Made by a program: the position numbers and the translations under genes. From a virus (lineage: Duplodnaviria; Caudoviricetes), in IMG/VR virus record IMGVR_UViG_3300037478_000503, positions 1-35,758 of that record: a stretch of DNA of 35,758 nucleotides. The stretch is one strand, 5' to 3'. The notes below the pieces were generated by a model, which had not been told where the DNA came from, did no database searches, and saw only the letters and a list, made by a program, of their open reading frames with translations. Positions 1 to 35,758 of this stretch are shown in pieces. Positions within the stretch are counted from its first letter, which is position 1. Every line of letters begins with the position of its first letter.

Positions 1-358
1 CGGTCAGCTCAAGCGGGTTGACCAGTTCTGATTTCGCTCCGGGCACGTTCTCGATCACGTATGGCTTCCCCGAGGTGATCAGCACATCTCGAGTCACGCC
101 GATCAACGGCAACGACGATGAGCCATGCCGATTGTTCATGGTCGAATACGCCTGACAGGGCGGGCTGGCATGGATCAGATCCCATTCGCCGCCGAGGATG
201 CTGGCCTGTATCCACGACTCGAACACGTCGTGTTGCAGAAACTCGAACGGATAGTTCGGCTGTGGAGCCACATCTATGCCGACGATCTTGGTGAACCCGG
301 CCTGGTGGTAGCCGACCGCTGCTCCGCCGGCTCCGCAGAACAGGTCGAGGAGTCTCAT
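1..358 (-). CDS. DNA cytosine-C5 methyltransferase (3' end runs off window)
   Basis: Own translation (absent from ORF track): MRLLDLFCGAGG (motif I)...IHASPPCQ (motif IV)...YVIENVPG (motif VI). Confidence 0.93.
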   Translation of the reverse strand, partial: MRLLDLFCGAGGAAVGYHQAGFTKIVGIDVAPQPNYPFEFLQHDVFESWIQASILGGEWDLIHASPPCQAYSTMNNRHGSSSLPLIGVTRDVLITSGKPYVIENVPGAKSELVNPLELT

Positions 359-447
359 CTGGTCTGTCTCCATATGTCGGCCACTGCGGCCACACAGAGG
401 ATGTTGAACAGGGTGTAGACGATGAGGCTGATGGTCATGTCGCTCAT
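355..447 (-). CDS. Small hydrophobic peptide (30 aa)
   Basis: MSDMTISLIVYTLFNILCVAAVADIWRQTR; ATGA overlaps at both ends. Confidence 0.6.
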   Translation of the reverse strand: MSDMTISLIVYTLFNILCVAAVADIWRQTR

Positions 448-557
448 CCGCTCACCTTGTAAATCTTCAAAACTTCGGCGACGGAGGGGGAGGAAGGATG
501 CGTGTCCTTAAACCTCCGTCGCCGAATCCTGTAGGCCAGCCAGCGGACCAGCAGCAT
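444..557 (-). CDS. Hypothetical small protein (37 aa)
   Basis: MLLVRWLAYRIRRRRF...KVSG; TGATG and ATGA coupling to neighbours. Confidence 0.5.
   Translation of the reverse strand: MLLVRWLAYRIRRRRFKDTHPSSPSVAEVLKIYKVSG
474..526. repeat. 14-bp perfect inverted repeat
   Basis: TTCGGCGACGGAGG (474-487) / CCTCCGTCGCCGAA (513-526). Confidence 0.8.
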
Positions 558-718
558 CAGTCCGAATCCTCGATGAGAAATGTGACCGTGTCCTCATCCC
601 ATCCGACCTGGTCGAGCTGGACGTCCGGGCCGTACAGTCGGGCGGCTTCGAGGAGGGCACGCTGGTATGCGGAGGGGCCGGCTTTGACAATGACCAGACC
701 GTCGAACTCGGAGCTCAT
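557..718 (-). CDS. Hypothetical protein (53 aa)
   Basis: MSSEFDGLVIVKAGPSAYQRALLEAARLYG...; coupled overlaps on both sides. Confidence 0.7.
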   Translation of the reverse strand: MSSEFDGLVIVKAGPSAYQRALLEAARLYGPDVQLDQVGWDEDTVTFLIEDSD

Positions 719-834
719 TCGTCGGCGTCGCTTCGGCCGCAGGCGTTACAGGTAGCACCATCGGCCGGGTCATAGACCGTGTTGGTAGACCCACAGGTGG
801 CACACGGGTCGCCTGGTTCCCATTCGATGCTCAC
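715..834 (-). CDS. Small zinc-ribbon protein (39 aa)
   Basis: GTG start; MSIEWEPGDPCATCGS...TCNACGRSDADE with two CxxC; GTGA/ATGA overlaps. Confidence 0.7.
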   Translation of the reverse strand: MSIEWEPGDPCATCGSTNTVYDPADGATCNACGRSDADE

Positions 835-1376
835 TGGTCACCCCTTGCGAAACGCAGAGCACCTTGAAGGTTCTGTTCATGGTCATCTCGGAAAAAGGAG
901 AATCGCGTTAGGCCTTGAAACTCTCGTTGTATGTGGAAAGCCCCAACGGCGTTCCCCATCGGAAACCCGAGCTTCCCTCCCGTCCCGTAGACCCGAATTT
1001 CGATAATGCCGCCAAAGTCGTATATCTCTCGGACGAATCCAAAGCCCGAGAACACGTTGCGAAGTGGCACTAGGTAGAGCAAGTTTTCGGCGATGCCGTA
1101 ACTGTGTCTGAACCACTGCCGAGTCATCGAGTAGGGCGGGTTTCCTATAACCCAATCAACTGGGTCGGTCCAGTCGTAAAAGTCGCGGCCTTCGTCGGCC
1201 TCGCACCACTCGACACGCAGCCAGGGCAAGAGCCCGTAGTCAGCGAGAGCATCGGTGAAGGCACCCTCGCCACGACAGGGATCGAGAACCAGTCCGGTGG
1301 GCTTGAAGTGCCGCACCATGTCCTCGGCGGCCCACGCTGGTGTCATCACCCGATCACCACGCTTGGTCAGGCTCAT
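831..1376 (-). CDS. DNA adenine-N6 methyltransferase
   Basis: VLDPCRGEG (SAM-binding) and VIGNPPY (catalytic NPPY). Confidence 0.88.
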   Translation of the reverse strand: MSLTKRGDRVMTPAWAAEDMVRHFKPTGLVLDPCRGEGAFTDALADYGLLPWLRVEWCEADEGRDFYDWTDPVDWVIGNPPYSMTRQWFRHSYGIAENLLYLVPLRNVFSGFGFVREIYDFGGIIEIRVYGTGGKLGFPMGNAVGAFHIQREFQGLTRFSFFRDDHEQNLQGALRFARGDQ

Positions 1377-1564
1377 GCGCTCCTCCGTGCGTCTGCCGCC
1401 TGGACCAGTCCTTCACCCGTCCAGCTCAACGCTTCTTCTTCGGGGGTGAGTTGCGCCCCGGCCAGGTGGGCCAGATGCAGTTGGATGGCCCGGTCGATAA
1501 ACCGTTCGTGCGCCCACTGTTCGGCCAGTTCGTTACAGACCCGGCGGTCCGACTGGCGGCCCAT
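1373..1564 (-). CDS. Hypothetical protein
   Basis: ORF track; overlap-coupled in the operon. Confidence 0.65.
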   Translation of the reverse strand: MGRQSDRRVCNELAEQWAHERFIDRAIQLHLAHLAGAQLTPEEEALSWTGEGLVQAADARRSA

Positions 1565-1725
1565 CAGTAGGTCAGAGTTCCGTCGGTGATGCCGTCGGCT
1601 AGCTGCTGCTTCTCCTCGTCGGAAAGCTGCTTCAATTCAGCGACGAACTGAGTGAGCGTCTGATCCTCTTTCAACCCGAAGTAGGTCTTGAGGACGACGG
1701 CGGATGGCTTGCTCTCTGTTGTCAT
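1564..1725 (-). CDS. Hypothetical protein (53 aa)
   Basis: MTTESKPSAVVLKTYFGLKEDQTLTQFVAELKQL...; AGGAG SD; coupled overlaps. Confidence 0.75.
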   Translation of the reverse strand: MTTESKPSAVVLKTYFGLKEDQTLTQFVAELKQLSDEEKQQLADGITDGTLTY

Positions 1726-1913
1726 GCTGCTCTCCTATCGAGGATCAGCGGGTCAGCCCGCCCGGCACTATCGGTCAGTTCGATGCGTAGGAGGGTGGGG
1801 TCGTCGAGGAACCAGTCGATGGCGAACCGGTAGGCGGGCCTCGAGGTGGGGAAGGTGAGCTCCATGTAGTCGGAGCCGCTCCGGGCGATCGTGCGGACAG
1901 TCCACGTTCTCAT
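1722..1913 (-). CDS. Hypothetical protein
   Basis: MRTWTVRTIARSGSDYMELTF...; ATGA overlap with upstream gene. Confidence 0.7.
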   Translation of the reverse strand: MRTWTVRTIARSGSDYMELTFPTSRPAYRFAIDWFLDDPTLLRIELTDSAGRADPLILDRRAA

Positions 1914-2242
1914 ACGTCGACCTTCAAGACCAGATAGGTGCCACGGTCTTGGACGACGACCGCGTGATACTGGGCGTCTGAGTATTCCGAGTCCCGCATA
2001 ATCCAAGTGGGGGACACTTCAGCTCCCTGCGCCCTGAGGACTTCGACCAGATCGGCGAAAGTGGCCGAGTGTGTTGTGACCTTGTCGCCGTCAGGCGTGC
2101 CGTCGATGTCAACGAAGAAGTCTCGTTCCACAACACGAACAAGCAGGTCGTTCAGGGTGAGACTCATCGTCCTGCTAGCTCCCATGAAGAAGAGGACACC
2201 CAAGACGCCGAGGGCCGCCCAGACGAGGGCCAGCCAGATCAT
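1910..2242 (-). CDS. Hypothetical protein with N-terminal TM segment
   Basis: MIWLALVWAALGVLGVLFFMGA; ATGA overlap with the HTH gene. Confidence 0.75.
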   Translation of the reverse strand: MIWLALVWAALGVLGVLFFMGASRTMSLTLNDLLVRVVERDFFVDIDGTPDGDKVTTHSATFADLVEVLRAQGAEVSPTWIMRDSEYSDAQYHAVVVQDRGTYLVLKVDV

Positions 2243-2502
2243 GTGCCGAGCCTGCGGATGGCGTCGGCGGGAATCAGCACCTTGTCGCCGATCCGCTTCG
2301 ACTCAAGGCGGCCGGTTTTCACCCAGCGGTAGATGGTCTGAACGTTGACCCGAAGCTGGGTGGCAGCCTCAGCCGCCGTGTAGAACTCTCCGGGGCGGGA
2401 TTCCGCCTCGTCGGCGAGTGCCGAGAGTGCCTTGTGTAACGCTGAGGCGGCGTCTCGGAGGGCTTCTGGGAGGTCGTCCAAGTGGGGAGCGGTGTTGCCC
2501 AT
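2239..2502 (-). CDS. Excisionase-family (HTH_17) DNA-binding protein, Xis/Cro-like
   Basis: FYTAAEAATQLRVNVQTIYRWVKTGRLESKRIG; divergent from repressor; start at 2502 chosen from the leaderless promoter. Confidence 0.88.
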   Translation of the reverse strand: MGNTAPHLDDLPEALRDAASALHKALSALADEAESRPGEFYTAAEAATQLRVNVQTIYRWVKTGRLESKRIGDKVLIPADAIRRLGT

Positions 2503-2537
2503 ACAGGAAACACTACTCATGTTTCCACCTATGTCAA
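2503..2537 (-). promoter_or_regulatory. Early lytic promoter (leaderless) overlapped by a palindromic operator
   Basis: TTGACA(2537-2532)-N16-TAGTGT(2515-2510)-N7-ATG; palindrome GGAAACA-N7-TGTTTCC at 2506-2526. Confidence 0.75.
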
Positions 2538-2603
2538 CACCCTGCGTGAGAAAGTTCACCGAGGGTGGGTTACGCCCCTGTCATTTGTAGGGGACAACCC
2601 CCA

Positions 2604-2639
2604 TTGAAAGTGGCAACAAGGTTTCTTATACTGTCAACA
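2604..2639 (+). promoter_or_regulatory. Repressor promoter (leaderless)
   Basis: TTGAAA(2604-2609)-N17-TATACT(2627-2632)-N7-ATG(2640). Confidence 0.8.
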
Positions 2640-3017
2640 ATGGCTGGAAGACCCAACAACCCGCATGTCGCGAAGTTTCAGGCCGCCCTCCGGGCCGCCG
2701 TCGCAGCATCCGACCACAGTCAGAACGAAGTGGCCGAAATATGCGGCATCGACCGAGGCACGATGTCGAAGATCGTCAACGGAACCCGGGGCATCCCATC
2801 TGAAGAGAAGGTGGAGTGTCTAGATCGGGTGCTCGGCGCGGACGGTCATATCATCGCCCTTGGTGGGTACCGCGGCGAAGCCCCGCCAACACGCGATCAG
2901 ATAAACAAGCTACTCGAATGGCACTATCGAGCTGCGCTCAAAGAGATGACAAAACAATACAAGGCGGCCAACGAGGAGATTCTCACCCTATATCCGCCTT
3001 CACGTAAAAGGCCCTGA
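2640..3017 (+). CDS. XRE-family HTH immunity repressor
   Basis: SQNEVAEICGIDRGTMSKIVNGTRGIPS HTH; lies between divergent xis/cro-like gene and integrase. Confidence 0.88.
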   Translation: MAGRPNNPHVAKFQAALRAAVAASDHSQNEVAEICGIDRGTMSKIVNGTRGIPSEEKVECLDRVLGADGHIIALGGYRGEAPPTRDQINKLLEWHYRAALKEMTKQYKAANEEILTLYPPSRKRP

Positions 3018-3191
3018 GACCCATGGGGATGGGCCCAGCGCGGGTTTACGGTTGGTCTTGAGGAATGGGTGGTTGGCAGCCCTGACGACGAGGGAGATGG
3101 CAGCCCATACGACAATGGGGGCCACCTGTGGACCAGCCCTGGATAGACCGGCTAGTAGAAGCGTTGTTGGAGGTAACGTGGAAGGCGCTCG

Positions 3192-4334
3192 ATGAGCTCT
3201 ACGAATCCGAAGATGATGAAGGGGACGATACGTCCGTACGGTGACCGGTATCGTGTCTGGTGGGATATCGGTTCGGATCCGGTGACCGGACAACGCCGCC
3301 AGCGGACCAAGATTCTACCGTCCGAGGAGGCGGCACGGGACTGGCTCGAGCAGAAGCAGGGCGAGCTCGAATCGGGCATGTCCTACGACGAGCGACGTGG
3401 CGACATGAAAGTCGCAGCGTTTGTTGAAACGTATCTGGCCGCCCGGAACGATGTTGAACAGTCGACGCTCGTCTCTTACCGGGCGCATCTGCATAATCAT
3501 GCGGTCCGGCTGATCGGCCGCAGACGGTTGCGAGACATCACCCCGGACCTTCTCAGCGTCATGTACGGGCGCATGCTCGACGAGGGGAAGAGCCCGGCCC
3601 TCATCAAAGCCGTCCACCGTGTTCTGCATGGCATGTTCGCCCATGCCGTCATGTGGAAGTACCTGTCCGAAAACCCGGCCGTCAGTGCGATCACGCCGAA
3701 GCAGGAGAAGCGGGAGTTTGCTACGTGGACACCCGACCAGTTGACCGCCTTCCTACGTGTGGCCCGGGAGCATCGTTGGGGGGTCGGCTACCTGCTCTCC
3801 GCCGCGACGGGTATGCGCCGGGCGGAAGTGTGTGGGCTCCGCTGGGAGAACGTCGACCTGGACGCTTGTACGGCGGATGTACGTACAACCCGGCTCGAGA
3901 TTCAAGGGAAGGTGGTCGACAAGCCTTCGCCGAAGTCGAAGCAGGGACGGCGGACCATCCCCCTCGATACTGGAGTCGTCCAAGCTCTCCGAGCTGAGAA
4001 GGTCCGGCAGACAGAACAACGCCTCGCACAAGGCGAGGCGTATAAGCACAGTGGTTATGTTGTCGTAAACCCTAACGGTGAGGCCATCCGCCCCAACGCC
4101 TACAGCCAAGCGTTCAAACGGCTCGCCCGCCAAGCCCAAGTACCAGAGGTCCGCCTACACGACGTCCGACATACGTGGGGCACCCTCGCTGTAGCCGCAG
4201 GCATCGACCCGAAAACCGTCAGCCAGCTGCTAGGCCATGCCACCGTCGCCTTCACCCTCGACATTTACAGCCACGGCAACGACGACGCTAGACGGTCGGC
4301 GGCCGAGGTGATGGGACGACTAATCAGCGGGTAG
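3192..4334 (+). CDS. int: Tyrosine integrase
   Basis: N-terminal arm-binding domain; TGMRRAEV, RLHDVRHT, LLGH, DIYSH catalytic motifs; start may be 3213 or 3216. Confidence 0.97.
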   Translation: MSSTNPKMMKGTIRPYGDRYRVWWDIGSDPVTGQRRQRTKILPSEEAARDWLEQKQGELESGMSYDERRGDMKVAAFVETYLAARNDVEQSTLVSYRAHLHNHAVRLIGRRRLRDITPDLLSVMYGRMLDEGKSPALIKAVHRVLHGMFAHAVMWKYLSENPAVSAITPKQEKREFATWTPDQLTAFLRVAREHRWGVGYLLSAATGMRRAEVCGLRWENVDLDACTADVRTTRLEIQGKVVDKPSPKSKQGRRTIPLDTGVVQALRAEKVRQTEQRLAQGEAYKHSGYVVVNPNGEAIRPNAYSQAFKRLARQAQVPEVRLHDVRHTWGTLAVAAGIDPKTVSQLLGHATVAFTLDIYSHGNDDARRSAAEVMGRLISG

Positions 4335-4673
4335 GGAGAGCGCAGTATAGATCGCATCAAGAATCATCTCGTCTGCCACGGCAACTTGGTCCGAAGCCAA
4401 GTCCTCAAAGTACCCGTCCTCGTCAAAGTCACCGCGAATCAGGCCAGCCTTAGCGAGCGCACCGTAAACCTCGTACTCCCATCCCGAGTTGCCGAACGGG
4501 CGTTTACCGTCGAAGCCTTCACCCTCTCGCCATACCTCGGATAGCAGGCGCGCTAGGTATTCGCCCACGGTCACTGCTCCCGCGTCGTTGCCGCCCATCT
4601 CAACATCCAAGATTTGTAACGCCGTTTGTAACGTACCCGAATCGTTACCCGAGTCGACTGTTGATGTGTCCAC
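4320..4673 (-). CDS. Hypothetical acidic phage protein between int and attP
   Basis: AAGGGAG SD plus GTG; WREGEGFDGKRPFGNSGW segment. Confidence 0.75.
   Translation of the reverse strand: MDTSTVDSGNDSGTLQTALQILDVEMGGNDAGAVTVGEYLARLLSEVWREGEGFDGKRPFGNSGWEYEVYGALAKAGLIRGDFDEDGYFEDLASDQVAVADEMILDAIYTALSLPAD
4613..4656. promoter_or_regulatory. Putative integrase arm-type binding sites
   Basis: TTTGTAACG x2 (4613, 4625) and TACCCGARTCG x2 (4634, 4646), each pair 12 bp apart, next to the att core. Confidence 0.65.
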
Positions 4674-4714
4674 ACCGTCTCCCTTGTCTACTGGTGATAT
4701 CCGTTGTCGTGTGT

Positions 4715-4768
4715 GAGCGATGGACTGTTAATCCATTGGTTGTAGGTTCGAGTCCTACCCGCGGAGCC
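4715..4768 (+). other. attP core: 3' part of tRNA-Asn(GTT)
   Basis: GAGC-G-ATGGA-CT-GTT-AA-TCCAT-TGGTT-GTAGG-TTCGAGT-CCTAC-CCGCGGA-G-CC; full D-arm and 5' part missing; downstream of int. Confidence 0.9.
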
Positions 4769-4837
4769 CTTTAGTCGTTGACGATTCTCATCCTGATACG
4801 AGAAAGTACCTTCAAGGTGTGGCGGCGCATGTAACCA

Positions 4838-5227
4838 TCACGACACCCTTCGATAGCGCACTGCCAATACGCTGAACCGGAAGTCGGCTCCCAGGGTTAC
4901 GTCGGCGGGTGCATACCGCCCATCCACGCTCATCCTGGCATAGTTCGACAGCAGGTTGTATCGAGCAGTTCGCAACGGAGTCCGCTCAGGCTCTTGTGCT
5001 AGCACAGAGAGCCGTTCGGGGATAGGTGTCAACAGCACGGATTCGACCCTGGGAATGCGCCAGTCATGCTCCACCTGCTCGTCGAATCCGAGCAGTCGCG
5101 CCAGTATCACGTCCGCTTCCATCCCCCCAGGCCAGCCTTCGGTCTCCAACAGCATGTACGGGTCGTTGTTGATGACGGCGTAGGCCTGTTCTCGAAGTAT
5201 CGGCTCGACGTGCTGCCATTCTCCCAT
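4838..5227 (-). CDS. Hypothetical protein with its own leaderless promoter
   Basis: ORF track 4838-5245; start refined to MGEWQHV from promoter geometry. Confidence 0.7.
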   Translation of the reverse strand: MGEWQHVEPILREQAYAVINNDPYMLLETEGWPGGMEADVILARLLGFDEQVEHDWRIPRVESVLLTPIPERLSVLAQEPERTPLRTARYNLLSNYARMSVDGRYAPADVTLGADFRFSVLAVRYRRVS

Positions 5228-5262
5228 ACTGTCCATTATCCTCATGTTGTCGGGAATGTCAA
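5228..5262 (-). promoter_or_regulatory. Promoter resembling the xis/cro promoter
   Basis: TTGACA(5262-5257)-N16-GATAAT-N7-ATG. Confidence 0.6.
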
Positions 5263-5265
5263 CAG

Positions 5266-5994
5266 TCAGACGGTGGGGATCTGTCCGCGCACCTCGTCAA
5301 TCAGACCGAGCGTCAGACAGTCGTCGCTCGAGAGCCACCAGTCGCGGCGCTCCCAGTTCCGTTTGATCTTCGACGCTGACAGTTTCCCGTTCGACCGGGA
5401 GACGAAAATGTCAATGATCCGCTTCTCAATCCGCTGGATCAGCTTCACCCGATCCTCAATTTCGAAGGTCTGACCCACCACACCGAATGCGGCCCTATGA
5501 ATCAAGAGCCAGCACTCCTTGGTGAGGAACCGTTTCGTGCCGGCCTGGACGAGAATCCCGGCCATCGATGCAGCCATGCCCGCCCCCCCGGTTGTAACCT
5601 CATGGCCGTTCTCACCGAGCTCGACGATAAAGTCGAAAAGCTCCATACCATCGAAAATGCTCCCGCCCGGACTGGAGAAGATGACTTCGATGGGACAGTC
5701 GGGGTCGAGCCGATGCCATTCGGTCAGCTTGCTAATACACTTGCCGACCGAGGTGGCGCCGACTTCTCCGTCGAACCGGTACACATGATTGTGTTCGTCG
5801 GATGCCCGCCGGGCAGCGTCCTCTTCGCCGGCGACGGTCGCCTTCAACTCTGCCTGGTCGGCTGATGCTTCCGCACTCCGGGCGAGCGCATCCTCCTTAC
5901 GGGCTTCGGCAAGGAACTTGCGTGCCTCAGCCTGGGCCCGTTCAGCGTTGGCAGCCTGTTCGGCGGGACTGGTCTGCTGCTGTTCGTCTCCCAT
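5266..5994 (-). CDS. ClpP-like serine protease with N-terminal coiled coil
   Basis: FSSPGGSIFDG, GMAASMAG (catalytic Ser), LLIHR (His), RDWWLSSDDCLTLGLIDEV; AAGGAG SD. Confidence 0.9.
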   Translation of the reverse strand: MGDEQQQTSPAEQAANAERAQAEARKFLAEARKEDALARSAEASADQAELKATVAGEEDAARRASDEHNHVYRFDGEVGATSVGKCISKLTEWHRLDPDCPIEVIFSSPGGSIFDGMELFDFIVELGENGHEVTTGGAGMAASMAGILVQAGTKRFLTKECWLLIHRAAFGVVGQTFEIEDRVKLIQRIEKRIIDIFVSRSNGKLSASKIKRNWERRDWWLSSDDCLTLGLIDEVRGQIPTV

Positions 5995-6007
5995 ATTGAG
6001 TTCTCCT

Positions 6008-6223
6008 TTAGAATCCGGCGACCATGTGGACGAGCAGCCAGCAGAGGAATCCGGCTAGGACTATCCGCCGCCATGTCCACTGGGCGGGCTTGTCTCTGAT
6101 TTGGAACCAGGCCCAAACATGTTCGGACAGGGTGTCGCCGCGGGCTTTGCGGAAGATGGCCGACCCTTCAATGGTCACGAAGAAGGCGAGCCAGAACAGC
6201 CACGCCCACGTGTAGAAGCTCAC
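6008..6223 (-). CDS. Small membrane protein (2 TM)
   Basis: GTG start; SFYTWAWLFWLAFFV...GDTLSEHVW...VLAGFLCWLLVH. Confidence 0.8.
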   Translation of the reverse strand: MSFYTWAWLFWLAFFVTIEGSAIFRKARGDTLSEHVWAWFQIRDKPAQWTWRRIVLAGFLCWLLVHMVAGF

Positions 6224-6429
6224 GTGGGCTCCGCGTCCGGTCCGAAGCGCTCCTCGCGGCGGCAATGGATACAACGGGTGACGAAGCTCCCGTCGTCGAT
6301 GCGGCACCAAGGCAACCATTCGTGCACGCCGCCGGAACAGTTCCAAGCGATCTGTCCCAATCCGTTGTCTGGCGTGCTGGTCATTTGTAAGGGCCTCACG
6401 TGTCGGACCGGTCCGACCTGGCAAGCCAT
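6220..6429 (-). CDS. Small Cys-rich hypothetical protein
   Basis: C..GVHEW...RCIHC; GTGA overlap downstream. Confidence 0.6.
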   Translation of the reverse strand: MACQVGPVRHVRPLQMTSTPDNGLGQIAWNCSGGVHEWLPWCRIDDGSFVTRCIHCRREERFGPDAEPT

Positions 6430-6629
6430 GCGCTCACCACGGGAACCAGGGCGGTGCCCAGGGCGGTTATCGCCTTGGTCAACGCCTCCTCGGAGATGAC
6501 CTCTTCTCCGCCTATAGCAGAAGCGACATAGACGGCAATGGTGAGGGCTGCCGTGGCGTAGCCGGCAATCCGCACCTTCCTAGTCGGCTTGGCTGATGGT
6601 TGTGATACAAGTACCTGTTCGTCAGTCAT
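6396..6629 (-). CDS. Holin-like two-TM membrane protein
   Basis: MTDEQVLVSQPSAKPTRKV then two hydrophobic helices; AAGGAG SD. Confidence 0.65.
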   Translation of the reverse strand: MTDEQVLVSQPSAKPTRKVRIAGYATAALTIAVYVASAIGGEEVISEEALTKAITALGTALVPVVSAWLARSDRSDT

Positions 6630-6765
6630 GTCTCTCCTTCTTCTTCGTCTAGAACACACTCACCTTTGAAATATCGATATGTCACCCGACACTCTCCAAA
6701 CGAGCATTCGTGAGTTACACACCAGGTCGCGGGCTTCTCTCTCTCAGTCATGTCTCTCCTTCTTC
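6622..6765. repeat. 22-bp direct repeat of an SD/stop/start junction
   Basis: TCAGTCATGTCTCTCCTTCTTC at 6622-6643 and 6744-6765. Confidence 0.9.
6626..6751 (-). CDS. Small Cys-containing protein (41 aa)
   Basis: MTEREKPATWCVTHECSFGECRVTYRYFKGECVLDEEEGET; AAGGAG SD; ATGA overlaps. Confidence 0.7.
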   Translation of the reverse strand: MTEREKPATWCVTHECSFGECRVTYRYFKGECVLDEEEGET

Positions 6766-6876
6766 GAGGCCGAGCAGGTCGGCCAGTGTTTCCGTTTCCA
6801 AGATGGATATGAGTTCTCTGAACAGCCGGCCGACAAGCTGTGCGTTTGCTGACGCATCCAGGAATGTGATGTACAT
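6748..6876 (-). CDS. Hypothetical protein (42 aa)
   Basis: MYITFLDASANAQLVGRLFREL...EEGET; TGATG overlap. Confidence 0.65.
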   Translation of the reverse strand: MYITFLDASANAQLVGRLFRELISILETETLADLLGLEEGET

Positions 6877-7031
6877 CAGACGAGCTGCAGGTAGCCGCAG
6901 ACGCAGCAGCGGGTGATAGTGCAGACGAGTTCTCCGGTTTCGGGATCGCGGACGAAGAACGGGGTGGCAGAATCTGACGGGCATTGCGGGCAGGTGACGG
7001 CTGCGAGCGGGGCGTGCATACGGCCCACCAT
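6876..7031 (-). CDS. Small zinc-finger protein
   Basis: CPQC...CCVC; GGAGG SD; TGATG overlap. Confidence 0.65.
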   Translation of the reverse strand: MVGRMHAPLAAVTCPQCPSDSATPFFVRDPETGELVCTITRCCVCGYLQLV

Positions 7032-7315
7032 CAGCGCCTCCGATCTGCAAGTTCTGACAGGACCAGTGCCGACCCGTGCCAGAGGAACGACCGCCAGAAC
7101 GGCCATTTGATCCCCACCCGCCACAAGGCGACCGGTTCGGGTGGAACTCCACGGGTGGCCGCCTCATACCCGTAGCAGGCGCCTATCCCACCCCAGCCGC
7201 AGAGTCGCCACAGGTAGACGGCCAGCCTTCGATTACCGGAGATGTAAGCCAAGGTTCCACCGACAGCCGACCAACCGCTGATCGTGCGTGACAGACGCAG
7301 CAGTGTCGGCCGCAT
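7031..7315 (-). CDS. Hypothetical membrane-associated protein
   Basis: MRPTLLRLSRTISGW...; GAGGT SD 8 nt upstream. Confidence 0.6.
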   Translation of the reverse strand: MRPTLLRLSRTISGWSAVGGTLAYISGNRRLAVYLWRLCGWGGIGACYGYEAATRGVPPEPVALWRVGIKWPFWRSFLWHGSALVLSELADRRR

Positions 7316-7372
7316 GATGCGATACCTCACAAGTTGGGCATACCTCACAACTTCATGAGGTATGCGGGCGGT

Positions 7373-7406
7373 GGAGCAGGGGGCCGGGAGAGAAGCCCCC
7401 TGCTCC
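7373..7406. terminator. GC-rich 12-bp hairpin (possible terminator)
   Basis: GGAGCAGGGGGC / GCCCCCTGCTCC; no U-tract. Confidence 0.45.
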
Positions 7407-7472
7407 GGAGGTCCTCGACAGGCCGGGGGCGGGACCGGGCAGCCGAGGAAGAAGTGGTAATCTGATCCGGTT

Positions 7473-7718
7473 ATGGGTATGAGCGAGTGCAACTGCACCG
7501 AGATTGTCGAAGTGGATTTCAACGATTACGGGGCCTTCAAGACGGGTCAGATATCGGGCAGCGTTGACCGCGCGCTACCCGCGGGAACCCGAGTCCGTCT
7601 ACACGACGCCGACCCCACCGCACCGAACGACTGGCATGGAGTAGTTGTTGAAAGCCGAGAGAGCAATTACGCACCAGTGAAGTTCTGGGCGGACGTGGGT
7701 TCGATAGAGCGTCACTAG
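7473..7718 (+). CDS. Hypothetical protein (opposite-strand moron)
   Basis: Fills the gap between - strand genes; EVDFND motif; stop convergent with the exonuclease gene. Confidence 0.7.
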   Translation: MGMSECNCTEIVEVDFNDYGAFKTGQISGSVDRALPAGTRVRLHDADPTAPNDWHGVVVESRESNYAPVKFWADVGSIERH

Positions 7719-7724
7719 GCGCAA

Positions 7725-8522
7725 TCACAGGCCCACGCTGGCCGGCTTCTTCGACCCCACCGCCTGCCAGCCCCGATACTCCCGCTGACAGTTCACATTC
7801 CGACAGCGATACTTCGGATAGGTTGAAACCTTCGTCCGGTGGAAGCCATCCGACTTCCGATCCTGAGAACCGCAGTATGGACAGAGCTCCTGCCGCCATT
7901 CCACAGCGTCGACCAGCCGCGGCAACGTCTTCGCATACGGTGCCATCGCATGGAACACATGCTCGAGGAGGACCACATCCTGCCGGTTGTACGCCTCCAT
8001 CTCCTTCAAGGCGGACACTTCGCCGTAGTAGGCGCTGCGCCACAAGTCGAACGACGTTGACAGCTTCTTCCCAAACCCGAGCTTCTGAGCCAGATAGTTC
8101 AGATTGTTGTAAGGCAGGTCGAAGGACGTGCGCGCAATCGACAGGGTGTCGATCATCTGCACGTTGCCGAGAGGGGTGAGCCGGTCAATCAGCAATCGGG
8201 CGTTCACCCTCTTGTAGTCAAACCTGTTCCCGTTGTGGGCGACCACATAGTCCGCCGAGCGCATCAGGTCGGCGAGGCCGGTGACTATTCGAGCATCATC
8301 CTGAGCTCGAGCCTCCTTCTGAGTGAGACGTCCGGCTATGACCTTCGTATCGTCGGACCATTTCGCCGACCAGCAGAGCAGAAACCGGTCGTCCGATTCG
8401 ACCATTGGTGCAGCCACATAGTCGACCTTCGGCTCCCAGTGGAAGGAGAGCATGGGAGCTGTCTCAATATCGTAGAAGAGGAGACGTAACGGTTTCGGAT
8501 ACAGGTCGCCGAAGTCGTTCAC
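7725..8522 (-). CDS. RNase H-like (DnaQ/YprB-type) 3'-5' exonuclease with C-terminal Zn ribbon
   Basis: FYDIET (ExoI), AHNGNRFD (ExoII), IDTL, YNRQDV (ExoIII), CPYCGS. Confidence 0.88.
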   Translation of the reverse strand: MNDFGDLYPKPLRLLFYDIETAPMLSFHWEPKVDYVAAPMVESDDRFLLCWSAKWSDDTKVIAGRLTQKEARAQDDARIVTGLADLMRSADYVVAHNGNRFDYKRVNARLLIDRLTPLGNVQMIDTLSIARTSFDLPYNNLNYLAQKLGFGKKLSTSFDLWRSAYYGEVSALKEMEAYNRQDVVLLEHVFHAMAPYAKTLPRLVDAVEWRQELCPYCGSQDRKSDGFHRTKVSTYPKYRCRNVNCQREYRGWQAVGSKKPASVGL

Positions 8523-8758
8523 TGGGCGACCAGACTGCGTACATGCTGGGCGAGGATGGTTGCGTCGGCTGGTGCCTCACCCGGCCAGCGACGGTTGAAT
8601 CTGCGGTTTAACTCCCGCCACGAGAGGGTCGGCTCCCGTCCCTTCTCGCGGATGTGGGCGGCTAGCTCGTTGAGCCAGTCCTGCTGTTCGGGTGTACGGT
8701 CGGCAAGCCAACTCCGATTAGACGCTCGCCCCTGATATAGGTCGTCGAAGTCTCCCAT
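8519..8758 (-). CDS. Hypothetical protein
   Basis: MGDFDDLYQGRASNRSWLAD...; AAGGGAG SD; GTGA overlap with exonuclease. Confidence 0.75.
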   Translation of the reverse strand: MGDFDDLYQGRASNRSWLADRTPEQQDWLNELAAHIREKGREPTLSWRELNRRFNRRWPGEAPADATILAQHVRSLVAQ

Positions 8759-8802
8759 TCTGCTGCTCCCTTCACCCCGGCCGTGGGGGATAGCTTGTCT
8801 TG

Positions 8803-8871
8803 TCAACGCATGATCCTGGTCACGCCGTATAGGACGGCGACGATCAGGATCAGGATCAGAACTGTGGTCAA
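8803..8871 (-). CDS. Tiny single-TM peptide (22 aa)
   Basis: TTG start overlapping upstream stop; MTTVLILILIVAVLYGVTRIMR. Confidence 0.5.
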   Translation of the reverse strand: MTTVLILILIVAVLYGVTRIMR

Positions 8872-8999
8872 ATGATGCTGGTGAGTACCCAGGCGAGCAG
8901 TCCGGCGGGTACAAGGTTGATCTTGGATGTGCCTACTCCGAATGCGGCCAGTCCGAAACAGACAGCGGCAATGATGAGAAGTATCAGGTCGATGTTCAT
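8868..8999 (-). CDS. Small two-TM membrane protein (43 aa)
   Basis: MNIDLILLIIAAVCFGLAAFGVGTSKINLVPAGLLAWVLTSII; AAAGGA SD. Confidence 0.8.
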   Translation of the reverse strand: MNIDLILLIIAAVCFGLAAFGVGTSKINLVPAGLLAWVLTSII

Positions 9000-9013
9000 G
9001 GCTTTATCCTTTC

Positions 9014-9244
9014 CTAATCTTGGGGGTCCGGGTCGACGGGAATCGCCGTATCTGAAGTTTCAAGCGCGTTGGTCAACTGTTCGACCCGCGCCAGGACGGC
9101 GGTCATCCGCGAGTTGACGATCACATGGACCTCTTGGACTGCCCTAGTCAGCTCTTTGGAACGCTGGTTGATCCGCCAAGTGGCTACCGCCGTAATCAGC
9201 ACGACGGCAGCAGTCATCATGGGGAGCAGTTCGATGGTGGTCAT
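9014..9244 (-). CDS. Membrane-anchored lysis-cassette protein
   Basis: N-terminal TM then helical region; GGAGG SD; ATGA overlap. Confidence 0.75.
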   Translation of the reverse strand: MTTIELLPMMTAAVVLITAVATWRINQRSKELTRAVQEVHVIVNSRMTAVLARVEQLTNALETSDTAIPVDPDPQD

Positions 9245-9600
9245 TCGTCCTCCACAGACGGCGGCGGGGTGAACCCTTTCGAATGGATGAACTCTTCAAG
9301 TTCGGTAACCCGCTTGCGGACCTTGCCGAGTTGGAGTTGAAGTTGAAGGTTCCGGCCTCGCTCTTTGGATAATGCTTCTTCGAGCTGGTCGACCCGGACG
9401 GACAACGCCTGGTAGTCCTTCATGGACCGGTCGATCTGCGTGTTGACCAGTTCGACAACATTCCCGGCGGCTTCGGAGGTGATTTTGATAACCTGGGATT
9501 CGTCCATCCGGTTCGACCGGACATACGCCGTCCAAGCGCCTGCACCGGCAGCAAGCGCGGTGGCCAGTGAGATTGCAGCGGTTATCTCAGCGGGGGTCAC
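9241..9600 (-). CDS. Membrane-anchored coiled-coil lysis-cassette protein
   Basis: GTG start TPAEITAAISLATALAAGAGAW, long coiled coil, ends GFTPPP. Confidence 0.75.
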   Translation of the reverse strand: MTPAEITAAISLATALAAGAGAWTAYVRSNRMDESQVIKITSEAAGNVVELVNTQIDRSMKDYQALSVRVDQLEEALSKERGRNLQLQLQLGKVRKRVTELEEFIHSKGFTPPPSVEDE

Positions 9601-9929
9601 TGTCCACCGTCCGGGGATATGCGTATCTCCTGCGGACGGTGACGAAGTTCCAACCTGTCGATAAACGGGACTAGTAAGCCTTCCAGGGCGATACCTGACA
9701 GGAGCACCCGCAATCCGATTGCCAGCGGTGACAGGCGGGTTCCCTGTTCGAATGTGCCGTTGACGGCAGCGTATGCGTAGAGGGCCGATCCGATAGCCCA
9801 CAGGGGGAGGGCGAGAATGTAGGAGACCCGCCGAACCGGACCGACCTTCGGGAGGGTGGCCGCAATGTAGACCAGTCCGACAATCCACAGGATGGCGGTA
9901 GTAGCAATATGCGCCTGGTCAAGAGTCAC
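9597..9929 (-). CDS. Three-TM membrane protein (holin candidate)
   Basis: GGAGG SD plus GTG; three hydrophobic segments; downstream of lysin. Confidence 0.65.
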   Translation of the reverse strand: MTLDQAHIATTAILWIVGLVYIAATLPKVGPVRRVSYILALPLWAIGSALYAYAAVNGTFEQGTRLSPLAIGLRVLLSGIALEGLLVPFIDRLELRHRPQEIRISPDGGQ

Positions 9930-10095
9930 CGGCAGCCTCCTCCAAATGCATGTAAAACTGTTCGCGGGACTCCTGTGCGGCCATGTCCGCATAGGAGCGG
10001 ACGCCCAGCCAGCCGCATTCACACCAGGGGCGCATCACCCGCGGGCCACCCCCGTCAGGCCGGCCCTCATCCTCAACATGAAGGACATGGTTCAC
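9919..10095 (-). CDS. Small hypothetical protein (CxC...H)
   Basis: GTG overlapping lysin stop; PWCECGW...FYMHL. Confidence 0.6.
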   Translation of the reverse strand: MNHVLHVEDEGRPDGGGPRVMRPWCECGWLGVRSYADMAAQESREQFYMHLEEAAGDS

Positions 10096-10958
10096 AGGAC
10101 CGACTTGACCTTCGACAGTCTCGAATTGGCCAGGGCGGCCGCATCGCGGGCCACCTGGTCGACCACACCTCCACCGACAGCTCTGACCAGTCCGATGAGG
10201 AGAGCCCGGTACATGCGGGCGTTCACATAGTTGCCAGCTTTCGCCGCCGCATCGCCGGTGGCCGAACCCAAGTGGAGTGCGGCAGCATTCTTCGTCGCCG
10301 CATCCCACGTTCCATTCTCGGTCAGCCCAGCGTTAAACGCCGTGTTGAGCAAGCCTTGGACGGAACGGATATCTTCAGCGGGTGAGCTAGGGCCGATAGG
10401 CAGCATAAGATTCTCCTCAGGTGGTCTCATTAGGGCGGCAACTCGGTCCCGCTCCATGTTCATGTTCAGACTGTGCGGGTCGACCTTCCGACCTGCAGGA
10501 GTCGCATACTCCTTATGGCCACACAGCATTTGAGCGGGCGCCCCGATATGGTTGAGGATGGCTGCCGCTGCACGTCGGGCCGACTCGAGTTGGACGGCCG
10601 GCCAAGGTTCGCTACTAGTCCCCAAGTTTTTCATTTCGTCGCCGAAGAAGTACCGGTTGCCGGACACTCCATCCCACCGACCCGAGCCGCCATGATTCGC
10701 CGTACCAGCAGCGATGATCGAGATGGTCCCGTCCCGGTTCGTCGAATAGTTGGCGAGCGGTGCCGGAGTGGTACTCGAGCCGGTGACGGCCAGCATCTTG
10801 TCCACGGTCACATCTGCCGTGGTCGGTTTGGTGACCGTATGGTGGAGCATCACTCCCATCGGGTCGAGATCGTTTTTGCCTCGTGTCTCCCAACCCGGAT
10901 ACGGTCGAACAGTCAGCCCAGCATCGGTGAGAATGTCGGCAAGCCAGACGGCACGCAT
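10092..10958 (-). CDS. Endolysin, N-acetylmuramoyl-L-alanine amidase (Amidase_2)
   Basis: GWETRG, VMLHHT, ANHGGSG, CGHKEYA, RKVDP; C-terminal PG-binding-like region. Confidence 0.93.
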   Translation of the reverse strand: MRAVWLADILTDAGLTVRPYPGWETRGKNDLDPMGVMLHHTVTKPTTADVTVDKMLAVTGSSTTPAPLANYSTNRDGTISIIAAGTANHGGSGRWDGVSGNRYFFGDEMKNLGTSSEPWPAVQLESARRAAAAILNHIGAPAQMLCGHKEYATPAGRKVDPHSLNMNMERDRVAALMRPPEENLMLPIGPSSPAEDIRSVQGLLNTAFNAGLTENGTWDAATKNAAALHLGSATGDAAAKAGNYVNARMYRALLIGLVRAVGGGVVDQVARDAAALANSRLSKVKSVL

Positions 10959-11060
10959 ATACCCCCCTCAAGACGGATGGTGTAGAGTTGGAGGCGGTTG
11001 GACGGATCAGGCCATGATCCGACCTACCTCCTTAACCCCCGTCCCCTGCGTGGATGGGGG

Positions 11061-11095
11061 TTGACTATCTGTGCTACCTTTGCTACAGTGCGGGT
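11061..11095 (+). promoter_or_regulatory. Leaderless promoter with tandem TGCTAC boxes
   Basis: TTGACT(11061)-N17-TACAGT(11084)-N6-ATG(11096); TGCTAC at 11072 and 11081. Confidence 0.8.
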
Positions 11096-11233
11096 ATGGC
11101 ATGGATACGGCTACAACTCCCGGACGATCTTCACCGGAAGATCAAGGCGCAGGCCGCCCTAGCCGGAATGACACTCCGCGGCTATCTGATCAAGATGTTG
11201 CAGGAGCTCGCAGACAGGAAGGACAAGCAATGA
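11096..11233 (+). CDS. Ribbon-helix-helix (CopG/Arc/ParG-like) protein, 45 aa
   Basis: Own translation: MAWIRLQLPDDLHRKIKAQAALAGMTLRGYLIKMLQELADRKDKQ. Confidence 0.85.
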   Translation: MAWIRLQLPDDLHRKIKAQAALAGMTLRGYLIKMLQELADRKDKQ

Positions 11234-11367
11234 TCATCCTGATCGTGCTACTACTCGCATTAAACGGCTGGGCCGATGACCTGCCGTACATGCTCGAGGG
11301 GGTGGTTATCAGTGAAGTCGACAAAGAAATCCCCGACTCTGGTCAACCAAGCCCCCACCCGAAATAG
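11230..11367 (+). CDS. Small protein with hydrophobic N-terminus
   Basis: MIILIVLLLALNGWADD...; AAGGA SD; ATGA overlap with RHH gene. Confidence 0.55.
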   Translation: MIILIVLLLALNGWADDLPYMLEGVVISEVDKEIPDSGQPSPHPK

Positions 11368-11391
11368 GGCTGGGGGCTTAACCCAAAACGG

Positions 11392-11421
11392 AAATGGTCC
11401 TCTCACCGGAGAGGATCATTT
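11392..11421. terminator. Bidirectional terminator
   Basis: AAATGGTCCTCTC-ACCG-GAGAGGATCATTT between convergent genes. Confidence 0.7.
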
Positions 11422-11424
11422 TCC

Positions 11425-11914
11425 TTATGCCGCCTCGTAAGTGGCTGTGAAATGGAGGACATCGTTCTGTCCCCAAACGAACGGCACCCCCGACGTGGGA
11501 GCTATTTCATTTTGGGAGTAGCGGGGTAGGAACGTGTTCACGTTGAGCAGCCGCACCGTTCCCGAAAAGGCCGACGCTCCATCCTCAAAGTAGAAGGAGG
11601 TGCCGACAGTGTTCCTAGTGGCCACATAACCAGTTGCAGTCACCGGAGTGCTGATCTGCGGAGTACCCATCGTCGACGTCGAACCAAGCGTGAACGTGTA
11701 GTGGACGAATACGACCTTCCCGAGTCGCATGTAACGGGCCGTTTCCGTCCCATCACCCACCGTGAAATTCTGCGTCGGCGACCAGGTAGTCCACCCCGGG
11801 TTAGCACCCGGGACTAGCGAATCGAAGTTGTCCCGGATGTGGGCGTTCATCAGGGCAGCCGTAACCGTTTCTCCGGTTACGTCAAACCCATGTGCGAGGA
11901 GCTGTCCAAGCCAT
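11425..11914 (-). CDS. Minor tail/fibre protein, frame interrupted by a 7-nt insertion at 11881-11887
   Basis: MAWTAPRTW-[GTTTGAC]-VTGETVTAALMNAHIRDN...; C-terminal RYMRLGKVVFVH...FTATYEAA is typical of fibre tips. Confidence 0.75.
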
Positions 11915-12003
11915 GGGGTAACATCACCGTCCCTTCTCTCACCTGTTGATGCTGCGACGTATGCCGGTGGAACAACGTCACCCATATGCGCTACAATGCA
12001 CTC

Positions 12004-12513
12004 ATGGCGTATGTGGTAAAACTTTCAGACAATCCCGGTCGCGAAGAGCTCAAATGGGCCATGAGGTTTACGGTCCGGATGCGAGACAACTACACGTGTC
12101 AAGGCTGTGGGACTCCAGGGCGAGACGTGGCGCATATCCTCAGCAGGGCCGATCGTCCAGACCTAGAATTCGATCCGGACAACGCTCGAGTTTTATGTCG
12201 ACCCTGTCACGTAGCCGCAGACCACAAGGCGGGGCATCGCCCGTCAGGTCGCCCAATAGGACTAAAGCACAAGCCAGAGACAATCGCCAAAATGCGGGAG
12301 GCCCAGCGCGAGATTGCCAATCGCCCCGAGGTTCGGGCTGAGCGCAGCAAAAGAGCCAAAGCTCTGTGGGATCGGCAAGGCCGATATCCGGAACGGGACT
12401 GCGAGAACTGCGGCCAGCCGCTTGACAGAATTTTACTTTCCCGCAAGCAGCGTTTCTGTGGGACGGTTTGTCGGTATGCTTTTCAGACTGGCAAGCCACG
12501 CAGCGGCTGGTAG
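12004..12513 (+). CDS. HNH endonuclease with NUMOD3-like motif and C-terminal Zn finger, antisense to the tail operon
   Basis: RDNYTCQGCG...AHI...NARVLCRPCH; KHKPETIAKMREAQ; TACAAT(11992)-N6-ATG leaderless start. Confidence 0.88.
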   Translation: MAYVVKLSDNPGREELKWAMRFTVRMRDNYTCQGCGTPGRDVAHILSRADRPDLEFDPDNARVLCRPCHVAADHKAGHRPSGRPIGLKHKPETIAKMREAQREIANRPEVRAERSKRAKALWDRQGRYPERDCENCGQPLDRILLSRKQRFCGTVCRYAFQTGKPRSGW

Positions 12514-12514
12514 G

Positions 12515-12823
12515 TCAAACGCCATGCGTCATGTTCTCCGCTTCTAGGTCGGTTGTGGTTTCACCAGGATTCCAATTGCGGGTCTGCGGGACAGACCGCC
12601 GGGCGAGAATCCGGTTGATAGCCGTCCGGTCTTCAGGGAAGACCACCTGCGAGGTCTGCTCACAGTTGCCGCAATGTAAGACCCCGCTGCTGGTGATCCC
12701 GTAGGACACTCCCTGCTTCGTCGTTCTCAGCCGGCCGCCGGGCCAGAAACGTTCCGCACCCGTACACGATTCGGTGTCACATTCGGCAACCCACCGGTTC
12801 TGATTGAAGTATGCGAAGCTCAT
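12515..12823 (-). CDS. Tail-region hypothetical protein (Zn-binding)
   Basis: MSFAYFNQNRWVAEC..C...CGNC...RNWNPGET; ATGA overlap with minor tail gene. Confidence 0.8.
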   Translation of the reverse strand: MSFAYFNQNRWVAECDTESCTGAERFWPGGRLRTTKQGVSYGITSSGVLHCGNCEQTSQVVFPEDRTAINRILARRSVPQTRNWNPGETTTDLEAENMTHGV

Positions 12824-13995
12824 GCCAACACCGTGTCTGTGTCCAGATCGTCGGACGTGCCGAGAATCCAATAGTCCGCCACTTCGAACGCTGATAGGGG
12901 ATGGCAGGTGTAGGAGACCATCCACACTCCCGGAGTAATATCGTGTTGGATGCCTTCCACTCCGACAACCTGCGTGAGAGTGTCACCTGCGCCGGGCGGA
13001 TCCACTGTCACGGTTATCAGATCTTGCAGTTCCCGGTCGAGGACTTCCGGCCAGAGGGTGGACGGGTCAACCTGAGGGGAGATGGACAGTCCGGTAACCC
13101 GGACCGTAACATCCTTGTTCTTTCCGACAATCCAATCTGCAACATTGGTCGCATACGCCCCTGAAATGACAGTGTCGATGGTCGCCTCGTAGAAGGATTC
13201 GCCATGGTCGGAAATCGACGTGACGTCCGACGCTTCGCCCATCTGGTCGTTAGCCGCCGTGATGAGAGCATGGTTGATGAGGAAATCGTTGTCGTAGGCG
13301 AGCTGAACATCCCTGTAATCCAGGTTCGTTCCAGGGTTGAACGTGGCCTGGCTTGAAGCAGTGGAGAAGGCGACCCGGTTGAGGAAGGTGGCATCCCCAT
13401 TTTTGGCGATGAAAAATTCGCCCTGTTCAGCGTCGACCGCTGCGAGGATCGCTGTGAGGGCGTCACCCTCATAGTCGACTGCGGCGACCGGGGTGGATTG
13501 GGCGTCCAAGTCTCGAGCGGCGGCCGGCCAGTCTGCATCGTCGAGGACATTGTCGATCCGGTCGTCGGACCCTTCCTGCGAGTAGGAGGCGGACAGGCGG
13601 GTCGTGTTCAACACGGCCAGGTTCTCCCCACAGTCGACTACTGCAACCCCGTCCTTCCCCGAATGCGGGTAGGTGAGCGGCCAGCGGGTCACACTCCCGT
13701 AGAACAGCGGGTAGGTTGTAACCCCGTAGGTGGCGCGGATGCGGACCGGAGTGCCCACCTCCATGTTCCCCGCATACGTCGACTGGCTGTTGTTCGGGTC
13801 GAACTCGCCGTCCGTATTGTCCAGGATGATCGTGCAGGAGCCCGCATCAAACGACGATCGGACCGAGCTGCGGCCGCGGGTGATGGTCAGACCACGGACC
13901 GCGGTAACCACGTCTGTGAAAGTGGGGGTGGCGGCGAGTGGGCCGGACCCGAAGCCGAATTCGACGATGAGGGTCACGTCGGCTGACCAGGTCAT
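12820..13995 (-). CDS. Minor tail protein
   Basis: Directly follows tape measure; ITRGR...AGSCTIILDNTDGEFDP...PLFYG pattern. Confidence 0.85.
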   Translation of the reverse strand: MTWSADVTLIVEFGFGSGPLAATPTFTDVVTAVRGLTITRGRSSVRSSFDAGSCTIILDNTDGEFDPNNSQSTYAGNMEVGTPVRIRATYGVTTYPLFYGSVTRWPLTYPHSGKDGVAVVDCGENLAVLNTTRLSASYSQEGSDDRIDNVLDDADWPAAARDLDAQSTPVAAVDYEGDALTAILAAVDAEQGEFFIAKNGDATFLNRVAFSTASSQATFNPGTNLDYRDVQLAYDNDFLINHALITAANDQMGEASDVTSISDHGESFYEATIDTVISGAYATNVADWIVGKNKDVTVRVTGLSISPQVDPSTLWPEVLDRELQDLITVTVDPPGAGDTLTQVVGVEGIQHDITPGVWMVSYTCHPLSAFEVADYWILGTSDDLDTDTVLA

Positions 13996-15842
13996 AGCAG
14001 GCTCAGACCTGACCGTCTTTTACGGTTGGTGAGAAGCCGGTCCAGTTCGGCGGCAAGCTGCGCTTCGCTGCCGACAAACCCTTGGACGACGACCGTCAGA
14101 CCCCCCCCGCCGCCCGTCGTAATCTGGTCGTTCGGAGTGATATGCCCCGACCCAGATCCCATCTGCAACAGTTCCGGGCCCTCCTCACCGACCACATACG
14201 TTTCCCCGGATGAGACCGGACCGCCACGCGCCCTGTTACCACCAAAATCATGGCCAGGAGTGTCCCCCGAAAACCTGGTACCCACACGGATGGTCTTATC
14301 GGAAAACTGGAAAGCGTTAACCCGTTCGAACTCTTCAATAATTGTGTCGATCTGCTCCTGGGTGAGAACCCCCATTGCGGTCAGATTCGCCCGGAACTCT
14401 CCCTCGGTAAGACCTGACTGGTCGGCGACCGCCAGCTGCGCCTCCTTCAGATTGAACGCCTCCTCAGCGAGACTTGAGACGGCGGCCACATATTCGGGAC
14501 TGTTCCTCCCGAACTCGTCCTCAGCGTCGATAACCGCCTGCTTGGCATCCGCTACGTCTTTGGTCTGGCGGGCCAGGTTGAACAGCGGATCCGTCTGGGA
14601 CACAACCTCCTCTTTGAACAATTCCAAGGCGGTCTTCGCATCCTCTGCCGCCTCACCCAGATCGCCGGTGGCATCCGCTGCATCTTCCACCGATTCGGTC
14701 ATATCGTCTGATGCGTCCCGGACCGGATGGATCCCCTGATCCCGGGCCGACCGGGCCGCCGAAACCAGCTTGTCTTCAAGCAACTGGTTCAGTTCGTCGA
14801 TCTCATCCTGAGTGAACCCAAGAGAAGTCAGAAAGTCGTCGTCGGCGTCGCGGAGTTTCTGAATCTCGTCGGTTGCCAGTGGGACAACACCGACCAGCTC
14901 CTCCATGTCCCCGCCGAACTCTTTCAGCAGGGTCAGCAGCGCTGCACCCGTATTCGCCGTCTGACCGGTAGCCGTTTCGAACTGGCGGATATGCGATTCC
15001 GCTTCGCCGATCTGGCCGGTCGTCTCCATGAACTGGGTGGCGAGAATCCCCATGTTCGTAGTAGCCGCACCCATGATCGGCACGGCAGCCTCCATGACCG
15101 GAGCGAACCCCTCCCCGATTACGGCTTTCGCATTCTCAGTTTCCGCAGCAACAATCCGAGTCTTATTCGCCAGATCGTCCGACGTGTTCGCAAAGTCGCC
15201 GGCCGTCTTATTCGTCTGCTCCATCAGCGAGTCGTAGCGGGCGAGAATCTTCTCCTGCTCGCTGAGCTTCCCGCTGGAATCCCCCAATCCCATTGCCAAG
15301 CCATGCGCCGTGACCGCAGCAGCGGACAGGTCCAAACCGTATCTCCTAAGCGGTTCGGTCTCACCGGCCAAACCAGACTGGAACAGTCGGGCAGCTTCGG
15401 CCACGTCCAGGTTCATCACCGACGCAAAGTCGGCGATCCGAGTCGTCAGAGTGTCGATCGTTCCGGCCACATCACCGGAATCCCCGGCGATCGTCTGCGC
15501 GAACGCTGACATTTGCACGGCCAACGAGTTGAATTCGGCGTTGGACAGGCCGACCGACTGGGCCGCCTCTTCGCCGAGCTGTTTCACCTCGTCGGACGCA
15601 TCCCCGAACGTGACCTGAACCGCGTTCATCGACTCGTTCAAATCCGAAAAAGCGCGGATAGAATCCCGAGCAAAGTCGACAACCTTCGTGACGGCCAGAG
15701 CGCCAGCCATAAACCCGGCCATCTTCGAGAAGGCTTTACCGGTCTTCCCCGTCTCGTCGGCCACACCCTTCAGCGCAGCCCGAGCCTTCTTATCATCTAC
15801 GACAACGTCGATTTCGACGTTACGTTTGCGGCTAGTCGCCAC
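13992..15842 (-). CDS. Tape measure protein
   Basis: ~616-aa Ala-rich helical protein; GETEPLRRYG, RARGGPVSSGETYVVGEEGPEL; GGAGG plus GTG start. Confidence 0.93.
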   Translation of the reverse strand: MATSRKRNVEIDVVVDDKKARAALKGVADETGKTGKAFSKMAGFMAGALAVTKVVDFARDSIRAFSDLNESMNAVQVTFGDASDEVKQLGEEAAQSVGLSNAEFNSLAVQMSAFAQTIAGDSGDVAGTIDTLTTRIADFASVMNLDVAEAARLFQSGLAGETEPLRRYGLDLSAAAVTAHGLAMGLGDSSGKLSEQEKILARYDSLMEQTNKTAGDFANTSDDLANKTRIVAAETENAKAVIGEGFAPVMEAAVPIMGAATTNMGILATQFMETTGQIGEAESHIRQFETATGQTANTGAALLTLLKEFGGDMEELVGVVPLATDEIQKLRDADDDFLTSLGFTQDEIDELNQLLEDKLVSAARSARDQGIHPVRDASDDMTESVEDAADATGDLGEAAEDAKTALELFKEEVVSQTDPLFNLARQTKDVADAKQAVIDAEDEFGRNSPEYVAAVSSLAEEAFNLKEAQLAVADQSGLTEGEFRANLTAMGVLTQEQIDTIIEEFERVNAFQFSDKTIRVGTRFSGDTPGHDFGGNRARGGPVSSGETYVVGEEGPELLQMGSGSGHITPNDQITTGGGGGLTVVVQGFVGSEAQLAAELDRLLTNRKRRSGLSLL

Positions 15843-16134
15843 TAGCCACCGCCTCAGCAGCGACCGGAGTCGACGGCGGACGCGACCCCACGGGAGCAAA
15901 GGCCCCACCATCCTGATAGAAGCCACGGCCTATCAGAAAGTCCATCATCTGCCTGTGAATACCGACGGATAAGTCCCAATAGCCATCCACCGTGACTTGC
16001 GGAAAGTGGAACAAGACGACAATGCGAGTCGCGTGAAACCATGCTCCCTTGTCTTCCACAAGGTCGCACGCCTCGGCCAACGTGACATCGGCTAACGGGA
16101 TGCGGGCGTAAATACCGTCAGGCACGTCAGCCAT
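15832..16134 (-). CDS. Putative tail assembly chaperone
   Basis: Immediately upstream of tape measure; YWDL...MMDF resembles gpT-like C-termini. Confidence 0.5.
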   Translation of the reverse strand: MADVPDGIYARIPLADVTLAEACDLVEDKGAWFHATRIVVLFHFPQVTVDGYWDLSVGIHRQMMDFLIGRGFYQDGGAFAPVGSRPPSTPVAAEAVASGD

Positions 16135-16184
16135 GGGTGGAACCCCCTATAGACAAACCCCCGTCCAGCCGATAGAACAGGGGT

Positions 16185-16379
16185 ATGGAACTAGTAAGAG
16201 CTATCGGCGGGATCAGCTGGGTAGTCGGACTTTTCACCCTGCTCATATCCCCAACATTCGGACTTCTCATCATCGGCGTGGCCGCCCTGCTCACCGTCTG
16301 GTCCGTGTCGAAAACACGGGAACAGCGGCATCAGGAGCTGGTCCGGTCAGTCAGGGAAGGCAGCGGCAAGCCCGTCTAG
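16185..16379 (+). CDS. Small two-TM membrane protein (moron)
   Basis: Opposite strand within tail genes; TAGACA(16150)-N17-TAGAAC-N6-ATG. Confidence 0.75.
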   Translation: MELVRAIGGISWVVGLFTLLISPTFGLLIIGVAALLTVWSVSKTREQRHQELVRSVREGSGKPV

Positions 16380-16805
16380 CCAGGCGTCCGCATACTCGTC
16401 CAAAGCGAACCCGTCCGCCACCTCGCGGAGGGCAGGGCCCAGCCCGTACAGATCTTCCGGCGACCATGAATTGCCCAGCCAGGGAAGCCACGGCCCATGA
16501 CCGGACACGTTCCGGCCGAACACCTTGTGGCTGAGTGTGCCGAACACGTTCGCCCGGATCGTGGCGTTCCCACCCGACAAGATGACAGTTCCCCGATCTT
16601 GCCTGCGTCCAGCCTTCAAGCCGCTAGCAGCCTTCGATCCACCTGGCGACGGTAACCCCACGATGGCGGGTTTGCCCTTAGCAACCACCTTCTCGGTTAC
16701 GGTCCGGTGCGCCTTTACCAATGTTTTCGCCAGCCGCGGGTCGATACGACGCAGCTCCCGGCGGAGTTCGTCCAACCCGCGGATGACAACCTGAGTGTCA
16801 GCCAC
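16347..16805 (-). CDS. Neck/tail-completion protein (HK97 gp10-like)
   Basis: VVIRGLDELRRELRR N-terminus; basic protein. Confidence 0.65.
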   Translation of the reverse strand: MADTQVVIRGLDELRRELRRIDPRLAKTLVKAHRTVTEKVVAKGKPAIVGLPSPGGSKAASGLKAGRRQDRGTVILSGGNATIRANVFGTLSHKVFGRNVSGHGPWLPWLGNSWSPEDLYGLGPALREVADGFALDEYADAWLDGLAAAFPD

Positions 16806-17203
16806 TATGAGCTGAACGTGCCCCGAGTGGTGGCACCGGACCGTTGCAGGCTGATCGAAAAGCCGACCCGCCCACCGACCGGCATGTCAATGTTGTAGGA
16901 GGTGAGGATCGCGTTGAACGTGTATGAGACCATCCCGTTCGCCGACCCGGCAGGACCGACAATCACTTCGACGACAGCACCATCATCCCAGTCGGCTACG
17001 AAACCGTCGCCGGTCGCATCCCAATGTCCACCACCAGATACGGTGGAGTCGCGGAGTCCGGGAATGTACTCCTTGTCGTCGTCGCCGAAAGCGGTCACTT
17101 CGGCGGTTTCGACCATCTTGTCGAGTGTCGCCGAATCCAAGTAGACGGAAACGTCGTCTGAGTCGATCGACACGTACGCGTTAGAACCATGGGCAGCAGC
17201 CAT
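16805..17203 (-). CDS. Major tail (tube) protein
   Basis: AEVTAFGDDDKEYIPGLRDSTVSGGGHWD...FSISLQRSG; AAAGGAG SD. Confidence 0.85.
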   Translation of the reverse strand: MAAAHGSNAYVSIDSDDVSVYLDSATLDKMVETAEVTAFGDDDKEYIPGLRDSTVSGGGHWDATGDGFVADWDDGAVVEVIVGPAGSANGMVSYTFNAILTSYNIDMPVGGRVGFSISLQRSGATTRGTFSS

Positions 17204-17227
17204 TGACTGCTCCTTTCAGTAGAGGGG

Positions 17228-17944
17228 TTAGGCCCGCCGATTACGGGCGAAACTGCAAGAGATACTCATGCTGGTAAAATCATCAGCGGTGATCGCGAAA
17301 CGTAGGTACTGGTCGATCTGGCCGGGCACCTTGACCCGCTCCGAACCGACACCGGCAATCTCAGCGAACGTGATCAGGTCCGCCCAGTCAGTGTCGTTCG
17401 CCGAATCCTGAACCTTCACAGTGCCGGAAGTTCCGGAGAAGGCGGTCACATGAATATGGCCGACCCCGCCGAACGCCGACGATGCAAGATTGTTGACCGA
17501 TGTTCCGTTGAACGTGGTCGTCTCCGCTTCGAGCGGTTGGAGGAACACGCCGGCAACCCTCACCCCGCCGTTCGCTGTTGCACCGGCAGTGATCCGGACA
17601 GCATCGTTAACGGTGGGTCGAATCTGATAGCCAGTGTTCAACGCTTGGAGGAGGATGGCCGGCCCGCCCAACGTGGCGGATCCGCCAATCCCGATGGTGA
17701 TAACCGAGTCGGTACCGAGCGCAGCCTCGAGGGTGGCGTCGACCGCTCCCGCATCACCATCCCAAATCCCGTTCAGCGAGAGACTGCCGGATCCTTGTCC
17801 GGCGATATACAGTTTGTCGTCGTTGCCGAACGTGGTCGTGTTCACCACCTGCGCCTGTTTGACCACTGACGCCTGGGTGAAATATTGGGACACGTCGAAC
17901 TCGTCGAGAAGGACTGAACCTTTGGAACCGTGGACGGCGGCCAT
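17228..17944 (-). CDS. Second tail-tube paralog with C-terminal extra domain
   Basis: TTTFGNDDKLYIAGQGSGSLSLNGIWD aligns with the 132-aa tube; ~100-aa beta-rich extension. Confidence 0.75.
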   Translation of the reverse strand: MAAVHGSKGSVLLDEFDVSQYFTQASVVKQAQVVNTTTFGNDDKLYIAGQGSGSLSLNGIWDGDAGAVDATLEAALGTDSVITIGIGGSATLGGPAILLQALNTGYQIRPTVNDAVRITAGATANGGVRVAGVFLQPLEAETTTFNGTSVNNLASSAFGGVGHIHVTAFSGTSGTVKVQDSANDTDWADLITFAEIAGVGSERVKVPGQIDQYLRFAITADDFTSMSISCSFARNRRA

Positions 17945-18103
17945 TTACGCCTCCTCTACTTTCCGACCGAACCAGCTGTCGGGCAGCTGATCGTTGAACC
18001 GGACGGGGATCAGAAATCCGGGTTCGACCCGATGTTCACTGTCGCCGTCTTTCAGGTTGAGCCCTACCAGCGCGCGGTAACGGATCTGCTTCTCTTCGGT
18101 CAC
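17945..18103 (-). CDS. Small virion-region protein (52 aa)
   Basis: GTG; MTEEKQIRYRALVGLNLKDGDSEHRVEPG...; AGGAG SD. Confidence 0.7.
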   Translation of the reverse strand: MTEEKQIRYRALVGLNLKDGDSEHRVEPGFLIPVRFNDQLPDSWFGRKVEEA

Positions 18104-18112
18104 AGGAGTCTC

Positions 18113-18565
18113 CTACAAGTTTGCGGTGGCGGTAACGGTCGCTTCGATCATCACGCCGACCCGGTTGTCCGAGGCGAACGGGACCGATTCGAATGCGGCA
18201 ACATCGGCGAACATGACCGTGGAAGACACCGACGACGAAGCACGCAGCCCGTTCTCCACAGCTGAGAAGATGACTTCCGCCCGCTCCTCACACAGTTTCA
18301 TGTCGTCGTTGTCGCCGCCCGGTTTCGACGCCACCACAAACAGTTCAACTTCGATCTCCTCGTCGACCAGACGTGACGCACCGCCCATCCCCAACGGCTC
18401 CTGGTCAACCCGGATACGTCCCAGGTAGATCCGATCATCAAACGACACTTCCCCGAGCGGAGGAAAGTCGGTGACCACCACACCGGTAATCGACTGGGTG
18501 GTCAGCCGAGCGTTGATCAGGGTGACCAGAGCTGTGCGAATATCCTGAAACTTCGAGGAGCTCAC
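18113..18565 (-). CDS. Tail terminator-like protein
   Basis: Between adaptor and tail tube; acidic alpha/beta pattern; GTGA overlap. Confidence 0.65.
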   Translation of the reverse strand: MSSSKFQDIRTALVTLINARLTTQSITGVVVTDFPPLGEVSFDDRIYLGRIRVDQEPLGMGGASRLVDEEIEVELFVVASKPGGDNDDMKLCEERAEVIFSAVENGLRASSSVSSTVMFADVAAFESVPFASDNRVGVMIEATVTATANL

Positions 18566-19491
18566 CCGACGAGCACCTTGTGATTGTGAGCCTGAACCCA
18601 CTGATTCACTTCGGGTACCCGCGACACGTTCTTCATGGGTCCGCCCGGCTGGACCAGCTGCATCGACCCATAGTCACCGTCGATGCGGAGGGCCCGGTCC
18701 GGATAGGCGGACGGGACCAGCCGGTCAACAAGAATCTTCATAGCAATCCGGTCCACCCCGTCGACCAGATACGGCGGACCGTAAACGAATTCGACAACCA
18801 CGTTGTACGGGTCGGCGACCGTCGCAGCCGTCCACACTCCCGCCTTATGGATCAGGTTCTCCCGTATCGGATCTATCTCAATGTTGGACAGGGTGACCGC
18901 TGTCCCGCCCACCGACGCGGAGAGAAGAACGGCAATATCGTTGGACCGTCCGGGCGCGTTCAACACGTATCCGTCGGATGTGCGGCAGACACCCTTACGG
19001 AGTTGCAGACTGGAGGTTCCGTTACCGGACAACTCGACTCTGGCATACCGGGGGATCCATGAGCGGCCCGTCCAATATTCCAGGTCGTCTGCAATACGGG
19101 TCCGCTCGTCAGCGATGATCGCATCCGGATATTCAGTTTCGGAGGCGAGCGGTTTCAACGCTGACGTCGCATCCGCCTTCGCTGCAAACGAGCGGGCTTG
19201 AGATTCGGTGAACAGCCAGTTGCCGACCAGTTCAACCCGATCAGTCAGATCCGCACCCGTCGACGTACGAGTCCAGGTGATGACCAGATGGTTCGGGTTT
19301 GCCTGATCGGCCAGCGAATAGGAGTAGGTGCCGTCCGCATTGTTCGTAGTGGCCGTACCGGCAGCGACCACTTCGGTGCCGTTCCCATCGACAATCCCGA
19401 CAGTCACCGTTCCAACATCGGTGGGAGATCCGTCCACATACCACGTTTTGGTTAGAGCGTATGGTCCGGCGCCGGCGAGAAGCTGCATCAT
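18562..19491 (-). CDS. Head-tail adaptor (with N-terminal extra domain)
   Basis: LEYWTGRSWIPR...VEFVYG...IPEV-like adaptor pattern; N-terminal ADGTYSY baseplate-upper-like region. Confidence 0.7.
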   Translation of the reverse strand: MMQLLAGAGPYALTKTWYVDGSPTDVGTVTVGIVDGNGTEVVAAGTATTNNADGTYSYSLADQANPNHLVITWTRTSTGADLTDRVELVGNWLFTESQARSFAAKADATSALKPLASETEYPDAIIADERTRIADDLEYWTGRSWIPRYARVELSGNGTSSLQLRKGVCRTSDGYVLNAPGRSNDIAVLLSASVGGTAVTLSNIEIDPIRENLIHKAGVWTAATVADPYNVVVEFVYGPPYLVDGVDRIAMKILVDRLVPSAYPDRALRIDGDYGSMQLVQPGGPMKNVSRVPEVNQWVQAHNHKVLVG

Positions 19492-20993
19492 CCTTGGGAA
19501 CCTCCTGTAAGACCACCGGACGACTGCCCACCGGCAAGATCTCCGAATTGGACTGCGACGATCAGGCCGCCCTCCTGGAAGGTGCCGGATCCGCCGATTT
19601 CGACACCTGACGCCTGCGGGATGGTGATGAGCATCGCTATAACACCAGGGCTGACTTCGGCGGGCCCCTGGACGGTCACTCCGGGCAGGTCAAATGTTGC
19701 GGCGAGTCCATCGGGTTCGACAACTGTCCCGCCGGTTGTGACCGTGGGGGCTGGAATGGTGACGGTCGCAGCAACAGTCTGCGGCGTAGTAGCGGCAGGA
19801 GTGCCAACAGACGCCTGCGGGACGGTGAACGCTCGGGCTATCGCATCGGGAGTGACGGTCGCGCCGAACGCTGCGGTCACCTGGGGGAGGGTGAAACTTC
19901 GGCTGATCGTATCCGGGTTAACAACTGCGGCTCCGCCTGCAATCACGGTTACGGCCGGAATGGTGAACGACAGGTTTGCGGCGGCGGGAGAGGCCACCCC
20001 CCCTCCCTCGAGTGTGACCTGAGGGATAGCGAAAGATGCTGCAATCTGTGCCGGTCCTGTAACCGATGCGCCTCCCGCGGTGGCGGCGGGGAGGGTGAAT
20101 GATCGGAGGATCGCATCTGGCGTGACCGACCCTGGTGTTCCTCCAGCTCCGCCGTCCGCTGTCGCCTGCGGGACGGTGACCGTAAGGGCCAACGATCCGG
20201 GGGTGACCACGGAACCCCCGGAGACGGTCACGGCGGGGGTTGTGGCAGCCGTAGCGACTGTTGCTGGCGTAGTAGTCGCGGAACCCTGAGCGGACGGTGA
20301 CAGCGTTGTAAACGACCGGACGATAGCTGCTGGAGCGGTAGCCGCACCACCCTCCACGCTGGCGGCAGGAACTGTGAAGGCTCGGGCTATCGCTGCCGGG
20401 GTGGCTGAACCTGGCGTCCCCCCGCCCAAATCTCCGCCATCGAAGCTATCAACCCTGACTCGGCGGGCGGTGTGCGTATGGTATGCCCCTACGCCGACAT
20501 AGGCACCCGAAGCGATACTGGTGTTCGTGACACTAATTTCCTCAACGTCGTTGAAGAAGCCTCGGATCGTGGACCCTTCGGCTTCGATGCGGATGGTGTG
20601 CGGGTCAGTGTCAAGCCCGCCCACCCCAGTAGCGCTGGTGATCTCGGTGAACGTCCCGGCGTTGCACCGATACAACGTCAACTCACCGCTCGAAGCAGGG
20701 TTCCAGTCGATCCGGTAGAACGTCGCCTCCGACGCCGACACTCGGACCATCACCGACGCTTCACGGTAGGTGGCGGTCGTACCATCATTGACGAACTCTG
20801 CCTCGCAGAATTGGTCGTCCGAGTCGAGCGCAGTCGTATGGCGAGCCTGTGTGACCGTCGAGTTGGCAGGGGCGGTTACCAGACCCGAAACGACATCCAG
20901 ATCAGCCAGGCCGGTTACGGGAGCCCACACCCCCGAAGACACCGTTGCCAGCACACCGTTGCTGTAGGTAAAGGTGTCAGATACCGTCGCCAT
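19488..20993 (-). CDS. Virion fibre protein: ConA/laminin-G-like domain plus ~12 repeats of ~22 aa
   Basis: HTIRIEAEGSTIRGFFND...GAYVGV...VDSFDGG followed by TPxxIxRxFTxPxxxxxGG repeats. Confidence 0.7.
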   Translation of the reverse strand: MATVSDTFTYSNGVLATVSSGVWAPVTGLADLDVVSGLVTAPANSTVTQARHTTALDSDDQFCEAEFVNDGTTATYREASVMVRVSASEATFYRIDWNPASSGELTLYRCNAGTFTEITSATGVGGLDTDPHTIRIEAEGSTIRGFFNDVEEISVTNTSIASGAYVGVGAYHTHTARRVRVDSFDGGDLGGGTPGSATPAAIARAFTVPAASVEGGAATAPAAIVRSFTTLSPSAQGSATTTPATVATAATTPAVTVSGGSVVTPGSLALTVTVPQATADGGAGGTPGSVTPDAILRSFTLPAATAGGASVTGPAQIAASFAIPQVTLEGGGVASPAAANLSFTIPAVTVIAGGAAVVNPDTISRSFTLPQVTAAFGATVTPDAIARAFTVPQASVGTPAATTPQTVAATVTIPAPTVTTGGTVVEPDGLAATFDLPGVTVQGPAEVSPGVIAMLITIPQASGVEIGGSGTFQEGGLIVAVQFGDLAGGQSSGGLTGGSQG

Positions 20994-21021
20994 TTAGATC
21001 AGCTCCAATCCAGAGGAGGGG

Positions 21022-22119
21022 TTAGATCGGCTCTAGCGACGGCCAGTAGTAGTTGCCCTCCGAAAGGTTGCCCGGATCAGAAGCGTCGAAACCGGTGATG
21101 TTCCCCGCCCGGCCACAAATATCGAACGGTGCCACATAGGACGGGTCGAAACCGTTGTCCAGGATACGAACGTTCGCTGTGTCGGTCTGATCGTGGGTTG
21201 ACCCGCCGTAGACGCAGTATCCGGCCTGCCCACCAAACAGATTGTCTTGAACCAGCACATCATGGACCGGCGACGGGTACCCGTAGATGGCCAGAGCGGC
21301 GGAACAGCCGGACGGCACATCGCAGATCAGCTTAGAGCGGACCACCGTATGATCCGACCCTCGAAGCAGGACAGCCTCACGGTGGGCACTATCAGAGATC
21401 GGCCTGTCCACAATCAGGATCGAATCCTCGATCAGAGTGTTGCCATAGGAGATGAACCCCTGGCTCATGTTGTGGGCATACACCCGACGCAGCGTCACCC
21501 CATTCGTGTAGGACAATCCTGCCCCTCGGGTTGCATTCGTGGGCAGATTCTGCCCGTCGAACTCAGTGTCCTCCACCACCAGACCAGGATGGTTATCCCG
21601 ATTGTCCAACCCGTAGTTGGTCGTGTAGAGGACCCGACTGTTACGCAGAGTCACATTCGCATGTTTGACAATGAACCTGCCCCGAATCTCCAAGTTCTGC
21701 ACCACCTGGCCGGCGCTCGACGTGGTGAAGTCGCCCGAGTGGACGGTCAGCGTTCCCGAAGGGCCGGGAGGGCTAGTGGGCCAGCCTGCCGTCACAGGAA
21801 GAGTCGAAGACGGAGCTTCCGACGTTGTGATCGTCTCGGGGACAGTGGTTGTCGGAGCCTGAGTTGTGGTGGTGACTTCAGTGGTGGTGGTCGTGGGGGC
21901 AGCCGTGGTGGTCGTTTCGGGGACGACGGTTGTGGACGTCGAAGACGAGAAGACTTCAGCCTCGAGAACGGCCACCCGCGCTTCCAATGCGGCGAACTCG
22001 TCGTAGCCAACCACTTCCACCGGGCCCGACGCGAAAGCCATCCCACCAAGCAGTCCGACGACAAGCAGACCAGAAGCCCAGGCCATTAAGACGCGACGAA
22101 ACTTGGACGATGAAAACAA
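21022..22119 (-). CDS. Secreted protein: signal peptide, Thr/Pro linker, right-handed beta-helix domain
   Basis: GGAGGT SD plus TTG; KFRRVLMAWASGLLVVGLLGGMAFA; TTTTAAPTTTTT; VVQNLEIRG..NVTLRNSRV..VVEDTEFDG..LIEDS..VLVQDNLF. Confidence 0.85.
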   Translation of the reverse strand: MFSSSKFRRVLMAWASGLLVVGLLGGMAFASGPVEVVGYDEFAALEARVAVLEAEVFSSSTSTTVVPETTTTAAPTTTTTEVTTTTQAPTTTVPETITTSEAPSSTLPVTAGWPTSPPGPSGTLTVHSGDFTTSSAGQVVQNLEIRGRFIVKHANVTLRNSRVLYTTNYGLDNRDNHPGLVVEDTEFDGQNLPTNATRGAGLSYTNGVTLRRVYAHNMSQGFISYGNTLIEDSILIVDRPISDSAHREAVLLRGSDHTVVRSKLICDVPSGCSAALAIYGYPSPVHDVLVQDNLFGGQAGYCVYGGSTHDQTDTANVRILDNGFDPSYVAPFDICGRAGNITGFDASDPGNLSEGNYYWPSLEPI

Positions 22120-22120
22120 T

Positions 22121-22181
22121 GCAGGCACCTCCTACAGGGTGTCGGCCAAGGCCCCCGGCATCTCGCGGATGCGCGGGGGCC
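22121..22181. promoter_or_regulatory. Two-hairpin structured element, copy 1
   Basis: GGCACCT-cctaca-GGGTGTCGGC-caa-GGCCCCCG-GCATC-tcgcg-GATGC-G-CGGGGGCC. Confidence 0.75.
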
Positions 22182-22187
22182 GAACAA

Positions 22188-22634
22188 TTAGTAAGTCAAT
22201 GTGAACAGCCCAGACGCATTCCACTGCACGGTGAACGTGCTGTTAGAACACGATGCGGCAGTAACAAAGTCGTGAAGGCAGACAAGCTGGTTCGTGGCCG
22301 AACCCGATACGGTGGTGACCAGGACCGACGCCATCGCATCAGTGATCGTCACATCGTTCGAACCGCCATTGTCGAACACGGTGTCCGCGGCGTCATAGGT
22401 CAGCGTCCCCGACGTGAGGGTGACCTCAGTGGAGCCGACCACGTCGGCCGCATAGTTACCACCGGCAATCTCATCGGTCAGGTCCGCATGGAAATCGTGT
22501 GTGTCGAAGTCCGGCGTGTGAGCGTCCTCCACCAGCGAGAGGGTGTGATCCTCCGCTTCGAGGCTTTCGCCGAGCGTGTCGATCAGCATCTTCTCAATGG
22601 TCAGCCCGTATAGACCGGATGCGGTAATAGACAT
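22188..22634 (-). CDS. Virion structural protein (likely fibre-associated)
   Basis: GGNYAA...TLTYDAADTVF...LHDF...FTVQWNASGLFTL; in the head module upstream of the fibre gene. Confidence 0.7.
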   Translation of the reverse strand: MSITASGLYGLTIEKMLIDTLGESLEAEDHTLSLVEDAHTPDFDTHDFHADLTDEIAGGNYAADVVGSTEVTLTSGTLTYDAADTVFDNGGSNDVTITDAMASVLVTTVSGSATNQLVCLHDFVTAASCSNSTFTVQWNASGLFTLTY

Positions 22635-22843
22635 CAGTTCACCTCAGCTTTCGCACCGATGGCTGCAACGGATGCGCCATCCTTGACAGGGGGGCGGGCG
22701 CCGGACCGGTACGCCTGGCGGAGAGCACGCAACGCCACTCTGTCTTCACTGGTCAACGTGCCAGCCTTCTTCTTCTCAACAAACGCAGCCTCAGCTTCGA
22801 GCAGTTCGAGCTCAGCGCGTTTCCTTGCGATCTTGTCGCTCAT
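22634..22843 (-). CDS. Hypothetical protein
   Basis: MSDKIARKRAELELLEAEAAF...; AAGGAAGG SD; TGATG overlap. Confidence 0.7.
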   Translation of the reverse strand: MSDKIARKRAELELLEAEAAFVEKKKAGTLTSEDRVALRALRQAYRSGARPPVKDGASVAAIGAKAEVN

Positions 22844-23126
22844 TGATACCTTCCTTGATATGTCGGACACCTGTCGGACCGGAGGCCAAATGGAAGTAGC
22901 CCCGGTCGATCATCTCTTTCATGGTCATCGGACGAACATGACCGTCCGGATCTACGAGGTAACGGATCGCCGACGGTGCGGCCAGCGACGACACCCGCCC
23001 CTCCCAGTTCTCAGAGTGGGCGACAATCCCCTGCGGGCTCACCTGCCCGGACTTTGCAACACCTTCAACCGTCGTATTCGTCTTCTGCTTGTAGCGGGCC
23101 AGGTAAAGGAACGGCCGATGCGCCAT
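22812..23126 (-). CDS. Hypothetical protein
   Basis: MAHRPFLYLARYKQK...; GGAG SD. Confidence 0.6.
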   Translation of the reverse strand: MAHRPFLYLARYKQKTNTTVEGVAKSGQVSPQGIVAHSENWEGRVSSLAAPSAIRYLVDPDGHVRPMTMKEMIDRGYFHLASGPTGVRHIKEGINERQDRKETR

Positions 23127-23271
23127 CGAAAAGCTCCAGTCGAATAAACGTGTCGACGCCTTCCCACCCACGGGCGATAATCTGGTCGTAGACCCAATGT
23201 TCAAGCCGGTTAACGCCGTACAGATCCGCGAAGCCGGCGAGCAGCATGAACGCCCGTTTGGCAAGCCACAC
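23065..23271 (-). CDS. Hypothetical protein
   Basis: AAGGAG SD plus GTG; WLAKRAFMLLAGFADLYG. Confidence 0.6.
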   Translation of the reverse strand: MWLAKRAFMLLAGFADLYGVNRLEHWVYDQIIARGWEGVDTFIRLELFDGASAVPLPGPLQAEDEYDG

Positions 23272-23285
23272 GTTCAGCTCCTTCA

Positions 23286-23342
23286 TGTGGAGGGGTGTCG
23301 GAGTGCCACAGAACTGCGCGCGCCGCCGGGCACCCCTCCACA
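23286..23342. repeat. 12-bp inverted repeat (possible terminator after head genes)
   Basis: TGTGGAGGGGTG (23286-23297) / CACCCCTCCACA (23331-23342). Confidence 0.6.
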
Positions 23343-23344
23343 GA

Positions 23345-23629
23345 TCATTCGTCCTCTTCGGACGACACCTCAGCTTCAACCTCGACAGCTTCGGCCGGCT
23401 CATCCTCAACTACAGGTTGAGCGACAGGCTGCGGTTTGGCTGCACGCCGTTTCCGGCCCGGCGTTTTCACCGCCTGCTCGATACCGAGCAGCTCGTCAAC
23501 CGATTCGAACAAGTCCGGATTACGCTTCACAAACGGATGATCAGACCGATAGTCCTTCCCCTCATGGATAAAGGAGCCATCAGGAAACGCGACAGTCGTT
23601 TTCGCTCGCATAGATCTAACTTGAACCAT
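23345..23629 (-). CDS. Head-module hypothetical protein
   Basis: DHPFVKRNPDLFE...EQAVKTPGRKR; AAGGAG SD. Confidence 0.8.
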   Translation of the reverse strand: MVQVRSMRAKTTVAFPDGSFIHEGKDYRSDHPFVKRNPDLFESVDELLGIEQAVKTPGRKRRAAKPQPVAQPVVEDEPAEAVEVEAEVSSEEDE

Positions 23630-23638
23630 CGTTGCTCC

Positions 23639-24028
23639 TTAGGGCAGGAAGTAGGCCTGGATCGAATACGTCTTGGCTGTGGCGTCGCTCTTAGCGGCCT
23701 CGACACGCCACTTGTAGAGGAGGGGGGTCTTCTCCACCGCATTCGCCCGATCGGTCGGTGCGGACGGGTGGAGCAGCAGCATCGTCGTACCCACATTGGT
23801 GATCGCAGAACTTACAAGCGCATCGTCAATACCCGCGCCATCGTCGGTCTCGACTGTGAGAGTGACAGTCCCAGTAGTCGCCGCTGTCACATCAAGGACG
23901 ATGAGGACACCCCGATATTGGGATGGAATCCCGTCGTACCACTGAGACGAGGAAGTGGCGGTATGGGCGGCGGAAGCGAGCAGGGTGACAGGTTGAGGCG
24001 GGTCGAACCCGTAAACAGGACGAGCCAT
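23639..24028 (-). CDS. Putative capsid decoration/accessory protein
   Basis: Beta-rich 129-aa protein after capsid gene; AAAGGAG SD. Confidence 0.6.
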   Translation of the reverse strand: MARPVYGFDPPQPVTLLASAAHTATSSSQWYDGIPSQYRGVLIVLDVTAATTGTVTLTVETDDGAGIDDALVSSAITNVGTTMLLLHPSAPTDRANAVEKTPLLYKWRVEAAKSDATAKTYSIQAYFLP

Positions 24029-24063
24029 AGTAGGCTCCTTTCAATCAGTAGGCGAATATCTGG

Positions 24064-24861
24064 TCAGACGACCAGACGAAGTTGATCTGAACCAGCAAGA
24101 GCAGCGATCACATACTCTCGGTAATGGGCGACCAGCCACTCGGCTAGGTCTTCGGGACGTTGACCAGATGGCTGCGAGCTAATCCACAGTTCAAGGTTCT
24201 CGAGCCGGTTGTCGTCACGGATACCGTTGACGTGATGCACGTTCTCGTGACGGGCCAGTTCTCGACCAAGGTGGGCTTCCATCACAATCCGGTGGACCGC
24301 AAGGTTCTTTTTGAACACCGAGACATACACATACCCGTTGGGCTTACCGGAACCCACCATTCGACCGGCAACCACTTCACCCTTCACGAACTCGCCATAA
24401 TGGTCGCGACAATATTCGTCCGAGTTTGGGGTTGCTATGGCTTCGGCACCACACACCCTGCATTTCTTGTGTGTAGCAAAAGTGCCGTCTACGTCGCCAT
24501 ACAGGCGGACTCTGCGGCGATGAGTCGGGCACAGCTTGGTAGCTGTAACAGATAGGTTCGTACAATCGACAACTCGACACTCAATGGCTGGCGATCGTTC
24601 GGGCTTCAAGCCGCCCACATCGCCCCTGGTGCGGAGCCGGTTGTAGTGCATCGAGCACCAACCACGACCGAAAGTAGGCTTCGGGCACCCATCAGGGTGG
24701 CAACACAACTCTCCAGCCCTTTTTGTGGGTTCTGATCTGAGTCGGCCCACCGGACCGGGGGCGTCATGCTTACGGATGCGTTCGTAGTGCATCACGCACC
24801 AGCCGCGCCGGTAGACCCTTCTATCGCACCCATCAGGATGGATGCATGTAATATCTGACAC
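24064..24861 (-). CDS. HNH homing endonuclease with N-terminal Cys/His repeats
   Basis: Repeated C.HPDGC...RGWC.MHY.R units; VHRIVMEAHLGR...VHHVNGIRDDNRLENLELW. Confidence 0.93.
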   Translation of the reverse strand: MSDITCIHPDGCDRRVYRRGWCVMHYERIRKHDAPGPVGRLRSEPTKRAGELCCHPDGCPKPTFGRGWCSMHYNRLRTRGDVGGLKPERSPAIECRVVDCTNLSVTATKLCPTHRRRVRLYGDVDGTFATHKKCRVCGAEAIATPNSDEYCRDHYGEFVKGEVVAGRMVGSGKPNGYVYVSVFKKNLAVHRIVMEAHLGRELARHENVHHVNGIRDDNRLENLELWISSQPSGQRPEDLAEWLVAHYREYVIAALAGSDQLRLVV

Positions 24862-24919
24862 GTCGATACCTCCAATACAGGTGTCGGCCTGCCCCCGGCC
24901 GTGTAAGCGGTGCGGGGGC
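24862..24919. promoter_or_regulatory. Two-hairpin structured element, copy 2
   Basis: GTCGATACCT-ccaatac-AGGTGTCGGC-ct-GCCCCCG-GCCG-tgtaag-CGGT-G-CGGGGGC. Confidence 0.8.
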
Positions 24920-24922
24920 GTT

Positions 24923-24962
24923 TAAGTAGTGGGGAGAATTGTAACACTCCCCCCACTACTTA
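24923..24962 (-). terminator. Hairpin after capsid gene enclosing an extended -10 (TG-T-TACAAT)
   Basis: TAAGTAGTGGGG (24923-24934) / CCCCACTACTTA (24951-24962). Confidence 0.65.
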
Positions 24963-24972
24963 CCAGGGTCTA

Positions 24973-26424
24973 CTAGGTGGTGATTATGTTCAAAACGCGA
25001 AATGCGTTGTCAACAATTGAATCTGCCCCTACGCGCCAGTGTGCAAACCATCCTCTTTCACCGGTGGGAAAGTTGTTGCTTCCCCCGACCAGGTTTGGGA
25101 TGTACTCGAGGGTCACTCCGACCCTGTCAACAATGACATACTTCGAGAAGTCGCCGTAGAGAAGAACATGGTTATCCTCGGCTGCATCTGTGTCGATGTC
25201 GGCGAAGGCGTCCATGTCCGAAGATTCGAACAGCCTCTTACCCAACAGGACCGGCGGAGTGTCACCGGCAAGGTCTGTCAGGAACCCGTGGTAGTTGTTG
25301 GCAGTAGCGAACTGGCGGATCGTGTTGATCGTGGACAGTTCAGCCATCCAAACGGCGTTCTGACGGAAGCGAGGCGGCAGCGCCTGCATCACCCGATACA
25401 CGTCACTGACCTGCATCGTCCCCTCAGAGCCGGAGTCAGCAACCTCAGAAGCGGTGCCGTCCAACGCGGTAAGAATCCCGGTTGGCTCCGTACCACCAGC
25501 ACCGCGGGTAAACGCAGTACCCTCCAACTGATCCTTTTCGTCGGCAAGCACCATCCCAATATCCGACTCGATCGCCTGGTAGTCCTGGCTGATCTCAATC
25601 GAACCACGCACGAACGCTGCACCCTTGTAGACGGGAATGTTCGGCTGTGCGAACGTGAGCGTCGACTCGGACACTTCCGTACTCTCACCTAGCCACGCCG
25701 AGGCGGCACCCGCCGTCGACAGGCCATTCCAGGCGTCAGTAGTGATCGACACCTGGCGGGCAACCTGACGGATCGGATTGTTAGTCCCACCACTGGTCAG
25801 GATGAGGGTCGGATCGAGGGTGAACGGGACGGCGAAGCCGCCCTGAGAGCCGGTCAGGCCCATGGCAGTCCGATACTCCTCAAGGGAGGCGACAGCGGTC
25901 CGCTCATCATGCGTCCACAGGTCCTGACGTCCGGCCATCGCCTTCTGGAAGGCTTTCCGGTAGTCACTGTTACCAGTGCGGATGACCAGGTTGGGGATGA
26001 TCCCACGGGGGTCGTCCACGGTCGCCATTTTTGCGACTACCGCTTCGCGCTGGTCGTCGCTGATGTGCGATTCGACCTGCTCGACGGCAGTCTTAGCACG
26101 GCCACGAAGCTCCGAGGTTGGAGTATTCCAGCGAAGATCGTTCAAGTCGAACGGATCCTTCTTCACGTTCACGTGAAGGTTCACACCGTCAACCAGATTC
26201 TTCTTCTGTTCGGCCAGCTTCTCGATACGGTCGAGCCGCTTCAGCTTCTCGACAACCTCAGCCTTCTCCTCCGCAATAGCGGTGAGACGACCCTCATTTT
26301 CAGCGAACTTCTCCTCGTCCTGCTCGGCAGGGTCGAGGTCGGCAATAGTCCGCTGCTCTTCAATCAGTTCGTCGGCTTCAACCGCGAATGCGGACAGCCG
26401 CTCTTCAAGGGCCTTACGGTCCAC
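24973..26424 (-). CDS. Major capsid protein, HK97 fold
   Basis: Coiled-coil delta domain; QGGFAVP, NPIRQVA, AWLGE, LLYGDFSKYVIVDRVG, RVGADSI; AAGGAG SD. Confidence 0.96.
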   Translation of the reverse strand: MDRKALEERLSAFAVEADELIEEQRTIADLDPAEQDEEKFAENEGRLTAIAEEKAEVVEKLKRLDRIEKLAEQKKNLVDGVNLHVNVKKDPFDLNDLRWNTPTSELRGRAKTAVEQVESHISDDQREAVVAKMATVDDPRGIIPNLVIRTGNSDYRKAFQKAMAGRQDLWTHDERTAVASLEEYRTAMGLTGSQGGFAVPFTLDPTLILTSGGTNNPIRQVARQVSITTDAWNGLSTAGAASAWLGESTEVSESTLTFAQPNIPVYKGAAFVRGSIEISQDYQAIESDIGMVLADEKDQLEGTAFTRGAGGTEPTGILTALDGTASEVADSGSEGTMQVSDVYRVMQALPPRFRQNAVWMAELSTINTIRQFATANNYHGFLTDLAGDTPPVLLGKRLFESSDMDAFADIDTDAAEDNHVLLYGDFSKYVIVDRVGVTLEYIPNLVGGSNNFPTGERGWFAHWRVGADSIVDNAFRVLNIITT

Positions 26425-26485
26425 GAGTAACTCCTTCTATGGGCGCGAACGAACAGGGGGTCGTCGCGCGGTGGTAAGCCAGGAC

Positions 26486-27337
26486 CTAGCTGGCCGGATG
26501 AATCAGCCCGTACAGTTCGAGACTGCGGGCCAGGTCGACATGCGGCTGTGCTGACTCAGCAGCAGCGGCGGCACGTTCTAGATCGCACACCCTGTCTCGG
26601 AGGTCGGGGTCCTGACGGAACAGGGCCCGGATGTCCTTCTCGGGGTCTGCGAGAAATCTGAATGCGTAGGCGGCACGGGAAGCGTGGCGGGTGATCCCAG
26701 CAGCGGTAAGGGACCCGTCCATCGCCGCAAGCGCTGCACGTTTGTAACCGAGTTGTCGCATGGAGGCGGCGGAAGCTTCGGAAGTGGTCTGCGGGAACGC
26801 TGGGAACACGACCGGTCCGACTTCAAACAGGTCATAGCGGAGGATTGTCCTCAACGGCACTTCCAGGTCGTTGTCCTCGGAGGGTTCCTCCCACATATCC
26901 TTCTCAACCCGGAACCAGATCGACGAGCCGGTCACGTCACGACGGGCGACGCGGGCATGTATCGCCATAGCGTTCGGGTCGTCAGTGTTAACCACAGCGC
27001 TATACAGCAGCCCCTCCTCGTTCGGATCGTCCAAACTCAAGGTTCCGGCGGTTGTCCGGGCGATCAGGTTGTTGATGTCGTGGTTGAACGTCGAAACAAT
27101 ATCGACGTCGGCCCGAGTGATCGAAGAATGTGCTGCGCCCGGAGCGACCATCTCATCCCACTCCTCGAACCATCCTTCGATACGAGCGATCTGCCCGTAA
27201 GGCGAACCCAACCCGGAAATGGTCAGAACACCCTCATCGGCTTCAACAGTGTCGGCACGCACCTCGTCGGTGTAGCCGCGGGCTTCCAGCCCGCCAGGGC
27301 CGAACTCTTGTGAGAAACGTTCACGCAAGTCAGTCAT
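26486..27337 (-). CDS. HK97-family prohead protease
   Basis: TFNHD...IART..GTLSL...GLLY...SSIWFRV...LFEVGPVVFPAF; between portal and capsid. Confidence 0.92.
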   Translation of the reverse strand: MTDLRERFSQEFGPGGLEARGYTDEVRADTVEADEGVLTISGLGSPYGQIARIEGWFEEWDEMVAPGAAHSSITRADVDIVSTFNHDINNLIARTTAGTLSLDDPNEEGLLYSAVVNTDDPNAMAIHARVARRDVTGSSIWFRVEKDMWEEPSEDNDLEVPLRTILRYDLFEVGPVVFPAFPQTTSEASAASMRQLGYKRAALAAMDGSLTAAGITRHASRAAYAFRFLADPEKDIRALFRQDPDLRDRVCDLERAAAAAESAQPHVDLARSLELYGLIHPAS

Positions 27338-27347
27338 CGGAGAATCC

Positions 27348-28718
27348 TTAGGTAGCGTTATCGGGCATATCCTCAGGCATGTCCTCGGGCATACCCTCGG
27401 GCTCCGCTTCCGGCGCCATCGTGCCGGGCGGTTGCAGTTGCACGCTGAACAACCCGGAGTGGGTGAGCAGCGAAAAGTCATCATTCTCGATCGCCGCCAC
27501 AACCGAATCCGCCTCATACCCTGCGTCCAACAGCGCCCGAATCGACGTGGCCCGAAGCTGCTGGATCTCCGCCGCGTCCTTCTCATCCTCCCGAAGGAAC
27601 GCAATATCCCGTTCGTCATACCACAGTTCAGAATTGCGAGGAACCGTAACGATCTGCTCGTAACTGCCACAGAATGAACGCCACAAGGGGCGGAAAAGGG
27701 CATCCGCCACCCTCCTACGGGCTGCCGCATAGTTCCCAGCGTTCAACGAGGAGCCCTGCATCCCCTCCGAAAATTGGGCCATCACCGCGCCCACCCCGGA
27801 AGCGGCAGCAATCCTCGTTTCGCCGGCACCCTGCACCACTTTGAAATCCAACTGCTGCATATCCTTGCCGACAACGGTCGCATCCGCACCCGCCCCCAGA
27901 TACAAGGTCCGGTAGGCGTTGTCGATCCCCTCATGCTGCTGGCGGAGCAGTTCCACCCACTTCATGAATTGGTCCACATCCGAAATGTCGTTCTTCACAA
28001 TCATGTTCGGCGTGCCGCCGTTCTCAAAAAACTTGTTCTTATGGGCTGACGCCAGCTTGTCGCCCTGAATCTCCCGGACAACCGGGGTCAGCCACGACAT
28101 GCCCCGAAAGTTCGCGATCGGATCAGGAACCGGAGCCCAATGGGCCACATCCTCGGGCATGTAGAAGATCGGGTCGGCATACCTGTTACCCGACGGGTGA
28201 TACAGGTAGGCGACCACTTCCGCTTCAGGATCGTCAACCGCGTCCATATCCTCCCGGTTGGAGCCGAGCATGATCGACACCCAGTCAGGACGTAACCTCA
28301 CCACCCGGCCACCAGAACGGACTGCGAAATGGTTACCCGCCAGGTCCGCATCCAGGATCGCCCGGGTCAACATGTCGCCCGTCGTCAACCCGGGACCGGG
28401 CCGGTGAAGCACGTTCAACGCCGACGTATGATGCAGCTCTCCGGGTCGACCTTTGATCAGCTTCCGATACATGAGCCGCGCTTCGGAGAAGACCATCATC
28501 CGGACCAGTTCGCAGGCGAATACGATTCCGTTCGACTTGTACGCCCCCGACACGTACCCGTCGAAGGTGCCCGGGATATCCTCCCGATCCCCGTAGAGGG
28601 TCTGGTTCAGCCCGTACGGGTAGGTGACACCGTTGAAGCCGAAATATCCGGCAATATCGCCCAGTCCAAGATCCGACCGGGTTTCCCCTTTGACGAATGC
28701 GGCGAGCAGGTCAACCAC
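27348..28718 (-). CDS. Portal protein (HK97 family)
   Basis: LAGNHF, RLRPDWV, FRGMSWL, FFENGGTP, RIAAASGV. Confidence 0.95.
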   Translation of the reverse strand: MVDLLAAFVKGETRSDLGLGDIAGYFGFNGVTYPYGLNQTLYGDREDIPGTFDGYVSGAYKSNGIVFACELVRMMVFSEARLMYRKLIKGRPGELHHTSALNVLHRPGPGLTTGDMLTRAILDADLAGNHFAVRSGGRVVRLRPDWVSIMLGSNREDMDAVDDPEAEVVAYLYHPSGNRYADPIFYMPEDVAHWAPVPDPIANFRGMSWLTPVVREIQGDKLASAHKNKFFENGGTPNMIVKNDISDVDQFMKWVELLRQQHEGIDNAYRTLYLGAGADATVVGKDMQQLDFKVVQGAGETRIAAASGVGAVMAQFSEGMQGSSLNAGNYAAARRRVADALFRPLWRSFCGSYEQIVTVPRNSELWYDERDIAFLREDEKDAAEIQQLRATSIRALLDAGYEADSVVAAIENDDFSLLTHSGLFSVQLQPPGTMAPEAEPEGMPEDMPEDMPDNAT

Positions 28719-28878
28719 TAGAACTCCTTAACGACGAGAGCCCGCCGGCAATCAGGAACACAGAACCGACCACCAGACCGGCACGCCAGTCAAAGTAGAA
28801 GACACCCGCCGCAACCCCGAGTACGGCACCCACCAGGACCGCAGCAGTAGCAGCCAGCCGAGCCTGAACCGGAGTCAT
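28711..28878 (-). CDS. Small two-TM protein between terL and portal
   Basis: MTPVQARLAATAAVLVGAVLGVAAGVFYFDWRAGLVVGSVFLIAGG; ATGA overlap. Confidence 0.8.
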   Translation of the reverse strand: MTPVQARLAATAAVLVGAVLGVAAGVFYFDWRAGLVVGSVFLIAGGLSSLRSSSG

Positions 28879-30251
28879 ACGACAGCGAAAGGCGGGAACG
28901 AGTCACCCTCGGTGACCGCCGACGCGAAGGCGATGCTCGCAGCCATCAACAGTTCACCCCCAGGAGCCTCACGATGCCAAGAAAACGAATCCGTCGTCGA
29001 CTTCTTCACAGCAGCAGCAACAGCAGCGTCCAAGCGTTCATCGGTACGAACCTGCACCTTCTGGTCAGCAATCGCATCGAAAAACCGCCCGCACGCCTTA
29101 CGAATCCCAAGAGAATCAAGCCGCCTCACCTGATAGCCCAACTTCTCCAGATCATCCGCAATATGCGCCACCGGACCGTGGCCGTCGACCACCAGAGACG
29201 TCGACTTGCCCACCTTCTCCGGAATCTCAGAAAGCAGCCAGTCCACCTTCTCCCGGACCGCCACCAGCTCCACCCGACCCGAATTATCAGCCTTCACCAC
29301 ACAGGCCTGCGAATGATCAGGCTTCGCCTCAATCACAAACAGAGGCGACTCACACTGCACATCCACGGCAGACACGGCCTTCCACCAGGCCGCCGGAATC
29401 ACCCGCTCCTCCGTCTCCGTCCACTGGTTCCCGTAGGCCCGGCGGAACTCCCCTTCAGGCATGGAGGTTTCCCCCTGAATCACCGGCTCTGACACCGTGT
29501 ACCCGAACGCCGGCATATGCCGTGCCCACACTCGAGGGTCATAAATGTCCTCATCCTCCGGAATGGCCCACTCGAAGTAGGCGATCCCAGTGTCCTTCCC
29601 CGCCTTAACCGCCGCACGACCAATGTCAACCTTCTGCCGCAGATACGTAGACGCCGGCGTACCAGCCGTCGAGGTCACCCAAATCTGACCGGCCGGTCTC
29701 GTCGTCATCGTCGGACGCAAAGCCTGCTCCCGGCGAAAATCGGTGTCCTCAAAAGCTTCGTCTATGACAGCCATATCCAAGGTCTTCGAATGACCACCAT
29801 CCGGGTGGAGCACGGAGATCCGAGAGTTGTTCTTGAACACGACCTGTGTGTTCGCATCGCTCAGATAGAAGCGCCGCACCATGCCGGACAGCGACGAAGA
29901 TTCAATCATCGGCTTCTGATCTTCTTTGAACTTCTGCCGGCCAATCTGTCCGGTCTGCGCCGTGTAGGCGACCGCCTGCGGTTTCCCCCACATGAGACAC
30001 CGCTCAAGCTCCGCAGCCAAGACCAGAGAGGTCTTCCCGTTCTGCCGCATGACGGTGACAATCACCTCGCGGTACGCCGGGAATCCTGTCTCGGGGTCGA
30101 TCTCGCATCCCACATCGGCAACAAGCTGCTGCCACGGCATCAGTGGCGTACCCAGCTTGTCAGCTATCGCCCCAACCCGACTACCGAACGTTTTACGAGA
30201 GGGAGTGCGCGGGGTCTCCCACACCGGGGAAGCCAGAGAAGAAGTCGTCAT
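28875..30251 (-). CDS. terL: Terminase large subunit
   Basis: LMPWQ Q-motif, Walker A MRQNGKT, Walker B VIDEA, TSTAG coupling motif. Confidence 0.95.
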   Translation of the reverse strand: MTTSSLASPVWETPRTPSRKTFGSRVGAIADKLGTPLMPWQQLVADVGCEIDPETGFPAYREVIVTVMRQNGKTSLVLAAELERCLMWGKPQAVAYTAQTGQIGRQKFKEDQKPMIESSSLSGMVRRFYLSDANTQVVFKNNSRISVLHPDGGHSKTLDMAVIDEAFEDTDFRREQALRPTMTTRPAGQIWVTSTAGTPASTYLRQKVDIGRAAVKAGKDTGIAYFEWAIPEDEDIYDPRVWARHMPAFGYTVSEPVIQGETSMPEGEFRRAYGNQWTETEERVIPAAWWKAVSAVDVQCESPLFVIEAKPDHSQACVVKADNSGRVELVAVREKVDWLLSEIPEKVGKSTSLVVDGHGPVAHIADDLEKLGYQVRRLDSLGIRKACGRFFDAIADQKVQVRTDERLDAAVAAAVKKSTTDSFSWHREAPGGELLMAASIAFASAVTEGDSFPPFAVV

Positions 30252-30438
30252 CAGCACCACCCGCCACGACCTCCTGCAACAACTCCAACATCCGCCGATA
30301 CTCCGACCAGAGACCAGGCGAATCCGGCTTGGCGTCGAGTTCAGCCGCCAGCGTCTTCAATGCGGCCTCGAGCGCAGCATGTTCCGGACCGAGCACCGGA
30401 AGAGCCTGCAGCGTTTTTTCGATGGCAGCTAGGTTCAT
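30193..30438 (-). CDS. Terminase small subunit (putative)
   Basis: Short helical protein LAAELD...EYRRMLELL just upstream of terL. Confidence 0.7.
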   Translation of the reverse strand: MNLAAIEKTLQALPVLGPEHAALEAALKTLAAELDAKPDSPGLWSEYRRMLELLQEVVAGGADDDFFSGFPGVGDPAHSLS

Positions 30439-30439
30439 T

Positions 30440-30560
30440 CCAAGCCTTTCGGCGAAACACAAAAGGACTAAGGGCGCCACTCGGGGCGTGCTGTCGTGGC
30501 CCGTGTCGACGCCCCGCCCCTACCCGTGCATGAACACGGGCTCGGGGTCAGGTGGTGGTG
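30440..30560. other. Putative cos/packaging region
   Basis: Non-coding gap between HNH and terS with GGGTAGGGGCGGGG tract (- strand) and hairpin CCCGTG/CACGGG; local strand composition flips across it. Confidence 0.5.
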
Positions 30561-30561
30561 A

Positions 30562-30840
30562 CTACCACCGTTCGGGGTGGGTCAGGGTACGTGGGGTGGA
30601 CCGTGGGGTGGTACGCCTACGTGCCTGGTTGCATGGTGAGCAGGCTGCTCGACAGTTGGTATCGGTGAACCACATGCCTCCGAGACGTGGGGGGATGATG
30701 TGGTCTAAATCTGTGGCACACCCGGGGCAGGTGGGGGAGTGGGTGCATACGCCTGGTAGTCGGATACGACAGTGGCCGCCGTCACGTTCGAAGATACGCT
30801 GTTTGAACCCGGGCGGGTAGCGATGCCAGGGTTTGCTCAA
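30562..30840 (-). CDS. Terminase-associated HNH endonuclease (HK97 gp74-like)
   Basis: RDGGHC...ATDLDHIIP..GG...NCRAACSPCN; AGGAGG SD; next to terS. Confidence 0.9.
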   Translation of the reverse strand: MSKPWHRYPPGFKQRIFERDGGHCRIRLPGVCTHSPTCPGCATDLDHIIPPRLGGMWFTDTNCRAACSPCNQARRRTTPRSTPRTLTHPERW

Positions 30841-30859
30841 AACATCCTCCTACCCTTAC

Positions 30860-30921
30860 AAAAGGTAAAACGCCTCCCATGCTGTGTCGGATCCGTTTCC
30901 GTAATCCGGCCCTGGGAGGCG
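30860..30921 (-). terminator. Intrinsic terminator in the late leader
   Basis: CGCCTCCCA...TGGGAGGCG followed by TTTTACCTTTT. Confidence 0.75.
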
Positions 30922-30985
30922 ATGGAAGCTGGGTGTTCGGGCATGAGCCTCAACGGGGGATGCTCACCGTTTACGGCTGGGAATC

Positions 30986-31016
30986 ATTATAGGCAGGTTT
31001 CGCGGACTCATGTCAA
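30986..31016 (-). promoter_or_regulatory. Late promoter candidate
   Basis: TTGACA(31016-31011)-N19-TATAAT(30991-30986). Confidence 0.75.
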
Positions 31017-31403
31017 ATCATCGTCGCATCCGGTCGTGGTAGTGAGAGCATCCCGTTCACCTTCGTCCATTGGGATGCGAACCGACGACTGGTGATAGTC
31101 GGTCGCCTTCGCTGCTGCTTCTAGCCGTTCCGGGTTGAGGGTGTAACCCCTACCACCACAACCAGGACAAGGAACCACAACATCATCGAAGGTGGACGCC
31201 GTGTATTCGACATCATCGTGTAGCCCGTCGCCACCGCAGTCGTCACATTCGGTGTGCAGGTCAAGCCAAGCCCGAGAAGCATCAGCCAGGACACGCAGCG
31301 CTTCTAGGTCCTCAAGATCAAGCATCCCGCTTCCATCAGCCAAAACGCCTAACGCTTCTCGGATTTGGGTTGGGGTAGGGGTCATACCATCTTCTTTGCT
31401 CAC
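31008..31403 (-). CDS. DnaJ-type CxxCxGxG zinc-finger protein
   Basis: CDDCGGDG...CPGCGGRG; paralog of 33008-33289; start 31403 (GTG) or 31385. Confidence 0.75.
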   Translation of the reverse strand: MSKEDGMTPTPTQIREALGVLADGSGMLDLEDLEALRVLADASRAWLDLHTECDDCGGDGLHDDVEYTASTFDDVVVPCPGCGGRGYTLNPERLEAAAKATDYHQSSVRIPMDEGERDALTTTTGCDDDLT

Positions 31404-31786
31404 TGGTCCCCCTTGAGTCGACCAACCTCGGCGCGCCAATCCACCCTCAAACCCGACCCGCGATGCTCTCGAGCTTTCGCACGGAGCTCATCCCACCGGC
31501 CCGGATAGTGGTCGTCGATGAAGTCATGCCAGGCTGCCGGCCGGTGAGTGAAGAAGACATGGTGTGCCTGGCAGAGAGTCAGAGCGTTCGACTCGTCGAC
31601 CCGGAGGCTCAGTTCACCTCTACCGACGATATGGGCGCATTGCAGATACCCCGAACAGGTGATGTCATGAGTGCCGACTGCCTGGCAGTGGCCGTCCCGA
31701 GCGCGGATCAGTTTGGAAAAGAGGCGGTCGGCTCGCTTCATGTAATCCTGTTTCGGACGCTTCTTCGGACGCGTACTAGGAGGCAC
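31400..31786 (-). CDS. NinG/Rap-like endonuclease
   Basis: ADRLFSKLIRARDGHC...QCAHIVGR...LRVDESNALTLCQAHH; GGAGG SD plus GTG. Confidence 0.75.
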   Translation of the reverse strand: MPPSTRPKKRPKQDYMKRADRLFSKLIRARDGHCQAVGTHDITCSGYLQCAHIVGRGELSLRVDESNALTLCQAHHVFFTHRPAAWHDFIDDHYPGRWDELRAKAREHRGSGLRVDWRAEVGRLKGDQ

Positions 31787-32114
31787 GAAGCACCTCCGCG
31801 ACCGACTTGGCACCTTTCGATGCGTTGCATGACCGACACGAGGGCCGAAGGTTCGACAGACAATGCGGACCACCACGAGCCAGGGAGATGACATGGTCAA
31901 CTTCTTGAAAGGGGCCACTACACATCCAGCACTGGTTGCCCCAGAAGGCCATGCGGGCGTCAAGCTCGGCAGAAGTGAATGTCGCTATCAGACCCGCCCG
32001 TTGCCGTGCTCGACGACAGTGTCTGTGATACCCGGCATCAGTTCCACGAGCAGGGAAGCCGGCGTTGATCCCGGTCTTGGCGGGACGTTCACAAACCAGC
32101 TTAGACTCTGTCAC
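31776..32114 (-). CDS. HNH endonuclease
   Basis: CWMC...DHVISLARGG.HCLSNLRPSCRSCNASKG. Confidence 0.92.
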   Translation of the reverse strand: MTESKLVCERPAKTGINAGFPARGTDAGYHRHCRRARQRAGLIATFTSAELDARMAFWGNQCWMCSGPFQEVDHVISLARGGPHCLSNLRPSCRSCNASKGAKSVAEVLRAS

Positions 32115-32168
32115 GTCGACTCCTGTGTAGTCGGCCAGGCCCTCGGCTGTTTGCGCAGCGCGGGGGCC
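32115..32168. promoter_or_regulatory. Two-hairpin structured element, copy 3
   Basis: GTCGACT-cctgtgt-AGTCGGC-ca-GGCCCTCG-GCTG-tttgcg-CAGC-G-CGGGGGCC; extended -10 TG-C-TACGAT at 32191-32183. Confidence 0.8.
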
Positions 32169-32219
32169 ATCTCTTGTCGATAATCGTAGCAGAATCCTGC
32201 TTCTTCGGAGGACGACGGC

Positions 32220-32417
32220 TCATTCGGCAGCCTCCATAAGATCGGACAGGTCTTCCCATTCAGACACGGTGATCTCGATCCGGGCAGGCCGTTCAATCAC
32301 CAACCAGTCGGCGAACGCCTGCCAGCCGCCATACCATTCACCCCGCTCGGTCTTCACGTGGAAGACCGGCTCGTTGAGACTGTCCGCGATCAACTGCTGT
32401 GTCTCGCGGAAGCTCAT
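32220..32417 (-). CDS. Hypothetical protein
   Basis: MSFRETQQLIADSLNEPVF...; ATGA overlap. Confidence 0.7.
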   Translation of the reverse strand: MSFRETQQLIADSLNEPVFHVKTERGEWYGGWQAFADWLVIERPARIEITVSEWEDLSDLMEAAE

Positions 32418-32740
32418 CTTGTGTCTCCGGGTAGAGAAGGGGCCTGGTATTTGCGGAACTCCACCGACGACCAAGCAGCGAGAATGGCAAGAGCGTCATC
32501 GTCGCTAATGTTGTCTGGCGCGCCCACCGCGCGGCCCACAATGTCGCGGATCATGGCCAACTTGTCGGCCAGCCTCACCTTGGTCGCGACGAGCTGGGCT
32601 ATCCGGTCGTACGGGTCTACCTCGTGGAGTTGGGTACGCCACTTGTCCGCAGCCTCCTTGCCGATGCGCTTGTAGTGGCCTGATTCGACTGCCTCGTTGT
32701 GGCGGCGTATCAGCGTGATCGGATGGACAACCTGGCTCAT
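32414..32740 (-). CDS. Hypothetical protein
   Basis: MSQVVHPITLIRRHN...; ATGA overlaps. Confidence 0.7.
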   Translation of the reverse strand: MSQVVHPITLIRRHNEAVESGHYKRIGKEAADKWRTQLHEVDPYDRIAQLVATKVRLADKLAMIRDIVGRAVGAPDNISDDDALAILAAWSSVEFRKYQAPSLPGDTR

Positions 32741-33015
32741 GTCTGCTCTTTGGGGATGAGATACACGACGGTCATCCGACAGGGTTGCTTCGACTCGTTG
32801 GCATGACAGAACGTTTCCCAACCTTCGGTTTCGAGGTCTTCGTCGAAGATGGTTCCGTGTTCGCACATTTGCCTTTCGGGGGCTTCAGCCAGAACCCGAC
32901 GAGTGCCACCAGGACAGCCACCTGGCACAATGGATTGGGCGTGTTTTGTCACCCCGCCCGGCAACTCAACGAACCCATGCTCGCATTCTTCGACCAGTTC
33001 GATTCGCTCACCCAT
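32737..33015 (-). CDS. Hypothetical protein with two CEHG motifs
   Basis: AAGGAG SD; MGERIELVEECEHG...CPGG...CEHG. Confidence 0.7.
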   Translation of the reverse strand: MGERIELVEECEHGFVELPGGVTKHAQSIVPGGCPGGTRRVLAEAPERQMCEHGTIFDEDLETEGWETFCHANESKQPCRMTVVYLIPKEQT

Positions 33016-33289
33016 CGTCAGACTCCTTCCCGATGTTGAGGGTGTAACCCCTACTACCACAAGCAGGACAAGTAGCTCGCTTGTCGGTGAACCCTGCGAC
33101 CTGCTGCCAGCCTTCACCAGCACATTCCTCGCATTCGGTGTGCAGGTCAAGCCAAGCCCGAGCAGCAGCAGCCAATATGACTTGAACACTTAGAGAGTCA
33201 AGGTCGAATGCGTTGGGGTATCTCTTCTCGATGGTTCTCCGCCACGAATCGTGAACCGCTAGAGCTTCTCTCAGCTTGTCCCTATCCAT
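33008..33289 (-). CDS. DnaJ-type CxxCxGxG zinc-finger protein
   Basis: CEECAGEG...CPACGSRG; AGGAG SD. Confidence 0.8.
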   Translation of the reverse strand: MDRDKLREALAVHDSWRRTIEKRYPNAFDLDSLSVQVILAAAARAWLDLHTECEECAGEGWQQVAGFTDKRATCPACGSRGYTLNIGKESDDG

Positions 33290-33752
33290 CGTCTTCTCCT
33301 ATCTGATCTGTCTGTTTCAACTGGCGGCCACAATGCCGACAGCAAATATCCTCCCGAGTCGGCGGATGGCCACACGTCGGACACAAATCCCCACGAAGAT
33401 GCGGGTCATACGGTCTCGCCGTGAACGTGGCCAAGGCTTCGCTTTCGGCCCACAGTCGAATGTCGATCTGATCCCGCTTCCGCGCTGCCCACACACTCCG
33501 GAATGAGGGGATCGGAATGTCAGCCGATTTTCGTTCCCGGCTCGGATCCGCCGACTGACCTGCAGCCGCCAGAAGCTCCAGGTTGGCAAGTTCGAAGAGG
33601 AACTGTTTGAGAGTGTCCCGGATTGGCGATTTGAGAAGGATGCGAAGATCCTCGGCGACACTCCGCCCGTCCAACTGGCGAGGATGACGACTGTCAGGGT
33701 CAACGACCGACATCTTCCGAGGGGTCGACAGGGGATCGTGGGCAGCAGTCAT
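33282..33752 (-). CDS. Protein with C-terminal zinc ribbon (possible late regulator)
   Basis: GAGGAGG SD; CPTCG...CRHCG. Confidence 0.7.
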   Translation of the reverse strand: MTAAHDPLSTPRKMSVVDPDSRHPRQLDGRSVAEDLRILLKSPIRDTLKQFLFELANLELLAAAGQSADPSRERKSADIPIPSFRSVWAARKRDQIDIRLWAESEALATFTARPYDPHLRGDLCPTCGHPPTREDICCRHCGRQLKQTDQIGEDDG

Positions 33753-34051
33753 CGGTCCTCCTCGGCGTGAGCGAGATACGCCGCGACCCCAGCGAACGGG
33801 TTGAGTCCGTTTTCCCGCTGACGATGCGGATAGCAGCAAGGGTTCACACTCCAATAACCCTTCGGACGGGTGCAGCGACGCAGCCAGTGACGTACGCCGG
33901 CCTTGACGGCATCCCGTTTCGTCCGCGCCCACACGTAGACCACCTCCCGGTACTCCTCGGTGGGGCCGTCCCAAACGCCGGGCAGGTATTCGACGCAAAG
34001 GTCTTGCCACTCCATCTCGCCGGACACGACCGCGTAGCAGTTCAGGCTCAT
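33749..34051 (-). CDS. Hypothetical protein
   Basis: MSLNCYAVVSGEM...GLNPFAG; GGAG SD; ATGA overlaps. Confidence 0.7.
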   Translation of the reverse strand: MSLNCYAVVSGEMEWQDLCVEYLPGVWDGPTEEYREVVYVWARTKRDAVKAGVRHWLRRCTRPKGYWSVNPCCYPHRQRENGLNPFAGVAAYLAHAEEDR

Positions 34052-34155
34052 GGGCGTGCTCCGGGAGAGGCGAACACGTACGGCAGGCGGAGGGCGGCGA
34101 GCAGCTCTTCGACGGTGGAGATGGTGATCGTGGGTGTGGGACATGGGGGTCTCAT
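34048..34155 (-). CDS. Small hypothetical protein (35 aa)
   Basis: MRPPCPTPTITISTVEELLAALRLPYVF; start directly follows upstream TAA; ATGA overlap downstream. Confidence 0.5.
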   Translation of the reverse strand: MRPPCPTPTITISTVEELLAALRLPYVFASPGARP

Positions 34156-35758
34156 TTACCAAGGGTCCGGTCGGTCATCGGGACTTACTTCTTTCGCATT
34201 GGGGGTAGGACTTTCAGGGGGTAAACCCTCGAAGGGACTTTTTTCGCTTTTACTTTTCTCTGCTAATAGTTGACGATTTGGGCCATTTTGAAGGGTGTGT
34301 GCGAAGGAAGATTTGGGGGTCTCGGATTCCTCTTTTTCGGCGTTGCGAGCGAAGTAAGTCCTTTCGACGTTCGACTCGGGAGTGGTCGCCATGACCATTA
34401 CTGGAGGTCGTCCTCCACTTGACGCGGCAGTCCACGAGAACGCCAATCCTGCCCTTTCCAGTTCGTTGAGAGCGGCGTCCAATGCGGTCGCTGTCGCATG
34501 TCGGGAGAACAGGTCGTGTATCTCCGATTTGAGTGCGGGAATGCCTGGATGCTGTCTGAGTGCGGCGAGGATCCGTCCCGCCTCCTCGTTGCGGACCAGT
34601 CCTCCTAGGACTGCCTGGACGGTCTGCACCGAATGTGTGACCCATGCCATGCCGGCTTCAAGCTGCCCTTCTCCGACATGGCCGGCTCCTTCGCTGGCGG
34701 CGTAGATGAGGGCTATCCGCTGTACCTGGTCTGACATGCGGGTGACCATCGGCCGGACCGTGTCGGGCACCTGGTCGCCCCGGCGCAGCATCGGATAGTG
34801 GGCCTGCCACCAGTCGAGTCCGCCGGGGGAGAACCCGAGGATCCCTCCTGCTGTCCGTTTCGCACTGATGTTGGAGCGGACCTGGTTGGCGTGTTCGTTC
34901 ACGTCGACCTCGAGGCCGCCAGTGGCGAGCAGTTTGGTCGAATCTGACCAGACCCAGAGGAACCGGTTTCCTGTCCCTGTGACTGCTGCCAGGGTGGGGA
35001 AGATTGCGACGAGTTCTTCAGGTGTGATTCCGCCGAACAGGCTGATGCAATGGTTGGACGATTTGAGCTTCCGGGATGTTTTGGCGGCGTTGGCGAGCGG
35101 CCGGGAGGCGTCGAAGGCGAGTCGTATGACGTCGGAGAGGATGGATCCTTGCCGGTCAGCAATGCGGAGAACCTTGGAGAATTCGGCTTCCTGGATGTAG
35201 AGCCGCTGGTCTTCGGTGCCGGCGATGAGCTCGTCTTTACTGTTGTAGGTGGGGTCGGCGACCCGTTCGATGAGCGCCTCGCCGGATCCGAACCCGGAGG
35301 CGACATTGTCGTAGACGAACGTCCGGTCGACTGCTTCGAGGAACCGTTGGATTTCCCCGTCGGCGGTGCCTTTCCTGGCTGTCCCAGTGGGTCCGACTTG
35401 GACTGCGAAAATGTTGGGGGTGTGGTAGATGCGTCCGACTTTGAGTCGGATTCCCCGTCCCATGTAGGCGCCGAGTCCGGCGAGCAGGCCTGCACCCAAT
35501 GATGGGATGGTGGCTTCTGTTTCCGGTTCGATGGCTTGAAGCCATTCTCCGATCGGACCCCGGTAGATAGTGTCGGCCGGCGGGTCGACATGTCCACCAA
35601 TATCCCCCTGCTGGTAGGGCCGCCGGTCGGATGGGAGCGGATAGCCGTTACGTTCGGGTAGGTAAAGTTCGGAGACCAGGTCGAAGTCGTCGAGACGGTG
35701 AAGTTTCCCGTCGTCGGCGAGCCAGTTGGCGACAGTGTCCGCATATTCGACGGTGCCG
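34156..35758 (-). CDS. Replication protein, DUF3987/YfjI-type P-loop NTPase (primase-helicase); 5' end off window
   Basis: Frame open to the window edge; VGPTGTARKGT, EAEFS, GTGNRFLW; winged-helix-like C-terminus. Confidence 0.85.
   Translation of the reverse strand, partial: GTVEYADTVANWLADDGKLHRLDDFDLVSELYLPERNGYPLPSDRRPYQQGDIGGHVDPPADTIYRGPIGEWLQAIEPETEATIPSLGAGLLAGLGAYMGRGIRLKVGRIYHTPNIFAVQVGPTGTARKGTADGEIQRFLEAVDRTFVYDNVASGFGSGEALIERVADPTYNSKDELIAGTEDQRLYIQEAEFSKVLRIADRQGSILSDVIRLAFDASRPLANAAKTSRKLKSSNHCISLFGGITPEELVAIFPTLAAVTGTGNRFLWVWSDSTKLLATGGLEVDVNEHANQVRSNISAKRTAGGILGFSPGGLDWWQAHYPMLRRGDQVPDTVRPMVTRMSDQVQRIALIYAASEGAGHVGEGQLEAGMAWVTHSVQTVQAVLGGLVRNEEAGRILAALRQHPGIPALKSEIHDLFSRHATATALDAALNELERAGLAFSWTAASSGGRPPVMVMATTPESNVERTYFARNAEKEESETPKSSFAHTLQNGPNRQLLAEKSKSEKSPFEGLPPESPTPNAKEVSPDDRPDPW
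34187..34359. other. Putative replication origin (converging iterons around an AT-rich core)
   Basis: WCTTNNTTCGC at 34187 and 34237, inverted at 34301 and 34349. Confidence 0.65.

Follow-up and report, generated by a model that had tools for sequence, protein, structure and literature searches.

The transposase of IS10 is controlled by RNA-OUT, a small RNA encoded in cis opposite the transposase 5′ UTR that blocks translation initiation. Bulges aid strand opening in plasmid antisense RNAs, and imperfect, strand-asymmetric palindromes with an extrahelical base characterize integron attC sites and the hairpins at IS200/IS605 ends. In IS200, according to PMC4513863, the small RNA art200, encoded in cis across from the 5′ UTR of the mobile-element enzyme, blocks translation initiation, with mRNA structure providing a second layer. 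For the homing endonuclease genes of T4 and Aeh1, PMC2988022 describes RBS-sequestering hairpins that work in cis within the transcript and that a late promoter circumvents; they form a portable unit limiting the free-standing nuclease in phage operons. Finally, Streptomyces coelicolor expresses scr4677/as4676, an RNA of 60–79 nt complementary to the 5′ end of the gene that follows (PMC3896431, PMC2602773, supplements of PMC4681348, PMC4895711 and PMC3765725). The mechanism class, cis-antisense control of translation, is already known, and the locus described here probably belongs to it.

We analysed a window of 35,758 nucleotides from a virus of the Caudoviricetes (IMG/VR record IMGVR_UViG_3300037478_000503), in which a first-pass annotation had placed three copies of a two-hairpin element at 22121–22181, 24862–24919 and 32115–32168. 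All three are present, and the pattern GTCGGC-N1-5-GCCCYCG-N8-22-GCGGGGGC matches the whole window at these three places only, with no match in 100 dinucleotide shuffles. RNA folding energies bear out the claim that each copy folds better on the + strand, antisense to its gene, than on the mRNA strand (copy 1, −39.4 versus −33.8 kcal/mol, z −4.5; copy 2, −36.4 versus −27.3 kcal/mol, z −4.7; copy 3, −31.5 versus −24.5 kcal/mol, z −3.0), and the + strand folds reproduce the 3′ bulged G and the inner stems of hairpin B as first described.

Copy 2 heads the gene of a free-standing HNH endonuclease of 265 aa (24064–24861, − strand); when compared with three related phages, gene and leader together form an insertion. 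Its hairpin A (24862–24888, + strand) holds the anti-SD in the loop and would provide the 5′ end of the predicted RNA at 24862, while hairpin B (24891–24919, + strand; 38.3 bits with the family covariance model) carries the bulged G and would provide its 3′ end. Copy 3 has the same arrangement, with an anti-SD in the loop of hairpin A (32115–32135, + strand) and a bulged G in hairpin B (32138–32168, + strand; 55.7 bits), and is followed by a second HNH endonuclease gene of 112 aa, unrelated to the first (31776–32114, − strand). Both sense extended −10 boxes that had been proposed are there, the complement lying at 24938–24946 for copy 2, where by sequence it lies in the loop of a hairpin after the capsid stop (24922–24961, − strand), and at 32183–32191 for copy 3 (TG-n-TACGAT, − strand). 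Absent from the earlier description are two predicted −10 boxes on the + strand, TAATAT at 24849–24854 within codons 3–5 of the copy 2 HNH gene and TAGACT at 32102–32107 for copy 3, each 7 nt before hairpin A as in most of the family. Judged by sequence, copies 2 and 3 each have a predicted promoter of their own on the opposite strand directed over the SD, and copy 1 does not. A generic promoter and terminator scan, which requires a −35 element and a U-run, called none of the sites of the leader.

Copy 1 departs from the others. The 5′ end of its hairpin A (22121–22146, + strand) is divergent and no phased + strand −10 box was found upstream of it; hairpin B (22150–22181, + strand; 29.1 bits) retains the bulged G, and homology with a phage (L043) starts at its outer edge. 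Both copy 1 and its homologue in that phage keep the two hairpins without a sense or an antisense −10, a point against the antisense reading. Copy 1 has probably decayed and lost RNA production. Its gene (21022–22119, − strand) encodes a signal-peptide-like N-terminus, a linker rich in Thr and a domain with kinship to the beta-helix proteins of PF13229. The three genes had been said to use GTG or TTG starts; read from the sequence, this one probably starts at TTG 22119 and not at GTG 22128, because the latter overlaps the SD. A segment at 11317–11378 that had been listed as a weaker look-alike is not a member of the family. The family covariance model did not match it at E ≤ 5, its − strand folds better, its bulge is a C, and it has neither an adjacent start codon nor a phased −10; it comes after the stop codon of a short ORF on the + strand and has the look of a common terminator separating converging genes.

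The leader recurs in actinobacterial phages, prophages and Streptomyces genomes with unrelated genes behind it. Of the 120 downstream ORFs, 114 have a start codon directly adjoining hairpin A; the ORFs fall into 42 blastp clusters and include HNH, EndoVII, GIY-YIG/T5orf172, LAGLIDADG, integrase and DUF6415 types. The label 'toxic genes' given earlier suits the 54 of 120 ORFs in nuclease clusters and not the remainder. Several HNH genes have annotated starts well downstream of the leader, whose position corrects their start codons. The double hairpin forms part of a broadly distributed control module that inserted nuclease genes carry with them in the phages of actinobacteria.

In 43 of 50 structure-defined members the antisense strand has a TANNNT box in codons 3–5, at a constant distance of 7 nt upstream of hairpin A, as compared to 1 of 113 chance matches from scans in which the −10 was no part of the pattern (p 8e-31, although members are not independent). 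Codon 4 has T at its third position in 33/33 cases versus 37/462 in later codons. Opposite this box, 10–19 nt past hairpin B, lies the sense −10, leaving about 75 nt between the two. The conserved structure lies on the antisense strand, as it does in cis-antisense repressors: the mRNA strand folds worse in 104 of 110 members, the loop of hairpin A contains the anti-SD in 98/110, and the single 3′ G bulge occurs in 89/110. In the inner stem of hairpin B, pairing reaches 87% (44% when shuffled), the covariation score exceeds that of 500/500 shuffles, pair 4 is Watson–Crick in 91/91 with all four types present, and G-U pairs outnumber C-A 49 to 6, the C-A mismatches falling on the mRNA strand. 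The overall count of 339 G-U versus 16 C-A-type pairs is partly built in, because members were picked by antisense-strand folding and the U-G of hairpin A is in the pattern. Because the phased −10, the G-U pairs and the covariation all favour the antisense strand, the element reads as a cis-antisense RNA of ∼55–60 nt that faces a sense promoter.

The first-pass annotation had named a match in Rfam as grounds against novelty. No Rfam family reached threshold in the window, in copy 3 alone or in 20 member loci, and RF00043 (RepX) was not among the matches at E ≤ 5 or E ≤ 10 in the same three sets. RF02673 (scr4677) gave only 8.6 bits for copy 3 (E 1.2, gathering threshold 41 bits) and no match in the whole-window scan or the 20 member loci. 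Nor do the genes behind the three copies, which encode HNH nucleases (copies 2 and 3) and a protein related to beta-helix proteins (copy 1), include an HTH gene of the SCO4676 type. A literature search outside subscription journals and bioRxiv supplements found no description of the leader family, which candidate-RNA catalogues other than Rfam could hold, and plasmid searches found no full copy on a checkable replicon with a TSS table.

The leader is nevertheless kin to scr4677, if not a member of RF02673. The two have a terminal hairpin and an in-frame antisense −10 in common, and the 3′ end of scr4677 likewise falls just beyond (by a few nt) a GCCCYCG...CGGGGGC hairpin. In 8 of 10 RF02673 loci a TANNNT box lies at ORF nt 14–19, 7 nt from the published as4676 start, which is the very site that the 7-nt rule predicts from the orthologues; published reads, in the supplements of PMC4681348 and PMC4895711, place as4676 at 5108124–5108202 with its start at nt 6 of SCO4676. 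Against this, 5′ RACE reportedly mapped the start of scr4677 outside the gene, 14–15 nt ahead of the start codon (PMC3896431, PMC2602773). One locus (L525) exceeds the RF02673 cut-off and scores 29.9 bits with the leader model, the best value among scr4677 loci, which are weak with that model (3/10 at the scr4677 site, E < 0.5). In contrast to the leader, scr4677 has a different hairpin A, starts at ORF nt 6 rather than position −1, has its −10 in codons 5–7, and is chromosomal and bound to one HTH gene family; the RF02673 model spans the whole intergenic region and is matched on the mRNA strand. A supposed equivalence of hairpin B with a cloned 34-nt piece of scr4677 was dropped as mere overlap by model positions.

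Of the three options raised in the first-pass annotation, with no choice made among them, the antisense regulator is the one supported by the phased −10, the G-U bias and this expressed relative. It is likely, on sequence grounds, that the element is a cis-antisense RNA gene of ∼55–60 nt over the 5′ leader of the inserted gene, with a predicted product of some 57 bases and a predicted block of translation. Host sigma-A polymerase would begin transcription with the G that opens hairpin A, across from position −1 of the start codon, and would stop a few bases past hairpin B, where, as a point against this reading, the tail is 74% pyrimidine with no U-run (mostly 2–5 T in 8). The anti-SD loop would pair with the SD, the bulge would ease strand opening, and the duplex would then zip across the entire leader; with the SD so blocked, the nuclease or recombinase would therefore be made at a trickle, from its own promoter and from read-through alike. 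Predicted duplex energies are about −80 kcal/mol for cognate pairs as compared to −12 to −19 kcal/mol for cross pairs. Such an RNA would act as art200 and RNA-OUT do, opposite the 5′ UTR of a mobile-element enzyme, but those serve one transposase each rather than 42 protein clusters, are longer, and gave no sequence match to the leader in the Rfam scans.

The −10 boxes face each other across those ∼75 nt, and it is conceivable, if unlikely, that the antisense RNA is made but that control lies in convergent transcription, through interference between the promoters or by insulating neighbouring genes, with hairpin B only stopping the antisense polymerase. Threefold overexpression of scr4677 lowered SCO4676 mRNA only slightly, RNase III was not involved and translation was not measurable (PMC3896431, PMC2602773), and so subtle an effect of the plasmid-supplied RNA (PMC3896431) speaks for this model. 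However, the conserved anti-SD loop (98/110), the fixed bulge and the covarying stem exceed what a terminator needs.

Somewhat less probable still is a leader acting in cis, whose hairpins sequester the SD in the mRNA. It has the T4 and Aeh1 genes as a precedent (PMC2988022), copy 1 retains its hairpins without promoters, and about half of the SD is paired in predicted mRNA folds (median unpaired 0.59, n = 97), which is short of an SD fully paired in a stable hairpin. The leader resembles the T4/Aeh1 hairpins as a portable unit limiting a free-standing nuclease in phage operons, and copy 2 shares with them a promoter inside a hairpin. In contrast to these, the leader folds better on the opposite strand and has a predicted promoter there; the C-A mismatches and the worse fold on the mRNA strand (104/110), together with the phased antisense −10, are left unexplained by RBS sequestration alone. 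Sequestration, as had been suggested, can nonetheless contribute, and by analogy with IS200 (PMC4513863) mRNA structure may add to antisense control.

The earlier reading of the leader as a marker of mobile cassettes holds insofar as sense promoter, leader and ORF are present or absent as one block among close relatives. The cultured Gordonia phages Twonlo, with the insertion, and Chickadee, without it, have flanks over 99% identical; the insertion ends 22–27 nt beyond hairpin B in Twonlo and about 45 nt beyond it in Malisha, in both cases with the sense −10 included. Malisha and Squiddly have different ORFs behind a fixed leader, with the swap point ∼22 nt inside the gene. No hairpin copy was found in the empty sites examined and no second hairpin at the other end of the insertion, and a search for relatives of the copy 3 neighbourhood found none. 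Strand asymmetry and a fixed extrahelical G as in attC, a + strand that also folds better as DNA, the L043 homology beginning at the edge of hairpin B and the ORF exchange would all fit a single-stranded DNA hairpin used by a recombinase or HUH enzyme for cassette movement (attC-like or IS200/IS605-end-like), but this is very improbable because the insertion ends fall outside the hairpins, which are moreover not arrayed and adjoin no dedicated recombinase, and it leaves the phased −10 unaccounted for.

More speculatively, and with some doubt on our part, the antisense leader might be both a safety catch and a swap handle: a single RNA clan that extends from the homing nucleases and recombinases of phages to the chromosomal regulators of Streptomyces (scr4677), behind whose fixed leader any dangerous ORF could be plugged in by recombination near the start codon, selection then rebuilding the antisense −10 in codons 3–5 and variable loops preventing cross-talk among copies in one genome. 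How essential operons of phages put up with free-standing nucleases has been worked out chiefly in T4-like phages, where cis hairpins serve this purpose. The leader suggests that actinobacterial elements solve the problem in another, portable way, and its family offers a likely origin and role for the so far unexplained S. coelicolor RNA scr4677.

Reading the sequence at each site placed the two-hairpin element at all three positions claimed for it in the first-pass annotation: 22121-22181 (copy 1, heading a gene for a beta-helix-related protein with a signal-peptide-like N-terminus), 24862-24919 and 32115-32168 (copies 2 and 3, heading two unrelated HNH endonuclease genes). The window, an entire virus record of 35,758 bp, carries terminase, portal, capsid, tail, endolysin and tyrosine integrase genes, and nearly all of its genes are on the – strand. 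A pattern derived from the three copies matched 3 times in the window and 0 times in 100 shuffles. The proposed antisense-strand preference was likewise confirmed, as the + strand RNA folds better than the mRNA in all three copies, and the + strand is also the better folder as DNA. The look-alike at 11317-11378 was rejected as a fourth copy, as it folds better on the opposite strand and is unmatched by the family covariance model at E ≤ 5. Its region (11054-11378, + strand) encodes a ParD-like 59-aa ORF (ParD Pfam E 2e-4, below the cut-off) and then a hydrophobic ORF of 45 aa with the 11344-11378 hairpin at its end, the two making up a small operon that opposes the genome direction. Elsewhere in the window, a tRNA-Asn(GTT) gene (4700-4768, +) lies just past the integrase region, a ClpP-type protease gene (5266-5994, –), distant from the head genes, is additional to the S78 prohead protease, and two Cys-rich ORFs ∼1.9 kb apart have 38- and 64-bp repeats in common (31134-31288 and 33035-33174), with copy 3 and its HNH gene sitting between them.

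Pattern scans of viral contigs returned 116, at least 119 and at least 119 loci, and a scan of prokaryotic genomes at least 120. Filtering on structure only, with a closed hairpin A and a hairpin B of –17 kcal/mol or better required, left 128 distinct matches, including two window copies; removing evident chance matches (L003, the second match in L027, L034, L075) and identical hairpin B repeats reduced these to 110 for the structural statistics. The covariance model was built from these 110 members plus copy 1, and the window copies score 55.7, 38.3 and 29.1 bits by construction, being in the model. Of 61 Streptomyces genomes (the genus of record L378) it matches 38, and phylum-wide 6 of 101 genomes, three of which belong to the same genus set. 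Among the matches listed, the family is mostly in actinobacterial records; named carriers include Gordonia, Mycobacterium, Microbacterium and Propionibacterium phages, each with an HNH or endonuclease VII gene downstream. Members also occur under non-actinobacterial labels, in a record labelled Pseudanabaena phage Pan2 (L547, 1183-1243) and a MAG labelled Verrucomicrobiota (L392). Of 120 headed ORFs, 114 have their start codon directly against hairpin A. The 120 form 42 blastp clusters, and 54 of them belong to clusters that contain a Pfam nuclease (79 of the 120 scanned). A near-identical leader, its hairpin B without the bulge, precedes several different small ORFs of separate viral contigs (L007, L013, L031, L042, L054, L062, L071, L081, L109).

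Across the 110 members the predicted RNA measures 51-62 nt to the end of hairpin B (median 55), with a single 3′ G bulge in 89 and an anti-SD word within hairpin A in 98; downstream of hairpin B the sequence is rich in pyrimidines without forming a U-run. The overall G-U bias is inflated by choosing members on antisense folding. The inner stem of hairpin B, unfixed by any search pattern, has 49 G-U versus 6 C-A oppositions, and its fourth pair is Watson-Crick in 91/91 with all four pair types seen. The covariation score on a MAFFT alignment was above 500/500 shuffles, whereas the count of two-sided-change pairs was reached by 324/500. Predicted duplex energies are ∼–80 kcal/mol net for cognate and –12 to –19 kcal/mol for cross pairs, so the window copies should not cross-talk.

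Phasing was measured using only loci from two patterns without a promoter term. An antisense –10 (TANNNT) precedes hairpin A, at exactly 7 nt from its first G in 43/50 members versus 1/113 non-members, at 6-8 nt in 45/50, and at any other distance from 2 to 29 nt in never more than one member; the p of 8e-31 for the 7-nt phasing is overstated, because members share ancestry. The box falls in codons 3-5 of the headed ORF, where the codon 4 wobble base is T in 33/33 (37/462 in later codons), and it is therefore not a protein constraint. A sense –10, the promoter box of the headed gene, occurs 10-19 nt beyond hairpin B (83 matches among 127 members versus 20 among 241 non-members). In the window, copies 2 and 3 carry the antisense and the sense box, and both are missing from copy 1 and from its L043 homologue.

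The element had also been proposed to mark mobile gene cassettes, a comparison that draws on features of attC. Compared with Chickadee, Gordonia phage Twonlo has one extra 595-bp block (sense –10, leader and HNH gene) between flanks 99.4-99.9% identical, its edge 22-27 nt beyond hairpin B. Malisha likewise has, relative to Periwinkle and Asapag, a ∼735-bp block of sense –10, leader and gene, with the edge ∼45 nt beyond hairpin B. At that site Squiddly shares the Malisha leader, its –10 being TAGAAT for TACGAT, and has an endonuclease VII sequence that differs from ∼22 nt into the gene. Of eight loci found for relatives of this phage, three (L537, L538, L541) have no more than ∼70 nt between the capsid gene and the gene that comes next after HNH in the window, where 945 nt lie between the two. 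Searching the six empty sites (Chickadee, Periwinkle, Asapag, L537, L538, L541) with the covariance model gave no match. By block make-up, edges and empty sites, the leader thus travels as the 5′ control unit of its gene, inserting or absent together with it, and its hairpins are not the insertion boundary. In the Twonlo region L476 1967-2600, compared with Chickadee (L479), the insertion site is in the 3′-terminal part of the upstream gene; the HNH frame reuses the last 11 codons of that gene and the SD of the next gene is retained.

Hairpin B of copy 3 weakly matches RF02673 (8.6 bits, E 1.2), the Rfam entry for scr4677, described as an RNA of ∼70 nt that lies antisense to the leader of SCO4676 and is abundant in three Streptomyces species (PMC3896431, PMC2602773). 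Its orthologues end in a family-type GCCCYCG...CGGGGGC hairpin, and TANNNT occupies ORF nt 14-19 in 8/10 orthologue loci, the other two offering no start that could be used. Applying the 7-nt rule puts the predicted RNA start at ORF nt 6. Two dRNA-seq supplements list an antisense start at 5108124 (+) and SCO4676 at 5108129 (–), i.e. nt 6 (PMC4681348, PMC4895711), which would be the predicted position if S. coelicolor has the same codon layout as the orthologues. Conflicting starts are given by RACE (5108143, PMC2602773) and another RNA-seq list (5108129, PMC3765725), and the functional tests described are weak (PMC3896431, PMC2602773). At the last time point SCO4676 has 6163 for mRNA versus 52 for ribosome footprints and the next gene 5543 versus 326 (PMC4895711); this may fit silencing but supports it weakly, because SCO0488, in the same published rows, is equally low (134 versus 0.8). 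Published S. coelicolor coordinates also include other small RNAs that run antisense to the starts of genes (as3252, as4618 and scr4628, 57 nt, 5049482-5049538, opposite SCO4627); by its coordinates, scr4628 fits the family in length and geometry provided that SCO4627 begins 15 nt earlier.

Rfam scans of the window, copy 3 and member loci assigned the element to no described family at threshold; it is probably kin of RF02673, though below that cut-off. The putative family RNA can be likened to RNA-OUT in its working mode, and bulges have a role in antisense RNAs. The family RNA would also work like art200 of IS200 (PMC4513863), and T4-type cis hairpins are described as solving the problem that the family leader would solve (PMC2988022). 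Judged from sequence, the family is real and a variant of a known cis-antisense kind, its transcript and repression being putative. New in the analysis are the controlled –10 phasing, the mapping of insertion boundaries in cultured phages and the link, by sequence, to an antisense RNA whose start has been mapped.
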